In this document: piece after piece, positions 1 through 64,000 of the stretch
Position numbering within the stretch: position 1 is the stretch's first letter
How the letters are laid out: every line of letters begins with the position of its first letter
Source: Patescibacteria group bacterium
GTDB taxonomy: Bacteria > Patescibacteriota > Patescibacteriia > JAHIZJ01
Direction: 5' to 3'
Length of the DNA stretch: 64,000 nucleotides
Assembly (NCBI GenBank): GCA_028714495.1
Contig: JAQTMH010000003.1
Span: 72,496-136,495 of the forward strand
Notes under the pieces: model-generated
Database searches by the model: none
The model's input: only the letters and a program-made list of their open reading frames with translations
What the model was told of the DNA's origin: nothing
Made by a program: the position numbers and the translations under genes

Positions 1-1741
1 CGCTGAATTCCGCGGTCAGGGCGGCAATCGACTCTCCCACCCTGGCCGGAACTTTGTTAATCTTCCATTCAATCGCGCGGGTAGCCTGATCAAACGCCAG
101 GGGTTCGCCGGCCGATACCACGCCCTGGCCGATCCAGCTGACTGTTTCCGGCAAAGTGGTTTTAATGCTGGCCTTGGTCAATTCATTCGAAGAATTTTTT
201 AGAGTCCAGAATATTTTAAAAACCGTGGCCTCACCTTCCACCGGCGGCAGCGGTCCGACCCCGATAGCCTTGCCTGATCGATCATAATAGCGCGCTTCAA
301 CCGTTAAAGTCGGCTGGCTCAAAATTCTGGCAGCGACCGCCTGGCTGGTAGCCGAAAATGGTACTGGCTCAGTCCCGCCCGAATTCACCCGCTGCCCGCG
401 ATATTCGATACTAGGCCGTATCTCAAAATTTTCCTTGCCTACGAGTTCGGCCGGCGGCGCTTCGAGCAACTCTATTTCCAGGGTTATTTCAGCCTTATCC
501 CCGGGCTTCAGCTCTTTCAAGGCTTCGACTCCTTTCGCGTCCCAGGTAAGAATCTGGCCTTCTCGGGTAGCGTTTTGGGGATTGATCAAATTCTCCCAAT
601 CTAACGCGTTGACCGCGACTTTTTCATTGTTGCTATATAACTCAAAAGTGGCAATTATTTTTCCTTCATCAAGCTTCACGTCTCCGGCGTTATTTACGTT
701 GATCGCGTAAGCCAAAGTATCGCCCCATTTAACGGCCTGGGTATCGGTTTCTTCATTTAGGTTGGCCGTAACCTGAAGTTGTGGTTCGATCATCAGGATC
801 ATGAAATTTTCCTCCAATTGTTTCTTGACTGAGCCGTCTGATTGAGCCAGGCCAAGACTGCACACTATTTCCTGACTGGCACCGGGCTCGCTTTCAAATT
901 GTCCGTTTATCTTAATACTGCCCGATTCGCCAGCGGGCAGACGATCGATTAACCATTCATCGGATTCATGGCTGGGCTCTGGGTCGGCTGAATTCAGCTT
1001 AAACCCGCTGGGCCAAGTAACCGTCAGCTTGATTTGTTCTAAATCTCGCTTCGACACGTTATCATAGGATATTTCATAATCTACCGGCTGGTTGGGAATG
1101 GCCTCGCGGGGACCCTTGAGCTCAAGATTCAGGGTAGATTCTGAAATTACCACTTCCCAATCAATGCTTTTTTGGAATTCAGAATGGAAATTGAGCGGCG
1201 TGTAGGAGAGCGTGGCGGAAAACTTTTTGCTGGAACCAACTTCGCCAATCATCTGCCCGGTAATTTCCAGGGTGTCGTCCGCGTTCGATAATACGTTATT
1301 CAGACGCCACTGGTTGTTGTATTGATTGGCCGGTCCGTAATTGGCCTTGGCGTAGGTAAAACCCTCGGGGTATTGCACTTCAATAATCAGGTCGCTTAGA
1401 GCTGATGATTCTCGGTTTTTTATATTTATGTTGAGGGTAAATTCTTCGCCTGAAACCGCTTGAGTGCCGCCCAGATAGGAAAAATCCACCCCTGACTCTT
1501 CAAATGGCTTAGTCCGATTAAACAAAAAGAAGCCGGCAATCGCGGCTCCCACGGCTAAAATTAAAAAAACAATTAAACTGACCAGGGCAATCTTCCTCCA
1601 ATTTCTGGTCTTCCTTTCCATACGGGTCATATCAAGGGTTTGACCTTTCTCATCGCGGAATATCGCCTTCATTAAACCGTGCGCGCTATCTTCGCCCTTT
1701 TCAACCCTCTTGGCTTCTTTATTTTTCCCTTTGGCCATCAT
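1..1741 (-). CDS. Partial (C-terminus runs off the window) membrane-anchored protein built from repeated beta-sandwich, DUF11-like domains. Starts MMAKGKNKEAK and has an N-terminal TM helix.
   Basis: Continuous minus-strand reading frame from 1741 to the window edge, read by eye. It is absent from the ORF track, presumably because it is edge-truncated. There is a TM segment after the K-rich N-terminus, and terminator and promoter elements lie upstream. Confidence 0.5.
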   Translation of the reverse strand, partial: MMAKGKNKEAKRVEKGEDSAHGLMKAIFRDEKGQTLDMTRMERKTRNWRKIALVSLIVFLILAVGAAIAGFFLFNRTKPFEESGVDFSYLGGTQAVSGEEFTLNINIKNRESSALSDLIIEVQYPEGFTYAKANYGPANQYNNQWRLNNVLSNADDTLEITGQMIGEVGSSKKFSATLSYTPLNFHSEFQKSIDWEVVISESTLNLELKGPREAIPNQPVDYEISYDNVSKRDLEQIKLTVTWPSGFKLNSADPEPSHESDEWLIDRLPAGESGSIKINGQFESEPGASQEIVCSLGLAQSDGSVKKQLEENFMILMIEPQLQVTANLNEETDTQAVKWGDTLAYAINVNNAGDVKLDEGKIIATFELYSNNEKVAVNALDWENLINPQNATREGQILTWDAKGVEALKELKPGDKAEITLEIELLEAPPAELVGKENFEIRPSIEYRGQRVNSGGTEPVPFSATSQAVAARILSQPTLTVEARYYDRSGKAIGVGPLPPVEGEATVFKIFWTLKNSSNELTKASIKTTLPETVSWIGQGVVSAGEPLAFDQATRAIEWKINKVPARVGESIAALTAEFS

Positions 1742-1782
1742 AGTTTATAACTATAACATTTTTTGTCTTTTTGGACAATAAT

Positions 1783-1811
1783 AAAAAAGGCGGTCCGCTC
1801 GAGCGAACCGC
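1783..1811 (-). terminator. Rho-independent terminator: a near-perfect 10-bp-arm hairpin followed by a T-run on the minus strand.
   Basis: cggtccgctc / gagcgaaccg inverted repeat followed by AAAAAA on plus, which is a U-run on minus. Sits just downstream of the small ORF at 1828-1995. Confidence 0.5.
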
Positions 1812-1827
1812 GTGAGACGCGAAACGG

Positions 1828-1995
1828 CTAGAGAAAGAGCGCGGCGCAGAGACTCAGAACGAGGGCCAGCCCCCCAGCGATGGCGAAGAAGCGAACGCAC
1901 CTCTGCTCACCGCTGAGATTCGGTGTATCACGCAGCTTTCTCTTTATCTTGCGAGGAGTGCGAATTTCACCTACATGGTAACTGGGAAAGTTCAT
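1828..1995 (-). CDS. Small (about 55 aa) protein with a C-terminal TM helix. GC-rich. The start is taken at the internal Met, which is preceded by a strong SD (GGAGGGG).
   Basis: ORF track 1828..2037. CAAGGAGGGGACACT-ATG at 1995. A terminator hairpin lies downstream. About 60% GC against a roughly 45% baseline. Confidence 0.4.
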   Translation of the reverse strand: MNFPSYHVGEIRTPRKIKRKLRDTPNLSGEQRCVRFFAIAGGLALVLSLCAALFL

Positions 1996-2081
1996 AGTGT
2001 CCCCTCCTTGGCAGACCGCGTCCGCTAGCCTAAACAACTTCCTGCCTTAACTAAGACAGTATACACGAACTTCGATTAATG

Positions 2082-2891
2082 TCAAGGTTGCGCTGACAGG
2101 AGATGCGATTTTTTTTCAAAATATCGTAAAAACTTGACTGATTTCAGTTCTTTTTCCAGGTGAAATGTCACGTACTGATCAATGAATTTTCTCACCTCTC
2201 GCATCGGCTCGCGCGAAACCTTCAGTCGGCGGATATTACCATATGGCTGTTTGAGAGCATAGCGTAAAATTCTGATAGTCAAACCTGTCACCGGCATAAC
2301 GTTGCGGCTATTTTTTGTACCGCCTTGGCAGGCTGGACAAATTAAGCTGCCGTGTGAAAAATTATAGGCGTTGCCATTCTGCAAAACGCGTCGCCGACAG
2401 ATGCCGCAATGAAAAAGCTCCGGCTGATAACCGACTCGGCTGAATATTTTCAGCACAAATCCGGTAATAACAAGCGATCCTTTAATATAGTCATCGCCTC
2501 TTGATAAACGTATTAAATCCAGATTCTTCCAGGTGGCGCCGACCATTCGAAACATTGTCGGATCGGCGTGCGGCACCGGCAGCAAGCAATCAACGATTTC
2601 CGCGATATAATCCGCCCAGGTTTTTTTTACGATATTCTGGCTCAGAGTTTGAAATCTCTTTATCAGCACTGCCGAAACCACCGTGTCAGTTTGTTTGCCT
2701 GACGCCACTAAAAGCTGGACATACGAAAACGGCTCAAGATGAGCCGCCAGCTTGCTTTTTATCTTAGAGGCGCCTCGGCCCAAAAGCTCGAGCTTTCCCC
2801 GATCAGGCGTCAAAACCACGAACCAGCGGTCGGTTTCCCGGAATGGTCGGCGCCGCAAAACCAGTCCGGTTGTTTTATAAGTACCGGGCAT
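2082..2891 (-). CDS. recO: DNA repair protein RecO
   Basis: N-terminal OB fold (TGLVLRRRPFRETDRW), a CxxC...CxxC zinc finger (CGICRRR...CPACQ), 269 aa. Lies 5 nt downstream of ileS. Confidence 0.75.
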   Translation of the reverse strand: MPGTYKTTGLVLRRRPFRETDRWFVVLTPDRGKLELLGRGASKIKSKLAAHLEPFSYVQLLVASGKQTDTVVSAVLIKRFQTLSQNIVKKTWADYIAEIVDCLLPVPHADPTMFRMVGATWKNLDLIRLSRGDDYIKGSLVITGFVLKIFSRVGYQPELFHCGICRRRVLQNGNAYNFSHGSLICPACQGGTKNSRNVMPVTGLTIRILRYALKQPYGNIRRLKVSREPMREVRKFIDQYVTFHLEKELKSVKFLRYFEKKSHLLSAQP

Positions 2892-2896
2892 GTGAA

Positions 2897-5863
2897 TTAA
2901 TCAAGTTTCTTTAAGCCCAGGGCAATTACCGTCTTTCCCTCTTTGAATTCTTTCTGAACCAGGCTCGTCTCCGGAATCTTGCCGTAAGAAACGCTTCGGC
3001 TGATAGTCTCCTGTTTGACCCAGGCAAGATGCTGCTCCATGGCCAGCTGGTATTTCGCTTCGGCACTATAAAAATAAAACTCGATCGAATCCTTAATCGT
3101 TAAACCCGCTTCCTTTCTTAAGCTGTTTACCTGGCGAATAACTTCCCTGATAAAGCCTTGGTAGTAAAGTTCATCGGTTATCGTGGTATCCAGGGAAACC
3201 GCCACGCCAGCCGCCTCTTTCACCTCCCACTCGGCGCTCTTGAGCAGTTCATTTCTAAAAAATATGTCATGGACATTTACTTCAGCTTTTAGAATATCAA
3301 CAAGTTCAGTCCGGAATGCTTTTGTCCTGACGACCAGCTGGGACAAGGGTTGGCGTACTTTAATACCCCGGCTAGCCCGGGCGGCGTGAACCAGCTCGGC
3401 AATGCGCCTGGTCATATCCATTTCCGCCAACAGTTCCTTCTCTTCCGGCAGATCTTTCAGGTCGGGCCACGGCTCGAGATGAACGCTATCTTTCGCTCCG
3501 CCAACCTCCTGATAAACCGCGTCAGCCAAGAATGGCGTGAACGGAGCCAAATATTCCGTCAAAGTCATTAAAACGTAACCCAGAGTATTTCTTGCCTCAG
3601 CCTGTTCAGATTTTTCGCCGAGCTTAAATCTTTCCCGGCTCCGTCTCACATACCAGGTTGAAAGTTCGGCGATAAAGTCTGCCAGCGTCCGGCCGGCTTC
3701 AGCTATTTGGTATTTGTTCAAACAATCAGTGACTGATTCGCCGGTCTGCCTCAATCTGGCTAAGACCCACCGGTCAAGCACATTCTTGGCTTTGGGCAAG
3801 GCTGGTACCGATGGTTCTGTTTGATATAGCTTATAAAAACTTAGGACGTTCCAAAGGACCAGAAAATTCTTTTTCACGGTTTCCCGCAAGGCCATCGGGT
3901 CAAAGCGCTTGTATTCTCCGGGCTGGTTTACGGTGAAGAAATACCATCTCACCGCGTCAATCCCAAATTCGTTGATGGCGTCATTGGGCTTTACCACATT
4001 GCCCAGGTGTTTGCTCATTTTCCGGCCATCAGCATCCAGAATGTGGCCGAGGCAAACTACGTTTTTATAAGGCGGAAAATTATTGCCCAGGGCGGTTGAA
4101 ATGGCCAGCAGAGTGTAAAACCAGCCGCGCGTCTGGTCAATCGCCTCAGCAATGTAATCAGCCGGGAAACTCACGCCTTTATCAACGCGCTCCTTGTTTT
4201 CAAACGGATAATGCCACTGGGCAAACGGCATCGCGCCGGAATCAAACCAGGTATCAGCCACTTCTGATATGCGTTTCATCTCACCGCCACACTTACAAGG
4301 TATTATTATATCGTCAATAAACGGGCGGTGCGGATCAAACGACTCATCCAGTACTTCCTTTTTACCGCTTCTCTTATTTAATTCCTGATAACTCCCGATG
4401 CATTCCCGTTCTCCGCACTTTTTACACTCCCAAATCGGAATCGGCGTACCCCAGTACCTTTCCCTCGAAATCGCCCAATCCTTTATCTCGTTTAGCCATT
4501 CACCAAACCGGCCTTGTTTGATATATTCCGGCACCCAATTAATTTGCTCATTGTTCTTAATCAGCTGCTCACGCAAAGCCGACATCTTGATAAACCACGA
4601 ATCCTTGGCATAGTACAAAAGCGGGCTGTGGCAGCGCCAGCATTTCGGATAATCATGTTCGTACAATTCTTCCATATAGAGCAGGCCACGTTGTTTAAGC
4701 GAATCAATAATCGCTTGCTCGGTTTTTTTATCCTTTACGTATTGGCCAGCGAACTCTTTAACATCTTTGGTAAAATGCCCATCCGGAGTTACGGTGTGAT
4801 GTTTTGGCAAACTGACTTTTGCGCCGAGTTGATAATCATCTTCGCCGTACATAACCGCGGTATGAACCACACCAGTACCTTCGTCGGTGGTTACAAAATC
4901 AGCAGCGTAAACCTTAAAGGCGTTTTCAAAGCCTTTCACGCTTTCTGGAATCGCACCTGGAAAAAGCGGTTCGTATTCAATGCCAACCAAGTCTTGGCCT
5001 TTTACCCTGTTAATAATATTTATACCAGACTCCATGGGTCTACCACTTTCTATTTTCTTCGATAACGGAAGATTAATAAGCTTCCGTGTTTCATCAGCTA
5101 GAACAAATCTCTCCTCTCCTATTTCAATCTCGATATACTCGGTATCTTTGCTAACCGCCAACCCCACGTTTCCCGGCAATGTCCAAGGGGTAGTTGTCCA
5201 CGACAGAATATAATCTCCTTTTTTGATTTGTCCCTTGTCACTTGTAACTTTAAACTTAACATAAACCGAATTCTCCGTTACTTTCTCATACCCCTGTGCC
5301 ACTTCGTGCGATGACAAGGCGGTCTCGCAGCGCGGACATTGCGGTACGACTTTATAATCCTTAACTAGCAGTTTCTTATCCCAAAGCTGTTTGAAAATCC
5401 ACCACAGCGTTTCGATGTAAGGTTTTTCGTAAGTAATGAAGGGGCGCTCCAGATCCAGCCAATAGCCGATACGTTCGGTCATTTTTTCCCACTCGGCTTT
5501 GTACTTCCAAACGCTGGCCCGGCAGGCTTGGTTGAATTTCTCAATGCCGTACTTTTCAATGTCTTTCTTCCCGGAAACCCCAATCTGCTTCTCCACCTCT
5601 AGTTCAACCGGCAAACCCTGCGTGTCCCAGCCGCCTTTTCGCTCTACGAAATACCCCCGCATGGTCTTGAACCGGCAGATGATGTCCTTAAACGCCCGGG
5701 CTAGCACGTGTCCGATATGCGGCGAGCCGTTGGCTGTCGGCGGCCCTTCGAAAAAAACAAAACGTTTGCCCTGTTTAGTCTGGGCCAGGGATTTTTTGAA
5801 AATATCTTGTTTTTTCCATTTGGCTAGGATGTCCTCCTCTAGCTTCGGAAAGCTCGGTAGCAT
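2897..5863 (-). CDS. ileS: Isoleucyl-tRNA synthetase
   Basis: PPTANGSPHIGHVLARAFKD (HIGH), GWDTQGLPVE, KMSKHLGNVV (KMSKS). Length 988 aa. Confidence 0.9.
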   Translation of the reverse strand: MLPSFPKLEEDILAKWKKQDIFKKSLAQTKQGKRFVFFEGPPTANGSPHIGHVLARAFKDIICRFKTMRGYFVERKGGWDTQGLPVELEVEKQIGVSGKKDIEKYGIEKFNQACRASVWKYKAEWEKMTERIGYWLDLERPFITYEKPYIETLWWIFKQLWDKKLLVKDYKVVPQCPRCETALSSHEVAQGYEKVTENSVYVKFKVTSDKGQIKKGDYILSWTTTPWTLPGNVGLAVSKDTEYIEIEIGEERFVLADETRKLINLPLSKKIESGRPMESGINIINRVKGQDLVGIEYEPLFPGAIPESVKGFENAFKVYAADFVTTDEGTGVVHTAVMYGEDDYQLGAKVSLPKHHTVTPDGHFTKDVKEFAGQYVKDKKTEQAIIDSLKQRGLLYMEELYEHDYPKCWRCHSPLLYYAKDSWFIKMSALREQLIKNNEQINWVPEYIKQGRFGEWLNEIKDWAISRERYWGTPIPIWECKKCGERECIGSYQELNKRSGKKEVLDESFDPHRPFIDDIIIPCKCGGEMKRISEVADTWFDSGAMPFAQWHYPFENKERVDKGVSFPADYIAEAIDQTRGWFYTLLAISTALGNNFPPYKNVVCLGHILDADGRKMSKHLGNVVKPNDAINEFGIDAVRWYFFTVNQPGEYKRFDPMALRETVKKNFLVLWNVLSFYKLYQTEPSVPALPKAKNVLDRWVLARLRQTGESVTDCLNKYQIAEAGRTLADFIAELSTWYVRRSRERFKLGEKSEQAEARNTLGYVLMTLTEYLAPFTPFLADAVYQEVGGAKDSVHLEPWPDLKDLPEEKELLAEMDMTRRIAELVHAARASRGIKVRQPLSQLVVRTKAFRTELVDILKAEVNVHDIFFRNELLKSAEWEVKEAAGVAVSLDTTITDELYYQGFIREVIRQVNSLRKEAGLTIKDSIEFYFYSAEAKYQLAMEQHLAWVKQETISRSVSYGKIPETSLVQKEFKEGKTVIALGLKKLD

Positions 5864-5957
5864 TGTCTTCTTGTCATTTAAAAAAACTGATGGCGCTTTT
5901 TATTATAAAATAAAATTCCCACCAAGGCAAGCGCTTGACCTTGGGAAGCTGTGTTTA

Positions 5958-6341
5958 TTATCTAATAATATGCCGCTCAATTTCCTGGATGATTTTTGCC
6001 AAACTGACACTGGTCTTTATCAGATAGTTCGCGGCACCCAATTTCATTCCCTCGTCCTGACTCTCTTTGTCGTCAACATTGCTGACCAATATGACGGGAA
6101 TATCCTTGGTGCAAGATTTGGATTTCAGCGATTTTAACACCTTAAGCCCGTTTAATCCCGGCAAAATAATATCTAAAATTACCAAATCTGGTTTTGTTTC
6201 GACCACCTTCCGCAGGCCGCGCACGCCCTCGATCTCTGATTCAACCCGATAGCCCGAACGAGTTAATTTATCAGTTAAAGATCTGGCTAGAGTTTGCTCG
6301 TCTTCGATAATTAAAATAAATTTCTTTTTCTGTCCAGGCAT
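5958..6341 (-). CDS. Standalone response-regulator receiver (CheY-like) protein
   Basis: ILIIEDE...DLVILDIILPGLNG...K motif set, 127 aa, no output domain. A terminator hairpin follows at about 5917-5940. Confidence 0.8.
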   Translation of the reverse strand: MPGQKKKFILIIEDEQTLARSLTDKLTRSGYRVESEIEGVRGLRKVVETKPDLVILDIILPGLNGLKVLKSLKSKSCTKDIPVILVSNVDDKESQDEGMKLGAANYLIKTSVSLAKIIQEIERHIIR

Positions 6342-6365
6342 GTCTAATCAATATTTATCACTCCC

Positions 6366-6743
6366 TTATAAATACCCGAGAACGCGATTTACGATTTCGT
6401 CGCCGTTGGTATCGGTTTTCACCAAATAGTCAGCTGCTCCCAGATTTTTCGCCTTGGTCACGTTCAAATCACCGGACAAATTCGACAGGACAATAATCGG
6501 TATGGCCTTCAATTCGGAATCACTTTTCGCCTTTTCTAAAAATTCAAAGCCGTGCATTCGCGGCAAAATCAAATCAAGCAAGACCAGGCTAGGCCGTCGG
6601 ATCTTAAGCTGTTCCAAACCGATTGCTCCATCAGGCGCGTTAATCAATTCAATCCCGCGTTTTTGGAAAAGATCCCCCAGCGCCCGGGCAGTTGGCTCCT
6701 CGTCCTCAACGAAAAGAATTATTTTTGATTCAGCCATAATCAT
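6366..6743 (-). CDS. Standalone response-regulator receiver (CheY-like) protein
   Basis: ILFVEDE...LVLLDLILPRMHG...ADYLVK, 125 aa. In tandem with the previous receiver. Confidence 0.8.
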   Translation of the reverse strand: MIMAESKIILFVEDEEPTARALGDLFQKRGIELINAPDGAIGLEQLKIRRPSLVLLDLILPRMHGFEFLEKAKSDSELKAIPIIVLSNLSGDLNVTKAKNLGAADYLVKTDTNGDEIVNRVLGYL

Positions 6744-6872
6744 CTAAAATTAGCCTAGTTTCATTTTAGCACAATACCACGGGTGGAGCAATAATTCTAA
6801 GAGTACTTAATCCTACCTAAAGTATATATTTTTGCTCAGGGAAAAACTTAAAAAAGGATACGATTTTTAGAC

Positions 6873-6901
6873 TTGACACGATTTCTTTGTTATGCTAATA
6901 T
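6873..6901 (+). promoter_or_regulatory. Near-consensus sigma70-type promoter: TTGACA, 17 nt, TAATAT
   Basis: TTGACA at 6873-6878, a 17-nt spacer, TAATAT at 6896-6901. A strong SD (AAGGAGG) sits before the ATG at 6959. Confidence 0.45.
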
Positions 6902-6958
6902 TTTCAGTTCGTGATACTGCGTGGTTAGTCGTCTATACTAGATAAGGAGGACCCGGAC

Positions 6959-7456
6959 ATGTTCATTGACGCAAAAGAAGCCGATGCAACGATCGAGTAT
7001 GTCAGACACTTGCTGAATCTGATCACCAAGCTTCCAGAGAACGACAAGCCTGGGCGTCGCGGAGTTTATCTCTGCGTCAGGGAACAACAAACCGGCCTGG
7101 TCGTTCTTCTGATGCCGTTCGGACAATTCGAGGACAATCGGTTCGCGGATGGCTGTTTCGACTTCGCTCAGGAGAAGACAATGCGTCTCCTAGGCCATCC
7201 TGATCATATCAGCTCCTGGCAGTCTCGGAGTCCCGATCTGCGGCTCTGGGGCGGCGGCATCGTTTGTCCGAACGTCAGACTGATCGTGGCTCTGTCCGGT
7301 CTGACCGAGGCCGGTGACGAGGCTCTGGCAGTCACCCTGGCCTACAAGATGAATTGGCTATCCAATACTCAGGCAGGCGCCATCACCACGATCAGTGGAA
7401 ACCGAGTGACCCCGGCGCTTCTCACCGCCCTCCACAATTCTCCTCTCACACGCTAG
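6959..7456 (+). CDS. GlcG/HbpS-like (DUF336) putative heme-binding protein. GC-rich.
   Basis: WGGGIVCPNVRLIVALSGLTEAGDEALA resembles the DUF336 GGGxPI...GAIGVSG...DE..A motif. Strong RBS. About 57% GC. Confidence 0.45.
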   Translation: MFIDAKEADATIEYVRHLLNLITKLPENDKPGRRGVYLCVREQQTGLVVLLMPFGQFEDNRFADGCFDFAQEKTMRLLGHPDHISSWQSRSPDLRLWGGGIVCPNVRLIVALSGLTEAGDEALAVTLAYKMNWLSNTQAGAITTISGNRVTPALLTALHNSPLTR

Positions 7457-7536
7457 TAAGCAGGCCCTCCGCGTCTAACCACAAAGCGCTGCACGTTACC
7501 AAAACGCCCGTTGCGAATTTCTCGCGGCGGGCGCTC

Positions 7537-8754
7537 TTATTTTTTCCTGGCTTTAGTTTTGACCTTGGCTTTCTTATTTTTTTCTTGTGGCTGTTCTTTG
7601 TTTTTCCGTTGCTGCGCTATCTTCGTGAATTCTTCGGCGTAGACTTTGAGCGTTTCTTCGGCGCACTTACGCCAGCTGAATTTCTTAGCTTGAATTAAAC
7701 CGGCGGAAGACATTCGCTGGCGAAGCGAATCGGAACTTAAAACCTTTCTCATCGCCTCGGTCAATTCCCTCTCGTTTCGCGGATTGATCAGAAACGCGGC
7801 CTGGCCAGCCACTTCAGGGATCGATGCGACATTAGAAGTGATTACCGGCGTTCCCAGGCACATGGCTTCGAGCACCGGCAAGCCGAAACCTTCATAAAGC
7901 GTGGGAAAGACAAAAGCCGTGGCGTTCTTGATCAAAGCCAGTTTATCCAGATGCGGAATGTAGTTTAAGTAAGCCACTTGGTTGGTCAGCCCAAGCTCCT
8001 TTATCTTTTTGAATATCAGATCGCTCTGCCAGCCGCGGTGTCCGGCCAAAACCAGCTTGTATTTGGCCAGATGTTTCTGCCGAGCTATTAGATTATGGTA
8101 GGCCGACACCAACCTGACCAAATTCTTTCGCGGCTCCAGCGTACCGACATAAAGCAAATACTGGCCAGGCAAACCGTATTTTTTACCCAAGCCTTTTGCG
8201 TCGCCTGGGCATTTCTCCAATTTCATGCCCTCGTGGATAACCTTAATTTTTCCTTCGGGGATCTTGAAAATCTTTACAATGTCATTTTTCGTCGCCTGCG
8301 ACACTCCGATAATCCGCCTGGCTCGCTGCAAACTATGCGGCACTAAAATCGAAACGCTGAATTTCTGGCCGCGCGGAAACCATTCAGGGTGACGATAGAT
8401 TGCCAGATCGTGGACTGTCACGATGCTGGGACGGCTGTAGGTGTAGGGGATGACATTGGCCGGCGAATGGAAGATATCCAATTTCTCACGATTAAGAAAC
8501 GCCGTAATCAGCATATGCGAATAGCTGAAGGGAAGAAATTTCTTATACTGGGAAAACGGGAAATATCTGATTTTCACGTTCCGCTGCTGAAACTCTCGCG
8601 GATCTTTAAAACGGTAATCGAAAAACAAAACGTATTCGTTTTTTTTATCCAGGGCCAGCAGATTTTTTACCAGGTAATAGGAATAATGCCCAACGCCGGC
8701 CCTTTCGCCGGTCTTGGGATTTAAAATTGTTCGGCAATCAATTCCAATTCGCAT
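7537..8754 (-). CDS. Glycosyltransferase family 4 (GT-B) with a Lys-rich C-terminal tail
   Basis: [18 protein letters not shown] signature. 405 aa. Confidence 0.8.
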
Positions 8755-8782
8755 AAACCCTCCCTTAAATATTGGCTTGCGC

Positions 8783-10438
8783 TTACATTGAATTTGGCAC
8801 GGACACTCCCATGAGCTTTAAGCAATTTCGCAAAACCACCCGAGTGGCTTTTATTAGAACGACGCGGTTTTGATTTACCTCGCCCTGGTTAATTACCCGG
8901 CACTGGGTGTAAAAATTGTGAAATAATTCAGCCACCTTGATCGTGTAAAACGGCAAACGCTGCACTTCATATGTTTCGCAAACATCCTTCAAAAGGTCGG
9001 GCAGGCGGAGCAGCTCCTTCAGCAGGTCAATTTCGGCCTGGTGGTCAAATTCCTCGATCCTGCTCGGCTGTTTGGAAATTTTCCGCAGCTCTGACTGCTT
9101 CAGTATACTACAAATCCTGGCGTGCGCATACTGAACATAGTATACCGGATTCTTCTCGGACTTTTCTTTGGCTAAGTCTAAATCAAAATCCATGTGGGTA
9201 TCGCTTGAACGCATCAGGAAAAAGAACCGCGCCACGTCCAGCCCGACGTCATCGACCAATTCTTCCAGCGTGACAAAGGTCCCGCTCCGCTTCGACATCT
9301 TCACTTCCTTATTTTGTGAAATCAGCCGGACCAGCTGGACAATTATGATATCCAAGCGGCCGGGCCAGCCCAGGGCCTTTTTCACCGCTTGCATCCTGAT
9401 AACATGGCCCTGGTGGTCCGCCCCCCAAATGTCCACCACGCGGTTAAATCCCCGTTCGACAAATTTGTTCCAGTGATAGGCGACATCGGATAGAAAATAG
9501 GTATTTTCCCGGTTAGCCTTGATCGCGACACGATCCTTGTCATCTCCAAAAGCGCTGGTCTTTATCCAGGTCGCGCCCTCCTGTTTGTAAATCAAGTCTT
9601 TGGCTTTCAGTTGTTCAAGGATGTTTTTCACCGCGCCCTGGCGATAAAGTTCGCTTTCGTAATACCATTTATTGAATCTGATCTTCAGTTTTTCCTGAAC
9701 CATTCGTTGAATATCGTCAATCATGATTTTCAATATTTTTTCCTTAATCCTTTTTTTCAGGCGGTTCAAATCTTTCAGCTTAACATTGCCTAAAGTCAAT
9801 TTTTTTGCCAAATCCTTGATATATTCACCCTGGTAACAGCGTTCGGGGAAATCAACCTTTAGGCCGTGCTTTTGCAGATACCGGCGGATAACCGACTCAG
9901 CTAAAATCTCGAGTTGATTGCCGATATCGTTAATGTAATATTCGCGTCTGGCTTCATAACCCTGGCTCGAAAAAATTCTGGCCAAGGTATCTCCCAAAAA
10001 GGCTCCCCGGCCATTGCCTAAGTGAATCGGTCCGGTGGGGTTCGCGGAAATGAACTCTACCTGCACTTTTTCATTTTGACCACTGTCTCCCTTGCCATAG
10101 TTGCGGTCAGCTTCGATTATCCTGGTCACTTGCTGGCTCAGCCAAAGCTTGCCCAAAGTAAAATTTATGAATCCGGGCATGACCGCTTCAATCCGCGTAA
10201 ATTTATTTTGAAAATTCCGGCTCAGGCTGCCGATTATTTTCTCGGCTAGGTCCAGGGGATTTCGCGACAACCGGCGGGACAGCTGCAGCGCGATTGATGA
10301 AGAGATGTCGCCGAATGAAGCGTCTTTCGTATACTCAACCGTTTGAAAGAAAAAATCCTGACCTACTTCAGTCTTTAGCTCCGGCCAGAGTTCATGGCAA
10401 ACTCGTTTTAATTGGAGTGATATCTCTTTCTTGAGCAT
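8783..10438 (-). CDS. argS: Arginyl-tRNA synthetase
   Basis: SANPTGPIHLGNGRGAFLGD, MSKRSG, an anticodon-binding C-terminus. 551 aa. Confidence 0.9.
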   Translation of the reverse strand: MLKKEISLQLKRVCHELWPELKTEVGQDFFFQTVEYTKDASFGDISSSIALQLSRRLSRNPLDLAEKIIGSLSRNFQNKFTRIEAVMPGFINFTLGKLWLSQQVTRIIEADRNYGKGDSGQNEKVQVEFISANPTGPIHLGNGRGAFLGDTLARIFSSQGYEARREYYINDIGNQLEILAESVIRRYLQKHGLKVDFPERCYQGEYIKDLAKKLTLGNVKLKDLNRLKKRIKEKILKIMIDDIQRMVQEKLKIRFNKWYYESELYRQGAVKNILEQLKAKDLIYKQEGATWIKTSAFGDDKDRVAIKANRENTYFLSDVAYHWNKFVERGFNRVVDIWGADHQGHVIRMQAVKKALGWPGRLDIIIVQLVRLISQNKEVKMSKRSGTFVTLEELVDDVGLDVARFFFLMRSSDTHMDFDLDLAKEKSEKNPVYYVQYAHARICSILKQSELRKISKQPSRIEEFDHQAEIDLLKELLRLPDLLKDVCETYEVQRLPFYTIKVAELFHNFYTQCRVINQGEVNQNRVVLIKATRVVLRNCLKLMGVSVPNSM

Positions 10439-10788
10439 GCTGATATTATACTAGAAAATTCATTGACAAACAATAGAAAAACCCGCTTTTGAGCAAAAAC
10501 GGTTTTGTCTGAATCAAACCTTTTCCTGTCGTTATTTTCAAAAGACTCTAGCTAACTCGCTACAAGGCTCATTTTTACTAATTTTACATAACAAGATAAT
10601 ATTAGGACTTACGCGTTTGAGCCAAGTTCGAGGAAAAATGCGAGGATTTTGCGAGGCGTAGTCAAACTACGACGAGCAAAAACGTAGCATTTTGACAAAG
10701 AAATTGGCCAAAGCCGCTGATGGAACCGGCTTCGCCGGGCCGAAAGCGGCAAGCGCGTAAGTCCTAAAAATGATAAAATACAATCAAT

Positions 10789-11241
10789 ATGCCAACCTTA
10801 GCTACAAATAAACACGCCCGCTTTCATTACGATATCCTGGACGAATTTGAAGCCGGGATCGCCTTAACCGGCGCTGAAGTAAAAGCCGCCCGGCTCGGGC
10901 AGGTCAATCTCAAGGGAAGCTATGTTTCAATCCACGAAAATATTCCCCTGCTTTTTAATTGCCATATCAGCCCCTATGCCCCGGCCAAGGGCAACCAGCG
11001 CCATTACTTGCCGACTCGGCCGCGCCTTTTGCTTTTGCGTGAGGCTGAGATAAAAAATCTGATCGGTAAAAGCTCGGTTCAGGGCTTGACATTAATCCCC
11101 TTATCTCTTTATACTAAGGGTAGCTTGATCAAGGTCAGCCTGGGACTCGGCCGCGGAAAAAAGCAGCACGATAAAAGAGCAACCGTCAAAAAACGCGAAA
11201 CCGAGCGCAACATCAGACGGGCCTTGAAACGCTCAAGATAA
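10789..11241 (+). CDS. smpB: SsrA-binding protein SmpB
   Basis: NKHARFHYDILDEFEAGIALTGAEVKAARLG...HISPY...RPRLLLL...GKKQHDKR. 150 aa. Confidence 0.9.
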   Translation: MPTLATNKHARFHYDILDEFEAGIALTGAEVKAARLGQVNLKGSYVSIHENIPLLFNCHISPYAPAKGNQRHYLPTRPRLLLLREAEIKNLIGKSSVQGLTLIPLSLYTKGSLIKVSLGLGRGKKQHDKRATVKKRETERNIRRALKRSR

Positions 11242-11246
11242 AACCT

Positions 11247-11636
11247 GGGGATGTCCAACATCGACGGGTAGCCCATTCAAAAACCGGCCAATCAGAGCTC
11301 CAGAACTCTGTCAAAATCTGGAAAAACGACAAATGCCAAGTCGACTTTCGCTAAACTGAAGAATGCTTTCGCATCATTCAGTTTTGCGCCCGCTGTTGCC
11401 TAATAATCAACAGCCATCCGTTCTCTTGACTCCTGATAGGGAGATAACGGGTGTCAAATTATCAGGACGGACGATTTATCCGTTTCAGTAAGTCGTTATC
11501 GGGCTATGAAGCTAGAATGAAGAGGGCTTTTGTCTGTCTTGACCCTTTTCATTCGAATCAATCGAGATAGACTATGTTGGTAGAAGGTTTTTGGAAAACT
11601 ATCCAGACAGGGGTGAAAGGCCCCTCATCTCCACCA
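11247..11636 (+). ncRNA. ssrA: tmRNA (ssrA), one-piece
   Basis: Begins GGGGAUGUCCAACAUCGACGGG (compare E. coli GGGGCUGAUUCUGGAUUCGACGGG). The acceptor stem GGGGAUG pairs with CAUCUCC, giving the G3:U wobble, and the RNA ends CCACCA at 11631-11636. A T-arm-like AGGGG-UGAAAGG-CCCCU is present. A candidate tag reading frame ends ...FAPAVA then UAA UAA at 11401-11406. Located 6 nt after smpB. Confidence 0.75.
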
Positions 11637-11737
11637 TGTACCACTCACAGAGTTTACCCCGATGTCTATCGGGGCTCGGGTACATGGCGGCTAGTGGAAT
11701 AAATTGCTCAAATCACTAACCATTAACTTCATAAGAA

Positions 11738-12241
11738 ATTACCACCTACAAAGTTAGAGTCAATCATTTCATCCGCGTACCACAGGTCAGATTGATTGAC
11801 GAAAACCAAGTTCAACTTGGAGTGGTTAACACCCACGAAGCCCTCCGGATTGCCCAAGAACGGGGACTTGATCTGGTTGAAGTTTCGCCGCTCGCAAATC
11901 CGCCAGTCTGCAAAATAATTGATTTTGGAGCCTATAAGTACCGCCAAGAAAAGGCCGAGCGTAAATCAAAAGCCAAACAAAAGAAAATCGAGCTAAAGGG
12001 CATCCGCCTGACTTTCAAAATCGGAACTCACGATTTTGAACACCGCGTCGGCCTCGCCATAAAATTTCTCGAATGTGGCGACAAAGTCAGGCTGGAAATG
12101 ATTCTGCGGGGCCGTGAAATGCAGCTTCAAACCCGGGCTCGCGAAAAAATCAAAGAATTTATTTCCCGCCTTGGCCCGGTGAAAGTAGAGCAGCCCTTAA
12201 GCCGCTTGGGCAACCGTTTAATTATGATAATCGGAAAATAA
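11738..12241 (+). CDS. infC: Translation initiation factor IF-3. The ORF-track M at 11792 is actually a TTG codon, not AUG. An in-frame upstream extension from 11738 restores the conserved N-terminus, and the true start is most likely a non-AUG codon, AUU at 11738.
   Basis: In-frame sequence upstream of 11792 reads ITTYKVRVNHFIRVPQVRLIDENQVQLGVV, matching the IF3 N-terminus (E. coli ...[23 protein letters not shown]). The reading frame opens after a TAA at 11732-11734. Confidence 0.8.
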   Translation: MTTYKVRVNHFIRVPQVRLIDENQVQLGVVNTHEALRIAQERGLDLVEVSPLANPPVCKIIDFGAYKYRQEKAERKSKAKQKKIELKGIRLTFKIGTHDFEHRVGLAIKFLECGDKVRLEMILRGREMQLQTRAREKIKEFISRLGPVKVEQPLSRLGNRLIMIIGK

Positions 12242-12438
12242 TGCCAAAAATCAAGACTCATAAAGGCACTAAAAAGAGATTTAGAATAACCTCATCTAAG
12301 AAAATCATGGCGCGTCAATCGGGTCAGGACCATTTTAATTCCCGGGAGCGCGGTCGAACGACCCGCAATAAGCGCCGCGATGAGCAAGTCAATGATAGCA
12401 ATAGATCATCCCTAAGAAAATTAATTCCCTATACCTAG
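12241..12438 (+). CDS. rpmI: 50S ribosomal protein L35
   Basis: MPKIKTHKGTKKRFRITSSKKIMARQSG... 65 aa. Overlaps the infC stop (ATAATG). Confidence 0.85.
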   Translation: MPKIKTHKGTKKRFRITSSKKIMARQSGQDHFNSRERGRTTRNKRRDEQVNDSNRSSLRKLIPYT

Positions 12439-12441
12439 AGT

Positions 12442-12786
12442 ATGCGAATCAAACGTGGAACCACCCATCTCAAAAGACGCCGCAGCCTTTTAAATAAAAC
12501 CAAAGGGTATCTTTGGGGCAGGAAGAGTAAAATCAAGCAAGCCAGAATCGCGGTTACCAAGGCCGGCGCCCATGCCTTTCGAGATCGCCGTTCAAAAAAA
12601 CGGGCCTTTCGAAAGCTCTGGCAGCTTCGGATCAACTCCGCCGCCCGCCAACATGGCCTCCCCTACTCAAAATTCATGGACGGAATAAATAAATCAAAAA
12701 TTGGTTTAGATCGGAAAGTTCTGGCTGACCTGGCGATGAACCATCCAAAAATATTCGAAGCGATTGTCAAAGAGGTTCAAAAATAG
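12442..12786 (+). CDS. rplT: 50S ribosomal protein L20
   Basis: MRIKRGTTHLKRRRSLLNKTKGY...AFRDRRSKKRAFRKLWQLRINSAARQHG. 114 aa. Confidence 0.9.
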   Translation: MRIKRGTTHLKRRRSLLNKTKGYLWGRKSKIKQARIAVTKAGAHAFRDRRSKKRAFRKLWQLRINSAARQHGLPYSKFMDGINKSKIGLDRKVLADLAMNHPKIFEAIVKEVQK

Positions 12787-12796
12787 AAAATATAAA

Positions 12797-12826
12797 CAGC
12801 CGATACTATCCTCGGCTGTTTTTTGT
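12797..12826 (+). terminator. Rho-independent terminator after the infC-rpmI-rplT operon
   Basis: acagccga-tactatcc-tcggctgt followed by TTTTT. Confidence 0.6.
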
Positions 12827-12856
12827 TACTCAATATATTGTCTACTCAAAACGATA

Positions 12857-14059
12857 TTACCGATTAAATATCGCGTCCAGTATTTTTACCCGGGTAATGA
12901 GAAAGGCCGGTATTAACCCCGAACCCAGCGCCACCCAGATTATCAGCTCCGCCCGGAATATCAAATCGACCGTGCTAACCGCCAGGGTAGCGTCCCCAAT
13001 CGGCAATTCAAACGGATGGGCGTTAAAATACGGGACCAGGGCGCCGAACAGAATGGCTAGGCCCAGCAAAACGCCAAAAACCGAATAGACGGCCGTTTGA
13101 ATCACATAGGTTGAACGAATTAGGTAGGATTTTATTCCAATCGCCCGCAATACGCCGATCTGCTGACGCTTCGAAGAAATATCGATGTAGATGACTATAA
13201 ATATCGTCACCGCGGCAATGAGAATTGCTACTGAAGTCATCAGGGCATTGATAAAGAGAAAGCTGTCTGTCACTGTGGCCATCAAACCAGCAACTTCTTT
13301 CCAGGTGTAAAACGAAAGATTTAATCCCCTAGCTCGCAATTGGTCAATTACTTCCTGTTCGTCGCCTTTCTCATCAAGCCGAACTACGATATTGGTCGCT
13401 ATGCCTTGATAGTTCGGGGTAATAGAATCTAAAGCCGCTTGGGTAATAAAAGCCCTTTGGTCAGTATCAATGAATTTAGTATAAAAAATTCCCTTGATAG
13501 TAAAGTTCTTGGTTAAGCCATCAAGCGTCAGTTTTACCTGGTCTCCGATTTTCGCGCCTTTGAATGAAAACGCGTCCATTTCAACACCCTCGCCGCCGGC
13601 AATTTGCCGGCCGATGATTATCTGGTCGGTATCAGTCACGTCGAGATAGCTCCCTGACGTCATTTTATTCGCGACATTGGTTACCCGCCGCTCTGCCTCG
13701 GGATCAATCGCCACCACCGGCCAACTGCCGCTTCGGTTATTAAAAGAGATGTTGGCTGGTAAAAATATCTGCGCGCTGGCTGCCTTAACCCGGTCAGTTG
13801 ATTCGATCTTGTTAATTGCCTCGGCCACATTTGGAATCACCTTTTCGCCCTCAGCCGGCGACATGGCCAGATGGCCGGTGTAGGTATCGATAATTTGATT
13901 ATTGGCGCTTTCGATAATGCCGGCAAAAAGCGAGGTGATAAACACCAGATTGATAAACGCGATCGCCATTAAAAAAACTATCAGGAGAAAAGTCCATTTG
14001 TTGCTCCGTTTCAAATACCGCCAGACCAGAAAAAATGGGATTTTGGTTTCTTGAGTCAT
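12857..14059 (-). CDS. ABC transporter permease, FtsX/MacB-like
   Basis: N-terminal TM, a large periplasmic domain, and a C-terminal FtsX-type 3-TM bundle. 400 aa. Overlaps the ATPase gene by 4 bp. Confidence 0.75.
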   Translation of the reverse strand: MTQETKIPFFLVWRYLKRSNKWTFLLIVFLMAIAFINLVFITSLFAGIIESANNQIIDTYTGHLAMSPAEGEKVIPNVAEAINKIESTDRVKAASAQIFLPANISFNNRSGSWPVVAIDPEAERRVTNVANKMTSGSYLDVTDTDQIIIGRQIAGGEGVEMDAFSFKGAKIGDQVKLTLDGLTKNFTIKGIFYTKFIDTDQRAFITQAALDSITPNYQGIATNIVVRLDEKGDEQEVIDQLRARGLNLSFYTWKEVAGLMATVTDSFLFINALMTSVAILIAAVTIFIVIYIDISSKRQQIGVLRAIGIKSYLIRSTYVIQTAVYSVFGVLLGLAILFGALVPYFNAHPFELPIGDATLAVSTVDLIFRAELIIWVALGSGLIPAFLITRVKILDAIFNR

Positions 14060-14733
14060 ACGATTTTACCGTCTGAAAGTTTAATCAGCCGATTGGCGCA
14101 AGCCGTCTCTTCCTGCTCGTGCGTGACCATGACAATCGTATGGCCGTCATCACGGTTAAGGGACTGGAAAATCGTTAGGACGTCTTTGGCCGCCAGCGTA
14201 TCGAGATTGGCCGTTGGCTCATCAGCGATAATTATCTTTGGGTCATTAATCAGGGCCCGGGCAATCGCCACCTTTTGCTGTTCACCGCCTGATAAGCGCT
14301 TGATCAGATGATTCAGGCGGTGCTCCAGTCCCACGCGTTTGAGCAGGCGCCTGGCTCTTTCCCGAACCACGGCCGGCTTGGCCAGCATCATGGCTGGCAG
14401 CATGACATTTTCCAAGGCTGTAAGTTCGGCAATTAAAGCGTAATTTTGAAAAATATAGCCGATTTTATTAAGCCGCAATTCCCGCCGATGTTTATCTGAC
14501 AGTTTCACAACCTCCTGCCCCTCCAGAAATATCTCCCCGCTGTCAGGCCAATCCAGCAAGCCCAGCTGATAAAGCAGGGTCGATTTGCCCGAACCATTGC
14601 GGCCAGTGACAACCATAAAATCTCCCGGCTGTATCGCCAGAGTCACATTCTGCAGGGCTTTTACCTGGACTTCACCCAAGCGGTAGGTCTTTGAAATATC
14701 TTTTACGGCGATCAGATCTTTACTAGTACCCAT
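14056..14733 (-). CDS. ABC transporter ATP-binding protein (MacB/LolD-like)
   Basis: GRNGSGKSTLL (Walker A), LSGGEQQKVAIARAL, IIIADEPTANLD (Walker B). Confidence 0.85.
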   Translation of the reverse strand: MGTSKDLIAVKDISKTYRLGEVQVKALQNVTLAIQPGDFMVVTGRNGSGKSTLLYQLGLLDWPDSGEIFLEGQEVVKLSDKHRRELRLNKIGYIFQNYALIAELTALENVMLPAMMLAKPAVVRERARRLLKRVGLEHRLNHLIKRLSGGEQQKVAIARALINDPKIIIADEPTANLDTLAAKDVLTIFQSLNRDDGHTIVMVTHEQEETACANRLIKLSDGKIV

Positions 14734-14817
14734 ATTACTATAAATAATTGGCTATTCGCTTTTATATATGAAATTTACCACGCTATCAATATTTTTTCAA
14801 ATTATCAAAGCACTCGT

Positions 14818-14846
14818 TTGACGTTAAGCCAATTCACCCCTATGAT
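14818..14846 (+). promoter_or_regulatory. Putative promoter: TTGACG, 17 nt, TATGAT. The -10 ends only 8 nt before the ATG, which implies a leaderless or near-leaderless mRNA.
   Basis: TTGACG at 14818-14823 and TATGAT at 14841-14846. The start codon is at 14855 with no SD. Confidence 0.4.
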
Positions 14847-14854
14847 ATTTATAT

Positions 14855-15648
14855 ATGAACGAAATGGCTACTTCGACAGGCATAATTATCATCGCCACCC
14901 TGGCCGTCAGTTTTGTGGGATTGATGGGCGGTGTTTTATTGATTATTAAAGAGCAATTCACCCGCCGCTGGTCAGCCTATTTTGTGAGTTTCGCCGCTGG
15001 CAGCATTCTCGGTGCCACGTTTCTAAATCTTTTGCCCGAAGCCTTTGACAAGGGAGCGGACAAGACCCGTGACATTATTATGGCTATTTTTATTGGTATC
15101 CTGGTTTTTTTCATACTCGAAAAATTGCTGGTCTGGCACCACACCCCCATGAGGACGAAACTCACGTCCACACCCGGATCTACAGCCATAATCTGGCGAC
15201 TGCCAGGCCATTGATTATTGTCGGCGACGCCCTGCATAATCTTCTGGACGGAGCGATAATAGCCATCGCCTTTATGACTGACACGACACTGGGCCTGATA
15301 ACCTCAGCCGCCGTGATTGCCCATGAAATTCCGCAGGAGATTGGCGACTTCAGTATATTAATCAGCAGCGGCATGGCTAAAGCTCGAGTCCTGATTTGGA
15401 ACATTGCTGGTGCCTTGATTGCGGTTTTGGGTGCGCTCATCGTTATCATCGCCCGGGAAACATTTGAAAATGTTGAAGTTCCAATTCTCGGATTCGTGAT
15501 CGGCAACTTTATCTACATTGCCTTAGCCGACCTTTTACCCACGATTCAGCACGAAAGGAAGCTGACCAATACTCTCAACCAGATCTTTTTGATATTCGCC
15601 GGCATAGGCGTGATCTGGCTTCTTGGCACAATTCTGCCTCACGAATAA
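14855..15648 (+). pseudogene. zupT: ZIP-family metal transporter (ZupT-like) split by a 1-nt frameshift in the His-rich cytoplasmic loop. Either a pseudogene or a homopolymer sequencing error.
   Basis: ORFs 14855..15214 and 15211..15648 together give a ZIP protein (...HEIPQEIGDF...). The downstream frame read upstream of 15211 gives PHPHEDETHVHTRIYSHNLATARPLIIVGDALHN. The shift is within CACCACACCCCC at about 15137-15148. Confidence 0.6.
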
Positions 15649-15658
15649 ATAGGCTACC

Positions 15659-15690
15659 ACAAAACTCCGTGTTATCCACGGAGTTTTGAT
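15659..15690. terminator. Bidirectional terminator hairpin between the convergent zupT and giant-protein genes
   Basis: aaaactccgtg-ttatc-cacggagtttt, flanked by T-rich sequence. Confidence 0.55.
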
Positions 15691-15709
15691 ATTTTCTATT
15701 CTCAAGTTT

Positions 15710-18700
15710 CTAATTTGCCGCGGTCGTGACCTGAACCCCGCCGCGGAATGTCTCGGCATAGGCCATAAACCAGTCTGAAGTCTCTAAGACGCCATTTGTC
15801 AGATTCAGCATTCTGACATTTGGGCCGCCGCCAGAAAGGGGCGAGATAACTATTTCAGACATTTGGTCCGCGTCAATATCAGCCAGTAAAACGTCTAATT
15901 TGGACCTAATAGCTTCACCATAGACCAGCGACCAATCAATTAGTCCGAGGTTCGAGGTTGTGGCGCTGTATTCATAAATCCGGAGGTTGGTTCCAGTCGC
16001 GCTATTTGGTGTTACAATTAAATCTTCGTAATTATCGCCATCAAGATAGCCGGCTGTCACATTGACTCCGCCGCGGAAAGTCTCGGCATAGGCCATAAAC
16101 CAGTCAACCAGACTAAATCCCGCGGTGGCCATGTCGTAGGCATACGTTCTGACGTTTGGGCCGCCGGAAACTGGGACAGTAACAATTTCATCAAGACCGT
16201 CGGCATTGATATCGGCCAGGGTTACCTTGACCCCATCACGGTACGTTTCCTGGTAAGCCATAAACCAATCAGCCAAACTGAATTCCTGAGTAGTCGAACT
16301 GTATTGATAGACGCGGACATTGGGACCGCCTTGGCCAACCGGAGATAACACAACCTCCAGCTTGGAATCGCCCATGACATTGCCAATTGCCAAGTTCACT
16401 CCGCCATTGAATTTCTCGCCATAAGCCATAAACCAATCAACCAGGGTCAAACCTTCAGCCGCGCTCTGGTATTTGTAGACCCGGACATTTGAACCGCCCT
16501 TTTCAGCCGGGACAGTAATAATCTCATCTCGTCCATCTCGATCAATATCAGCAGTTTCCACATTCAATTGTCCACGAAAACCTTCGTTGTAAGCCATTAT
16601 CCAGTCAAGCAAATGCAATTCCCTTGAACCGGTTAGGTAATTATAGACCCGGAGATTCGAACCACCGCCGCTTTTTGGCAAGACCACCAATTCATCACTG
16701 CCATCGGCATTTACATCAGCTGCCTCAACCGTGATTCCATTCTTAAACGCTTCCTGATAGGCAAAGACCTGAGAGATGAATTCACCACTTAGATTGAACA
16801 CCCGGATATGAGGGCTGAATTCCTTGTCTGGATAAGCGATAATTTCATCAGCGCCGTCGCCATTTAAATCAGCGGTTAAAACGTCAAATTTGCCGCGGAG
16901 ATTTTCATTGAAGGCGAAGAACGAAGCAGACACTTCCCCATTCGTGCCAAAGACACGAACTTGAGGACTGCCGTTTTCCGGTACAGTCACAATCTTTTCG
17001 CTGGCCTTGGTCGGTCGGAAAGCTACGGTTCGTGAAATGTCTGTTGAATCACTGTCTGTCTCAGCTGTAACTACCAAGGTATTATATCCCTTTTTCAAGC
17101 CAACAATCATAGCCGAGAAGCTTCCGGTCGAACCAACTGTTAAACTGGTATCAACACCATTCAATTGCGCTGTTACTTCAGCGGTGGCATCAGAAACGGT
17201 CCCGCTGACTGACACTGAATCAGTCGAGGCAACACTATTGTCCGTCGGGCTGGAAAGTGTTAGTTCGAGACCTTCCTCTTCCTGTTCAAGATCAGCGTTT
17301 TGCTTGTTTGTGACTAGGGCAAAATTGGTGAAATGATCTACCAAGAACGAGACAGTGTCATTATCTTTATCAACCGTGACATTATTCACCGTTTTCCAGG
17401 TTCCAGAGGTCTCGTCATAATACCTCGGCGCGATATCATCTTCAGTTATGCCCAGGGCGTCTAACTGCGCGTGAGTGTAGGGAATAGTAATTGTAACATT
17501 TGCCTGAAACGAGGTGATCAATTGATTTTGTGAATCTTTTGCTGTTAAGTCATATGCTAAGGCAATTGGTTTTGACGTAGCCGTAGAAGGCACGCCTTGG
17601 CCTTTTGGCGTGGCTGTCACTGTCACATCGCCGCTGGTATCTAGACTGTAGGCTGGCATATCGATTGTAGTTCCGTCCAATAATTGCATAGTTTTCGATT
17701 CAGTCGAATCAAACGTGGCTGTTTGAGCCGGTGGAATCGTAATGTCCGATTCGATCAAGGCCAAGTCTTGAGCAGCTGTGCCGCTATCAGGAACGGCAAC
17801 ATTAATTTCGTCACTTCGATAAAATTTAGTCACAGTTTCATAAGTGGCGCTGACATGCCAGGCCTGGTTTTTAATAATGTTCAGGCTGTAAGTACCATCA
17901 GAGCTTGCCGTGGTTTCCGAAAAAGCTCCATCCTCTGACCAGGCATTGATATAAGAATTGGCCATTGGTTGATCGTCCAGACTAACTGTGCCGGTAATCG
18001 TGCCATCGGCCTGCCTGAATTGCATTGTCACTTCAGCTGGACTTGAAGGACTTGTCGCCACCGCTTGTGCTTGGGGATAAATATACCCCTGATCTGTTGG
18101 CATTGAGGCTGAAACAAAATAATTTCCCTCTGGCACAGTAACCGAGAAATGACCATTGACATCAGAAATATTCCCCTGATTAAACATCGGACCAAAGAAT
18201 GAATCTGTCGTCGAGCTTCGACCGCCAAGTTCAGTATCAACTGAAACCCAGGCGTTGGACAGAGGCTGGCCGTTTGGATCCAGAATCGTACCACTAACAA
18301 CTGAATCAGCCTTCAGCATGGTTATATTGTGCGTTACCGTGCCATTGGCAATGGCTGTTATGGTGTTATCTTCTCCAAACGAGCTTATATATCCAGAAGC
18401 TGGATCTACCCAATAGCCGATATTCCAATCACCCGCGGCTACAGTTAAGGTGTATGTTCCATTTATAAATTGCGTCCATTGCTGACCGCCTGTACCATTA
18501 TTGGCAAATACTTCTCCCCAGACACTGTTTATCGGATTGCCGTCGCGGTCGAGCAACGAGCCGGAAATTGTGGCGTTGTTTGGCAGAAGCGTTATCACTG
18601 TTCCTTCATGGGTTTCACCCGTGCCAACGGTAACCGTGGCTTCGGCTGAAGGCGTGTAATTAGAGCTCGGGGGCATAAAGAGTCCGATTTGGTAGGTGCC

Positions 18701-20368
18701 GGCTGGCACTTTCAGACTGAAAGCTCCGTTCTCCACCATACCGCCAAGGTCACAGTATCCCATCATATCTCCTTCGGCGCTGACCGAGCGATTTACATCC
18801 CTGGCATAGGCATAGCTACTCAGAGTGTCGAGAGTACTGCCTTCATTGTCCTGGACAGTTCCACTGATAGTAGCGTCTGCAATGGTGAACGTAAAGTCCA
18901 TAGATTCCGTCTCATTGTCGCCAACTACTACCCTTTGGGGCGCCTGGGTTTTCACATAGGTTGTTTGGCCGCTATTCGAAGGGAAAGAGTCGACAAACCA
19001 GGTACCCGCCACTAAGCTTAGGGAATAATTGCCTAAACTGTCTGTTTGAGTATTTCCATAGCCAGAACCGAACATTTGCCAGGCATTTACAAATTCATTA
19101 GCCAATGGATTGCCAACGCTATCAGTAACCTGGCCGGTTATATGGGCGGTTTTTTCTAATAAATATATTGTGCCAATATTCTTCGTCTCCTGGTTGCCTA
19201 TTGGTATTGATGGCACTTCCGGCCCGCCATAATCGTTGCTATTTACCTGGATATTTATCATAAAGGTGCCGTTTGAGGGAACGCCAAGACTGAAATACCC
19301 TTGGGCATCAGCCTGAGTGCTGCCTCCGCCGCCAAAACCGCCCGCGCTCCAGGCATTGATGTTTACTGAATTCGGTGTTGGAATACTGCCGTCTGGATTA
19401 AGCACGCGTCCGGTAATCGTTGAATCGAATACCGTTACCACAAAATCAGCTGTCGCGGTTTCTGCCACGCTGTTGGCTTGGGTAAATGACACGCTGGTTG
19501 GCATGTCGAAATAGCCCCAGTCAGGCGCCCCGCCCTGTCCCCACGATGGCGATAGCATCACTTGAAAATTTCCCCGTCCGATTAACATACTATATCGGCC
19601 ATTTTGATCTGTTTGGTCTTGAGCAAAACCAGATGTCCCATCCATGGAAAAAGCGTTTACCATGGCATCGGTAACTAAGCTCCCGTCCGGTTTTGTGATT
19701 GTTCCCTGGATTGTTTTCATAGCCGCTTCTAGCTGGATCGGCGTAGTGAGATAGTCTGTGTTGGTTGAGCCAGCGGTCACAGTGACCGCCAGACCGATCG
19801 TAGATAGAATTCCATAATCGCTGAAAGACGGATTAATATCTAGATAGTATGTTCCAGATGCCAAATCGGATCCGATTCGAAAATTTCCTGACGTATCAGT
19901 ATTAGCATTTTCAAAATACGTATAAGTGGCATCGCGCAACTGGATACTAGCCGACTGGGCTGGTAAGCTATTCGGATTCAATACGGTTCCCTTGACCCCT
20001 GGCACCACCAAAGCAAGGTTAAGCGTTACCGGCGTACCCGAGTAAGTAAAGCTTGACGCCGGTGGACTTACCTCATCAGGATCGTTTACCCAAACCGTAG
20101 CGTAATATGTGCCGGACTGGGTCAGGGTCGTTTGAATCTGTCCATTCGAATCAGTATATCCATAGTAATAAAATGTGTAGTTGCTTGAATTAATTGCTAC
20201 GCCGGCGCCGGATACGGGTGTGACTTCGTCTGATTTTGTAATCGTTACGGTTAGATTTTCTCCTTCGGCTCTCGCGTATTGCAGGCCGTTTAGGGAATAA
20301 GGTCCTATTAAAACAAGGACTGTCAAAAAAACCATCAGTGTTTTCGCAATTTTTCGATTTGATTTCAT
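15710..20368 (-). CDS. Giant (1552 aa) secreted or surface repeat protein. It has an N-terminal signal peptide, many carboxypeptidase-regulatory-like / Ig-like beta-sandwich repeats, and a C-terminal array of about 8 FG-GAP/VCBS-like beta-propeller repeats.
   Basis: MKSNRKIAKTLMVFLTVLVLIG signal. Repeated ...GTV.D..G.P...A.V... units. C-terminal repeats carry DLNGDGADEII / ADVNADGSDELVV / ADIDRDGRDEIITVP and DWFMAY..F.GG motifs. Confidence 0.75.
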   Translation of the reverse strand: MKSNRKIAKTLMVFLTVLVLIGPYSLNGLQYARAEGENLTVTITKSDEVTPVSGAGVAINSSNYTFYYYGYTDSNGQIQTTLTQSGTYYATVWVNDPDEVSPPASSFTYSGTPVTLNLALVVPGVKGTVLNPNSLPAQSASIQLRDATYTYFENANTDTSGNFRIGSDLASGTYYLDINPSFSDYGILSTIGLAVTVTAGSTNTDYLTTPIQLEAAMKTIQGTITKPDGSLVTDAMVNAFSMDGTSGFAQDQTDQNGRYSMLIGRGNFQVMLSPSWGQGGAPDWGYFDMPTSVSFTQANSVAETATADFVVTVFDSTITGRVLNPDGSIPTPNSVNINAWSAGGFGGGGSTQADAQGYFSLGVPSNGTFMINIQVNSNDYGGPEVPSIPIGNQETKNIGTIYLLEKTAHITGQVTDSVGNPLANEFVNAWQMFGSGYGNTQTDSLGNYSLSLVAGTWFVDSFPSNSGQTTYVKTQAPQRVVVGDNETESMDFTFTIADATISGTVQDNEGSTLDTLSSYAYARDVNRSVSAEGDMMGYCDLGGMVENGAFSLKVPAGTYQIGLFMPPSSNYTPSAEATVTVGTGETHEGTVITLLPNNATISGSLLDRDGNPINSVWGEVFANNGTGGQQWTQFINGTYTLTVAAGDWNIGYWVDPASGYISSFGEDNTITAIANGTVTHNITMLKADSVVSGTILDPNGQPLSNAWVSVDTELGGRSSTTDSFFGPMFNQGNISDVNGHFSVTVPEGNYFVSASMPTDQGYIYPQAQAVATSPSSPAEVTMQFRQADGTITGTVSLDDQPMANSYINAWSEDGAFSETTASSDGTYSLNIIKNQAWHVSATYETVTKFYRSDEINVAVPDSGTAAQDLALIESDITIPPAQTATFDSTESKTMQLLDGTTIDMPAYSLDTSGDVTVTATPKGQGVPSTATSKPIALAYDLTAKDSQNQLITSFQANVTITIPYTHAQLDALGITEDDIAPRYYDETSGTWKTVNNVTVDKDNDTVSFLVDHFTNFALVTNKQNADLEQEEEGLELTLSSPTDNSVASTDSVSVSGTVSDATAEVTAQLNGVDTSLTVGSTGSFSAMIVGLKKGYNTLVVTAETDSDSTDISRTVAFRPTKASEKIVTVPENGSPQVRVFGTNGEVSASFFAFNENLRGKFDVLTADLNGDGADEIIAYPDKEFSPHIRVFNLSGEFISQVFAYQEAFKNGITVEAADVNADGSDELVVLPKSGGGSNLRVYNYLTGSRELHLLDWIMAYNEGFRGQLNVETADIDRDGRDEIITVPAEKGGSNVRVYKYQSAAEGLTLVDWFMAYGEKFNGGVNLAIGNVMGDSKLEVVLSPVGQGGPNVRVYQYSSTTQEFSLADWFMAYQETYRDGVKVTLADINADGLDEIVTVPVSGGPNVRTYAYDMATAGFSLVDWFMAYAETFRGGVNVTAGYLDGDNYEDLIVTPNSATGTNLRIYEYSATTSNLGLIDWSLVYGEAIRSKLDVLLADIDADQMSEIVISPLSGGGPNVRMLNLTNGVLETSDWFMAYAETFRGGVQVTTAAN

Positions 20369-20644
20369 TTTTTTATTGTTATTTTTTTATATATAAAAAA
20401 CCGTTTACTTTAAAACGGCTATTTCAAACCACTGAATATAATTGAAGAAAGTCCTTTTTTAACCCCTCCATTTTGATTTTGTCTTTGCTTTTTATATTCT
20501 TACATCTTTATTATACTCCCAAAACAGCGTTTTGTCAATAGTTTAGTCATAATTATTCAAACATTAGTTCTGGTTAATATTCACTTATTATTCATTTTCC
20601 TGTATAATACTTTTAGGCGTAATCATTAACCAAATTCAAAACGC

Positions 20645-21100
20645 ATGAAATCAAAAACAGCCTTAATGGCAATCCTGGTCACTTCTTTGGCCGGCGTCAT
20701 CTATTCAGGCTACCTCACCTATAATAACTACTGGGGTGGCGGATGCGAGAAAGCGATTGTAAGTTGCAGCGGCGGCGGACAGCCAGTAGAGATTTTTGGA
20801 CTGCCAACGTGTGTTTACGGTTTCTTTATGTTTCTAATTGTAGCCATTCTCTCGATCATTGGCCTGGGCCAGGATAAAAAAACCTATCTCAAATCAATTT
20901 TCGTTATTTCACTTATCGGCACCCTCTTTGCCCTTGGCGTAACAATATACGAAATGTGGATAATGGAAAATCCAGCGACAACCCTGCCAGCTTGCGCTTA
21001 TGGATTTTTCATATATCTAATCGCCTTAATCTTCGCTTCACTTGGTTTCCGTGGAATGAAGACGACTCCTCCGGCAGTCATCACTCCGCCGCAAGTATAA
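20645..21100 (+). CDS. Small 4-TM integral membrane protein with a Cys-containing loop (GGGCEKAIVSCSGGG) and an internally duplicated LP(T/A)C(V/A)YGFF motif. TM1 looks VKOR-like but there is no CXXC.
   Basis: 151 aa. TM1 ...SGYLTYNNY is reminiscent of the VKOR family, but the catalytic CXXC is absent. Confidence 0.4.
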   Translation: MKSKTALMAILVTSLAGVIYSGYLTYNNYWGGGCEKAIVSCSGGGQPVEIFGLPTCVYGFFMFLIVAILSIIGLGQDKKTYLKSIFVISLIGTLFALGVTIYEMWIMENPATTLPACAYGFFIYLIALIFASLGFRGMKTTPPAVITPPQV

Positions 21101-21117
21101 ACTTGGCAGATATAATC

Positions 21118-21150
21118 AAAAGAGGACATCGAATGTCCTCTTTTGTTGTT
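21118..21150. terminator. Bidirectional terminator hairpin
   Basis: aagaggacat-cga-atgtcctctt with flanking T-runs. Confidence 0.5.
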
Positions 21151-21180
21151 ATAAAACTTTTTTGAACCTTTCCGAAAAAA

Positions 21181-21927
21181 TCACAACTGGCTCGGAGACA
21201 AAGGTTCCAATGGGATCGGCGTGCCTTCGGGTGCGTATTCGATCTTCGTGCCAGCCGGCCAGATAAACTGCACGTCCTCCGGCATTGAGAGATCGAGGTA
21301 GATATCCGCGCCACTGACCTTCATATTTGTCAGATTCGATGCGTCGCTGAAATTCGCCGTGTGCGTGCCAGTAACTGACTTTATATAATTAATCGAACCC
21401 TGGTTCGCGCCGTAGTTAAGCGTGTCGCTGCCGCAAACCCAGTTCCCCGGCTCGCCTGTGACAGTCTCATGAACAGTACCGCTTGGTTTGGCTGGTCCTT
21501 TGCTGGGCAGATCATTCGGTCCAACTTCGAGATCAGTGAGATTGAGATCAATCCAGCCATCAATATAAACAACCTGGTCTTTAGTTGTGTTACAGCCGCT
21601 ACCGATTAAAATTTGGGATGAGCTTTGGACCTGGCTGAAATAAATCTTCCAAGGCACGAAATACGCGTTGTTCTTTATTGTTTCAGCTTCAGGCACTGGC
21701 CGGCCGACAATGTATGTAGTTGTGGCTACACCGCCCGAGACAACTGGCGGAGTCGACCCTCGATAAAAGATTACGTAGTCGGTTCGATCAGTTATACCCG
21801 CTCCCTGATTCTGACTTCCGCTGTTAGCTGATTTATTGTCATTTGACGTATCCGTTTTTTTAGCACAGCCAGTCAAAATCAAAAAAAACACCAAACAAAT
21901 GGCTACTAAGGTGGTTCTTTTTAGCAT
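21181..21927 (-). CDS. Lipoprotein (lipobox LTGC) with a low-complexity N/S/Q linker
   Basis: MLKRTTLVAICLVFFLILTGCAKK... Confidence 0.6.
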   Translation of the reverse strand: MLKRTTLVAICLVFFLILTGCAKKTDTSNDNKSANSGSQNQGAGITDRTDYVIFYRGSTPPVVSGGVATTTYIVGRPVPEAETIKNNAYFVPWKIYFSQVQSSSQILIGSGCNTTKDQVVYIDGWIDLNLTDLEVGPNDLPSKGPAKPSGTVHETVTGEPGNWVCGSDTLNYGANQGSINYIKSVTGTHTANFSDASNLTNMKVSGADIYLDLSMPEDVQFIWPAGTKIEYAPEGTPIPLEPLSPSQL

Positions 21928-21981
21928 AGCTTAAATATTTAATACTAATAAATAATCTTCATCCGCCAGTTAAATACGGAG

Positions 21982-22779
21982 TTACTCGCTCACCGTGATT
22001 GGCACTGATTGAGCTTCAACTCCGTTCAAGTAAATTTTCATGCTGTACTCGCCCGGAGTCGAGGGCAAACTGAAACAGCAGGAACCGTTGGTGCTGTTTC
22101 CAGCCTGGAGTTGGCTTTCTGGTCCTACGGCCTCAACCACGTTACCGGCGCTGTCGACAATAGCGCGGGAATATTTATCGTTGGCTGTAAAATTTCCAAT
22201 AACACCTATGCCATACAGGTCGCCGACCTCGAATGTGTTTGTCACTTCCATATTGACGTTCGGTGAAAACGTGGTGCCAGCTGGCAGACGCTGGAGCTCT
22301 ACTCTTGTAATTCCGGTAGTGGACGCGTTAGTGTTGGTATTTGCGCTAGCCGGATTTAAATTGACAACGTTTACGGTGATGCTGCCGCACTCGCGATCCT
22401 TACATGTCAGCTGATAGGTTCCACCTGGATCAGTGTTGTTGATTGATGTGCTGAACGTACCGCTAGTGGATACCGCGCCAGTGCCTTTAAATTCAAAGTC
22501 GACTGGCTGGTCATCGCTGGCCAACGTTACCCGAACGATATCTCCGGCATAAAAAGTCATAGTGGTGTAATTAAACCTGTCGTTTACCAGCTTAAGCGTA
22601 AAGACTTTTGTATTGCCAGACATAGTAAAAGGCGCCTCTCCACCAATTGCGTTTGTATTACTATTTGTGTTCGCGTTGTTTGTATTTACATTGTCAGTGC
22701 TTTTTTTCTTTTGCCCACAGCCGGACAATATTAAAACCAACATCAAGAAAAGGGCAATGAATGTGGCTTTCTTTCGCAT
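21982..22779 (-). CDS. Lipoprotein (lipobox LSGC) with an N/T-rich linker
   Basis: MRKKATFIALFLMLVLILSGCGQKK...NTNNANTNSNTN. Confidence 0.6.
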   Translation of the reverse strand: MRKKATFIALFLMLVLILSGCGQKKKSTDNVNTNNANTNSNTNAIGGEAPFTMSGNTKVFTLKLVNDRFNYTTMTFYAGDIVRVTLASDDQPVDFEFKGTGAVSTSGTFSTSINNTDPGGTYQLTCKDRECGSITVNVVNLNPASANTNTNASTTGITRVELQRLPAGTTFSPNVNMEVTNTFEVGDLYGIGVIGNFTANDKYSRAIVDSAGNVVEAVGPESQLQAGNSTNGSCCFSLPSTPGEYSMKIYLNGVEAQSVPITVSE

Positions 22780-22992
22780 TTTATTAAAGTTATTTATTAA
22801 ACTCCAGCTACATTATATCACAATTTTTCAATTCAATAAAACCGTGTCGCCAGAACAAAATACAGAAATCCGCAATTATTTGAAGTGATATAATTAACCT
22901 AACAATATTACCGGGGAATATTATTAACCTTTTAGTTAAAAGGTTTACTTGATTATTGTATCAGAAAATCACCAGGCTAGCGATTTTATTAT

Positions 22993-23021
22993 TAAAAAAG
23001 ATACGAGATTGCTCTCGTATC
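22993..23021 (-). terminator. Rho-independent terminator ending the GC-rich operon
   Basis: gatacgaga-ttgc-tctcgtatc, followed on the minus strand by TTTTTT. Confidence 0.5.
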
Positions 23022-23031
23022 GAAATGAACA

Positions 23032-23937
23032 TTAGAGACTAGGCCGGGTGTCTCGGAGATATTCCATGAAGTACTGGGCATCTCGAGTACAACCCTTGGG
23101 CAGTCGTGGAACATCGCGGCACAGCACTGGCCGACCCGAGCATTCGCCCACTGCCTGCCAGAGCTTGATGCTCTGATCCAGCACAAACCTGGAAAAATCA
23201 ATCACGCAGTCAGTCGGAATCGAAGCGCCGCTGATCGGATCGCCGAACGGCAGGCAATACGGCAAAGCCACTTCTGGCTCGCACGGAATCACCTGGCTAT
23301 CAACCCGACGACCTGCGGTCCTCCCGGATAAAGGAACGCCGACATAAAAGTCCCGCTCGCAGACCCAATCAACTACAGCTGGGTACTCGCGCACACCGAC
23401 CAGCTCCACCCATGGATGCTTGGCCAGAAGCTGGTTTTCCGGCCGGCCAATGATTATCCCGACGATGACTTGACTGACCACATAGCCATTTTCCCGCATT
23501 AGTTCGGTTATCCGAAGCAGGGTGCCGCCTGAATAGCAACCGTCGTCAACCAGTGAAATCGGACGACCCTTGGGTAAAGATCTGATTTGGTCAACTAATG
23601 ACTCGAAGCCGGCACGACGCGATTCGCCTAGAATCTGGGTCGTGCTGATATCAGCCACGCGGTTGCACTCCAGATGATAGGGCGTCTGGTTGTAGATCTG
23701 GTCGATCGAGACAACGATCGTTCCGGCGGCTCGGGCAGCAATCGCGGCTTGCAGTTTTCCGCTCAAATCAGCCAGTTCGATAAGTTCAAGCGGCCGAAAG
23801 ATCGTTCGCAGATAGCCAAGCAGCTCCTGCTGGAGGGTCCGGAAAAAGTCCGAACTCGGACAGCTGAAGCCAACACGCTCGGCCCATCTGCGCATGAGGA
23901 ATTCCAGATCCTCGGTTACGAGGTAGGGTGGCTTCAT
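23032..23937 (-). CDS. Type-I phosphoribosyltransferase-like protein (PRPP-binding motif) with N- and C-terminal extensions. GC-rich.
   Basis: PISLVDDGCYSGGTLLRI matches the VLLVDD..TGGT PRPP loop. 301 aa. About 58% GC. 4-bp overlap with the upstream gene. Confidence 0.5.
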   Translation of the reverse strand: MKPPYLVTEDLEFLMRRWAERVGFSCPSSDFFRTLQQELLGYLRTIFRPLELIELADLSGKLQAAIAARAAGTIVVSIDQIYNQTPYHLECNRVADISTTQILGESRRAGFESLVDQIRSLPKGRPISLVDDGCYSGGTLLRITELMRENGYVVSQVIVGIIIGRPENQLLAKHPWVELVGVREYPAVVDWVCERDFYVGVPLSGRTAGRRVDSQVIPCEPEVALPYCLPFGDPISGASIPTDCVIDFSRFVLDQSIKLWQAVGECSGRPVLCRDVPRLPKGCTRDAQYFMEYLRDTRPSL

Positions 23938-24773
23938 GCTCTCCTCCTTTTCCCTAAGGGTTTCGTGGAAATCCGCTGTAGGATTTCCAGAGCTCCAGCT
24001 GTGATCGGCTCCGTAGCCACAAAGTCAGCGACCGCCTGTAATTCAGCGGCAGCATTGCTGACAGCGCAAAGTAGGTCTACATGTCCTAAGAGCCTGGCGT
24101 CGCTCCTGCCATCGCCAATGGCGATCACCCTGTATCCACGATACTTCCGCCGTAGCACGGGAACGGCAAGCTCTTTGTCTAACCCGGCACTTGATAGAAT
24201 CAGCACACCACATTCAGCATTGGCATCGATGTCCACCAACTCGGTTATTCCCAGTCTATCGAGAACCACTTTCACGGTCCCGACCACGCTGGGATAAGCT
24301 CCATAATCAGGAGTCAGCTGGTTTGTCCAGACATGCAGGCCAAAGCCACAGAGACGGAATGGATTGATGACAATCATCGTGCCTGACCGCGCATCTAGCC
24401 CGCGTTGGTTCGACAGGAGATCAAGGTAGTATTCCTCAGTCAGGGCGAAGTCTGGAAAAGCGCTCCGGAGTGAAGATATAATCAGCTGCTTGACCGAATG
24501 CCAGCCGATTACCTGCTGTCGAGTAAGTAGGTGACTGCCGGACAGCGTCGAGACAATGGCTCCTTTTTCACTGACGATCGGACCGGTAAAACCGAATATC
24601 CCCATCCAGCGCCGAAGCGGCTCATACGGAGTATCCGAGTTTAGCCCGAAAAGATCGCCCGCCTCCATCATCTGTCGAACCAATAGTTTGAACGCGTCTA
24701 GCTGGATTGTCGGCTGATAATCCCGACCGATAAGACTCATGTCGAGATCGCAGAGAATCAGTCTGGGTCTCAT
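23934..24773 (-). CDS. HAD-superfamily phosphatase (HAD-IIB / Cof-like). GC-rich.
   Basis: LILCDLDMSL (DxD motif I), IAIGDGRSDARLL (motif IV). 279 aa. Confidence 0.65.
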   Translation of the reverse strand: MRPRLILCDLDMSLIGRDYQPTIQLDAFKLLVRQMMEAGDLFGLNSDTPYEPLRRWMGIFGFTGPIVSEKGAIVSTLSGSHLLTRQQVIGWHSVKQLIISSLRSAFPDFALTEEYYLDLLSNQRGLDARSGTMIVINPFRLCGFGLHVWTNQLTPDYGAYPSVVGTVKVVLDRLGITELVDIDANAECGVLILSSAGLDKELAVPVLRRKYRGYRVIAIGDGRSDARLLGHVDLLCAVSNAAAELQAVADFVATEPITAGALEILQRISTKPLGKRRRA

Positions 24774-25783
24774 ATGGCCACCTCAGCCAGCGAAGAGATT
24801 AGGCGACCGGCCTGTTCCTGCATGGCTTCGATCAGCCAGACCCGTTCAGGATCTAGACAATAGTCACAACGGCAGGCGGCATAGGCACTGTAGTAGACCG
24901 CGCAGCACAATTCATAGAGCTGAGGCGTAAATATCCCCGCCTCAATCATCAGTTGCCGTGCCCTTTTGATTCTGCGCAAGGCGCCAAGATGGAATACAGA
25001 TCCCACAGTCTTTCTGATCTCCAATTCCTTGCGTCTGAGCGAGGCTTCGAGAGCGGCTAGGTCAACTGCGATGTTTCCGTCCGCCAAGCGCTCTTTGGAC
25101 CAAGGCAACGCCATCTTCGGGTCAATGAATCTGACCCGTGGCTGGTCAAGCGATTCGCTAACCAGCACATTGATAGCGACATTATCTTTCAGCGCCATCG
25201 AAGAAGACCAGCGTTCGAAAAACCAGGGAAAACGCTTTTGCAGCCGATCCAGCGCTGGGTTCAATCCGGTCATTTTCGCCCTTTCCAGATTTACCCGAAA
25301 CGCGCTCAGGCATTCCTGGAAAAACGTCTCTTGATCGTCTTGATTGCCGCGACTGGTCAAACTGTAGATCATTCTCAGCTTGTCAATCACCTGGCCGACG
25401 ATGTTGCCGATCTGAGATTGGCGTCGCTGGATGATTGGATGGTGACACGGCAGTGTTTCAAGCCATTCGCACAGGTCCAGGCAAATCGCCTCAAGCGTCC
25501 GTTCCCCCGCCACTTCCAGAAACAGCACTCCTTGATCATCCGTTTGGTTGACGAGTCGAAAATCAGGCAGAAACTCACCATATCGATCACCCAGCCGTGC
25601 CTGAAGAGTCCGATAAGCAGCCACATCGCCATTCAAGATGTCCAGCCGGCCGGCCTTCACCACGCCCCGGACCAGAAATGTGTCAGCGCCAGAAGCACCC
25701 TCTTGCCTGTCAAATGTCATCAAGCTGACTGCCGCTGATGCCGAACCAATCAAACCCTGCTTTGCTAAACCCAAGAATTCCAT
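24770..25783 (-). CDS. Hypothetical protein, possibly a small-molecule kinase of the APH/choline-kinase fold (weak). GC-rich.
   Basis: ALKDNVAINVL (D-x4-N), RFIDPKMA...DLAALE, reminiscent of the HGDxxxxN / IDxE.A / DLA motifs. RBS GGAGGGGAG. 337 aa. Confidence 0.35.
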   Translation of the reverse strand: MEFLGLAKQGLIGSASAAVSLMTFDRQEGASGADTFLVRGVVKAGRLDILNGDVAAYRTLQARLGDRYGEFLPDFRLVNQTDDQGVLFLEVAGERTLEAICLDLCEWLETLPCHHPIIQRRQSQIGNIVGQVIDKLRMIYSLTSRGNQDDQETFFQECLSAFRVNLERAKMTGLNPALDRLQKRFPWFFERWSSSMALKDNVAINVLVSESLDQPRVRFIDPKMALPWSKERLADGNIAVDLAALEASLRRKELEIRKTVGSVFHLGALRRIKRARQLMIEAGIFTPQLYELCCAVYYSAYAACRCDYCLDPERVWLIEAMQEQAGRLISSLAEVAI

Positions 25784-25939
25784 GGTCTCCCCTCCTCGTT
25801 TGTTGGTCAGTTTTCAAAGAGCCATTATAGTCAATGAGTGACTAGCAAATTTATTCGAGCCGTTTCCTTTAGTCTTTCATCAAATCAATGCTTCAGGTAT
25901 TCAAGGGAATTTAGTATATATAATCCAGTTTGTCAATGC

Positions 25940-27058
25940 TTAAGAAACCAAAGCATTTTTCTGCAATATTATGGCTTGTTTTAACACCTCGAAACTGGCT
26001 GGCCTCAGTTCCCAAATCACGCACAATTTACCATCGCTATTGGCGCTGATCATCTCCAGAACCGTCTTGGCTGATTTGAAAACAAATCCGACTGGAATGT
26101 GGTCGTCAATTACCACATCCCTGACGATTTGCCGCTTGTACCAAAAATCCGCTTTGGCTTTTTTGAGCTGATCCGGGCTGGCTTCTTTCGTAAATTCTTT
26201 GGTTGTCAGAGAATCAGACAGGTGCACTGCTTTTATCCTTTTTAATATTTCGGGATTATCAGCAAGTTCCTTTTTAATTCTCTGGTCAATCGAATCCGGT
26301 CTATCACCTGCTTCTTGCCCTAACACCGCAACACTGTGTGCTGTATCAAAAGTAACACCTACTTCATTTAAGTCACGGTTTATAAATATTTCCCTAAAAT
26401 CCGCCAGCCGCCGCACGCCCCTATCAATCGCACTGCCGTTTTCAAGCGTTAATAGTTTGGCAAAACCAGAATCGCGCTTTATCAAGTCTTCGGTAAATTG
26501 CCGAACTGCGCTGATCACTGCCTGATCAGAATATTTCCGATCGCCAAATAAAATATCATCATAATCAATCTGATTCGCGTGCCAAGTAGCAACCCTGGCA
26601 TCCAGCTCGCCAGCGATATCTAACTCTCTAGTTAAACGTTCAATCATTACTTCTGGTTTATCGCCGCTGAAATATTTTCGGACATTGGCTGGAGTATAAA
26701 AAGTACGCAGCAATCTCGCCTGATCTTGCTTGTAAAAAGGTATCCAGCTGGCCCAGTCTGATAAGTGGACAGTTAAATTTCCCTGAAATCTGATTTTCTT
26801 CAGCGGATTTGGATCAAAATTCTCGGTAAAACCGATAAAATCCTGGATCCGAATTTCCATTCCGTCAAAGCCCTGTTCCAGGCACCAGTTTTCAATTCTC
26901 GACAAATCCCTGTTAAACTCCTTGATAATCAGTGAGTTGACTGACAACAGCTGAAATCTGGCCGACTTTTCTTTCTTCCAAAGCAAATCAAAGTCTGCTG
27001 GCGGTTTGAGCGCCTTGAACTTTTCCTCGATTAATTTGTCTTTGCTGGTTAATTCCAT
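25940..27058 (-). CDS. Xylose-isomerase-like TIM-barrel protein (sugar-phosphate isomerase/epimerase or AP-endonuclease-2 family)
   Basis: Motifs VHLSDWA, VATWHANQ, LLTLEN, VTFDTAHS, VHLSDS. 372 aa. Confidence 0.55.
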   Translation of the reverse strand: MELTSKDKLIEEKFKALKPPADFDLLWKKEKSARFQLLSVNSLIIKEFNRDLSRIENWCLEQGFDGMEIRIQDFIGFTENFDPNPLKKIRFQGNLTVHLSDWASWIPFYKQDQARLLRTFYTPANVRKYFSGDKPEVMIERLTRELDIAGELDARVATWHANQIDYDDILFGDRKYSDQAVISAVRQFTEDLIKRDSGFAKLLTLENGSAIDRGVRRLADFREIFINRDLNEVGVTFDTAHSVAVLGQEAGDRPDSIDQRIKKELADNPEILKRIKAVHLSDSLTTKEFTKEASPDQLKKAKADFWYKRQIVRDVVIDDHIPVGFVFKSAKTVLEMISANSDGKLCVIWELRPASFEVLKQAIILQKNALVS

Positions 27059-27063
27059 ACAGG

Positions 27064-27822
27064 TTATTTGCTTAAAAGTTCAACCGCCCGTAAAGCAACC
27101 TTGATAGCTTTATCCACGCCTTGATCTGCCTCGGCTGAAGTCTCCAATTTATAAATTAAACCGGGGTCTTTCGCAATCTCGTCCAGCGGTTCAGTGGTAT
27201 TGACCGATAAAACCGTGCCGGCTTTTAAACCTCGCAGCTGGGCTAGCGTAAACACAGCCGAGCATTCCATTTCCGAACTCACTAGCTCGCCTTTTTTATA
27301 TTCAGGCAAATCCATCAGTTTTAAGAAATTATCAGTTGGCTCGTAAAATGAATCGTGCGTGCGGTTTGTGCCGATGAAATATTTAATATTTAATTCTTCA
27401 GCTGCTTGCTTCAAAGCCCGAAACACCTCAGGGTCGGGTTTGGCTTCGAATTCCTCGCCGACATATTCTTTGGTGGTGCCTTCCTGTCGGATCGCCTTAT
27501 CTGGAATAATTAAGTTCCCTGGAACAATGGTTTTCTTCAGGGCGCCGCAAGTGCCAATACGGATGAATATCTTGGCGCCTACCTTAGCCAGCTCCTCAAC
27601 GGCAATGGCCGCCGAGGGAGAACCAATGCCCGTCGAAGTGGCGGAAATTGGAATGCCTTTATATTTACCCGTGTAGGTCAAAAATTCCCTGTTAAAAACA
27701 ACCTCACGGGATTCGTCCCAATATTCGGCGATTCTCCTAACTCGAGCTGGATCGCCTGGAATCAAAACAATTTCGGCGATATCGCCTGGTTTAATTCTCA
27801 GATGTGGTTGTAAATTTTCCAT
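27064..27822 (-). CDS. Nucleoside phosphorylase of the PNP/UDP family-1 (DeoD/Udp-like)
   Basis: IPGDPARV...GIPISATSTGIGSPSAAIAVEEL...RIGTCGAL...SSEMECSA. 252 aa. Confidence 0.8.
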   Translation of the reverse strand: MENLQPHLRIKPGDIAEIVLIPGDPARVRRIAEYWDESREVVFNREFLTYTGKYKGIPISATSTGIGSPSAAIAVEELAKVGAKIFIRIGTCGALKKTIVPGNLIIPDKAIRQEGTTKEYVGEEFEAKPDPEVFRALKQAAEELNIKYFIGTNRTHDSFYEPTDNFLKLMDLPEYKKGELVSSEMECSAVFTLAQLRGLKAGTVLSVNTTEPLDEIAKDPGLIYKLETSAEADQGVDKAIKVALRAVELLSK

Positions 27823-27840
27823 TGGTTTGCTTTATTTATT

Positions 27841-28136
27841 AAAAAACTCTCATTCCTCGACAAGTTATTAAAAATAATAACTAGCTAAGGAACGAGAGTT
27901 TACTCCCGCGGTCCCATCCTTATTTCCGGTCTTTACCTTAAATCAGGCAACAACCAGACACTTATTTCAAGCTTCACGATGCGTGACCACCGTTCCCGGT
28001 TTTGACCGGGACTGCTTAAGAGGTGTGTTCAATGGTTTTCTGGGCCTGGCTTCCACTGTCCCAAGCTCTCTATTCAGCCAGAAATGGCCATTTACTATGC
28101 CTCTTTGTTAGCGCATTTGAATTAAATTATCAAGGT
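27841..28136 (-). promoter_or_regulatory. T-box riboswitch leader, His-specific (specifier CAC, antiterminator bulge UGGG), with its own promoter and an intrinsic terminator directly before the nucleoside phosphorylase gene
   Basis: Stem I UGGCUGAAUAGAGAGC... and specifier loop GAA-CAC-A are visible on the minus strand. The T-box sequence AAUAAGGAUGGGACCGCGGGAG is the reverse complement of 27907-27920. The terminator is AAACUCUCGUUCCU...AGGAAUGAGAGUUU plus U6 at 27841-27898, with UAGCUAGUUAUUAUUUUUAAUAACUUGUCG intervening. The antiterminator alternative is AAGGA[UGGGACC]GCGGGAG/CUCUC/UCCUU. The promoter is TTGACT, 18 nt, TAATCT. Confidence 0.75.
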
Positions 28137-28188
28137 AAATATAAGATTACACCATTGGCCTATTTCTAGTCAAATATCGGTTGTGGAT

Positions 28189-28220
28189 AAAAAAAGCCGT
28201 TGAGCAAGTTACTCAACGGC
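28189..28220 (-). terminator. Rho-independent terminator of hisS, overlapping its stop codon
   Basis: gccgttgag-caagtta-ctcaacggc followed by U7 on the minus strand. Confidence 0.55.
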
Positions 28221-29600
28221 TTCAAGAAGTGAACGAATGTGCGAAATCAATTGGTCGCGCGGAACCGAGTGCTGTTTGCCTGCTGCGCCGAATGTGGTCC
28301 GGAGGTTCTTCACGGAAGCTTCGCCTCGGCTGAGCTCATCAGGACCGACCACGATCGCGATCGGTATCCGCTGAACATCGGCGTATTTGAACTGACGGCC
28401 GATGCGCGTTTCCTCACCCATGTAGAGCTCAGTATTCAGGCCCTCTCGTCTAAGCTCCGTGGCCAGCTGCTGGTAGACACCCAACTGGTTTTGATCAAAG
28501 ACGGTGACCAGAACCTGGGTTTTGCTAGGCGCTGTTCCAACCAAGCCGAGCTGTTCCAGGGCGGCGAAGAGCCGATCTACGCCGATCGAAGCACCGGTAG
28601 CAGGAATGCTGGTTTCGCTGAACCGGCCGATAAGTCCATCAAACCGTCCGCCGGAAAACACGCTGCCCCAGGTCGGCAAATCCAGAAGCCTCGTCTCAAA
28701 CACCGGACCGGTGTAGTAAGCCAGACCTCTGGCAATTGACAGGTCGATGATGAAACGCTCGGGCGGGATGCCTTGGGCTTTGAGTCCGGACAGAATCTGT
28801 TCCAGCTCGACGATCCCTTCGTCAACGGCCGAGCAGCCATTGAAGAAGCGCCTGAGCTGTTCGATCGTCTCAACCGGACTTCCTCCTGAAATGCCGACGA
28901 ATTCCATAATCCGATCAGCAATTTCCGGAGCCAAACCGATGCAGCGAGCACCGGCAGGTACTTCTCTCTGATCCACGCCTTCAGGCCCTTGCTTGGTCAG
29001 GGTGGCTTTGACTTCTTCGAGGCCGACTCTCTCGATCTTGTCTAGGGTCCGGAAGATGTCCGTGGCCCAGAAAGGATCGAGGCCCAAGAAAACCATCAAA
29101 GCGTTCAGGATCTTGCGGTTGCTGAAACGGATCAGGAAACGGGTAAGCCCCAGCTCAACCAAAGTGTCGTGGATGATGGCGATGATTTCAGTGTCAGCGG
29201 CCATTGAGCTGGTGCCGACAGTGTCAATGTCGAATTGCACGAATTCGCGGAAGCGTCCAGGTGCCGGTTCATCGCCGCGCCAGACCGGTCCGACCACGTA
29301 CCGTTTGAACGGTCGGGGCAGATCCGGGTACAGGGCGACAAACCGAGCCAGAGGTATGGTGTGATCGAAACGCAGTCCGGCTGGACGTCCTTCAGGATCA
29401 TCAAATCGGAAGATCTTAAGTTCGCTTGCATCAGTCTCTTCGCCGAGGAGAATCCTACGGTCTTCAATCGCCGGCGTCTCAATCGGTACAAAGCCATAGC
29501 GTTCATAAACGCGACGGATCTTCTCGATTAACGCTTGCCTGGCAATCATTTGAGCCGGCAGGTAATCTCGAAGTCCGCGCAGAAGTCGTGGTTCAATCAT
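28209..29600 (-). CDS. hisS: Histidyl-tRNA synthetase (class II). GC-rich. The start is taken at the internal Met so as not to overlap tRNA-His.
   Basis: RGLRDYLP, FREFVQFDID (motif 2), GGRFDGL, GASIGVDRL (motif 3), an anticodon-binding C-terminus. AGGTGA sits 10 nt upstream of ATG 29600. The ORF-track start at 29687 would overlap the tRNA. Confidence 0.85.
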   Translation of the reverse strand: MIEPRLLRGLRDYLPAQMIARQALIEKIRRVYERYGFVPIETPAIEDRRILLGEETDASELKIFRFDDPEGRPAGLRFDHTIPLARFVALYPDLPRPFKRYVVGPVWRGDEPAPGRFREFVQFDIDTVGTSSMAADTEIIAIIHDTLVELGLTRFLIRFSNRKILNALMVFLGLDPFWATDIFRTLDKIERVGLEEVKATLTKQGPEGVDQREVPAGARCIGLAPEIADRIMEFVGISGGSPVETIEQLRRFFNGCSAVDEGIVELEQILSGLKAQGIPPERFIIDLSIARGLAYYTGPVFETRLLDLPTWGSVFSGGRFDGLIGRFSETSIPATGASIGVDRLFAALEQLGLVGTAPSKTQVLVTVFDQNQLGVYQQLATELRREGLNTELYMGEETRIGRQFKYADVQRIPIAIVVGPDELSRGEASVKNLRTTFGAAGKQHSVPRDQLISHIRSLLEAVE

Positions 29601-29637
29601 CTTCTGATCACCTGCCTTTCTTGATACGCCAGAAAAG

Positions 29638-29716
29638 ATGGGGGGCCGGACGGGAATCGAACCCGCGACCTCTTGATCCACAGTCAAGCGCTCTGACCAA
29701 CTGAGCTACCGACCCC
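29638..29716 (-). tRNA. tRNA-His (anticodon GUG) with genomically encoded G-1, C73 and CCA
   Basis: GGGGGUCGGUAGCUCAGUUGGUCAGAGCGCUUGACUGUGGAUCAAGAGGUCGCGGGUUCGAUUCCCGUCCGGCCCCCCA. Cloverleaf checked by hand. G-1:C73. Confidence 0.9.
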
Positions 29717-29736
29717 CAACACCACGAAGAGCCAAA

Positions 29737-29812
29737 AGACTGGGGCGAGACGGGAATCGAACCCGCGACCTCTTGATCCACAGTCAAGCGCTCTGACCAA
29801 CTGAGCTACTCG
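29737..29812 (-). tRNA. Second tRNA with a GUG anticodon. Its 60-nt core is identical to tRNA-His but the acceptor stem differs (GGGCGAG/CUCGCCC). It keeps C73 but has C at -1 and no encoded CCA.
   Basis: CGGGCGAGUAGCUCAG...GGUUCGAUUCCCGUCUCGCCC-C. The interior is identical to the upstream tRNA-His. Confidence 0.7.
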
Positions 29813-29858
29813 CCCGTTTTCCCGGCCTGAGTTTGTAACAGACCGGGAACTTGTGCAC

Positions 29859-31478
29859 CTAGAGCGCCGCCGCAACCGCTTGCCGCAAAGCGCCGCTCTG
29901 GATCAGCTTCAACATCTTCTGATGGTCAGCCATGAGGAATCGATCATCATTCATCTCCTCGATGGCCGACCGGATCACCTGAAGGGCGACACTGGTACCG
30001 CGACCGAGCTTCGGATCATTGAGCGACTTCTGAGTCAGAGTAATGCCCTGGGCCGCTCCGATGAGCTCCCACGCGATCACCGCGAAAGCCAGCTCGATCA
30101 CCCGACGCATGTGCCGAGCCGAGATTGAAGCCATGCTGACATGATCTTCCTGGCCAGCTGAGGTCGGGATCGAAATCGCCTTGGCTGGATAGCACATTAC
30201 TGCGCATTCAGCGACTAGGGCAGCCACCGCGTATTGGGCAATCATTAGCCCGGTATTGAGGTCTGACTCACCAGCCAAATCAGCTGGCAAGCCATAGCTC
30301 GATTCCGGGTTCAGCAGAGCGTACAAACGAGAGTTCGAGATGTTAGCCAGGCACTGGGCGGCCAGTTTCATCTGCTCACTGGCATGCCCGAGCGGTTCTC
30401 CGTGGAAATTGCCACAAGACACTGCGACAAACTGCTCGCCAACTTGGAAGATCAGCGGATTGTCAGTCGCCGAGTTTGCCTCGATTGACAGAGCTTCCTT
30501 TGCCCGATCAATGATTTCTCTGACCGGGCCGGCCACTTGCGGATAGCACCGGTAAGAATAGGCGTCCTGAACGCGCGGCACCTTCAGATCATTCGGCTGA
30601 GACTTCACATGCTCAGCTGGCAAATCGACCAGTCGACAAGCATGGGTCATCCGCTCTGAACCAGCAGTCAGCTGACGAATCTCTGCTGCCACCTGGATCT
30701 GACCCGGATAGGGTCTGGCCAGGTGAACCCGTTCGTCAAACGCAGCTGTCTCACCGCGGATCGCTTCGAGCGAGAGCGCAGCTGCCAAATTCGAGTACCA
30801 AAGCAGAGACTCAAGGTCAGCCTGTCCCAGAATTGCCTGGGCCAGAATGAAAGTCGAACCATTGGTCAGAGCCATGGCTTCCTTGCCTTTGAGAACGATC
30901 GGCTGCAGATCAGCGGCAATCAGCGCATACTTGGCCGTCATGAATTCACCCTGATACCAGGCACGCTGTTCTTCCGATCCCATGAGCGTTGCCGAGACAT
31001 GCGCCAGTGGACAGAGATCGCCACTGGCACCGACTGAGCCGATCTGCGGAACATAGGGAATCACGCCGGCATTGTAGAGATTGACCAGACTCGCGCAGAG
31101 TTCAGGCCGTACGCCGGAATGCCCCTTGGCAAAGGAATTGGCCCGCAATACCAGTGCCAGTCTGACTACCTCGTCTGGGAACGGTTCGCCAAAACCAACG
31201 CAGTGAGCCGGAATGTAGTGCCTCTGATACGCGGTGATTTCTTCACCGGGAATCATGACGCACTTGCGACTGCCGCAGCCAGTGTTGAAACCATAGACCG
31301 CGTGATCTTGGCCGTAAGCGACCAGACCATCACGAAACTGACCAATCTCCTGCATTCTTTCCCCGGTGATTTCAACCCGGGGAAAAAGGTGAACGCCGGT
31401 AGCATCATCCTCACCCCGGGCTGCCAGAAGACAATCGGGCAAACCGAGATTTTCGCCATCGAGCCTGATATCGCGCAT
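29859..31478 (-). CDS. MIO-dependent aromatic amino acid ammonia-lyase / aminomutase family (HAL/PAL-like). GC-rich.
   Basis: GSVGASGDLCPLAHV (the Ala-Ser-Gly MIO triad), YGFNTGCG, NPLIFQVGEQ. The start is at the internal Met preceded by AAAGGAGA. The position equivalent to the HAL Ser-His selectivity pair reads Ala-His. Confidence 0.7.
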   Translation of the reverse strand: MRDIRLDGENLGLPDCLLAARGEDDATGVHLFPRVEITGERMQEIGQFRDGLVAYGQDHAVYGFNTGCGSRKCVMIPGEEITAYQRHYIPAHCVGFGEPFPDEVVRLALVLRANSFAKGHSGVRPELCASLVNLYNAGVIPYVPQIGSVGASGDLCPLAHVSATLMGSEEQRAWYQGEFMTAKYALIAADLQPIVLKGKEAMALTNGSTFILAQAILGQADLESLLWYSNLAAALSLEAIRGETAAFDERVHLARPYPGQIQVAAEIRQLTAGSERMTHACRLVDLPAEHVKSQPNDLKVPRVQDAYSYRCYPQVAGPVREIIDRAKEALSIEANSATDNPLIFQVGEQFVAVSCGNFHGEPLGHASEQMKLAAQCLANISNSRLYALLNPESSYGLPADLAGESDLNTGLMIAQYAVAALVAECAVMCYPAKAISIPTSAGQEDHVSMASISARHMRRVIELAFAVIAWELIGAAQGITLTQKSLNDPKLGRGTSVALQVIRSAIEEMNDDRFLMADHQKMLKLIQSGALRQAVAAAL

Positions 31479-31789
31479 GACCGTTTCTCCTTTTGTGAGA
31501 AGCCCGCGAGCGACTGGTTTCGTTCTAGCAGTACGAGATTCCGTTCTCGGCCATAGACTGACCTCCTCGTGTTTGGATGGTTTGTTTGCGTAGTGGGTAA
31601 TTACAAGATAATCCTGCCCGCTTAACAAGCAAGATTATTGTCAATGTACTAGCTTTTCCAAGAATAACTCATCTTATCACGGGCCCAGAATCACTGTCAA
31701 TTAGCCCTTATGCACATAGCTTACTACATAATATTCTCAATAAAAAAGGCCGGGGGTTCATACACCCTGACAAAGTACTGGGTACGATA

Positions 31790-31987
31790 TTAAACTGATT
31801 TAATAACCTGCACTCTCCCCACTTCCCCGGTTTCCAGGCGTACCTTGATCCCGTGCGGATGATTTGGCGAACTCGTCAAAATGTCTTTGACTACGCCTTC
31901 AGTTAGTCGTCCAGTGCGTTGATCCTGCTTTTGCACGATCTCCACGCGCAAGCCAGGATAGATGTTATCGCGGATTTGATTGTCCAT
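31790..31987 (-). CDS. YwbE-like small protein (DUF2196 / TIGR03833 family)
   Basis: PGLRVEIVQKQDQRTGRLTEGVVKDILTSSPNHPHGIKVRLETGEVGRVQ. 65 aa. Confidence 0.5.
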   Translation of the reverse strand: MDNQIRDNIYPGLRVEIVQKQDQRTGRLTEGVVKDILTSSPNHPHGIKVRLETGEVGRVQVIKSV

Positions 31988-32028
31988 CGTATAAATTTAT
32001 TGTTAAATCAAGAAAAACGGCACTTAGT

Positions 32029-32559
32029 TTATTTTTTCGCCATCTGGATTAAAACATCAGCCGCCTTTAAAACGTTCGCCTGGAACTTTTCGTCCGCCAG
32101 CTTCGGATCTTCGGGAAAATCTATCACCCGGCTGACATTGATTGAGAATTGGGAAACGATTAAGCCGAGCTGCCGTAACACCGGCAAAAGATTTTCAACC
32201 ACCCGAGTACCGCCGAAAATTCCCTTTGACACTCCACAGACTACCACCAGCTTGCCAGTATAATTGTCATAATCCTGGTCAAGCAACATTTTCAGTTCAC
32301 CAGGATAACCATGGTTATACTCCGGCGTAACAATTAAAAAGGCGCTGGCTCGTTTAACAATCTCCTGCCACGGTTTTGTGAGTTTGTTATTTTCCGAAGG
32401 CGGTATCGTTCGACCGTGAATATATTCTTTCACGTCAATCAGTTCGATTTCGATATCTTCGCGCGATTTAAGAATGTGAAGCACTGCCTGGGCGACCTTT
32501 TCAGATTGCCTACCCTCTCTGGCAGTGCCGAGCACAATTGGAATATATGGTTTTTCCAT
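32029..32559 (-). CDS. NAD(P)H-dependent FMN reductase (flavodoxin-like fold)
   Basis: LIVTPEYNHGYPGELK hallmark. 176 aa. Confidence 0.75.
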   Translation of the reverse strand: MEKPYIPIVLGTAREGRQSEKVAQAVLHILKSREDIEIELIDVKEYIHGRTIPPSENNKLTKPWQEIVKRASAFLIVTPEYNHGYPGELKMLLDQDYDNYTGKLVVVCGVSKGIFGGTRVVENLLPVLRQLGLIVSQFSINVSRVIDFPEDPKLADEKFQANVLKAADVLIQMAKK

Positions 32560-32718
32560 AAGTTAATATTTACTGGTATTTCTCGCGTTTATAAGTATAT
32601 CAAATAAATACGTATCAGGCATCTTTCTGTACAGCTATTTGACTGAATAAAACCAATATACTAATATGCCCGTGCGGTTGTTTTTTCCTTTTTGTACCTT
32701 CATCCCTGGGAGGGAAAA

Positions 32719-33141
32719 ATGGGTGAACCACGTGTTCCTTCTGGACTCGAAGATCTAGCCAGAGGCGCTTCTTACTCGCCGGCGATTGATCTGCCGCCTG
32801 GATCTGAGCTCGTACCCTTTTCCGGCATTGTCGATACACTTCAAGAAGGTGAAGAATCAATCCCTTCTGATCTAGCCTCCCAGACCAAACGCGTCCTTGC
32901 GAAGATGGTTTCGCAGGTTCAAGCTATGGGCTTGACCGCGAGCAACATTGTCAAGGTTACCGTGCTTCTCGTCTGTCCCAAGTCTGAGTTCCCAGTGTTC
33001 AACAAGGCCTGGACAGAATTCTGGGGTACGGCTTTCCCGCCTTGCCGCCGGGCCCATGGCGTAACCTGGGTACCAGGCACTGGCACGCTGATCGAAGTTG
33101 ATCCGATCGTGGTCCGTTTCCCAGAAGAGCCGACTGCCTAA
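32719..33141 (+). CDS. RidA/YjgF/TdcF-family enamine/imine deaminase
   Basis: ASYSPAIDLP...FSGIV...IVKVTVLL...FN.AW.EFW...P.R..V. Start taken at the MGEPRV Met. Confidence 0.65.
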   Translation: MGEPRVPSGLEDLARGASYSPAIDLPPGSELVPFSGIVDTLQEGEESIPSDLASQTKRVLAKMVSQVQAMGLTASNIVKVTVLLVCPKSEFPVFNKAWTEFWGTAFPPCRRAHGVTWVPGTGTLIEVDPIVVRFPEEPTA

Positions 33142-33158
33142 TCAAGCGGCCAGCTCGA

Positions 33159-33190
33159 ACCCCCTCTCTGAATGGTCAGAGAGGTTTTTA
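33159..33190 (+). terminator. Terminator after the ridA-like gene
   Basis: cctctctga-atgg-tcagagagg followed by TTTTTATT. Confidence 0.5.
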
Positions 33191-33257
33191 TTATGAACAA
33201 GCAAATTATTATTAAAAAAACCGCTAAAGATTTAAGCGGCAATATTATATTTCTTAA

Positions 33258-34289
33258 TTAGGAAAAACTTAACTCACCCGGATATACCCAAATTTCCTTG
33301 AAGTTTTTTAGAGGTATTAGATCGGATTTCACAACCTCATGATCCTGGTTTTTAATTTGCTCAAACTGCTTGGGCGATAGAATTCGGTCAATATAACCGT
33401 CTCCCCTCTTTTCTAACACGCCAAAACCGGTCCAGAATTTCGCTACTGAATTTGAGGTTGTGCCGATTGGAATGGAATTATACTTGGGTAGCGGCGTGGC
33501 GGATAAATCAACCTTGCCTAATCCGCGTATCGCTTCATGAACCCGGGATAACCGGCAATAACCGTCATGGGCAATCGGGCCCATTTTTATTTTCTCCTGC
33601 TTCTCGTTCTCGTTCAGCCGCTTCCAATCTTCAGCGCCTTGCCACTGCAGATTAAGATTGGACGTTGCCTCTCTTTTTTTCTTGCGTTCTTCAGGCCAAT
33701 CTTTATATTCTTGCTTTACTTTATCTATAAAAGGCTCAAGTTCGTCGAGATATTCTTTTTCATTAGGATAAAGCTCGGCAAACGATCTTAATTCCAGCTT
33801 GATATTTCCCGGCAAATGCTCCAGAAATTCACCAAGTAATTTATTAAACGATTGGCGGTAGATTAAACAGTCTTTTTCCGGTATATTGCTCTGTCGTTTC
33901 ATAATTGAGGGATGAGCTGCCCAGTAGGTCATGATTACTCCAGGCTCATAAGCCTGCACAATGAGAGTAATGTATTTCAACATATAGCAAATATTAAAAA
34001 ATTCCGCCCAATCAACCTCCGGGGAGGTCTCAAAACTCCAGAGTTTATACCCGCCGAAAAAATAGGTAGTATTAATCGGCAGATGTTTAGTCACCGCATA
34101 GTGGATAGATTCTTTCAGCTCTTTAACGTAATCTTCACCGACCTTCCATTTGCGGAATTTTTTTGACATGAGACAGCGATAAATAAATGCTTCTGGTCCG
34201 TTTTTATCCAAAAATTCCCGGTCCGCTGTTTGCGGTTCGGTTTTGGAAGAATTTACTTTTTGACTTTTTAAATAATCCTCGACGGTCAT
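33258..34289 (-). CDS. Hypothetical protein (about 343 aa). The ORF-track N-terminus overlaps tRNA-Gln, so the start is moved to the Met at 34289.
   Basis: MTVEDYLKSQ... No recognisable motifs. Confidence 0.45.
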   Translation of the reverse strand: MTVEDYLKSQKVNSSKTEPQTADREFLDKNGPEAFIYRCLMSKKFRKWKVGEDYVKELKESIHYAVTKHLPINTTYFFGGYKLWSFETSPEVDWAEFFNICYMLKYITLIVQAYEPGVIMTYWAAHPSIMKRQSNIPEKDCLIYRQSFNKLLGEFLEHLPGNIKLELRSFAELYPNEKEYLDELEPFIDKVKQEYKDWPEERKKKREATSNLNLQWQGAEDWKRLNENEKQEKIKMGPIAHDGYCRLSRVHEAIRGLGKVDLSATPLPKYNSIPIGTTSNSVAKFWTGFGVLEKRGDGYIDRILSPKQFEQIKNQDHEVVKSDLIPLKNFKEIWVYPGELSFS

Positions 34290-34323
34290 TTTCAAAAAAA
34301 GTCCTTTCAATATAGCGAGCTTA

Positions 34324-34394
34324 GCTCCGGGGCCTGGACTCGAACCAGGATACCCGCCTCCAAAGGGCGGTGTCCTACCATTAGACGACCCCGG
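34324..34394 (-). tRNA. tRNA-Gln (anticodon UUG)
   Basis: UCCGGGGUCGUCUAAUGGUAGGACACCGCCCUUUGGAGGCGGGUAUCCUGGUUCGAGUCCAGGCCCCGGAG. U1:A72, G73. Anticodon loop CUUUGGA. Confidence 0.85.
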
Positions 34395-34516
34395 AGCAAA
34401 ACTCATTATAAGTTTTTTATTTCTATCGCCTCGAAACGATAGCGCTGACATCCGACCTAATCAAAAAAGGGCGCATCAACCCTATCCTATCAAACATTCG
34501 CAAATATTTCAAATCC

Positions 34517-35851
34517 TTAATTGAATATAACGTAGATACTTGCCAGGGCTACTAAAATCATAAAGATAGTGACGATCCAGCCGAGAAAATTAATCCCTGG
34601 TTTATTCACGTATTCACCCATCCGCTTCTTATCGTTGCTGACCAAGAGTATGAAAACCATGATTATCGGGGCAATCAGGCCGTTGATAATCGCCGCGTAG
34701 ATCAGGGCTTTGATCGGATCAAACCCGGCGAAATTGAGAATTAAACCGATAATGATTGAAGCGATAATGACCCCATAAAAAGCATAGGCATTTTTCAATT
34801 TCCGATACAGCCCCTCGCGCCAGCGGAAACTTTCAGACAGTACATAAGCCGCCGATCCAGCCAGTACCGGGATGGCTAGCAGCCCAACGCCAACCACTCC
34901 GAGAGTAAAAAGCAGCGAGGCGTATTTTCCAGCTAAGGGGCTAAGGGCTTCGGCCGCCTGAGCCGCTGTCTGGATATCGGTAATTCCAGCTGGGTGTAAA
35001 ACCGCTCCCGCTGTCAGGATTATGAAAAACATCACCAGATTAGAAAAAAACATGCCGATCCAGACGTCCCGGCGCATGTTTTTTATCTCAGGCCAGTTAT
35101 TTTCCTGCGATCGGGCTTTGATCGTGGTTTTGCCATCGAGTATTTCCTCCTCCACCTCCTGTGAAGTTTGCCAGAAAAAAAGGTAAGGCGAAATGGTCGT
35201 GCCGAGTATACCGCAGACGAGGAGAATCTGATCGCGCGTTAATTTTAATGAAGGCGAAACAGCGTGTCTGGCGATATCGCCCCAATCAACACCCTTTAAC
35301 GTCAAAGCGGTAATCACGTAGGCCAACAAGACCAGGGCTAAGACTTTTAGAATTTTCGAATACTGGCGATAAGACGTGAATATTTCCAGGATCAGGATAA
35401 CCGCGGTAAAGCCAATCAGCAGAAGGGCGTATTTTAATTGCGGGGCTAATAACTCCGTCGCTTTTGCCATCGCTCCCAAATCGGCCCCAATGTTAAAAGT
35501 ATTGGCGACAAAAAGAAGCGCCGCGCAGACATACAGCATCCAGCGCGGAAAATGAAGACGAATATTAGAGGCTAGACCGCGGCCAGTGACTAAGCCAATC
35601 CGGGCGCACATCTCCTGGATAATGGCCATAAAAGGAAAGGTAAAAACAGCCAGCCACAGCATTTGAAAACCATAACGGCTCCCGGTTTGGGAGTAGGTGG
35701 CAATGCCCGAGGGATCGTCATCAGCCGCTCCGGTCGTCAAACCCGGCCCGAGCCCATGCCAGAATTTGCCGAGACGCTTCAAACGAAATCCGAGATGGTG
35801 TGAAGATTTTTTTCGCGCGAATGTTTTTTCTTGTGTTTTTGTCATGCTCAA
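34517..35851 (-). CDS. mntH: NRAMP-family divalent metal (Mn2+/Fe2+) transporter
   Basis: GPGLTTGAADDDPSGIATYSQTGSRYGF. Multi-TM. 444 aa. Confidence 0.8.
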   Translation of the reverse strand: MSMTKTQEKTFARKKSSHHLGFRLKRLGKFWHGLGPGLTTGAADDDPSGIATYSQTGSRYGFQMLWLAVFTFPFMAIIQEMCARIGLVTGRGLASNIRLHFPRWMLYVCAALLFVANTFNIGADLGAMAKATELLAPQLKYALLLIGFTAVILILEIFTSYRQYSKILKVLALVLLAYVITALTLKGVDWGDIARHAVSPSLKLTRDQILLVCGILGTTISPYLFFWQTSQEVEEEILDGKTTIKARSQENNWPEIKNMRRDVWIGMFFSNLVMFFIILTAGAVLHPAGITDIQTAAQAAEALSPLAGKYASLLFTLGVVGVGLLAIPVLAGSAAYVLSESFRWREGLYRKLKNAYAFYGVIIASIIIGLILNFAGFDPIKALIYAAIINGLIAPIIMVFILLVSNDKKRMGEYVNKPGINFLGWIVTIFMILVALASIYVIFN

Positions 35852-35878
35852 GATAATGAAACGGCCTGGTGTTTAATT

Positions 35879-36790
35879 TTACACCCGTAAATGCCGCCCA
35901 ATCGCGATCATCGATGAGATTACGGCCAAAAGCAAGGCGATAATTATCTGCAAGGCGAAAATTTCCAAAAACCGATCGGAGAAATAAGTTACTAAATCAA
36001 GATTGTATCCTTCAAAAAAGTTGGTAACTTGAGGTGAAATTATTTTTAGCAGCGGGTAAAGAATCCCCAGCGACAAACCGGTGCTGATGACGGCGTAAAG
36101 AACGCTTTCGAGAATAAAGGGCCCGCGGATAAACCAATTGGTAGCGCCGACTAAGCGCATTATTCCAATCTCCTCGCGGTGGGTATAAATGGTGATTCTG
36201 ATGGTATTGAAAATCACCAAGATAGCGACAACCACGAAGACCAGGCTGAGCACCAAGGCGATTTCGTAAATCCGGTCAGTTATGTTGTTTAACCGGTTGA
36301 TAATCGTCTGATAATCCTCGATGTCTTTCTCATATATCTGCTCCGTGTAATTTGGATCGTTTAAAACGTTTAAGATGTCGTTATACTGTTCGAGGTTTTT
36401 TGACTGAATAATCAAGGTCCCGCCCAGGGGATTGTCTTTTAAAATTTCCAGGGTTTCCTGAATAACCGGGTCGTTTACGTGCTTGGCTTTGAATTCTTCC
36501 AACGCCTGATCTTTGGGAATGTAGCGTACGTCTTTTACGCTTGAGAGGGTTTCCAGCCGCGACTCGATGGCTTTTATTTCAGTCTCTGACACCTCAGGAT
36601 AAAAATAGACGCTTAGATCAACCTTTTCCTTCACTGATTTGATTGCCTGATCGCCGATGATGTTGATCGTTCCGACCAAACTGATCGAAAGCAGGGTTAA
36701 AACCATGATTAAAATAGTGGCCGCGGAAAGCCAGATATTCCGATAAAAGCTCTGAAAGGCGAATTTGAGTGCGCGGAAAAAAGAAATCAT
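35879..36790 (-). CDS. ftsX: Cell-division ABC transporter permease FtsX
   Basis: N-terminal TM, a periplasmic domain, a C-terminal 3-TM bundle. Directly downstream of ftsE. Confidence 0.8.
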   Translation of the reverse strand: MISFFRALKFAFQSFYRNIWLSAATILIMVLTLLSISLVGTINIIGDQAIKSVKEKVDLSVYFYPEVSETEIKAIESRLETLSSVKDVRYIPKDQALEEFKAKHVNDPVIQETLEILKDNPLGGTLIIQSKNLEQYNDILNVLNDPNYTEQIYEKDIEDYQTIINRLNNITDRIYEIALVLSLVFVVVAILVIFNTIRITIYTHREEIGIMRLVGATNWFIRGPFILESVLYAVISTGLSLGILYPLLKIISPQVTNFFEGYNLDLVTYFSDRFLEIFALQIIIALLLAVISSMIAIGRHLRV

Positions 36791-36807
36791 GTTTCTATAA
36801 TCTTAGG

Positions 36808-37488
36808 CTAAAGCAAATATTTCCCTTCCTCTTGATCAGAGATTATCTGTCCCTGATCAAGGGTGATGACCCGTTTGCGCAAGGCATTTACGATGTCATG
36901 ATTGTGCGTGACCAAAACTACCGTCGTGCCAAATTTATTTATCTTGAGAAGTAAATCGATAATTTCCTGGACATTGATTGAGTCAAGATTGCCGGTCGGC
37001 TCATCGGCGATAATGATCTTCGGCCGATGAACCAAGGCTCGGGCAATGACGACGCGTTGCTGTTGGCCTCCGGAAAGCTCATTGGGGAAACGATCAAGTT
37101 TATCCTCGAGATTTACGATTTTCAGAGCCTGCGGAACAATATTACGAATCTTTACCGGCTCGGCTCCAGCCACTTCGAGAGCAAAGGCCACGTTTTCGTA
37201 AACGGTTTTCTTTTTCAAAAGCTTAAAATCTTGGAAGACCACGCCGATTTGCCGTCTCAAGGTCGGTATTTCAGCCTGTTTAATATTGGTAATATCCCAG
37301 CCGCCGACGATAATGCTGCCTTTAGACACGTTTTCCTCGGCAATAATCAAGCGGGCCAGGGTGGTTTTGCCTGTGCCGGATTGACCGACAATCGAAACAA
37401 ACTCGCCCGGCTTAATACGCAAATTCACGTTTTTTAGCGCGGCGGTGTTTGGTTTATAGATCTTGCTGACGTTTTTAAAGCGGATCAT
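36808..37488 (-). CDS. ftsE: Cell-division ATP-binding protein FtsE
   Basis: GQSGTGKTTL, LSGGQQQRVVIARAL, IIIADEPTGNLD. Confidence 0.9.
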   Translation of the reverse strand: MIRFKNVSKIYKPNTAALKNVNLRIKPGEFVSIVGQSGTGKTTLARLIIAEENVSKGSIIVGGWDITNIKQAEIPTLRRQIGVVFQDFKLLKKKTVYENVAFALEVAGAEPVKIRNIVPQALKIVNLEDKLDRFPNELSGGQQQRVVIARALVHRPKIIIADEPTGNLDSINVQEIIDLLLKINKFGTTVVLVTHNHDIVNALRKRVITLDQGQIISDQEEGKYLL

Positions 37489-37494
37489 GGAATT

Positions 37495-38724
37495 TTAAAT
37501 GATTTTTTCAACCCTCACCCGAATCACCCCGGCTCGGCAATTACCAATATCGTTAAAAGCTTTTTTTGCCAGATCAATCACCCGACCACGAACAAACGGC
37601 CCTCGGGAAACTACTGTCACGATAACCGTTTTGCTATTTTCCAGATTGGTAACCCGCAAACGGGTGTCGAGGTTAAAATCGTTGCTAGCAGCGCCATAAG
37701 GTTTGCTACTACCATACCAGCTGGCCATCCCCTCTAGTGCTTGGACCTCTTCGCTTTCGAAAACCCCGACCATGGCGTATGGTAAATGGATAAAACCTTG
37801 TACTTGCTTCTGATCATAAAAGGTCTGGCCAGGCAGCTCGATCCAGCCAACCTTAACCGAATCCCAATAGCGGATAGTCTTTTTTCTCAAATTCGGCGAC
37901 TGGTAAGCCAGCCAGAGTGAAATCGGCCGTTTAAGCAACGAGTTATCCTCGGTCTTTAGTTGAAAGCGGAAAAGCGGTGAAACCAGCCGAAGATCATCCG
38001 GCACTGCCGCTGGCAAGCCGGGCGAATCCTCGAGAGTAATAATTGTCCGGCTGACTACCGCGTCCGGAGTCAGTTCTAATTGAAAAGACGCATCAGTAAA
38101 AGCAACCTTTGCGCCCTTAGCCGCGTCAGCAGCTAAATAATCAAATTTGGCCGGAGCGTGAACCGGATTCGGCTCTTCAAACACCGCGATCAGAGAGTAC
38201 GGCAAATAGCTTATTGCCTGAACATAATTTTGATCCCAGGCTACCCGGCTCGGCAAAGCCCGCCACTCACCGCTCAGTCTATTCCAAAAATAGATTTGCT
38301 TGTCTCTATAGTTATCAGACTCATAGGCCAGGGTCAGGGCTAAAGGCCGTGAAAATTCTAAAGGCGTTACGCCATTGGTAATGTCGTATTCAAAAATTTC
38401 GCTGACCAACGTTTTATCCTGAGGCAAGGTCACCTCCTCGGTTTCGAACTTCTTTAGTGTAACAACAACTTCTTGATCTAAGGCTCCTGGCATGATTCCC
38501 AGCCGGAATATTCCATCACTGGTTGAGGTTGTATAGCCGCGCTCGACGGTTATATTGTCCAGAGTGATCTCGTTTACCGTCTCCTGAGCTTGAACCGGAT
38601 TCCCTATTAAAAAAAACAAAAATACCGCAAAAGCAATATATAAACATTGACGAACACTAAATTTTTCGGCTATAATAGTCATTGTTACTACTCTCATTAA
38701 AGCGCCAAATTCGTTTCTTGTCAA
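37495..38724 (-). CDS. Membrane-anchored protein with a C-terminal RlpA-like double-psi beta-barrel domain
   Basis: ASWYGSSKPYGAASNDFNLDTRLRVTNLENSKTVIVTVVSRGPFVRGRVIDLAKKAF... Signal or TM at the N-terminus. Confidence 0.6.
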   Translation of the reverse strand: MTRNEFGALMRVVTMTIIAEKFSVRQCLYIAFAVFLFFLIGNPVQAQETVNEITLDNITVERGYTTSTSDGIFRLGIMPGALDQEVVVTLKKFETEEVTLPQDKTLVSEIFEYDITNGVTPLEFSRPLALTLAYESDNYRDKQIYFWNRLSGEWRALPSRVAWDQNYVQAISYLPYSLIAVFEEPNPVHAPAKFDYLAADAAKGAKVAFTDASFQLELTPDAVVSRTIITLEDSPGLPAAVPDDLRLVSPLFRFQLKTEDNSLLKRPISLWLAYQSPNLRKKTIRYWDSVKVGWIELPGQTFYDQKQVQGFIHLPYAMVGVFESEEVQALEGMASWYGSSKPYGAASNDFNLDTRLRVTNLENSKTVIVTVVSRGPFVRGRVIDLAKKAFNDIGNCRAGVIRVRVEKII

Positions 38725-38729
38725 TTTAA

Positions 38730-38805
38730 GCGGGAATAGTTCAGTTGGTAGAACGTCTCCTTCCCAAGGAGAAGGTCGCGGGTTCGAGTCCCGTTTCCCG
38801 CTCCA
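38730..38805 (+). tRNA. tRNA-Gly (anticodon CCC), CCA encoded
   Basis: GCGGGAAUAGUUCAGUUGGUAGAACGUCUCCUUCCCAAGGAGAAGGUCGCGGGUUCGAGUCCCGUUUCCCGCUCCA. U73. Confidence 0.9.
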
Positions 38806-38866
38806 CCTGATACTGCGGAGAAAGTCGCCTCGCCACTCGCGAGCGGCGGGGTTACCCGCTCCTATC

Positions 38867-39265
38867 CTAGAGATATCCCTGAATCTTTTGAACGAGCGCC
38901 GCGGGTGAAAATTCAGCCTTGAGTAGATAATCCGTCACTCCCAATTCTTCAGAAGTAGTTCGATCCTCATGAGTGTCAATATTGCTGAAAACGACTACCG
39001 GCAATTCCCTAGTTTCAGGCAAATGCCTAAGTTCGCGCAACAAGTCAAAACCGACCCGACGATCATAAGCTACCATTTCGCCCTCTCGTTCAGGGATTAT
39101 CAAATCCAGAAGAATTATTTGAGGACGCTTCTCCATGGCTAATCGCCAGCCCTCTTCCTTGGTCCGAGCGGTTAAGAGATTAAAGGGCGAGTGGCGCTGA
39201 AAGGCTTTCCGATAGATCTCAACTATCTGCGGCTCGTCTTCAATGAGAAGAATTGTTTGAGTCAT
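38867..39265 (-). CDS. Standalone response-regulator receiver (CheY-like) protein
   Basis: ILLIEDEP...IILLDLIIPEREG...DYLLK. 132 aa. Confidence 0.75.
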   Translation of the reverse strand: MTQTILLIEDEPQIVEIYRKAFQRHSPFNLLTARTKEEGWRLAMEKRPQIILLDLIIPEREGEMVAYDRRVGFDLLRELRHLPETRELPVVVFSNIDTHEDRTTSEELGVTDYLLKAEFSPAALVQKIQGYL

Positions 39266-40049
39266 GGCTCTTGGTTAGAATAAAGGTTAAGATCTTTTTA
39301 AAAATCATTTCCTTGTCAAGGCCCTGGTCGTAACTGTGTCTCGAATTATCAGCCCAAACAAGTTCCTTTTCACCCGAGCCGATTGTCTGGTGAATAAACC
39401 GCGCGCTCGTCGGCTTAACGACTGCATCGAGACGTGATTGAATAATCATGATCGGCTGTCGGACCAGCTTGATGCTCTGGCGGGTTTTCACGACTAAGCG
39501 GTACATCCGTTGAAGCGCCCGCAGAGGTATTACGGTATATTTGCCGCGTCTCTCGTAATCAGCGCGCTTCTCTGGCTTGACCCAAGGCTTCTTGATACTT
39601 TTAAACATTAGGCTGGCCATCGGATTGATGAAACGATGGAAATATTCCTGAGGAAAAAACATCGGGGTGTTGACGGTGACTATTCCTTGCGGCTTGACTA
39701 GGTTTAAACTTGAGGCTTCAAGAGCTAAATTTCCTCCGAATGAAAATCCGACAATGAAATTTGATTGACACCATTTTTCCAAGTGATTCATGCCCTGAAC
39801 GACGCTGTTCAGCCAGTCTTCCGCTGTCATCCGATTCAGATCATCCGGGCTGGTAACGTGCCCGGGCAGCCGCCAGCCGGCCACGGTAAAGCCATGCCCA
39901 GCCAAATATTCACCCAATTCTCTCATATCGGCTGGACTTCCGCTGAAACCATGGAGCAAAAGCACGCCGACTTCTGACTTCTGACCTTGAAAAAAGAATG
40001 CCCGAGATAAATTTTTATCGGTCATCTGGCTTTTTTCCATCTTCTCCAA
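39240..40049 (-). CDS. Alpha/beta-hydrolase-fold esterase or lipase
   Basis: VLLLHGFSGSP...VGFSFGGNLA (GxSxG). 269 aa. Confidence 0.7.
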   Translation of the reverse strand: MEKMEKSQMTDKNLSRAFFFQGQKSEVGVLLLHGFSGSPADMRELGEYLAGHGFTVAGWRLPGHVTSPDDLNRMTAEDWLNSVVQGMNHLEKWCQSNFIVGFSFGGNLALEASSLNLVKPQGIVTVNTPMFFPQEYFHRFINPMASLMFKSIKKPWVKPEKRADYERRGKYTVIPLRALQRMYRLVVKTRQSIKLVRQPIMIIQSRLDAVVKPTSARFIHQTIGSGEKELVWADNSRHSYDQGLDKEMIFKKILTFILTKSHDSNNSSH

Positions 40050-40084
40050 ACAGTAAAATCATCCAATCTGGCCATTTTTTGCCG

Positions 40085-40160
40085 GCCGACCTAGCTCAAT
40101 TGGTAGAGCAACGGTATCGTAAACCGTAGGTTGTGGGTTCGATTCCCACGGTCGGCTCCA
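40085..40160 (+). tRNA. tRNA-Thr (anticodon CGU), CCA encoded
   Basis: GCCGACCUAGCUCAAUUGGUAGAGCAACGGUAUCGUAAACCGUAGGUUGUGGGUUCGAUUCCCACGGUCGGCUCCA. Confidence 0.9.
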
Positions 40161-40189
40161 AAAGACAACCAGATATAAACTTCGTCCGC

Positions 40190-40222
40190 TAAAAACACCC
40201 CAGCGTACTACCGGGGTGTTTT
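40190..40222. terminator. Bidirectional terminator hairpin
   Basis: aacaccccag-cgtacta-ccggggtgtt flanked by T-runs on both strands. Confidence 0.5.
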
Positions 40223-40228
40223 TATTAT

Positions 40229-41437
40229 CTAGATGATGAAATTAAATACTCTGACTATATCCAATTTATTATCCAACCAAGAATCGAGATCTACCCGGAC
40301 TAAGATGTGTCGAACGTGAATAACTTCTTCTCCATTGCTGCTGGTGTCCTCTGAATCAACACCCTTAATTTTTTCATCAACCTTAATGATATGATAACCG
40401 TAACGGGTATGGACAATCTCGCTGACTTTCCCTTCCTCCAGACTAAAGGCGGCGTCAGCGAACACCTGATCCAGGTCAGTCCGGCTGACAAAGCCGAGGT
40501 CTCCGCCTTCGCCCGTTGCTTGATCTTCATTGTATTGGTCAGCTACCTCTTCAAAAGTCTTATTCTCTTTGGTTATCTTAGCATAGGCTTCTTCGATTTT
40601 CTGTTTGGCCGCTTGATTGTAGTTTAGGCTATCGTCGAACGACAGTTTTTCCTGCATCTTCTCACGAAATATGTAGGTTTTCAAAATACTGCTAGTGAAA
40701 TCACTGATTGTCCAGTTATACAATTCTTGCAACGACTGCTCCAATAATTCGCGGCTGCCCGTACTGACGATAACCTTGTCCAGCTCTTGCTGAAGTTCTT
40801 CGTCCGTCACGGATATTTTCATCGCCTTGGCTTGCTGTTTCAAGACTGATTCTTTAATCAGCTTGTTTATTATCATCGATCTCAGATCATCTTCTCCTGG
40901 AATATCGACAACTTCCGGATTCATCTCATTTTGTTTTTGATAATAATTTTTCAGGGCGGCCAGATCTTTGTTGAAACTTTCATAAGAAACCGCTTGATAA
41001 TTGACAATCGCCGCCGGAAACGGCAAGGCTTTGACTATCTTTTGGGTAATCTTGTCGTGCCATTTCAATTGGTACAGACCGAAGCTGAACACGCCTACGG
41101 CCAAGATAAAAATAATGATCACCGCCAATACGACCAGCCCGATTTTTTGGCCCACCTTGGTTCCGCCGGTTGATTTAGCCTTAGTTTTCGACTTGGGTTT
41201 GGGTTTATCAGAGACAGACGAGACTGGTTTGCCCTGCTCGCTGTCTTCTTTAATAATATTAAGGATTTCCCGACGCGCCTCGGCCGTTTCCTTTTCTTCC
41301 GAGGGTTGGTCTTGGGCCAGGGCTGGCTTTGGAACGATTTTCGACTCGTCTTTAGCCTCTGTTTTTATCTCGCCTTTTTTAACTGTTTTCTGACCATTCG
41401 TCTTTTTCGGAATGGACTTAGAACTTGCTTTGGGCAT
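40229..41437 (-). CDS. PpiC/parvulin-type peptidyl-prolyl isomerase (PrsA/SurA-like) with an N-terminal K-rich disordered region and a TM anchor
   Basis: C-terminal GEGGDLGFVSRTDLDQVFADAAFSLEEGKVSEIVHTRYGYHIIKV. Confidence 0.7.
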   Translation of the reverse strand: MPKASSKSIPKKTNGQKTVKKGEIKTEAKDESKIVPKPALAQDQPSEEKETAEARREILNIIKEDSEQGKPVSSVSDKPKPKSKTKAKSTGGTKVGQKIGLVVLAVIIIFILAVGVFSFGLYQLKWHDKITQKIVKALPFPAAIVNYQAVSYESFNKDLAALKNYYQKQNEMNPEVVDIPGEDDLRSMIINKLIKESVLKQQAKAMKISVTDEELQQELDKVIVSTGSRELLEQSLQELYNWTISDFTSSILKTYIFREKMQEKLSFDDSLNYNQAAKQKIEEAYAKITKENKTFEEVADQYNEDQATGEGGDLGFVSRTDLDQVFADAAFSLEEGKVSEIVHTRYGYHIIKVDEKIKGVDSEDTSSNGEEVIHVRHILVRVDLDSWLDNKLDIVRVFNFII

Positions 41438-41453
41438 AATTTATCTATTTAAT

Positions 41454-41861
41454 TTATCGTTTTGCGAAAAAATATTTCCACCATTTGGAGGGCAACCGGG
41501 TATCTTGAGCTGAAGCATCGTCAGCATCATCAGTCCCGGTCTCATTTTGATTGGTCTGGACCTGTGGAATGTTAAGCGCCGACTCCCCCTCCCTTTGAAG
41601 CCCCAGCTTCAACCGAGCCTCTCGTTCTTTGAAGTAATCCGACTGAAAGTAGGCGATCAAACCGGACAATTCGGCCTTGCGCGCTTTTAGCGTTTCAACC
41701 TCGGATCCCAGTTTATCAATTTCCCGCTTGACTTCCCAGCGCCGGATAATTTCTTTCGTCAGGGCCACGGAAAATAAGACAATCACCGCCACTTCAAACA
41801 AAAGCAGCCAGCGGGAGGAAAATATTCTTCTCCAAATACCTGTTTGTTTCTTCACACTCAT
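41454..41861 (-). CDS. FtsB/DivIC-like septum-formation initiator (TM followed by a coiled coil)
   Basis: Single TM, then EIDKLGSEVETLKARKAELSGLIAYFQSDYFKEREARLKLG. Confidence 0.5.
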   Translation of the reverse strand: MSVKKQTGIWRRIFSSRWLLLFEVAVIVLFSVALTKEIIRRWEVKREIDKLGSEVETLKARKAELSGLIAYFQSDYFKEREARLKLGLQREGESALNIPQVQTNQNETGTDDADDASAQDTRLPSKWWKYFFAKR

Positions 41862-41906
41862 GGGAGAATTATAACAAAGAAGGAAATACTTGACAAGCCG
41901 CGGCCA

Positions 41907-42530
41907 CTATTTTGATTTCTTTCTTGTTTGGCCAGATGACCGCTCCATCAGCTCTTTAAATTTTTCTTCTCCCAGACCTTCTTTTATTCTAGTCACTAAA
42001 TCGACTAAATCTTTGGCGGTCAGGTCTTGAGGCTGTTTAACTATTTCTGTCTGCAGGCGGATAATCACGTCCTGAATCTTTTTTGGATTAGCGATGCTTT
42101 TAATCTCGAGATTGGCTTGCGTCCCGGCTGTTTGAATCTCGAGATCGCCATAATTAAACAAGGTCGGCATAAAACCATTAATCTTGAAACTGACGTCCTG
42201 TATCTTATCGTAAGTCGTTTCAGAAACAACGCGGTTAAAAAGGCCCTTTTGGTCGAAATCGATGAGTCTTTGTTTGGTAATGACCAGGGCGTTCAAAAAA
42301 TAAATCACTGACTGCCTAAAGAAATAAAGCAGTCCGAAAAAGATTAGCATGATGAAAATAAATACCCCCCACCGGCCCAGGCGAAATAGCGGATAGAGAA
42401 AAAAGAACGCGCTGAATACTATCACCAGAGATAAAATCAGATGGGGCGCGAAAGTCAGATTATAGCGTCGGACGATCAAGATCGCCTCTTCCCCTTCTTT
42501 CAAATGTTTGCTAAAATAATTCTCGAACAT
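41907..42530 (-). CDS. Membrane protein with a bacterial PH domain (bPH_2 / DUF304, YdbT-like)
   Basis: Two TM helices followed by a PH-like domain. Confidence 0.5.
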   Translation of the reverse strand: MFENYFSKHLKEGEEAILIVRRYNLTFAPHLILSLVIVFSAFFFLYPLFRLGRWGVFIFIMLIFFGLLYFFRQSVIYFLNALVITKQRLIDFDQKGLFNRVVSETTYDKIQDVSFKINGFMPTLFNYGDLEIQTAGTQANLEIKSIANPKKIQDVIIRLQTEIVKQPQDLTAKDLVDLVTRIKEGLGEEKFKELMERSSGQTRKKSK

Positions 42531-42661
42531 AACTTAATCTATATGTTGGTCAAAAAACATCGTCGTAACATCAGAATTATCTGGTTGGTGATAACGATCC
42601 TTGGCGTATTTGCCATGGTGTTTTTCACGATAATGCCCGCGTTTCGCTAGCCTGATTAGAA

Positions 42662-44467
42662 CTATTTTCGCCTCAAAAGGGACAGAAAGGCGCCTGGTGG
42701 AATATCGACTCGGCCCGTTTCTTTCATGCGTTTCTTGCCCTTTTTTTGTTTATCCAGAAGCTTTCTTTTTCGCGTTACGTCCCCGCCATAGAGCTTGGCT
42801 GTGACATCCTTGCGCAACGGAGCCAGGCGGCTCGCGGCGATTATCTTGCCGGATATCGCTGCCTGGATCTTCACTTCAAAGAGTTGTTTGGGTAAAACCT
42901 TCTTTAGATTTTCGACTGCCAAACGGCCCTGGGCGTAGGCTTCAGACTCGCGTACAATCGTAGTCAGCGGTTCGACAACCTCGCCAGCCACTAGAATGTC
43001 CAGTTTTATCAGATCAGCCGGCCGGTAGTCGAAAAATTCGTAGTTCATTGAGGCATAGCCCCGCGTGGCACTTTTCAGTCTATCATAAAAATCCAATATA
43101 ACGCTAGCCAACGGCACTTGGCTGTGAACTACCACCCGCTCTGGATCAAGGTATTCCATCACCTTGTATTCACCGTGGCTTGATTGTATCAGCTTCAATA
43201 TCGGACCAATATAAGCTGACGGGCTGACAATGTCCAGCTTAAGCCAAGGCTCCTCGATCGACTCGATTTCCGCCGGCTCAGGCAATTCCTGCGGGCTGCG
43301 GACCGAAATCATCTCAGCCAGATATCTCTTTTTCACCCGATAGGCAACGGTCGGGGCCATGACCACCAAATCAATCCCGTATTCCCGCTGAAGCCGTTCC
43401 TGGACAATTTCCAAATGCAACAAACCCAAGAAGCCTGCCCGGAAACCAAAACCCAGGGCTGGAAAATTTTCCGGTTCAAAAACAAAAGCGGCGTCATTCA
43501 GCTTTAGCTTTTCAACTGCCTCGCGCAGCTTGGAGTATTCAGCTCCGTCCTTTGAATACAAACCGGCGAACACCATCGGCTTAACCTTTTTATATCCAGG
43601 CAAGGGCTCTGGGTACGGCAGGGCCGCTCGTACAATGGTGTCGCCCACGTGGCACTGAGACACTTCTTTTAAGCTGGTTACGATATAGCCGATCTGACCA
43701 GCGTTTAAAAAGTCCCGTTTCTCAAGCGTAGGTTTAAATATACCCACCTCAAGCACTTCAGCTTCTCGGCCAGTCTGGAGAAATCTGATTTTATCGCCAG
43801 CTTTTATTTCTCCCGCGAACAATCGGATGTAGGCCACCACCCCGCGATACTCGTCATAGATTGAATCAAAGATGAGGGAGCAAGGGCTGTCACTCTTGGC
43901 TTGACGCGGCGCTGGAATAGTTTTTATCACCCGTTCAAGAATTAGATCGACGTTTTTGCCTGTCTTGGCTGAAACCGGAATTATATCATTTGGTTCAACT
44001 CCCAAAAGCTTTACCAAATCAGCTGACACCTTGGCCACGTCAGCATTGGGCAAATCTATTTTATTGATGACTGGAATAATCTCCAAATCCTGCTCTAGCG
44101 CCAAATACAGATGCGAAAGGGTTTGGGCCTCAATACCCTGGCTGGCGTCCACCAGGAGAATCGCGCCCTCGACCGCGGCGAGAGTGCGGGATACCTCATA
44201 GGAAAAATCTACGTGGCCCGGCGTATCAATCAAATTCAAAAAATATTCACGGGAATCCTTGGCCCGGTAGCGCATATGCACGGGCTGTAGTTTAATCGTT
44301 ATGCCACGCTCCCGCTCGAGATCCATCTGGTCCAGGAGCTGGTTTTTCATCTCTCGTTTCGATACCGTACCCGTCAGTTCAAGAAAACGATCGGCCAGGG
44401 TTGATTTCCCGTGGTCAATATGAGCAATGACGCAAAAATTTCTTATCGCCTCAAGAGGAATTTTCAT
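42662..44467 (-). CDS. lepA: Elongation factor 4 (LepA)
   Basis: NFCVIAHIDHGKSTLADR, DTPGHVDF, and the LepA-specific C-terminal domain. 601 aa. Confidence 0.95.
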   Translation of the reverse strand: MKIPLEAIRNFCVIAHIDHGKSTLADRFLELTGTVSKREMKNQLLDQMDLERERGITIKLQPVHMRYRAKDSREYFLNLIDTPGHVDFSYEVSRTLAAVEGAILLVDASQGIEAQTLSHLYLALEQDLEIIPVINKIDLPNADVAKVSADLVKLLGVEPNDIIPVSAKTGKNVDLILERVIKTIPAPRQAKSDSPCSLIFDSIYDEYRGVVAYIRLFAGEIKAGDKIRFLQTGREAEVLEVGIFKPTLEKRDFLNAGQIGYIVTSLKEVSQCHVGDTIVRAALPYPEPLPGYKKVKPMVFAGLYSKDGAEYSKLREAVEKLKLNDAAFVFEPENFPALGFGFRAGFLGLLHLEIVQERLQREYGIDLVVMAPTVAYRVKKRYLAEMISVRSPQELPEPAEIESIEEPWLKLDIVSPSAYIGPILKLIQSSHGEYKVMEYLDPERVVVHSQVPLASVILDFYDRLKSATRGYASMNYEFFDYRPADLIKLDILVAGEVVEPLTTIVRESEAYAQGRLAVENLKKVLPKQLFEVKIQAAISGKIIAASRLAPLRKDVTAKLYGGDVTRKRKLLDKQKKGKKRMKETGRVDIPPGAFLSLLRRK

Positions 44468-46082
44468 TTTTCTTTTGACCTAAGCTGCCAAATAGCTGGA
44501 TCCTGGCCTTGATTAACCAATGCCTGATAATTTCGATTTCCTCGCACTGTAAAATAATGGCGACCACTAAATATACAAAAGCGCCGATTCCGACGGCCGC
44601 GAGTGTCTGCGTCAAAACGCCATAGAAAGTCTGCATATCCACTAATGGGGCGATAAAATATTTCATCCGCTGGATGACAAAGCCCATCGCCGTTGAACAA
44701 ACCAATATCTTGAAAGTCGAGCGAATTATCAGGCTGTCGTCCAGATCGCCGACCGCCACCCGGAGCGTGACCAGCAGCAAGAGCATATTGACGATACTGC
44801 TGATCGAAAAGGCGAAGGCGAGACCGGAAATCCCCCAGGAGCGGCTCAATAAAATCCCCAGGACAATATTGAGGACCATGGCGATCATACTGATGATTAC
44901 CGGGGTTTTGGTATTCTGAAAAGCGTAAAAAGACCGGGCCAGCACCGGAATCAAGCTTTGGGCGAATAGCGACAAGGAAAAAATTCCCAGGGTCTGAGCC
45001 GTGAAAATCGTATCCGTCCAGTTAAATTCACCCGCCCCTAAAATTAAACGGACGATCTGAGCTCGCAGGATTAATATCACCACTGAAACTGGAATTATCA
45101 AAAACAGGACGCGGCGAAAAGTCTGGGAAAAATGATAGACAAATCCTGGCCGGTCCTGCTCGGCAAAAGCTTTGCTAAAAACCGGAAAAGACGAAATCGC
45201 CAAAGACACCCCGAAAACGCTGATCGGAAAGCTCTGCAGATTATTGGCAAGATTGAAAATGGCCACGCTCCCCGATCTCAGGGTTGAAGCAATCACATTA
45301 ATCACCACCTGGTTCAATTGGACCACGCCCAAGCCCAAAGCCCGCGGCACCATCAGTTTGCCGATTTTTCTCACGCCGGCATGAGCTGTATCGAAAATCC
45401 ACTGATAGCGATAACCAGTGCGCCTAACCGCCGGCAGCTGGACAAGCAGATGAAGCAATGACCCAAAAACCACGCCCAGCGCCAAACCCCGTACTCCCCA
45501 GGCTGGGACAAGAACGTAAATACCAAAAATAATTCCCAGGTTGTACATAATCGGGGCCAGCGAATAGGCAAAAAACCTGCGGAAGGAATTCAAAACTCCG
45601 CTCATTACATTGCTGATACCGAAAAACACTATGCTGATCAGCATCAGCCGGGTCAGGTTAACGGTATCAGCCTGCTTAGCCGCCGAAAAACCCGGAGCGA
45701 TTATTCTCATTAAAAACGGCGCCAAGATAAACATTATCGCCCCTAATATAACTAAACCTACCACGATCAGGTTCAGGACCGAGTTGGTAATCCTCCAGGC
45801 CACGCATTCAGCTTCTGGTTTTTCCTTCTCCCGGTACCAATATTCCAAAAAAATCGGGATGAACGAGGAGGAAAGGGCGCCTAAAACCAGGATATTAAAA
45901 ATAAAATCAGGCAGGCGAAATGCCGCGTAATAAACATCCAGGGTGTCGCCGGCTCCGAAGCTCGACGCCAAAAGCCGATCCCGCAATAAGCCTACGAGCC
46001 GGCTTAAAACCGAGGCCGCGCCTACGACAATCGCGCCGCCGACAATGGTTGTTTCAAGCTTCTGGAATAACTTTTTTAGCAT
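44451..46082 (-). CDS. murJ: Lipid II flippase MurJ (MviN, MOP superfamily)
   Basis: ...VLSRLVGLLRDRLLASSFGAGDTLDVYYAAFRLPDF... 14 TM. 543 aa. Confidence 0.85.
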   Translation of the reverse strand: MLKKLFQKLETTIVGGAIVVGAASVLSRLVGLLRDRLLASSFGAGDTLDVYYAAFRLPDFIFNILVLGALSSSFIPIFLEYWYREKEKPEAECVAWRITNSVLNLIVVGLVILGAIMFILAPFLMRIIAPGFSAAKQADTVNLTRLMLISIVFFGISNVMSGVLNSFRRFFAYSLAPIMYNLGIIFGIYVLVPAWGVRGLALGVVFGSLLHLLVQLPAVRRTGYRYQWIFDTAHAGVRKIGKLMVPRALGLGVVQLNQVVINVIASTLRSGSVAIFNLANNLQSFPISVFGVSLAISSFPVFSKAFAEQDRPGFVYHFSQTFRRVLFLIIPVSVVILILRAQIVRLILGAGEFNWTDTIFTAQTLGIFSLSLFAQSLIPVLARSFYAFQNTKTPVIISMIAMVLNIVLGILLSRSWGISGLAFAFSISSIVNMLLLLVTLRVAVGDLDDSLIIRSTFKILVCSTAMGFVIQRMKYFIAPLVDMQTFYGVLTQTLAAVGIGAFVYLVVAIILQCEEIEIIRHWLIKARIQLFGSLGQKKNENSS

Positions 46083-46380
46083 ATAATCAGTCCAATTCTA
46101 CCACCTTTTACCCTATCTATCAATAAAAACACTAGTCCCGTTGAAATTAGGTGACTAGCTTATTTCTGCCGAATTGAGAGGAGAATGTTTTTTACAAACT
46201 GCCAATCTTGAAATCCTGAGAAGAGAGTTTGTGCCGCCAAAAATGGAGGCAAGGATTCCACAATAACAATTTGTGACAATGCTTCCCTCGGATTCGGCAG
46301 GAATTAACCAATCACGGATGTGTATAACTTTCGGGTTTCAATTATGTATTATACTCCTCGTTAAATATTTGTGAAGAACA

Positions 46381-46414
46381 AAACGTAGGTGAACAAGCGC
46401 TTGTTCACCTACGT
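46381..46414. repeat. Perfect 34-bp palindrome AACGTAGGTGAACAAGC|GCTTGTTCACCTACGTT
   Basis: Read directly. Two 17-nt half-sites with no spacer. Confidence 0.9.
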
Positions 46415-46474
46415 TGGGAAACAAAAAAGGGGGCGAATCCGCAAGATACGCAGACACGCCCCTTGAACCATTCC

Positions 46475-46588
46475 CTACCACTGCCCGAGGAAATAGGCTA
46501 AGTCCTCTGGCTTGAAGATAAGGACGTACAGCACGAACGCCGCTGCAGCGATCAGCAGACCGAGGCCGATCTTATCACTCCGTGACAT
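46475..46588 (-). CDS. Candidate small hydrophobic peptide (37 aa) MSRSDKIGLGLLIAAAAFVLYVLIFKPEDLAYFLGQW
   Basis: ATG preceded by GGAAGGGGGTGG. A single TM. It is below the ORF-track size cutoff, so it was found by eye. Confidence 0.3.
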   Translation of the reverse strand: MSRSDKIGLGLLIAAAAFVLYVLIFKPEDLAYFLGQW

Positions 46589-46869
46589 CTGAACCACCCC
46601 CTTCCGTGGGTAGTGAAGACCTATCTATTTCCAAAGACCAATCTGAAGACTTGAGCTCGTTGTAAAGAACAATTTGTTACCCAAGTCTTCAGATTGATCC
46701 TCTTACTTTCTAACCGACTTCAGTCGGGTTTTTGGACCTTACGCCACTAAAGTGGCTTTGAAGAGAAAAGTCCCACCTGAGCATTTTATCACACAAAGGC
46801 GATAAAAAGCTCGGGTAGGAGGAGCAGCTTATTCCAAGGGCGAATAAGCTGCTCCGAGTAGGTCATCGA

Positions 46870-47298
46870 TCAGCCACGATTGGCAGGGCCCGCCATGACC
46901 AGAACCATGTTCCTAAGGTAGCGAACCCTATTGGCCGCCAAAGCGATCCTGGCCGCGTTCCGCCGAGCATCCTCGTCCTGACCATCGAGGCGCGGAAGAA
47001 CTTCCCTCCTCAGGACATCCCCCAGCACATCGAGTGTCCTGGCACCGGTCAGCTTGTGCAGGGCGGTCTTGCAGGAGTTGCAGAGGACGAGGATCACCCC
47101 ATCCTCGCGATAGGCGACGTGCATGACCCCTGGATCACCTTCGGTGCCGCATTCTTCGCCGCAGCAGCCCCACTTGGTCATGGCGCGGATCTCGTCAGCG
47201 GTGAGCGACACCGTACGCATGCCCGCGATGAGAAACCTCTGCGTCGCACGCTCGAAAGTGACCTCAGCCGGATTCACACTGACACTCGGACTTGACAT
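46870..47298 (-). CDS. Hypothetical Cys-rich protein with a possible zinc ribbon (WGCCGEECG...CNSCK). GC-rich islet.
   Basis: 142 aa. About 60% GC. A 14-bp-stem hairpin (GGAGCAGCTTATTC...GAATAAGCTGCTCC) lies immediately 3' of the stop. Confidence 0.4.
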   Translation of the reverse strand: MSSPSVSVNPAEVTFERATQRFLIAGMRTVSLTADEIRAMTKWGCCGEECGTEGDPGVMHVAYREDGVILVLCNSCKTALHKLTGARTLDVLGDVLRREVLPRLDGQDEDARRNAARIALAANRVRYLRNMVLVMAGPANRG

Positions 47299-47836
47299 GA
47301 TTCACCTCCATGCTTCAAACGACCAGACGACCAAACATCAAGTTGGGCATTTCTGCTCAACCTCAATGCCTTTTCAAGGAACGCATTTGGAGGCGGTAGC
47401 TTTGCTTATCCCAGACTAGCTGGGAACAAAGCTGGATAAGCTGACAGGACAGTTCCAGTTTTTCAACCGGAACAAGGATTGTCCAATCAAGCCTCACCCT
47501 CCCCTCCAAATGTCTTTTGAGAAATATTTAAATTTTCAATTCTGTAGCCGATGCTTCAGCTTCGGCTTTAGCCGCCAAAAAATGGGTGCGAGAATAGCTT
47601 CTTTTTCTCGTCTTCTGTGGTCTTATTGAAGAGAGAACTCTATTAAGAAGCCTAAAGCACCCATTTTTTGACAGCCAAGAGAATACAAAATTTACGCTCT
47701 TCTCTCTTCTCAGTTTGATTTTGAAAAAACCTGGCCACTAATTAACGTGTCACTATATACCCATATTTCATTTTTGTCAAGAGTAGAGCAAACAAAAAAG
47801 GCTTAGATTAGCCTAAAAATATGGTTTATGGAAAAT

Positions 47837-50185
47837 TTATTTCTCGAAAACCACGCCGAAATATATATCGTTCTTTAAGACATCCTCAAGAATAATTCCT
47901 TCAGCGTCACTCTTAAGTTTTGAGCTTTCCGGCCATTGCCAAGTAATCTGATAATCGTCGGGATAACGAATTCGCGAGTGAAAAACACTGTCAAAGCTGC
48001 CAGACTGTTTCTGGACTAAAAGACTGTAGGGCGCTGAATTGTTCATCACGTTATCAAGCCTGACGGTAAACGGCAGACGATAAACCAGTTTGACGGTCAC
48101 GCTTGAGCCTGGTTCCACTTGAACCCAATTTCCGAAAACCGTCTTGCCGAATTCATCATTTATCCGCGTGCCAGTTCGTTCGTCAATAATCACCTGTCCC
48201 TCGATTTTTGTCAGATCAGGATCATTCTCATAACCGTCGGCCGGCCATTGAAACAGCTTGGCGTCCGGCTGGGTAAATCCTTCAGCCTCGAGCAGGGTCG
48301 AGCCGCGCGGCACATAGAGTCTTAGAAAATCAATATTTTTTACGCCAGTCCAAGGATCATCCTTGAGGCCATTATGCACCCGGGTGATTTCAACCGAGGC
48401 GATTGTTTCTCCGCCCGGCTTAATTTCAATCTCATGACTCACGGTTTGATCAATAACCGCGTCAGTTTTACCCCCGCTGATATTGCTGTTGACCACCATC
48501 AGATAGTCGCCCGACGTCTGTTTCACTTCACCGGCCCAATCAAGCTCGTTTATTTTTTTCTGGGCCGCTTCGTCCCCGAGGTAAAAAAGCAGGTCGCGAT
48601 TCGACAAGGCGTCGCTGAAAGCTTCTAAAATGGTGAAAAATTGCTTTTGGTCGCCGGCAAAGACCTTTTGCAGCAAGACCGGCACTAAATCAGCGATAAA
48701 CTGCTTCGGCTGGTTGGTGGCGCGATCGTATTCATTTTCAACTTCGTTTAAAGTTACGTCAATGAAATTCTCGCTGGTGACGGTTACTCCGTATTTTTCC
48801 TGCATATCTATTGAACCGGTAATTTTCAAGAGGTCGATAATCACGTCTGGCGTCAAGCTGATGATACCGTCAACAGTCGGACCCCCGCTTTTTTCATAAA
48901 ACCACATTATCTTCTTGGCCGAGGCCGGAAAATCCGGGAACCAATTGGCGTCCTGGATATACCAGTGGGGATTGACCAAATGCAAAGGACCGGGTGAAAT
49001 CACGTGCTCCTTTAACTGGCCCTGGAGATCATAGGATCCGCCGCCCGGCACCTCGAGCTTAACCAATTGACCCTGGTCAATATCAACCAAGGCCAGGCTG
49101 CCGATAAAACCGCCGGTCGCGCGCAGCTCACGGTTATTTTGAAAAATCAATAGATAGCGTTTCGGCGCTTCGCCTCCCAGCAATGAATAGAAAACTTCGC
49201 TGAACGTCAGAAATTTATCAAAGTCCTGTTGCAGCAATGGTAAAGACTCCTGCACCCTTCTCATTTCAGATTGGTAATTCTCGGGAAGAGCTGAAACCTC
49301 GACTTCTTGTAAATGCTTGTTGGCCTCGCTAATGCGGTCACGGGCTGGCTGGAGCAAAGATCGGCTGTCTTTGAGTAGTTTGGTTAAATCATTTTTGGCT
49401 AATAAATTTTGCCCCGCGGCCACCTCCGGATTTATTAGCTCGATCACCCGAGTCACGTCTTGGCCGGCTAGAGCAATCGCCTGCCCCGCCTCCAAGAGAT
49501 GTTCGCCTGAAGCAAGAACTTTGCCCTTAAAAGGGATGTATTTCAATAAAGTGAACAATGTGCCGCCCATGCGGTTGAGCTCCTTTTCGGCCAAAAGAAA
49601 GGTATCAGAGGCGTCCGAAAAACGCTCCTGCGCCAGGTTATAATCGCTCTCAGTGGCCGCCTCGCCGGCCAAAACCAGTTGATCAAAGGCCTTAATTGAG
49701 ATATTGACAATCCGGCCGCGGAGCTCGACCAAATGCTGATAGCCCCAAAAGCCGAAGATGGGCAAAACTAAGGCTAGGCAGACAACAACGAAAATCGCGA
49801 GAGGCTTTAAGCGCGCCGGCTCAAGTCTCAACCGCGGTTTAGGAAATTCAAACTTTACAGACTTTTTAGCCTTGGCTGATCTTTGTTTGTCTGGCCCAAA
49901 AGCCGCCGGCTCGACCATCTCAATCTTGGCCAAAGGCTCGCTGGCTTTTTCGGGCCCAGGTTTTGAATTTAAATTCTTTGCCCAATCCTTGAGTCGGCCA
50001 ATGCCGGAACCGCTTTTCTTTTTCTGCAGTTCGGTCTTAAGCTTTTCAATTTCCTTCTGCAGCATCAGTTCGCGCAGGTTGATGACGTTGGTATCAGGAA
50101 CCCGGCCGCTCTGGATGGTTTGAGCGGATTGATTTAGCCAGATCTTTTTGGCTACTGGTTTCTTTTTTTTCTTCGGACTGTTCAT
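47837..50185 (-). CDS. DUF4012-domain membrane protein (commonly associated with polysaccharide loci)
   Basis: RELRATGGFIGS hallmark. N-terminal K-rich region and a TM. 782 aa. Confidence 0.7.
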   Translation of the reverse strand: MNSPKKKKKPVAKKIWLNQSAQTIQSGRVPDTNVINLRELMLQKEIEKLKTELQKKKSGSGIGRLKDWAKNLNSKPGPEKASEPLAKIEMVEPAAFGPDKQRSAKAKKSVKFEFPKPRLRLEPARLKPLAIFVVVCLALVLPIFGFWGYQHLVELRGRIVNISIKAFDQLVLAGEAATESDYNLAQERFSDASDTFLLAEKELNRMGGTLFTLLKYIPFKGKVLASGEHLLEAGQAIALAGQDVTRVIELINPEVAAGQNLLAKNDLTKLLKDSRSLLQPARDRISEANKHLQEVEVSALPENYQSEMRRVQESLPLLQQDFDKFLTFSEVFYSLLGGEAPKRYLLIFQNNRELRATGGFIGSLALVDIDQGQLVKLEVPGGGSYDLQGQLKEHVISPGPLHLVNPHWYIQDANWFPDFPASAKKIMWFYEKSGGPTVDGIISLTPDVIIDLLKITGSIDMQEKYGVTVTSENFIDVTLNEVENEYDRATNQPKQFIADLVPVLLQKVFAGDQKQFFTILEAFSDALSNRDLLFYLGDEAAQKKINELDWAGEVKQTSGDYLMVVNSNISGGKTDAVIDQTVSHEIEIKPGGETIASVEITRVHNGLKDDPWTGVKNIDFLRLYVPRGSTLLEAEGFTQPDAKLFQWPADGYENDPDLTKIEGQVIIDERTGTRINDEFGKTVFGNWVQVEPGSSVTVKLVYRLPFTVRLDNVMNNSAPYSLLVQKQSGSFDSVFHSRIRYPDDYQITWQWPESSKLKSDAEGIILEDVLKNDIYFGVVFEK

Positions 50186-51303
50186 TTTTGCTGTTCGTAA
50201 AGCGCCAGGGTTTGTTCGGCCATTTTTGGCCAGCGATACGTCTTAACTTGCCGATAGCCCAGCTGGCGCAAATTATCTCTGGCTGGTGAGTCGTTTATCA
50301 AATCTGAAAGCACTTTTACTATAGCATGTTTGCTTTTTGGATCAAAGTAGGCGGCGCCTCTGCCTAACACCTCGGGCAGACAGGAAGCCGAGGACGCGAC
50401 CACCGGCAACCCATACTGCATCGCCTCAAGCGGCGGCAAGCCAAAGCCCTCGGCCAGCGAAGGAAAAACATAGAGCATCGCTTTTTGATATAATCCGGGC
50501 AAATCCTCGTCTGGAATATAGCCTGGGAACACCACTCGGCTGGCAAAACCCATTAATTCGCTTTTATTTTTCAGCCGGCCATAGAAATAATCCAAGCGTC
50601 CGACCAAAACCAGTTTCAATTCGGGAAATCTTTCCTTAAGCTCCGCGAAGGCTTCGAGCAAAAGCTCTAAATTTTTATGCGGGTAAGCATTGCCTACGTA
50701 TAAAATGTAGGGTTCATTGATTTTATATTTTGCCAAGACGTCTTGAGCCGGGGTTGGCGTGGCGCTAAAAGGCTCGGCGGCTTCATAAGTCACCGCCACC
50801 TTATCCGGGTTTAAGCGGAAATAGCTGACCAATTCCCTTTTGGTGTATTCCGAAACCGTGATCACTTTCCGGCTCCGTTTTACGGCCGAGGAGATCACCC
50901 ACTGATAGCCTAAACGTTTAAGAAGATATCTGGCTGGCCCGAGGGTGGTGGCTCGGGTTGTCGGAAAATGCGTAATGATTAAATCGTGAATCGTGACTAT
51001 AAAAGGCTGGTAATAAAATAGGGGTACGTTAAAATGGGGGAAATGCATGAGATCCAGCTTTTGGGCTTTGATTAGCCTAGGAAAGGACACTTGCTCTTTC
51101 AAAGAGTACCAGCGAAAAGGCGCTTTGATTTTTCGGAAGCGGGGGTTTTTAGGTTGGTAATAATCCCAATTCTCTTCACGCAAAAAAATCGTGTATTGAT
51201 TTAACGAGTCGATAATTTCCAGATTTTTTACGAGCTTTTCGGTGTAACGGCCGAGGCCCTTGCCCTCTGGACCGAAAAATCTCGCGTCAATTCCGATGTG
51301 CAT
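50182..51303 (-). CDS. Glycosyltransferase family 4
   Basis: EGFGLPPLEAMQYGLPVVAS. Confidence 0.85.
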   Translation of the reverse strand: MHIGIDARFFGPEGKGLGRYTEKLVKNLEIIDSLNQYTIFLREENWDYYQPKNPRFRKIKAPFRWYSLKEQVSFPRLIKAQKLDLMHFPHFNVPLFYYQPFIVTIHDLIITHFPTTRATTLGPARYLLKRLGYQWVISSAVKRSRKVITVSEYTKRELVSYFRLNPDKVAVTYEAAEPFSATPTPAQDVLAKYKINEPYILYVGNAYPHKNLELLLEAFAELKERFPELKLVLVGRLDYFYGRLKNKSELMGFASRVVFPGYIPDEDLPGLYQKAMLYVFPSLAEGFGLPPLEAMQYGLPVVASSASCLPEVLGRGAAYFDPKSKHAIVKVLSDLINDSPARDNLRQLGYRQVKTYRWPKMAEQTLALYEQQK

Positions 51304-52441
51304 ATATATTGGCAGTAGTTTCTAATAAATTCAAAGTTCGCTCGGCTGTCTTGGCCCAGGAATATTTTTCAGCCAATTCTTGCCGGTGATTCATTAAACG
51401 CTGTTTTAGGCCGGGGCTGTTTAACACCTGACGCATGGCTTCAGTCAATTCCGCTACATTGTACGGCTGGATCATTATCCCGGCTTCGCCTACAACTTCT
51501 GGCAAAGAGGCTGAGGCGGAAATTATAACTGGAGTGCCGGCCATCAGACTCTCCAGCGGCGGAAAGCCAAAGCCCTCGTAAACCGACGGGTAGACAAAGA
51601 CTTGGGCCAGCTTCATTAAGCAGACTTTTTCCGACTCAGAAACATAGCCGATAAAACGAACATCTTCTCTGTTCTTCAGGCTCAATCTCAAACGCTCCAA
51701 TTGGGAATGTTGCCACGAAGATTGTCCCGCCAAAATCAACTGGAGCGGCCTAGGGTATTTTTCCTTGAATAAATCAAAAGCCTGGAGAGTCGCCATCAAA
51801 TTCTTTCTCGGCTCAAGAAAACTCAGTGAGAAAATAAACGACTGGTTAAGCCGATATTTTTCTCGAACCGAAGCAAGGTCTCGACCAGTAACTGAATTGA
51901 ATTTCCGAGCGTCCACTCCAGGATAAATCACCTTGATCTTATCCGCGGAGACTCGGTAAAGTTCGACCAAATCCCGCTTGGTGCTTTCGGAAACGGCAAT
52001 AATCCCGTCAGCGCGTTCGACCAGGCGTCTCGGAGAGATAAACCGGTGCCACAGCCGGCGTTTCCAAGAGAGAAACTTCGGGTATAATTCAAAGGATAGA
52101 TCGTGAATGGTCAGAACCAAGGGGCAGTCCGGCGACAGGCTCAAAAAATTGAGATTGGGCGCGAAAAAAACATCGCATCGTCCAATCAGTGAATCTAACG
52201 CCGGTCTTTTTAAAAAAACCAGGCTGGAGTTGAATAGCTTATTCGGCCAGCGGGTTGTTTTATAATTAACATTTGGATAATCAAAATCCACGCGCTCAGT
52301 CTGAGCCCAGGCATTTAGAAACAAAGTGTATTCATTTTTCTTATCTAACTCAAAGAGGCGTCTTAAAAGCTGCTCGGCGTATCTCGTGACGCCGCCGGGC
52401 TTAGGTTCGGCTAGTGAGCGAATGTCAATGCCTATTCGCAT
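51287..52441 (-). CDS. Glycosyltransferase family 4
   Basis: EGFGFPPLESLMAGTPVIIS. Confidence 0.85.
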   Translation of the reverse strand: MRIGIDIRSLAEPKPGGVTRYAEQLLRRLFELDKKNEYTLFLNAWAQTERVDFDYPNVNYKTTRWPNKLFNSSLVFLKRPALDSLIGRCDVFFAPNLNFLSLSPDCPLVLTIHDLSFELYPKFLSWKRRLWHRFISPRRLVERADGIIAVSESTKRDLVELYRVSADKIKVIYPGVDARKFNSVTGRDLASVREKYRLNQSFIFSLSFLEPRKNLMATLQAFDLFKEKYPRPLQLILAGQSSWQHSQLERLRLSLKNREDVRFIGYVSESEKVCLMKLAQVFVYPSVYEGFGFPPLESLMAGTPVIISASASLPEVVGEAGIMIQPYNVAELTEAMRQVLNSPGLKQRLMNHRQELAEKYSWAKTAERTLNLLETTANIYAHRN

Positions 52442-53058
52442 CAGACCGGATCGCTTTTAAAATATCGCACCAGGTAGATTAAACCAAGGCTTAAGAATAA
52501 ACCAAGCATCAGGCCAACAATCGTGTTCAAAACGACCGCCGGATTGGCCTCGACTATCACCGGCTGACTGCCAACCACCTCGAATAGGGCTTTTTGATCG
52601 GCTGTCCGATTAAGATCAGCGCCTCGTTTCTGAACCACCTCAATAATTGACTGGGAAATCTTTTCAGCCGTGGCGCGATCCCGCTCCCGGAATGTTAACA
52701 CAATGTTCTGGGAAGAATATTTCTTGGTTTTAAACCGGTTGGTAAAACGCTCGAGTGAGTCAATCTGTGGGTCAACCTTGGCCTGATCATAAATTTCCAA
52801 AAGGACCGACGGGGTGTAAAACCAGCTGACCACGGTCTGCGAAAAAAGGTCGCTGGCCTGAATCGCGTAGTAGCCGTCAAACTGGTATTCGGCTGTCTCC
52901 TGCTTGTTTACCCGGTTGACCGCGAAAGAGATAGAGGTTTTGTAATACGTCGGTGAATACTGGCTGAAGACGTAAGCGGCCGCCCCCACAATTAAAGTCA
53001 GCGCCAAGATAATAACTAGATTCTTTTTTAAAATGGCTTTATGCTCGGAAAATGTCAT
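52441..53058 (-). CDS. Wzz/PCP-like chain-length-determinant protein (short form, N- and C-terminal TM)
   Basis: A TM helix at each end with a periplasmic domain between. 205 aa. Sits in a glycan-synthesis cluster. Confidence 0.5.
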   Translation of the reverse strand: MTFSEHKAILKKNLVIILALTLIVGAAAYVFSQYSPTYYKTSISFAVNRVNKQETAEYQFDGYYAIQASDLFSQTVVSWFYTPSVLLEIYDQAKVDPQIDSLERFTNRFKTKKYSSQNIVLTFRERDRATAEKISQSIIEVVQKRGADLNRTADQKALFEVVGSQPVIVEANPAVVLNTIVGLMLGLFLSLGLIYLVRYFKSDPV

Positions 53059-53083
53059 GGGTTAGATATTTATGGATAAATTA

Positions 53084-54169
53084 TTATTTGATTCGCTGGC
53101 TAATGAAATCTTTTATTTTCTGTTTGAAACGGGGCAAGCTGAATTCTTCGGCGTGGCGCCGGATTGTTTCCGGGTCAAAAGTTTCAGGTTTGAAACGCAA
53201 AACGGTGTCGGCCAGAGCGGCCCAATTCTGATCCTGGAAGAGAACGCCGGTTTTACCATCTACCACCGTCTCCAGAGCGCCACCCTTGGCATAGGCAATT
53301 ACCGGCCGGCCTGAAGCCATCGCTTCAATCGCCGTAATGCCGAAATCCTCTTCCTGGGGGTAGAGGAAGGCTTTGGCGTGGCGCATGAGCTCAGCCTTTT
53401 GCTCTTCGGTGACCGAACCAAGAAATTCGATATTCGACTTAGCCATCTTTTTCAGCCTCTCCTCCTCGAGGCCGCTGCCAAAAACCTTTAGCGGCAGACC
53501 GAGCTGATTGAAGGCTTGAATGGCCAGATCGAATCTTTTGTAGGGCACTAAGCGTCCGCCGATTAAATAATAGTTGCCGACATCCTTGGCGATAGAAAAT
53601 TTTTCAATATCAACCGGCGGATGGATCACCGTGCTGGGTCGGCGGTAATATTTTTCAATGCGCTTTTGCACCGCGACTGAATTCGCGATAAATTCATCAA
53701 CTCTCTGAGCCGCCATTTGATCCCAGATTCTGATCCGGGGCAGGAAAAACGGAATCAGCCGCTTGATGAAACGGGGGTAATGAAGTTCTTTAATATAACT
53801 ATGGGTATCGCTCCAGAGATAGCGGGTCGGCGAGTGGCAATAACATATGTGCAAGGCATCCGGCTGGGTTATCACGCCCTTGGCAAAAGCCGAGGCCGAA
53901 GAAAGAACCACGTCGAATTCCGTCAAATCATACTTCTCGACCGCCGTGGGCATCCAGGGTAAAAACCACTGGTAGTGCCGGATGCCGAGGGGCAATTTTT
54001 GTAGAAATGAGGTTTTAATTTTTTTATCGCGAAAAACGGGGTTGGCATGATTGCGATCGTAAACCAAAACATAGATCGGAGCGTCTGGATAGATTTCCTG
54101 AAAGGCCTGTAAAACCCTTTCAGCGCCCCCGTCCTGTGCCAGATGTTCATGGATCAACGCGATTTTCAT
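53084..54169 (-). CDS. Glycosyltransferase family 4
   Basis: EEDFGITAIEAMASGRPVIAY. Confidence 0.85.
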   Translation of the reverse strand: MKIALIHEHLAQDGGAERVLQAFQEIYPDAPIYVLVYDRNHANPVFRDKKIKTSFLQKLPLGIRHYQWFLPWMPTAVEKYDLTEFDVVLSSASAFAKGVITQPDALHICYCHSPTRYLWSDTHSYIKELHYPRFIKRLIPFFLPRIRIWDQMAAQRVDEFIANSVAVQKRIEKYYRRPSTVIHPPVDIEKFSIAKDVGNYYLIGGRLVPYKRFDLAIQAFNQLGLPLKVFGSGLEEERLKKMAKSNIEFLGSVTEEQKAELMRHAKAFLYPQEEDFGITAIEAMASGRPVIAYAKGGALETVVDGKTGVLFQDQNWAALADTVLRFKPETFDPETIRRHAEEFSLPRFKQKIKDFISQRIK

Positions 54170-54173
54170 AAAT

Positions 54174-55568
54174 TTAACTTGCTGATTTGGTGCTTAAGAC
54201 CACCAGGGGCGTCCGTAAAATAATTTTAATATCCAAAAGCGGCGACCAATGCTCAATATAATATATATCCAAACGCGCCTCATCGTCAAAGCTTAAATCC
54301 GACCGGCCGGAGATTTGCGCGAATCCGGTAATGCCAGGTTTAATAGCCAGCAGTTTTCGGTAGTCGTGACGATAACGACTGACCTCTTCTGGCTCATGGG
54401 GTCGCGGCCCGACCAGGCTCATCTGACCCTTCAAAACGTTAATGAGCTGGGGCAACTCGTCAATGCTCGTCCGCCTAATAAACCTGCCGAAGCGGGTAAT
54501 CCGCGGGTCGTTTTTCATCTTAAAAAGCGGGCCGTCACGACGTTCATTGTACTTCATTAATTCCTTTTTCATGGCGTGGGCGTCTTTTACCATGGAACGG
54601 AATTTAAAAAGCCTAAAGGGTTTACTTCCCTCGCCTACCCGATCAAGCTCCACGAATACCTGCCCAGGTGAATCAAGCTTGATTAAAATGGCTATTACCA
54701 GAAAAAATGGGCTCAAGATTATTAAGGCAACCAGGGAAATAATCGTATCGGCGACCCGTTTCGAAATCCGGCCCCAGCCATCCAAGGCTGTGCGCTTGAT
54801 CTCGATCAGCGGGCGACCGGCCACGGTTTCAATCCGGATATTGGAAATCTTGGCGTCAAGCAGGTCAGCCGCGTATTTGAAACCGACGTGGGAATCATTG
54901 CAGACGTCTAAAAGTCTCATCCGTTCTTCTCGCCCAACTCCCGGATCAGCTAGTATCACTTCATCGACACTCTTGGTTCGAAACATCTCACGAAGTTGAT
55001 TTAACGACTGGTCATCAACTTGTTTTATCTTTTCGACAACAGAGTAGCCTAAATTCAAATTATATCGAAAAAGCTCGCTGATATGGTCGGCCGTCTCGCC
55101 GATTCCGATCAAAACCACGTTTCTCAAACCATAGCCTCGACGGAACAGCGAATGCTGGATATTTCTGACAACTAGCCGGCCAAGGCTTACAAAAACCATG
55201 GCCAAGACCCAGCCACCTAAGATAATAAACCGTGAGGAGAATAATTCGCGCTGAAAGAAAATCAATAATATAATCAGCAAGACGCCGGTGGAACAGCCCA
55301 AAATTATTTTCACAAACTCATCGAGAAATCGGCGCGTGCTCTGGATCGCGTAGAGCCCGCTAAAAATGAAAACTACCACCCAGACTACTCCGACAATTAA
55401 TAGAATCGAAAAATACTCCCGTAAAGGAAGCTCATAGACAACCGGCCTCAAAGTCGCGATTTCAGAAAAACGCAAACGGTAAGCTACCAAACCAGACACC
55501 AGAATCATCAGATAATCAACCGGCACTAAAATTGCGCTGAAAACTAATTCAGATCGCTTCATTGCCAA
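54174..55568 (-). CDS. Polyprenyl-phosphate glycosyl-1-phosphate transferase (WbaP/CpsE-like initiating sugar transferase)
   Basis: Multi-TM N-terminus. C-terminal bacterial sugar-transferase domain with ...KPGITGFAQISGRS. Confidence 0.85.
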   Translation of the reverse strand: MAMKRSELVFSAILVPVDYLMILVSGLVAYRLRFSEIATLRPVVYELPLREYFSILLIVGVVWVVVFIFSGLYAIQSTRRFLDEFVKIILGCSTGVLLIILLIFFQRELFSSRFIILGGWVLAMVFVSLGRLVVRNIQHSLFRRGYGLRNVVLIGIGETADHISELFRYNLNLGYSVVEKIKQVDDQSLNQLREMFRTKSVDEVILADPGVGREERMRLLDVCNDSHVGFKYAADLLDAKISNIRIETVAGRPLIEIKRTALDGWGRISKRVADTIISLVALIILSPFFLVIAILIKLDSPGQVFVELDRVGEGSKPFRLFKFRSMVKDAHAMKKELMKYNERRDGPLFKMKNDPRITRFGRFIRRTSIDELPQLINVLKGQMSLVGPRPHEPEEVSRYRHDYRKLLAIKPGITGFAQISGRSDLSFDDEARLDIYYIEHWSPLLDIKIILRTPLVVLSTKSAS

Positions 55569-55611
55569 AAATTAAAGCGTCTTAAGAAAACCTGTAAGCC
55601 GAATTCTGTCC

Positions 55612-55725
55612 CTGAACCACTCACTTCGCTTCGCGAAGCTCGGGTTCAGGGCTCTGCCCATTAAATATAGTGGGCAAGGCCCTGAATCCCGAGCGACGCA
55701 CCGCGGAGCGAGTGGTTCAGAGGAT
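55612..55725. repeat. Copy A of a roughly 113-bp repeat with 18-nt inverted arms, located inside rnpB
   Basis: cctgaaccactcacttcgcttcgcgaagctcgggttcagggc...cgcaccgcggagcgagtggttcag. About 85-90% identical to the copy at 56215-56328. Confidence 0.9.
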
Positions 55726-56214
55726 GACCATCTATCTAGTCCTGACGTTGCCGTCAGGCTCAAGCAACCTACCCGCCCCGTACCGATCCTAATGGGTCTG
55801 GTACAGGGCCTATTCGGTCTTGCACCTGGCAGGGTTTTTCACGCCAGGCCATTGCTGGCTCAGCCTGTGGGCTTTTACTTTTGCCCAACACCCTTTCGGA
55901 TATTGAGTTTATTCCACACAAAGGTGGACCCACTCTTTTCACCCTTGCTTTTTGCCTGTTAAGTCATTAACAGGCCAATTAGCGGTTTTGTCTCTGTGAC
56001 ACTGTCCCTGGGCTTCTGAGAATCCAAAAAGTCTATAGCACTTTTTAAATCCTCCTTACTCCCGCCTTCATTTCGAAGGTGCCATTGTCCCGCCCACCTT
56101 TCCAGCCATGGTCAACGATAGACATTGGTCAAAGGCGAAGCCGCCTAGCGGCTAACGCATCAGTGAATAACAGCCATTGATAGAAAGGTGGGCGGGGGTG
56201 TTCGGACTTTCCTC

Positions 56215-56328
56215 CCTGAACCACTCACTTCGCTTCGCGAAGCTCGGGTTCAGGGCTCTACCCATATAAAGTTATGAGCAAAGCTCTGAATCCCGAACGA
56301 CGCACCGCGGAGCGAGTGGTTCAGAGCG
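56215..56328. repeat. Copy B of the roughly 113-bp repeat, at the P3 position of rnpB
   Basis: Same arms as copy A. The interior hairpin has diverged with partly compensatory changes. Confidence 0.9.
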
Positions 56329-56486
56329 GCCATCCGGTCTTCTTAAGACGCCTAAACCATAACGTAAAATCAATATTTTGTCAACCTCAATAAAATGGGG
56401 CGGAGTAAACCCCTTATTTTTTGCGTAGGTGATTTTTCTACCGCTACCCCTTACGCCTGGCCGATAGATTTAGGTGAGGAAAATAT

Positions 56487-56900
56487 CTATTTAAGTTTTT
56501 TATCCAGCGCCTCGTTGACTAATCGGTCAGCCACTTTGTTCTGCTCACGGGAAATGTGTTTAAATTCCACCTTCTTAAACTGCTGGACCAGATTCCAAAC
56601 TTTTACAAAATACGGCCCCAGCTGGTGGTTTTTGACTTTGTATTTCAAAGTCAGTTGTTTGACCACCAGTTCGCTGTCCAAATAGCAGATCGCGGTCTGG
56701 GCGCCCAATTCCCTTGCCTTGGCCAGGCCCAAACCAACTGCCCGATATTCAGCTTGGTTATTGGTCAGCTCGCCCAAATATTCGGAAATCGTCTCAATTG
56801 CCTTTTTATCTTCGCTGGCGTATATCACAACGCCCGCGGCGGCTGGACCGGGATTGCCCCGGGCTCCGCCGTCTGAATAGATTATCACGCTTTTATCCAT
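56487..56900 (-). CDS. rnhA: Ribonuclease HI
   Basis: IYSDGGARGNPGPAAAG, NNQAEYRAV, YLDSELVV, SREQNKVADRL. 137 aa. Confidence 0.85.
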   Translation of the reverse strand: MDKSVIIYSDGGARGNPGPAAAGVVIYASEDKKAIETISEYLGELTNNQAEYRAVGLGLAKARELGAQTAICYLDSELVVKQLTLKYKVKNHQLGPYFVKVWNLVQQFKKVEFKHISREQNKVADRLVNEALDKKLK

Positions 56901-58605
56901 GGGATGGTTTTATATCAATCATTTTAAGCTGAAGCTCGCGCGTGCCATTCCACTCGTTGAAGCCGATTTCATAAGCCACGTCAACCTTATCCTGTCTAGT
57001 TAATTTATCGCCCCACTCGCCAAAGCCGAAGCCAATCAGCCGCCGCGCCACCTGCGATTTGTCGCGCACAACTAGACGCAGGTGTTTCTGGTCAGCCCCG
57101 ACTTGCTCCCAGTCTATCACTTCGGCTGAGCGCGTCACGAATCTCGGTATCGGATTCCCCTCGCCGAATGGCGCGAAGGTTTCAAGAGCCTCTGTCAGCG
57201 TCCAATCAATTTGCCCAAACGTTAATTCAGCTTCGAGCTCCAGCTTGGGTTTTAAGTCTACCTGCTTCAATTGACTGGCCGCCAGTTCTTGGAGTCCTTT
57301 TTTGAATTCGGAAACAGTCGCCCCTTCCTTCAGAGTAAATCCGCAAGCTTGCCGATGGCCGCCGTAGTGGCTCAATAAATGCTCCAGCTTTTTCAAAGCC
57401 TCGGTGATGTGAAATTCCGGCAAACTCCGGCCTGATCCGATTATCTGGTTCTGGCGCTTGCCGATTATCACCGTGGGCCGATGATATTCGTCAGTCAGCC
57501 TGGAGGCTACCAAGCCGACCAAACCAGCCGGCCAATCCCGCCCCTGGGCCACCAGCAAATATTGTTCTGGCGTTACTTCGCCAAGCTGAGTTTTAGCCTC
57601 CTGGGTTATTTTTTCCGTGAGGCGCTGGCGCTCCTGATTCATCTTGTGAAGATTTAGAGCCAGCCGGTCAGCTTCTTCCTTCAGCCCGGTGATGATCAAT
57701 TCATAGGCACTGTTGGCGTGATCAACTCTGCCAGCCGCGTTGAGCCTGGGTACGATTTGAAAAGCTACCGCCCGTGAATCGATTGCTTCGGACTTCAGGC
57801 TCATTACCGCATAGAGCGATTGCAAACCCACCCGACGGGTTTTCTGCAAAACGATCATCCCGTATTTCGCCAGGGTTCGATTTTCTCCCACCAGCGAAAC
57901 GTAATCTCCGATCGTCCCAAGCGCCACCAAATCCAAAAGCCATTTTTCCATAGATTCTTTCATCTGCCGCTTTTTGAATAAGGCCTGCGCCAGTTTAAAG
58001 GCGACGCCGGCGCCGCTGAGCTTTTGAAAGGGGTAATTATCTCCCACGCACCAGGGATTGATAATGCTAAAAGCCCGCGGCAATTCCGGATGAGGCATGT
58101 GGTGATCAGTAATAATTACTTCCAGGCCGAGCTGGTTGGCCAAAGCCACTTCCTCAATATTACTGGTGCCGCAGTCAACCGTGATGATCAATTTGGTGCC
58201 GTTTTTTGCCAACTCTTTGACTGTCTGAATATTTAAGCCATAGCCCTCGATTTGGCGGTCTGGCAGATAAACTTCGACCTGGCAATCAGGCTCAATTATC
58301 TTCAAGGCGCTGACCATGATCGCCGCCCCGCACACTCCGTCAGCGTCATAATCGCCATGGACCACGATCGGCTCTTTCTCTTTCAAAGCCTTAAAAATGC
58401 GTTCAACGGTTTTTTCCATGTCACGGAATAAAAATGGGTCGTGGATATCCTGGCCGTAATCTGGATTGGTAAATTCGTCAATGGCTTCCTGGGTACTCAA
58501 GCCGCGGTTGTAGAGCAATTGCAAAATAACCGGATGAATTTCCGGGAAAGAATCTTTATACGATTGCGGCATTGGCTTGGCGATCAGCCAACTTGATTCC
58601 TTCAT
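56893..58605 (-). CDS. recJ: Single-stranded-DNA-specific exonuclease RecJ
   Basis: VHGDYDADGVCG (DHH motif I-II), ITDHH, a DHHA1 domain and a C-terminal OB fold. 570 aa. Confidence 0.85.
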   Translation of the reverse strand: MKESSWLIAKPMPQSYKDSFPEIHPVILQLLYNRGLSTQEAIDEFTNPDYGQDIHDPFLFRDMEKTVERIFKALKEKEPIVVHGDYDADGVCGAAIMVSALKIIEPDCQVEVYLPDRQIEGYGLNIQTVKELAKNGTKLIITVDCGTSNIEEVALANQLGLEVIITDHHMPHPELPRAFSIINPWCVGDNYPFQKLSGAGVAFKLAQALFKKRQMKESMEKWLLDLVALGTIGDYVSLVGENRTLAKYGMIVLQKTRRVGLQSLYAVMSLKSEAIDSRAVAFQIVPRLNAAGRVDHANSAYELIITGLKEEADRLALNLHKMNQERQRLTEKITQEAKTQLGEVTPEQYLLVAQGRDWPAGLVGLVASRLTDEYHRPTVIIGKRQNQIIGSGRSLPEFHITEALKKLEHLLSHYGGHRQACGFTLKEGATVSEFKKGLQELAASQLKQVDLKPKLELEAELTFGQIDWTLTEALETFAPFGEGNPIPRFVTRSAEVIDWEQVGADQKHLRLVVRDKSQVARRLIGFGFGEWGDKLTRQDKVDVAYEIGFNEWNGTRELQLKMIDIKPSHG

Positions 58606-59039
58606 TTGCGTATGGGTCTTAGACTATTTTTTTGAACATACTTTTCTGCCTGCCGGAGCAGATATTTATAATTGCGATGCTTAAAAAACCGACTAGCCTC
58701 TTTAAACGTGCACCATTTGTACGCGGAATGTTCTCGCGACAGACGTATTCGTTCCCGCGTAAAGCCGAGAAAATAGGTTACCGTGCGCAAAAATAAACAC
58801 CCCTGGGCCCGAAAACGATAGTGAATTATTTCCCGAAAACCCTTTTCGATCTCGATATTTTTTATCCCAATCTCCTCCCCTGCCTCTCGCCGGGCGGCCC
58901 TCATCTCTGATTCACCCCTTTCAATCTTGCCTTTCGAGTATTCCCAAATGCCATATTGCCTTTTAAAAAGAATCAACACCTTGCCAGTGTTTTTATGAAC
59001 AACAATAATGCCGGCGGCCAAACTGCGTTTTTTCTTCAT
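58602..59039 (-). CDS. NUDIX hydrolase
   Basis: GKIERGESEMRAARREAGEEIGI (Nudix box). Confidence 0.8.
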   Translation of the reverse strand: MKKKRSLAAGIIVVHKNTGKVLILFKRQYGIWEYSKGKIERGESEMRAARREAGEEIGIKNIEIEKGFREIIHYRFRAQGCLFLRTVTYFLGFTRERIRLSREHSAYKWCTFKEASRFFKHRNYKYLLRQAEKYVQKNSLRPIRK

Positions 59040-60214
59040 GAACTTTTCTTAATGAATTTGGCGGCGGCGCGGGCTATGATATATTCTTCGCTCGTTGGTA
59101 TAACCAGGACTTTTGTTTCCTTCGGCTTCCTCAACCCCTGGAGGATTAATCGCCTAACCGTGGAATTGCGTTCGCCGATGCCGGCCGTGAAAACTATTGC
59201 GTCAGTCCGCGGCAGTAATGATAAATACGAACCCAAATATTTTTGGACGCTGTAAACGAATACCTCAAGCGCCTGTTTTGCCCGCTGCCGTTCTATTTTA
59301 TTGAACTTCCTTCTGGCCCGAAATCCAGGAACGAGCCAACCGGCCGCTATTAAAACCTCCCGTAAATCAGAGCTTAAACCGCTTAGACCTTGCCAGCCAG
59401 ATTCTTTATTGAGAAGCTTTTTAAGCTCGGGAAGAGACAGACCTAATTCGTCAAGCAAATAAAATACCGCTCCCGGATCAATATCGCCAGAGCGCGTAGC
59501 CATAGTCAAGCCGGCCAAAGGCGTGAAACCCATGGTCGTATCAATTGAGCGGCCGTTCTGAATTGCCGTTAAACTGCAACCGCTGCCCAAATGGCAGGTA
59601 ATGAGATTTAGCTTGGCTAAGGGCCGGCCCAACCTTTTAGCCGCCTCTTCAGCCACGTACTGATGGGAAAGGCCGTGAAAACCGTATTTGCGAATCTGGT
59701 GTTTAGAGTAATATTTAAGCGGCAGGGAGTACAAAAAGGCTTTCGGCTTCAGCGTCGAGTGGAAGGCCGTGTCAAAATGCGCAATGTTCTTTATCCGAGG
59801 CAACAGTCTTAAACAGGCTCTGACCCCATCCGCGTTGGCCGGATTGTGCAAGGGTGCCAGCGACGAGTAACGCTCGATGGTTTTTAAAATTCTGGGGCTA
59901 ATAAGGACGGGCCGAGTTAATTTTTCTCCGCCGTGGACAATCCGATGTCCAACAATGTCAATGCCAAAGTTAAAGCTTTTTATTTTACCCAAGACCAGAC
60001 GTAAAGCTTCGGTATGATTTCTAATCCCAGGCGCGAAATTCACATGGACTAGGCGTTGACCAGCCGCTTGGTATTCGAAAAATGAATTTTTCAAGCCGAT
60101 ACGCTCAACTATCCCCTTCAAGCGCTCACGCAAACCAGCTAATTCGAAAAGTGTGAATTTCAGGGTGGCGCTGCCAGAATTTATTACTAAAATATTTTTT
60201 GGCCTATTTTTCAT
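59036..60214 (-). CDS. ackA: Acetate kinase
   Basis: ILVINSGSATLKF, HRIVHGG, AHFDTAFH, KYGFHGLSH, CHLGSG, FTAGIGE. Confidence 0.85.
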   Translation of the reverse strand: MKNRPKNILVINSGSATLKFTLFELAGLRERLKGIVERIGLKNSFFEYQAAGQRLVHVNFAPGIRNHTEALRLVLGKIKSFNFGIDIVGHRIVHGGEKLTRPVLISPRILKTIERYSSLAPLHNPANADGVRACLRLLPRIKNIAHFDTAFHSTLKPKAFLYSLPLKYYSKHQIRKYGFHGLSHQYVAEEAAKRLGRPLAKLNLITCHLGSGCSLTAIQNGRSIDTTMGFTPLAGLTMATRSGDIDPGAVFYLLDELGLSLPELKKLLNKESGWQGLSGLSSDLREVLIAAGWLVPGFRARRKFNKIERQRAKQALEVFVYSVQKYLGSYLSLLPRTDAIVFTAGIGERNSTVRRLILQGLRKPKETKVLVIPTSEEYIIARAAAKFIKKSS

Positions 60215-60516
60215 AACTGATTGAGTATTGATTTTAAACGTTCAGCTTCTTCGACCACCACCGGCGAGTCGTATTCCCCGGCGTGAGCACGAACTCCTTC
60301 GTAAACCGGTTTTTTCGCGTCGAGGTGAAGATTCGCGGACAAACCGTTTGGGCTAAAATCCTGGATATAAAGGTGTAGCCGTGGAAAGGGCGTCCGGCGC
60401 AGCTGACGAATATAGCTAACTTCGCCTGTCCGCCGATTGAAAATTTCAAAATAGCCGCAGCGCCTCATTAACATTCGCTCGTTTTCACGAAACGCCTTAG
60501 CCAGAACAATTTTCAT
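60211..60516 (-). CDS. Hypothetical protein (101 aa) between ackA and pduL
   Basis: ORF with 4-bp overlaps on both sides. No recognisable motif. Confidence 0.3.
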   Translation of the reverse strand: MKIVLAKAFRENERMLMRRCGYFEIFNRRTGEVSYIRQLRRTPFPRLHLYIQDFSPNGLSANLHLDAKKPVYEGVRAHAGEYDSPVVVEEAERLKSILNQL

Positions 60517-61112
60517 TTTTCCCCGCCTTTCAAAAGCACCACGCCGTAGGCCCGGCCCTTAACACCCGCGGCGTTAGCTTCGTCAGTATCAATTTGAAAA
60601 GAAAGCCGATCAATGCCCGGGTGGCTGCGCACCACCACTCGGTGAAAAGTCAGCGACCGCTGACCTTCGATTTTAACGCTGACCAGTTGGCGGTGCTTCA
60701 AACCATATTTTTTGGCTAGTTTAGGCTCAAGATGGAGGTGTCTTTGGGCAATAATTACGCCACTGGTCATTTTTATCGACCCGCGCGGTCCAATCACTTT
60801 CACCCCGCCGCTTGTGCCGGTCAAATCCCCTGACCTCCGCATTAAGGGATTTAGTTCGAGAAAATAGGCGTCGGTCCTAGAAATTTCTAGCTGGGTTTTT
60901 AGACGGCCCGGCCCCACAACCCTGACTTTGGGAAAAACTCCGCCGGGGCCTGCTACTTTGACCGTTTCCTTGGCGGCATACTGGCCGGGCTGGGAAATTT
61001 TTCTAAGTAAAGTCAATTTGTAATTTTTGCCAAATAGCCTGAAAAGATCTTTTTGGAACAAATGGATGTGACGCGCTGAAACTTCGATTAGAGTACGAAA
61101 GTTTTTTTTCAT
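60513..61112 (-). CDS. pduL: PduL-type phosphate acyltransferase (phosphotransacetylase analogue)
   Basis: Two PduL repeats with SARHIHL... and AQRHLHL... 199 aa. Confidence 0.7.
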   Translation of the reverse strand: MKKNFRTLIEVSARHIHLFQKDLFRLFGKNYKLTLLRKISQPGQYAAKETVKVAGPGGVFPKVRVVGPGRLKTQLEISRTDAYFLELNPLMRRSGDLTGTSGGVKVIGPRGSIKMTSGVIIAQRHLHLEPKLAKKYGLKHRQLVSVKIEGQRSLTFHRVVVRSHPGIDRLSFQIDTDEANAAGVKGRAYGVVLLKGGEK

Positions 61113-61113
61113 A

Positions 61114-62139
61114 TTACCAATCTTTTTTATAAATTTTTCTGGCCCGTTCGAGAATTGACGATCTAGACAATAAGCCAGGTTGAGCGCCGATTACCGAAAC
61201 AACTGAACTGCTGTTGACCATGGCTAGGCGCAGAGCGCGCCGGATGTTGTTTTTAAAAAGGATAATCCCGGCTACAAAAGTCGAACTGAAGGCATCGCCG
61301 GCGCCGGTCGTATCAACGACTTTTACCTTGACGGCTTTTTCATGATAGCGGTTCTGTCCGTCAAAAACATAGGCCCCGCGCTCGGCGTCTGTTATCGCGA
61401 CAATTTTTGGTCCCCAGCTTTGAATAGCCTTGAGCAATGGCCAGGGTTGATGGATCTGGCCGATTGAGCCGTGGCTTGAACGCACCAATTCGATCGCTTC
61501 GCTTTTATTCAGAAACAATACTTGGGCAAGGCGGAAAAGTGAAGCCAAGCCGTGTCGTCCCCGCTTGAGCTGTGTTTCGCCTGGATTCCAGGCCAGCCGG
61601 GTCTTTTTGTGTGATTTAAGATAATCAACCAGATTACGGGCCGTGACCTGCCAATGTCTGTCACTGAGCGAGGAGACATAAAACCACTTGGCTCTGGCCC
61701 GCTCAAGCTCAGTCTGGGTCATTTTCATGTTGTCATTGGCCCCACGGTATAAAAAGGCCACGTGTTCTTTCGTCTTTTCGTCAATCACAAAAAAGGAAAA
61801 ACCGGTCGAAAGTTTCTGATCGTATTCGATATACTTGGTGGTGATGTTTTCATCGGCCAATTCGGTTTCAATGATTTTTCCGTCTTTGTCAGATCCGACT
61901 CGGACAAAAGCCGCGGTCTTTAATCCCAACCGGGCAAAACCGACGGCCGTATTGCATCCCCCGCCGCCAAACACAAAATGCGTCGAACTGGGCATGATCT
62001 TCGCGCCGTATTCAAAGCCGATTAAATTCTGAGGCGAAACTTCCTGGCCACCCGGAATCAATGAGCCGGCAGTGGTGTAAAACATTATATCGCGGGTCGC
62101 TCCGCCAATTGTTACGACCGAGTAGGTCTTTCGAAACAT
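61114..62139 (-). CDS. PfkB-family carbohydrate or nucleoside kinase (ribokinase-like)
   Basis: DTTGAGDAFSSTFVAGI, GGGGCN. Confidence 0.8.
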   Translation of the reverse strand: MFRKTYSVVTIGGATRDIMFYTTAGSLIPGGQEVSPQNLIGFEYGAKIMPSSTHFVFGGGGCNTAVGFARLGLKTAAFVRVGSDKDGKIIETELADENITTKYIEYDQKLSTGFSFFVIDEKTKEHVAFLYRGANDNMKMTQTELERARAKWFYVSSLSDRHWQVTARNLVDYLKSHKKTRLAWNPGETQLKRGRHGLASLFRLAQVLFLNKSEAIELVRSSHGSIGQIHQPWPLLKAIQSWGPKIVAITDAERGAYVFDGQNRYHEKAVKVKVVDTTGAGDAFSSTFVAGIILFKNNIRRALRLAMVNSSSVVSVIGAQPGLLSRSSILERARKIYKKDW

Positions 62140-62142
62140 AGT

Positions 62143-63720
62143 TTATTCTTTAGTGATAAAACCATCGGGGAAATGACAGAGTGGTTTACCCGTCATTTCG
62201 GCAGGCTGCTTAATTTTATATAAATTTAATATTGTCGGCGCGATGTCTCCGCTTACGCCGTTTTTCTTTAAGCGTAAATTTCGGTATTGCTCGGATATAA
62301 TATAAAACGGGACCGGATTACTGGTATGATTGGTGTTTACTTCTCCCGTCTTGAGATTAAATTTTTCCTCAGCATTTCCATGGTCACTGGTAATAAAAAC
62401 TGTCCCGCGCTTAGCCAAGGCCGCTTTAACTATCCGACCAACGCACTCATCAACCACCTCAATAGCCTTAATCGTTGCCCCGAGATTGCCGGTATGGCCA
62501 ACCATATCGGGATTGGCGAAATTGACGCCGTAAAAATCATACACATAATTTTCAATATTATTAACCACGACCTGCGTAATCTGGTAGGCGCTCATTTCCG
62601 GCTTTTCATCGTAGGATCTGACATCGGGCGACGGAACCAAAACACGATGTTCGCTGGCGACTGGATCGGCGTAGCCGCCATTCATGAAATAAGTCACGTG
62701 AGCGTATTTTTCCGATTCGGCGATATAAAGCTGATGAAAATCCTTTAAAGCCATGGGCAGAGTTCCTTTCAAATCAGCGCTGGGAAAAGCCGTCAGAATT
62801 CCCGGCAAATCTGGACCGAAATCAGTCATGGCCACGAACCGCAATCCCCTGATGATTCTTTTGCGCTTGAAGCCGGCAAAATCGGGCTGAACGAAAGACT
62901 TGGCTAATTGCCGTGTCCGATCCGACCGTAAATTGTAATAAATAATTGAATCGTTGTCATTCATTACGCCGATTGGCTTGCCTTTGTCCGTAATAACCGT
63001 GGGGTGGATGAATTCATCGCTTTCCCCCCGGTTATAGGCCGTGACAATGGCTTTTTCGGGATCGGTATTTTTAATGCCCTGGCCGAGGGCCAGCGCGTTG
63101 TAAGCAAGCTCAGTACGGCTCCAAACCTTTTTCCGGTCCATGGCGTAGAAACGCCCCTGGAGCGAGGCAACCCTCACTTCCGGAAACTTCTTTAGCACTA
63201 CCAGCAAATCTCTGAGATAACCGACTGAGGCGTACTGGGGCGAATCGCGCCCGTCAGTGAAAAGGTGCAAAAAGACCTTTTTCACCCCCTCGCCGTGAGC
63301 CATGGTGATTAAGGCCAATAAATGGTCGGGGTCGCTGTGGGCGCTTTGCTCGGCTGTCAGTAATCCCATAATGTGCAGGTTGGAGTGGTTGCGCTGGGTA
63401 TGGCCAATCGCCTCACGGAACGCCGGATTTTTGAAAAAGGTTCCGTCGCTGATTGCCTTCGAGATTATCACCGAATCCTGGTCGACAATCCGGCCAGCCC
63501 CGATGTTCATATGTCCGGCTTCTGAATTTCCATCCTGGCCCACCGGCAAGCCAACTTCGCGGCTGGATGAATTTAGCTGGGTATGGGGATAAGCTTCGAA
63601 CTTGTCGAAATTCGGTTTCTTGGCCAATAAAATGGCATTGCCGCGACTAGGCGGAGCAATACCCCAACCGTCCATCACGATCAGGACAACCGGCTTATTT
63701 TTAACTTTTTTGGCTATCAA
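62143..63720 (-). CDS. gpmI: 2,3-bisphosphoglycerate-independent phosphoglycerate mutase
   Basis: VVLIVMDGWG, SDHGNAEE, HTSNPVPF. 525 aa. Confidence 0.9.
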   Translation of the reverse strand: MIAKKVKNKPVVLIVMDGWGIAPPSRGNAILLAKKPNFDKFEAYPHTQLNSSSREVGLPVGQDGNSEAGHMNIGAGRIVDQDSVIISKAISDGTFFKNPAFREAIGHTQRNHSNLHIMGLLTAEQSAHSDPDHLLALITMAHGEGVKKVFLHLFTDGRDSPQYASVGYLRDLLVVLKKFPEVRVASLQGRFYAMDRKKVWSRTELAYNALALGQGIKNTDPEKAIVTAYNRGESDEFIHPTVITDKGKPIGVMNDNDSIIYYNLRSDRTRQLAKSFVQPDFAGFKRKRIIRGLRFVAMTDFGPDLPGILTAFPSADLKGTLPMALKDFHQLYIAESEKYAHVTYFMNGGYADPVASEHRVLVPSPDVRSYDEKPEMSAYQITQVVVNNIENYVYDFYGVNFANPDMVGHTGNLGATIKAIEVVDECVGRIVKAALAKRGTVFITSDHGNAEEKFNLKTGEVNTNHTSNPVPFYIISEQYRNLRLKKNGVSGDIAPTILNLYKIKQPAEMTGKPLCHFPDGFITKE

Positions 63721-63734
63721 CTGGCTTCTTCCTT

Positions 63735-64000
63735 TTAATTATTCTCGATATGGTCCTCAATCTCCATCAAACGATTGTATTTCACGACCCGCTCGCCTCG
63801 GGAAACTGAACCGGCCTTCAAGTAATCGGCTTTTAGGCCAACCGCCAAATCGACGATTGTGGTATCAGTAGTTTCCCCTGACCGGTGAGACACGACCACT
63901 TGGAAATTGTTTTTCTTGGCGAATTCAACCGTGTCAATCGTCTCGGTAATCGTGCCGATCTGATTTGGCTTGATCAATATGCCATTGCTGGCTTTCCGCT
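63735..64000 (-). CDS. eno: Enolase, C-terminal part (the gene continues beyond the window edge)
   Basis: KPNQIGTITETIDTVEFAKKNNFQVVVSHRSGETTDTTIVDLAVGL...KAGSVSRGERVVKYNRL. The frame is open through position 64000. Confidence 0.85.
   Translation of the reverse strand, partial: RKASNGILIKPNQIGTITETIDTVEFAKKNNFQVVVSHRSGETTDTTIVDLAVGLKADYLKAGSVSRGERVVKYNRLMEIEDHIENN

Follow-up and report, generated by a model that had tools for sequence, protein, structure and literature searches.

The guanosine at position −1 (G-1) is treated as a near-universal identity mark of tRNA-His. In the canonical bacterial form it is encoded in the gene, pairs with the discriminator base C73 and is retained by an aberrant RNase P cleavage (PMC3245924). 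How, then, can a tiny uncultured CPR (Patescibacteria) bacterium carry beside its histidyl-tRNA synthetase gene one tRNA-His gene that follows this rule and another that does not? The question is raised by a locus in the window, i.e. the whole 64,000-nt stretch of DNA that was analysed, where two tandem tRNA-His genes lie between a lyase gene and hisS. The neighbouring genes at the locus are all encoded on the minus strand, so that in the sense of transcription the gene without G-1 (copy A) is upstream and the gene with G-1 (copy B) is downstream. The features of the locus, in the direction of transcription, are:

31671..31700, minus strand: promoter-like TTGACA-18-TAAGAT (with TG) upstream of the lyase gene (consensus scan, consensus match only)
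29859..31478, minus strand: histidine-ammonia-lyase-like gene, an aromatic amino acid lyase with the ASG motif (Pfam Lyase_aromatic, 498 bits)
29816, minus strand: position −1 of copy A, a C (sequence)
29742..29815, minus strand: tRNA-His(GUG) copy A, +1 to 73 (ARAGORN; Rfam tRNA, 74.4 bits; sequence)
29717..29741, minus strand: spacer of 25 nt from copy A to G-1 of copy B (sequence)
29639..29716, minus strand: tRNA-His(GUG) copy B including G-1 (ARAGORN; Rfam tRNA, 72.1 bits; sequence)
28209..29600, minus strand: hisS, encoding a histidyl-tRNA synthetase (HisRS) of 463 aa (Pfam tRNA-synt_His and HGTP_anticodon; NCBIfam hisS equivalog)
28193..28223, minus strand: terminator-like hairpin of 14 pairs followed by a T-run, overlapping the end of hisS (consensus scan)

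Both tRNA genes were called as tRNA-His(gtg) by ARAGORN (29639-29715 and 29742-29815, minus strand), and their scores with the Rfam tRNA covariance model (RF00005) exceed its gathering score of 29 by more than 40 bits. Copy A has the acceptor stem GGGCGAG/CTCGCCC with a G1:C72 pair, followed by C73 and the 3′ trailer AGTC; it encodes no CCA, and the C at 29816 stands opposite C73. Copy B possesses the canonical encoded G-1:C73 combination (G-1 at 29716, C73 at 29642), an encoded CCA at 29641-29639 and the acceptor stem GGGTCGG/CCGGCCC with G1:C72 and a U4.G69 pair. Position −2 of copy B is also G, and the end of the spacer (TTG) together with G-1 gives a TTGG flank immediately before G+1. Positions 7-66 (61 nt) are the same in the two copies, which share the anticodon GUG within the 7-nt loop CUGUGGA and a D-loop of 9 nt. 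All five differences between them are located in the acceptor pairs 4:69 (C:G in copy A versus U.G in copy B), 5:68 (G:C versus C:G) and 6:67 (A:U versus G:C), and the chance that five random differences would all fall within the 14 stem positions is approximately 1.3e-4.

A preliminary description of this DNA had reported tandem tRNA-His genes with a shared core and differing acceptor stems, one with G-1, C73 and CCA and the other with C at −1, C73 and no CCA. This anatomy was borne out by ARAGORN, which it had proposed for scoring, by Rfam and by the sequence itself; the covariance-model score of the G-1-less copy, named beforehand as the point at which the idea might fail, was the higher of the two. 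Its spacer of 20 nt has to be corrected to 25 nt, and the two genes stand in the opposite order to the one given, since on the minus strand the G-1-less copy is upstream. The interpretation that it built on this anatomy is partly supported, as discussed below. An assembly artefact was ruled out as a source of the pair, arrays of this kind being present in five independent assemblies (NCBI, JGI, ENA, Logan).

The lyase gene ends 43 nt upstream of copy A, and hisS starts 38 nt beyond the CCA of copy B. The lyase-like gene, copy A, copy B and hisS probably form one transcription unit with the promoter-like site as its candidate start, because this site precedes the lyase gene, a terminator-like hairpin lies right after hisS and the consensus scan revealed no promoter-like site between the lyase gene and the tRNA genes. 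The best NCBIfam matches of the lyase gene are histidine ammonia-lyase models, with scores under their equivalog cut-offs. HisRS scores 355.9 bits against the NCBIfam model TIGR00442 hisS (cut-off 286.75), and its sequence matches a protein in NCBI, annotated from a Patescibacteria group MAG, at 100% identity. Among the other tRNA genes of the window, those for Gly and Thr encode CCA and that for Gln does not; CCA addition must therefore exist in this organism, as the tRNA-Gln gene, like copy A, has no encoded CCA. The rest of the window contains housekeeping genes (IleRS-like, ArgRS, RecO, LepA, MurJ, FtsEX and tmRNA). Weak Rfam matches near the locus (mir-2300, MIR6288, MIR5038, YrlA, nuoG) are far below their gathering scores and represent chance or hairpin matches.

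Relatives of the locus were collected using HisRS-based scans of genomes (80 loci) and metagenomes (another 80 loci), and closer relatives (L161-L168) were fetched via the protein database and contig look-ups; the JGI metagenome scan contained no relative above 53% HisRS identity. Many scanned loci have a tRNA-His gene directly beside hisS, and 59 of these 68 genes have no encoded G-1. The combination of no G-1 with G1:U72 and A73, known as the identity set of some alpha-proteobacteria, was found in 44 of the 68 genes (here in Acidobacteriota, Bacteroidota, Planctomycetota and others), and that of no G-1 with G1:C72 and C73 in eight, including apparently single genes in other CPR MAGs. Nine genes have G at −1, with canonical G-1:C73 pairing in only three of them. 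Within the genome and metagenome scans, arrays were present in the window and in L001 only. The close relatives, with the identity of their HisRS to that of the window, are:

L161/L162 (83%): a copy with C at −1, C73 and no CCA, then a copy with TTGG, C73 and CCA
L001 (70%): two copies lacking both G-1 and CCA, followed by a TTGG...CCA copy that an N run interrupts
L163 (66%): the same array as L161
L165 (64%): one G-1-less gene with A73/U72
L164 (62%): two G-1-less genes with A73/U72
L166 (58%): two G-1-less genes with A73/U72
L168 (57%): one G-1-less gene with A73/U72
L167 (56%): one C73 gene and one A73 gene, both G-1-less, in the same array

These close relatives are syntenic with the window, sharing the order lyase gene, tRNA-His array, hisS, His T-box, phosphorylase gene and ArgRS (the last of these except in L166), and the same lyase neighbour is found in L001 and L163-L168. 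The arrangement of the two gene kinds recurs in three related lineages (L161/L162, L001 and L163), with G-1-less, CCA-less genes upstream and a last copy that has TTGG before G+1 and ends in C73-CCA. In all four lineages the end of the G-1 copy is 19-38 nt from the start codon of hisS, and the TTGG flank is kept in L161, L163 and L001 while the remaining spacer sequence differs. The G-1-less copies of the window sub-clade have C73 in every case and C at −1 in four cases out of five. Across the CPR clade, CCA is encoded by all four G-1 genes and by none of the 13 G-1-less genes. Acceptor-stem sequence was rejected as a marker of the two classes, since copies 1 (no G-1) and 3 (G-1) of L001 share a stem and stems within the same class differ.

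The five G-1-less C73 copies have four different acceptor stems, all perfectly paired, and show compensatory double changes in 7 of 21 cloverleaf pairs with only one cell broken. Fully paired but differing stems and compensatory changes indicate that these copies are under selection as tRNAs. Copies A and B are real, selected tRNA-His(GUG) genes on the chromosome of a CPR bacterium.

Similarity of the gene bodies extends across the arrays. The body of the G-1 copy of L161 (copy 2) is the same as that of the G-1-less copy 1 of L163, and copies 1 and 3 of L001 are the same over the readable part of copy 3. Homogenised interiors with position-specific ends are the signature of gene conversion within an array, and the pair in the window would have originated by duplication and gene conversion, with the gene ends tied to their position. 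Copy A might then be a by-product that is neutral or in decay: the body of an older gene without G-1 would have been overwritten from the canonical copy, and the gene would contribute little to the cell. Its body is that of copy B while the flanks differ, the association of CCA with G-1 is expected if flanks are inherited by position, and copy 1 of L167, with a mismatch in its D stem, reaches only 54 bits. However, the G-1-less copies have been retained in four lineages with HisRS only 66-83% identical, their perfectly paired acceptor stems differ between lineages, copy A outscores copy B, and small CPR genomes rarely keep dead genes. This explanation is hard to reconcile with the conservation and the compensatory changes, and we consider it quite unlikely.

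The preliminary description also offered copy A as a relic of integrative recombination, in which a mobile element integrating at a tRNA gene would have left a duplicated attachment site. Tandemly duplicated tRNA sequence generally marks integration at tRNA genes, and the block at 28-32 kb has a higher GC content than its surroundings. Nevertheless, both copies form full-length cloverleaves rather than 3′ fragments, with compensatory differences on both strands of the acceptor stem; the genes flanking them encode the lyase and HisRS, no integrase is nearby, and the array is syntenic in L001 and L161-L168, the layout itself being kept in three other lineages. This origin was rejected as very improbable.

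In the Thermus thermophilus complex, G-1 is bound in a pocket formed by Gly72′-Gly73′ within 71′RGGR74′ and contacts Arg115 and Arg122 of motif 2, whereas in the Caulobacter HisRS, which serves a G-1-less tRNA, two Asp residues replace the pocket glycines (PMC4357726). The solved structures nearest in sequence to the window HisRS are those from Nostoc, a Bacteroidetes-like entry (6NHI) and the human cytoplasm, and not those of the E. coli/T. thermophilus type. At the G-1 pocket the window HisRS has D-P-E-G-R instead of D-R-G-G-R, and its motif-2 loop reads R-G-D-E-P-A-P-G-R. Across the family alignment these motifs track the type of tRNA:

HisRS beside G-1 genes, and Chloroflexi members: pocket D-[HRY]-G-G-R, motif-2 loop [DE]-[RKN]-P-Q-[KR]-G-R
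HisRS of A73 G-1-less members: pocket P-E-x-E, motif-2 loop D-K-P-x-[PK]-G-R
HisRS of the four C73-array lineages: pocket P-[ED]-G-R, motif-2 loop G-D-E-P-x-P-G-R

The window HisRS has E-G-R at the pocket positions, compared with G-G-R in the G-1 type and E-x-E in the A73 type, so that the Gly-Gly pair is replaced only in part. The C73-array enzymes have lost the first pocket Gly and the counterparts of Arg115 and Gln117 but have kept the second Gly and the next Arg, the equivalents of T. thermophilus Gly73′ and Arg74′, which relative to the A73 sisters are retained by this sub-clade uniquely. In a neighbour-joining tree of HisRS calculated without support values, the four C73-array lineages are nested inside the CPR A73 G-1-less type, and L167, the lineage with both C73 and A73 genes, diverges near the base. 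Judged from its sequence, the window HisRS is a member of a clade that as a rule accompanies tRNA-His genes without G-1, and its G-1 pocket and motif-2 loop are predicted to be mostly of the G-1-independent kind.

These observations suggest a maturation and charging scheme for the two genes. In the transcript of copy B, G-1 would pair with C73, RNase P would cut one base early and the CCA would already be present. In copy A, RNase P would be expected to cut at the normal +1 position, because C at −1 cannot pair with C73; the trailer would be removed after C73 and CCA would be added, giving a mature tRNA with a 7-bp acceptor stem, no G-1 and a free C73. Caulobacter HisRS charges its G-1-less tRNA through the anticodon, and an added G-1 gives no improvement (PMC3064791). 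The window HisRS, which would descend from a lineage co-occurring with G-1-less tRNA-His genes and would have lost most of the G-1-pocket and motif-2 features, would probably charge copy A directly in the same way, mainly via the anticodon. It would still accept the G-1 form, since one Gly and the Arg of the pocket are kept, and both tRNAs would serve translation. The most economical explanation, which we consider somewhat more probable than not, is that copy A is a working G-1-less tRNA-His charged directly by the adjacent HisRS, so that both genes produce working tRNA-His.

Several observations do not fit this direct-charging scheme easily. In all four lineages the last copy keeps its G-2/G-1 flank and its CCA while the spacer drifts; this conservation implies that G-1 matters to something, and if it matters to HisRS, the enzyme should charge the G-1-less copies poorly. 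In addition, the sub-clade HisRS retains the pocket Gly and Arg, and C73 is present in all G-1-less copies of the sub-clade. C73 is the template needed by archaeal- and bacterial-type Thg1 enzymes (PMC3245924), which points to another explanation, namely that copy A receives its G-1 post-transcriptionally from a Thg1-like 3′-5′ nucleotidyltransferase encoded elsewhere, which places a G across from C73. Every mature tRNA-His would in that case have G-1:C73, which HisRS would still use, in line with the Gly-Arg in the pocket of the sub-clade enzymes (unlike the A73 sisters) and with selection for G-1 in the TTGG flank of the last copy.

On the other hand, the presence of such an enzyme would leave a gene with its own G-1 superfluous, and the replacement of the first pocket Gly by Glu/Asp, of Arg115 by Glu and of Gln117 by Ala/Ser/Gly resembles the situation in G-1-independent enzymes. 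CPR genomes are small, and no Pfam match to Thg1/Thg1C (PF04446, PF14413) was found among the 40 ORFs of at least 180 aa in the 64-kb window. Thg1 homologues occur sporadically in bacteria (PMC3245924). Taken together, post-transcriptional addition of G-1 appears unlikely, though it deserves more weight than any other rival of direct charging. The preliminary description had assumed that the missing G-1 requires Thg1-like addition or leaves the tRNA mischarged or uncharged. Its premise that G-1 is needed is unsafe, because the HisRS clade is found mostly beside G-1-less tRNA-His genes and most features of the pocket and the motif-2 loop match the G-1-independent type, while Thg1-like addition as such survives as the rival just described.

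The other proposal for copy A concerned the His T-box near the locus, which it was suggested to serve as effector. The features in question are:

27848..28118, minus strand: His T-box leader with the specifier GAA-CAC-A and the bulge AGGAUGGGACC (UGGG) (Rfam T-box; alignment)
27897-27848, minus strand: T-box terminator hairpin, followed by TTTTT
27064..27822, minus strand: PNP_UDP_1 (uridine-phosphorylase-like) gene, the first gene under the His T-box (Pfam, NCBIfam, synteny)

The leader matches the Rfam T-box model (RF00230) over its full length but, at 90.6 bits (E=1.9e-19), falls slightly short of the gathering score (93), and the orthologous leaders of L163 and L161 score 101.4 and 96.3 bits, respectively. 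The specifier GAA-CAC-A, the bulge AGGAUGGGACC and the hairpin with TTTTT are kept in seven of eight loci, L162 being without the terminator. Despite the narrow miss in score, the leader is predicted to work like a T-box. An adjacent His T-box is thus present, as the preliminary description stated, but it is placed downstream of hisS and precedes the uridine-phosphorylase-like gene and further genes, so that the operon under its control is not that of hisS.

A division of labour between the two tRNAs can be envisaged, in which copy B is the main translational tRNA and copy A is the preferred ligand of the His T-box, with UGGG pairing to CCCA-3′ in what could be a complete helix of four bases. 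Charging of copy A might also be the less efficient of the two, which would make this tRNA an early indicator that histidine is running short. TBDB leaves discriminator matching out of account for His T-boxes, since canonical tRNA-His has this base paired to G-1; binding of a G-1-less form to a T-box would proceed as for other tRNAs. The UGGG bulge and the CAC specifier are found in the window and all seven relatives, and both kinds of tRNA gene are conserved beside the T-box operon. However, copies A and B are the same in the anticodon, D and T arms and the C73-CCA end, and only G-1 could discriminate between them. The UGGG bulge is also invariant in L164 and L168, in which the adjacent tRNA-His has A73, and no covariation between the UGGN base and the discriminator of the adjacent tRNA was detected, UGGG being invariant including the A73 lineages. 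Furthermore, a tRNA incapable of charging would lock the T-box on. We therefore regard this division of labour as rather improbable. The same low probability applies to the broader notion that CPR bacteria deliberately keep two 5′-end forms of tRNA-His, the G-1-less form as a dedicated T-box sensor isodecoder and the G-1 form as the substrate of translation; a T-box effector role of copy A, as deduced from the DNA, is speculative. If true, a sensor isodecoder would solve the problem that the paired discriminator base poses for His T-boxes, and in any case the locus makes it directly testable how these T-boxes read a tRNA with a paired discriminator base. The literature searched contained nothing specific on the base at the UGGN position of His T-boxes.

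Since relatives keep the same pairing of genes, the locus gives the impression of an identity rule of a tRNA in transition. The clade would be in the middle of a turnover of tRNA-His identity, with C73 or A73 and with or without G-1. To what is known of this identity the locus adds C73-bearing genes without G-1, which coexist stably with a canonical G-1 gene in a single array fused to hisS, and sister lineages showing every intermediate state, these states being accompanied by matching changes in the G-1 pocket of HisRS. The lineages form a natural series for studying how a synthetase-tRNA identity rule can change without a lethal intermediate, namely via tandem duplicates. They also provide candidate HisRS/tRNA-His pairs with unusual recognition for the engineering of orthogonal pairs.

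The bacterial exceptions to G-1 listed in the reviews consulted comprise only a small alpha-proteobacterial clade (PMC3245924). In the literature searched we found nothing specific on G-1-less tRNA-His in CPR, Acidobacteria or Bacteroidetes, and no report of isodecoders with a hard-wired G-1 and without G-1 in one hisS-fused array, or of neighbouring lineages whose identity states form a graded series paralleled by changes in HisRS.

Compared with the known systems, copy B corresponds to the canonical bacterial form in its G-1, C73, G1:C72 and encoded CCA. Unlike the canonical system, the locus also contains copy A without G-1 and CCA, and the partner HisRS is not of the E. coli/T. thermophilus type and has no equivalents of Arg115 and Gln117. 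Maturation by Thg1 and Thg1-like proteins includes an addition for which C73 is the template, as carried out by archaeal and bacterial enzymes (PMC3061083, PMC3245924), and copy A, being G-1-less with C73, is the preferred substrate type of the archaeal-type enzymes; however, in the bacteria for which these enzymes have been described to date, G-1 is encoded as well, and none of these enzymes was found among the large ORFs of the window. Plant mitochondrial tRNA-His has been found with and without G-1 (PMC2995067), and Acanthamoeba and Trypanosoma live without G-1 (PMC3561963, PMC4338351). The locus resembles these systems in that two 5′-end forms coexist or that G-1 was lost with a co-adapted HisRS. 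There, however, the two forms arise from one gene via alternative processing, or there is one form, whereas here they are encoded by separate conserved genes.

A further comparison is with one subgroup of the alpha-proteobacteria, which combines a G-1-less tRNA-His, like copy A, and a divergent HisRS (Wang et al. 2007; Ardell & Andersson 2006; Yuan et al. 2011, PMC3064791). The window HisRS belongs to the same broad family and is 39-41% identical to Rhodobacterales enzymes; the systems share the 9-nt D-loop seen in the window tRNAs and a charging reaction that is probably anticodon-driven. The Gly-Gly pocket departs from the G-1 type in both, but that of the window HisRS is only half changed (E-G-R), versus D-D in the alpha-proteobacterial type. 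In contrast to this subgroup, a canonical G-1/C73/CCA gene adjoins copy A, the array is fused to the hisS operon and the host is a CPR bacterium. The identity set of A73 and G1:U72 typical of the subgroup is found in the sister lineages L164, L165, L166 and L168, but copy A has C73 and G1:C72. Because of C73 and C72, copy A is not a member of the alpha-proteobacterial G-1-less class, though it probably works in a similar manner.

The gene product under control of the window's His T-box, which carries a CAC specifier, is not the histidyl-tRNA synthetase: the leader precedes an operon rather than hisS.

23032-28118, minus strand, His T-box operon with a CAC specifier

This operon encodes a uridine-phosphorylase-like protein (PNP_UDP_1), a xylose-isomerase-like TIM barrel, a 337-aa orphan, a Cof-type HAD hydrolase and a PRTase-like protein. 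The pairing of T-box and PNP gene is also found in six related loci with a syntenic histidine cluster (L001, L161, L163, L164, L167 and L168), and the HAD gene is present in all three relatives with sufficient downstream sequence (L164, L167 and L168). It looks like an uncharacterised, candidate histidine-starvation-induced operon of CPR bacteria.

The related locus L162, on an ENA contig, shares its HisRS with L161, and the following region is altered in it.

2331-2973 of L162, region with altered T-box and tRNA-His

Here, the T-box has lost its terminator and is followed by a very different tRNA-His with G-1, the start GTGGCTG, C73 and CCA. L162 is a chimera of the assembly or else represents a strain variant. 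The record of L001 (CAZQLY010000001.1) is labelled 'uncultured Gammaproteobacteria', a doubtful assignment, since the locus is syntenic with the Patescibacteria window across the entire histidine cluster. The third tRNA-His copy of L001 is broken by a run of 100 N.

The GC content of the lyase-tRNA-hisS block (window 28000-32000) is 0.54-0.55, compared with 0.44-0.49 on both sides, which could reflect an old horizontal acquisition or composition constraints. Among the ORFs of at least 180 aa in window 1-64000, 37 of 41 lie on the minus strand, including every plausible large ORF. Such a strictly uniform gene orientation is a typical trait of small, streamlined genomes. Three further features were identified in the window.

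11247-11636, plus strand, tmRNA gene (Rfam, 104.7 bits)
33258-34451, minus strand, 397-aa ORF without a family match
34324-34395, minus strand, tRNA-Gln(UUG), overlapped by the 397-aa ORF

The tmRNA was not reported by ARAGORN, though matched by Rfam; in relatives, SmpB and tmRNA are found near the histidine cluster. Because of its overlap with tRNA-Gln(UUG), the 397-aa ORF must have its true start further in, and its region has a homologous counterpart in L001 (19349-20234).

Paired tRNA-His genes also occur in the relatives L166 and L167.

3840-4021 of L166, tRNA-His pair, both with A73 and without G-1
7770-7948 of L167, tRNA-His pair side by side, one with C73 and one with A73, both without G-1

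The L166 genes have different acceptor stems on identical bodies, as do the two window copies. In the C73 copy of L167, the D stem contains a mismatch, and the score is a low 54 bits. Of the 68 tRNA-His genes adjoining relatives of the window's hisS, 44 (in many of the loci L004-L031 and L081-L160) combine G1:U72 with A73 and lack G-1, their hosts being Acidobacteriota/Thermoanaerobaculia, Bacteroidota, Planctomycetota and other MAGs. These genes are physically linked to their own synthetase gene. The G-1-less G1:U72/A73 identity set has been described for a small alpha-proteobacterial clade; given its presence in these other phyla, it appears to be much more widespread.

Follow-up and report, generated by a model that had tools for sequence, protein, structure and literature searches.

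The question raised by this locus is whether an RNase P RNA gene (rnpB) that carries the same long hairpin at two places still encodes a normal ribozyme, and from where such a hairpin could have come. The window, meaning the whole stretch of DNA that was analysed, comprised 64,000 nt of Patescibacteria group bacterium GCA_028714495.1 (contig JAQTMH010000003.1, positions 72,496–136,495 of the forward strand). A cmscan search against Rfam matched the bacterial RNase P class A model (RF00010) to positions 55579–56100 of the minus strand with 92.3 bits (E = 2e-28), as expected from the original prediction, which had placed rnpB on this strand. In this check against the Rfam RNaseP_bact_a model, which had been proposed with it, the match fell just short of the gathering score for RF00010, which is 100 bits. 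The score was low because cmscan could not bridge the inserts and put the 5′ end of the RNA wrongly, forcing P1–P4 onto 56100–56040, when the true P4 5′ strand lies at 56214–56203. The rnpB genes of the relatives L008 and L003 scored 183 and 171 bits against the same model. In CPR bacteria, RNase P RNAs often have helices with large extensions and score under the Rfam thresholds (PMC8172020), and the structure described here accounts for the failure of standard Rfam annotation to recognise this rnpB, a point of consequence where the completeness of CPR genomes is judged by the presence of rnpB.

The extension of the gene at its 5′ end to 56352 rests on alignment of P1, P2 and P4 with the canonical, syntenic rnpB genes of three relatives (L008, L003 and L117), which were used to define these helices and the insertion points; the window gene is 76% identical to that of L008 over 372 nt. 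The features of the locus, all on the minus strand, were assigned as follows.

56356–56384, minus strand: sigma-70-type rnpB promoter, TTGACA-17-TATGGT, with 10/12 consensus matches
55575–56352, minus strand: rnpB, complete bacterial type-A RNase P RNA gene (~778 nt), from the RF00010 match and alignment with relatives
56336–56352, minus strand: P1 5′ strand, GGCGUCUUAAGAAGACC, which pairs with 55576–55592 in the fold
56328–56335, minus strand: P2 5′ strand, GGAUGGCC, which pairs with 55722–55729 (GGUCAUCC) by alignment with relatives
56213–56326, minus strand: module copy A, a 114-nt rod that stands for the whole of P3 (repeat, fold and alignment; 130 bits with model R1)
56203–56214, minus strand: P4 5′ strand, GAGGAAAGUCCG, the same in the window, L002, L003, L008 and L117
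56089–56196, minus strand: 108-nt branched hairpin at the P5.1 position between P5 and P7 (inverted repeat; fold −53 kcal/mol, z = −6)
55730–56088, minus strand: canonical P7–P14 specificity domain and P15–P18, including P9 and P13 extensions, from the cmscan alignment
55609–55722, minus strand: module copy B, a 114-nt rod that stands for the whole of P19 (repeat, fold and alignment; 138 bits with model R1)
55595–55609, minus strand: J19/4 and P4 3′ strand, ACAGAAUUCGGCUUA, kept in all relatives

The promoter sits just upstream of the predicted 5′ end of the RNA, and the motif TTGACAAAA...ACGGTATGGTAT is kept upstream of rnpB in L003, L008 and L117. The P1 and P2 helices, which it had been claimed could be drawn, both showed compensatory changes relative to the relatives: a U-A to C-G change in P1 compared with L008, and GGCC/GGUC in P2 of the window where L003 has GGUU/GACC. 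P1 was also recovered, together with the local helices, in the fold of the full-length RNA (z = −13.4). The P4 pseudoknot has both universal strands, GAGGAAAGUCCG (56214–56203) and ACAGAAnnCGGCUUA (55609–55595), as it does in L003, L008 and L117. The type-A S-domain (P7–P11, P12, P13 and P14) and P15–P18 were all present, with high posterior probability in the cmscan alignment from P10/11 through P18. The window RNA therefore has the same core (P1, P2, P4, P7–P14 and P15–P18) and the same P3 and P19 positions as other bacterial type-A RNase P RNAs. The gene at 55575–56352 is accordingly judged to be a real type-A RNase P RNA gene with a normal catalytic and specificity core. The best reading is that its product is a working ribozyme, for which catalysis on pre-tRNA is predicted, with indirect support from the lack of core substitutions between strains described below.

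The RNA is large: its total of ~778 nt, close to the ~780 nt first proposed, is roughly 1.5–2 times the length of its relatives, in which the rnpB matches of L008 and L003 measured 478 and 544 nt. Alignment with the relatives located the additional sequence at three positions. P3 is 20, 27 and 27 nt long in the relatives, and in the window the whole helix is replaced by module copy A, in agreement with the original prediction of one module copy at P3. P19 is 15, 24 and 79 nt long in the relatives (79 nt in L003), and in the window it is replaced by module copy B. The second copy had been described as an odd insertion into the 3–4-nt J2/4 linker; its position between P2′ and P4′ was confirmed, but since the relatives possess a P19 at this place, the site is the ancestral P19 rather than an anomaly of J2/4. 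At the P5.1 position the relatives have only about 14–22 nt and lack the 108-nt hairpin; a relationship of this hairpin to the module was rejected by sequence comparison. In place of both P3 and P19, the window RNA thus has copies of a single 114-nt element, and the 108-nt hairpin that it carries at the P5.1 site is unrelated to them. The P9 and P13 extensions were common to the window rnpB and its relatives. The expanded S-domain that had been noted therefore exists, but by alignment most of the expansion is typical of the clade, and only the 108-nt hairpin, at the border of the C- and S-domains, is species-specific.

The relationship between the two module copies was studied next to their folding. 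The copies form a direct repeat (55609–55722 and 56213–56326) of 114 nt each, with 90% identity and starts 604 nt apart, in good agreement with the 113-bp repeats of 85–90% identity about 600 bp apart that had been reported. They differ at 11 positions, all within the apical ~30 nt. Each copy folds as a near-continuous hairpin of ~50 bp, with −79.3 kcal/mol (z = −11.0) and −85.0 kcal/mol (z = −12.6), and 0 of 200 shuffles folded equally well for either copy. Both copies remained local hairpins in the full-length MFE and centroid folds, in which long-range pairing of copy A with copy B was not favoured. The substitutions between the copies had been called partly compensatory. This was not borne out, as those that touch pairs were one-sided changes between G-U and G-C, with no true double compensation. 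Covariation across the five rod sequences was similarly slight, only 3 pairs being changed on both sides, and the basal 16 bp of the rod were invariant across the rnpB and 23S rRNA copies.

The rod proved to be an inverted doublet, in which a palindromic unit of ~43 nt is followed by a spacer of ~26 nt and the reverse complement of the unit. Copies A and B have the same unit arms but different spacers. Across the family the unit is ~33–44 nt long, with the consensus CCCUGAACC-ACUCGCUYCGCUCG-GGUUCAGGG; on the complementary strand its apex is a GCGAAGC mini-hairpin. Two models were used, R1 for the 114-nt module and R2 for the single palindromic unit, and R2 matched each arm of each module in opposite orientation with 28–44 bits. 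The units found in the window were the following.

56276–56330, minus strand: forward unit with ~11-nt loop insert, 5′ arm of copy A (R2 27.9 bits, E = 2e-5)
56210–56263, plus strand: opposite-strand unit, 3′ arm of copy A (R2 37.7 bits, E = 3.5e-8)
55672–55726, minus strand: forward unit, 5′ arm of copy B (R2 33.8 bits, E = 4e-7)
55606–55659, plus strand: opposite-strand unit, 3′ arm of copy B (R2 40.2 bits, E = 7e-9)
11634–11687, plus strand: diverged unit directly after the tmRNA gene, CCAUGUACCACUC[29 nt]CUCGGGUACAUGG (R2 15 bits, E = 0.07)

The family thus occupies three sites in the 64-kb window with five units, of which only the rnpB modules are full copies; mismatch-tolerant pattern searching and low-stringency BLAST found no further module copy there. 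The unit adjoining the tmRNA gene surfaced only with model R2. Its stem begins with the terminal CCA of the tmRNA, the signature ACCACUC...CUCGGGU is kept, and two stem pairs show compensatory changes relative to the family consensus. Since the module is an inverted doublet of a unit that also occurs outside RNase P, the earlier description of a duplicated P3-like module did not hold.

Homologous sequences were detected in other genomes. In another Patescibacteria MAG (L095; JBAZKN01), helix 63 of the 23S rRNA is lengthened by a homologous doublet of 91 nt, as placed with the Rfam LSU model. Its similarity to the module was high (Smith–Waterman z about 28, with 0 of 500 shuffles as good; R1 91 bits), it folds with z = −11.9, and both of its units carry the same ~10-nt insert as the rnpB module. 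Over 14 kb of L095 no gene was shared with the window. A pattern search gave 103 matches, of which 17–19 had the full hairpin, including about 13 conserved bases outside the search pattern. The unit core ACCACUCGCUYCGCUCGGGU and the basal stem were near-identical across very different genomes, and the flanks were otherwise unrelated between loci. The unit occurred singly, as a doublet or nested, with multicopy loci and one nested copy observed, and copy number in the loci examined was low, usually one per 8-kb locus and mostly in the range of 1–6; at least six units were present in three loci of SMAG_U4510, and several in loci of ANGP1.

Units sit preferentially at the ends of stable-RNA genes: 12 of 31 lay within 100 nt of a tRNA or tmRNA gene, against 3.4% expected (P about 2e-10), and six of the 31 abutted the end of such a gene. 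The CCA|UG(U/A)ACCACUC layout seen at the window tmRNA was also found after tRNAs in L053, L069, L036 and L025, doublets follow tRNAs in L025, L069 and L036, and in one instance the unit directly precedes a tRNA. The family appears to span unrelated uncultivated bacteria, the cross-phylum spread being given by MAG bin labels, which can err.

One interpretation of these data, and the one considered probable, is that the window holds a working RNase P RNA of a CPR bacterium on which repeat-derived expansions ride as passengers. The element would spread as DNA, in the manner of REP/REPIN or MITE-type palindromes, and may have landed in, or been copied between, the tips of two rnpB helices, P3 and P19. 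These helices would tolerate the rods because their length varies and they stack coaxially with P2, one at each end, which leaves the rods pointing away from the core; P19 is indeed known to be length-variable and coaxial with P2/P3 (PMC12974513). The rods would be cotranscribed from the rnpB promoter, would most likely be kept in the mature RNA, and are predicted to be dispensable for catalysis. In support of this reading, comparison between strains gave eight substitutions in the 336 nt of expansions and a 442-nt core free of them (Fisher p = 0.0012). Of these eight, several break rod pairs and none falls within 55730–56088, which suggests that constraint on the expansions is relaxed relative to the core. 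At the loci examined, however, no transposase, target-site duplication or further signature of mobility was found. Note also that identical arms beside a diverged spacer could mean selection or gene conversion on the arms, in which case the rods would perhaps not be purely neutral.

The other explanations differ in what they make of the rods. It could be that the element behaves like an intervening sequence (IVS), with RNase III excising both ~50-bp rods from the primary transcript without religation. The result would be an RNase P RNA in three pieces (a 5′ piece of ~25 nt plus stub, a middle piece of ~490 nt and a 3′ piece of ~35 nt plus stub) joined by P1, P2, P4 and the helix stubs. RNase III classically cleaves long duplexes that are nearly perfect, and the rods fold as such duplexes. 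The homologous element at the tip of 23S rRNA helix 63 in L095 points the same way, an origin as RNase III-type IVSs has been proposed for short ORF-less insertions in CPR 23S genes (PMC11270868), and the faster, pair-breaking evolution of the rods would fit discarded sequence. However, the literature search turned up no bacterial RNase P RNA described as fragmented, and excision by itself does not demand that the basal 16 bp be invariant across the rnpB and 23S copies; within the 64-kb window no RNase III gene signature was found, a result that carries no information on the rest of the genome. Such excision is regarded as unlikely, though it is the strongest of the rivals. Improbable, by comparison, is that the unit is a recognition site for a factor, either a protein or an RNA 3′-CCA end, that acts on stable RNAs, in which case a shared role in processing, quality control or localisation, rather than selfish spread, would explain its distribution. 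Conservation of the unit core and basal stem nearly to the base amid unrelated flanks is consistent with this, as are the repeated start of the stem at the CCA end of a tRNA or tmRNA and the identity of the arms of copies A and B despite spacer divergence. Set against it, the distribution is sporadic, strain-level substitutions break rod pairs, and none of the five tRNA genes of the window has the unit. Moreover, model R2 detected no unit in the rnpB of the close relatives L003, L008 and L117, so the unit is not needed for RNase P function in this clade.

A purely intragenic origin, in which P3 or P19 first became unusually long in this lineage, ectopic recombination or gene conversion then placed a copy of it in the second helix, and no mobile element took part, would fit the presence of only two full copies in 64 kb and the identical arms, as under gene conversion. 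It is largely refuted, and so very improbable, given that the same doublet with the same ~10-nt inserts extends 23S helix 63 in a different genome and that the constituent unit is found at many unrelated loci, including tRNA flanks and the position after the window tmRNA; the unrelated flanks argue against contamination from the window organism. Finally, one copy could have been made by repeat misassembly. A Logan contig of the same strain stops inside copy A, where assemblers struggle, but a break there is also what a genuine repeat would produce. Identity between the copies is no higher than 90%, 11 differences telling them apart, and each adjoins the P2 and P4 halves proper to its own site. 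The independently assembled NCBI MAG GCA_028717285.1 (L002) spans both copies without a break, and there the two carry additional substitutions that are not the same in each. An assembly artefact is thus hardly credible, and the duplication is taken as real, as originally proposed.

The preferred reading, that of passenger expansions on a working RNase P RNA, was compared with known systems. What sets the window RNA apart from type-A RNase P RNAs is that its P3 and P19 share one sequence, which is also present at loci unconnected with RNase P. Vioque, in a 1997 paper (Nucleic Acids Res 25:3471; listed as a reference in PMC2858038), reportedly described STRR repeats inside helix P12 of the RNase P RNA of heterocyst-forming cyanobacteria. 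The likeness lies in a family of genomic repeats lodged within a peripheral helix, the RNase P RNA being functional otherwise, but STRRs are short tandem heptamers at one site, whereas the window element is a 114-nt inverted doublet at two sites and is also found in 23S rRNA and in the flanks of tRNA and tmRNA genes. Insertions of less than 200 bp that are ORF-less and not introns are common in CPR 23S genes (PMC11270868), and these, like 23S IVSs, are extended stem-loops that replace the tip of a surface helix and are sporadically distributed. A stem-loop in place of the native helix tip was likewise found at P3, at P19 and, as the 91-nt insert, at helix 63 of L095. An IVS, however, is defined by RNase III excision and rRNA fragmentation; no report of an IVS family shared by rRNA and RNase P RNA was found in the literature search.

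The element resembles REP/BIME/REPIN sequences and MITEs in having a short palindromic unit and spacer-bearing inverted doublets that form long hairpins (PMC3733652, PMC3184786), with arms more conserved than the spacer and with nested or compound copies. As the arms are inverted, the module also has the terminal inverted repeats of a MITE, but inspection of the junctions revealed no direct duplication flanking copy A, copy B or the L095 copy. The unit lacks the REP/REPIN tag GTAG/CGTC, no RAYT (Y1/HUH) transposase was found in the 64-kb window by a crude regular-expression motif screen, and no flanking gene was shared among the unit loci. In addition, the unit is near-identical across distant lineages rather than genus-specific, and in the window it lies inside or abutting stable-RNA genes, with two sites within rnpB, rather than being generally intergenic. 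A copy number as low per genome as at the loci examined would set the element further apart from classical REP or MITE families. A tentative extension of the preferred reading, less likely than that reading itself, is that these sequences belong to an undescribed mobile or templated hairpin family that targets stable-RNA genes, namely the CCA ends of tRNA and tmRNA and the surface-helix tips of rRNA and RNase P RNA, in distant uncultivated lineages. If so, the window would catch such a family building expansion segments in two essential ribozymes (P3 and P19 of RNase P and helix 63 of 23S rRNA), and would provide the accretion model of large-RNA growth with a concrete mechanism at work today.

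The usual explanation for expansion segments of rRNA and RNase P RNA is a post hoc one, accretion of helices from a source that is unknown. In this case a source can be identified, in that one palindromic element would account for two expansions of RNase P RNA and, in another genome, one of 23S rRNA. This gives a testable model in which essential structured RNAs may grow when a spreading hairpin colonises tolerant helix tips. The locus could also serve as a natural experiment on the amount of additional duplex that the RNase P core can accommodate beside P4, and it draws attention to a repeat at which short-read assemblies break within an essential gene.

The reach of the family was explored in other collections. 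A full-text literature search for the unit sequence found no paper, and a protein-database search with concatenated ORFs spanning the module returned nothing even at E ≤ 10. Annotated plasmids and phages gave no match to the element. The invariant 20-mer was not found in viral contigs; the unit core by itself occurred in three of them, about the chance expectation, and the flanking stem only in L121. The 79-nt P19 of L003 scored 29.8 bits with R1, yet R2 found no unit in it, and its Smith–Waterman z was 3.3 against copy B and 0.4 against both copy A and L095; its status as a decayed module copy is unproven. A metagenome scan with the invariant 20-mer recovered only the L095 contig again (L113) and L114, a non-CPR contig of 64% GC, on which a 42-nt palindrome truncated where the contig stops (R2 24 bits) is probably a member of the family.

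At a permissive threshold, the Rfam model for bacterial RNase P class A (RF00010) aligned to 55579-56100 on the minus strand with 92.3 bits (E = 2e-28), and an Rfam search at the gathering threshold reported no RNase P match at the locus. The alignment was excellent from P10/11 to P18 and at P2' and P4', and its 5' end was placed on the wrong sequence because the true 5' strands of P1 to P4 sit past two large inserts. Three-way alignment with canonical relatives set P1 as GGCGUCUUAAGAAGACC / GGUUUUCUUAAGACGC and P2 as GGAUGGCC / GGUCAUCC, both with compensatory changes between the genomes, and P4 was identical among them. The features of the gene are:

56384-56356, minus strand: rnpB promoter, TTGACA-17-TATGGT, preceded by the RNase HI terminator
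56213-56326, minus strand: module copy A
56214-56203, minus strand: 5' strand of P4, GAGGAAAGUCCG
56089-56196: species-specific branched hairpin of 108 nt at the P5.1 position, between P5 and P7 (~14-22 nt in relatives)
55609-55722, minus strand: module copy B

The host is a Patescibacteria (CPR) bacterium, and the gene order in the window is RecJ, RNase HI, rnpB and then a WbaP-type sugar transferase. A canonical rnpB was found just 5' of the sugar-transferase gene in three relatives, of which L008 and L003 scored 183 and 171 bits with RF00010; in the third (L117/L118), where the gene was located via its P4 motifs, rnpB sits directly between RNase HI and the sugar transferase, as in the window. 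The promoter motif was kept in the relatives. The full 778-nt RNA folded with z = -13.4, and its MFE and centroid folds both displayed P1, two local module hairpins and the usual helices. The window rnpB is a class-A RNase P RNA by every structural criterion tested, and only the Rfam score cut-off was missed, owing to the alignment problems. The minus-strand rnpB of about 780 nt, with P1 and P2 helices, that the original prediction had described was thereby recovered. In CPR bacteria, RNase P RNAs that have large helix extensions and are missed by Rfam have been documented (PMC8172020).

The two module copies form a 114-nt direct repeat with 90% identity, 604 nt from start to start, close to the 113 bp, 600 bp and 85-90% first estimated. 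All 11 differences in the pairwise alignment fall within the ~30 nt around the apex; the outer arms are nearly identical, with a single difference in the 5' arm. Each copy alone folded into an almost continuous hairpin of ~50 bp (-79.3 and -85.0 kcal/mol; z = -11.0 and -12.6) and no shuffled sequence was equally stable. No third full copy was detected in the 64-kb window by pattern search with up to three mismatches or by low-stringency BLAST. An assembly artefact is essentially excluded, as the independent genome GCA_028717285.1 (L002), 99% identical over the region, has both copies, with substitutions relative to the window that differ between them: one in copy A, four in copy B. A Logan contig from the window's own strain (SRR22315509_96070), an independent short-read assembly, ends inside copy A, at about 56230; such a break is the normal effect of a genuine repeat on a de Bruijn graph, and the repeat thus fragments assemblies within an essential gene.

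Alignment with the relatives showed that copy A stands in for all of P3 (20 nt in L008, 27 nt in both L003 and L117), as anticipated for one copy. Copy B takes the place of the entire helix between P2' and P4' (15 nt in L008, 24 nt in L117, 79 nt in L003). This helix is P19. E. coli RNase P RNA lacks P19, and a J2/4 linker of 3-4 nt is the norm only in P19-less RNAs; the predicted position of the second copy therefore stood, but not its reading as an insertion into such a linker. [quoted passage not shown] If the P3-P2-P19 stack matches that of solved structures, both rods would point away from P2, in opposite directions. Most of the proposed S-domain expansion is usual for the clade, as the relatives also have the P9 and P13 extensions, whereas the 108-nt hairpin at the P5.1 position is specific to this species. 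Sequence comparison rejected that hairpin as a relative of the module.

Between the window and L002, the three species-specific expansions, 336 nt in all, differ by eight substitutions and the 442-nt core by none (Fisher p = 0.0012); the 134-nt upstream spacer differs by 11. Several of the rod substitutions disrupt predicted pairs, and covariation over five module copies was thin, with three pairs changed on both sides and the basal 16 bp invariant. These sequence comparisons point to strong purifying selection on the core, which argues that the gene is in use, and to weak constraint on the expansions.

Species-representative genomes were then scanned with an 18-mer common to both module arms, yielding 103 single matches, about the chance expectation. 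Whole-module BLAST against these 103 loci returned a full-length match in a different Patescibacteria MAG (L095, JBAZKN010000003.1), within the 23S rRNA gene. The similarity had a Smith-Waterman z of ~28, with 0 of 500 shuffles as good, and the L095 element folded into the same type of rod (z = -11.9). In the Rfam LSU model its basal 12 bp correspond to the hairpin after H62, that is, helix 63, with 91 nt replacing a 3-nt loop; alignment to what we take to be the E. coli sequence agreed with this placement. CPR 23S genes frequently contain short insertions that have no ORF and are not introns; the suspicion is that these are RNase III-type IVSs (PMC11270868). The L095 23S gene (1541-4455) has more insertions relative to the Rfam model, including 58 and 71 nt in domain I, consistent with the numerous short insertions reported from rRNA genes of CPR bacteria.

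With a covariance model of the module (R1), other pattern-match loci also scored, though more weakly. The near-identical mini-hairpin CCCTGAACC-ACTCGCTYCGCTCG-GGTTCAGGG(C) was present in 17 of the 103 loci, with two near-variants, and ~13 bases outside the search pattern were almost invariant over 16 aligned loci, indicating that this family of palindromic units is real. By record label, which for MAGs may carry binning errors, the loci belong to six Peribacteria, one Kerfeldbacteria, another Patescibacteria, two Omnitrophota, one Firestonebacteria, a gammaproteobacterial MAG and several high-GC soil MAGs. No shared sequence or common gene beyond the hairpin was found among them, no Rfam family covers it, and the unit was not found in full-text literature, plasmid or phage records. 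A model of the unit alone (R2) matched each arm of both rnpB modules in opposite orientations (28-40 bits; E = 7e-9 to 2e-5 in the window) and both arms of the L095 element (34-44 bits). The module is thus an inverted doublet of unit, ~26-nt spacer and reverse unit. Each rnpB arm has a ~10-11-nt insert in the unit loop, and since the rnpB and 23S elements have this derived insert in common, it appears that the doublet as such was copied. Three SMAG_U4510 loci hold at least six units and ANGP1 loci several. Units nested in the loop of another (L036 161-233 and L069 7615-7687; CCCTGAACCACTCACTCCG[CCCTGAACCCGCAGCGGTTCAGGG]CTTCGTTCGGGTACAGGG) suggest that they can insert into one another, building longer hairpins.

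A diverged third unit was found in the window:

11634-11687, plus strand: CCAUGUACCACUC[29]CUCGGGUACAUGG, directly after the tmRNA gene (11247-11636)

Its stem starts at the terminal CCA of tmRNA and has two compensatory pairs relative to the consensus stem. The same layout, ...CCA followed directly by UG(U/A)ACCACUC...CUCGGGU(A/U)CAUGG, occurs after tRNA-Gly (L053), tRNA-Ser (L069), tRNA-Glu (L025) and a further tRNA (L036), and in L086 the last bases of the unit are the first three of tRNA-Ala. L025, L069 and L036 each show a tRNA, forward unit, ~35-nt spacer and reverse unit. Of the 31 units left after excluding those in rnpB and 23S, 12 have a tRNA or tmRNA gene no more than 100 nt away, where 3.4% would be expected (binomial P ~2e-10, somewhat optimistic because L036 and L069 are related genomes), and six abut a gene end. 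In the two Omnitrophota loci (L057 1652-1787 and L105 6997-7132) the unit lies ~130 nt from a c-di-GMP-I riboswitch, so tRNA proximity is not universal.

The duplication first noticed is confirmed, and its interpretation is supported in part and corrected: a normal type-A core carries two rods of one family at length-tolerant helices behind one promoter, the rods evolve faster than the core, and they are assembled from a palindromic unit that is found elsewhere too. What is new is this origin, in a unit family tied to stable-RNA genes and common to a 23S rRNA helix of another genome. The most likely interpretation of these data is that the element spreads as DNA, in the style of REP/REPIN or MITE-type palindromes, and that it reached the tips of P3 and P19 by colonising them or by being copied from one to the other, the rods being passenger expansion segments that are probably retained in the mature RNA. 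A purely intragenic duplication is essentially excluded. The strongest alternative is that RNase III excises the rods in IVS fashion, which would leave a three-piece RNase P RNA; the module resembles 23S IVSs but is not assignable to them, as their defining feature is excision, which is hypothetical for the module. The unit could possibly be functional, for example by serving a common factor that acts on stable RNAs or CCA ends, a reading weakened by the relatives' rnpB genes, which lack it, and by the window's tRNA genes (0 of 5 with a unit).

The closest parallel to the preferred reading, a repeat-derived expansion, is offered by the STRR repeats reportedly described in cyanobacterial RNase P RNA by Vioque in 1997 (cited in PMC2858038). 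The module is also like REP/REPIN doublets, yet is not assignable to them: no GTAG/CGTC tag was found in the unit and no RAYT transposase in the window, high copy number was not seen in the window and the matched loci, and no target-site duplication, the MITE hallmark, was found for the module. The strand complementary to the forward unit has the apex GCGAAGC (e.g. window 55624-55637), a classic hyper-stable DNA mini-hairpin motif and a hint at possible activity of the element as single-stranded DNA.

A 64% GC, non-CPR contig (L114, Ga0209160_1019599) starts with CCTGAAC-TGCCCCT-GGTTCAGG-GCGAAGTGAGT-GGTTCAGGG (1-46); the element has the module's 20-mer, scores 24 bits with R2 and is truncated where the contig ends. 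The 20-nt unit core ACCACTCGCTTCGCTCGGGT was matched in three IMG/VR viral contigs, a count close to chance expectation:

L121, 11748-11780: core flanked by a different stem (GCTTAAC/GTTAGC)
L119, 13211-13230: core without a clear stem
L120, 1316-1335: core without a clear stem

Within the window, the tmRNA gene has a ~34-nt insertion relative to Rfam at 11349-11385 (plus strand), a small hairpin (gcuaaacugaagaaugcuuucgcaucauucaguu) in or just past the tag-coding region. At 29642-29815 (minus strand) lie two very similar tandem tRNA genes, ~26 nt apart, with the anticodon loop CUGUGGA in both alignments.
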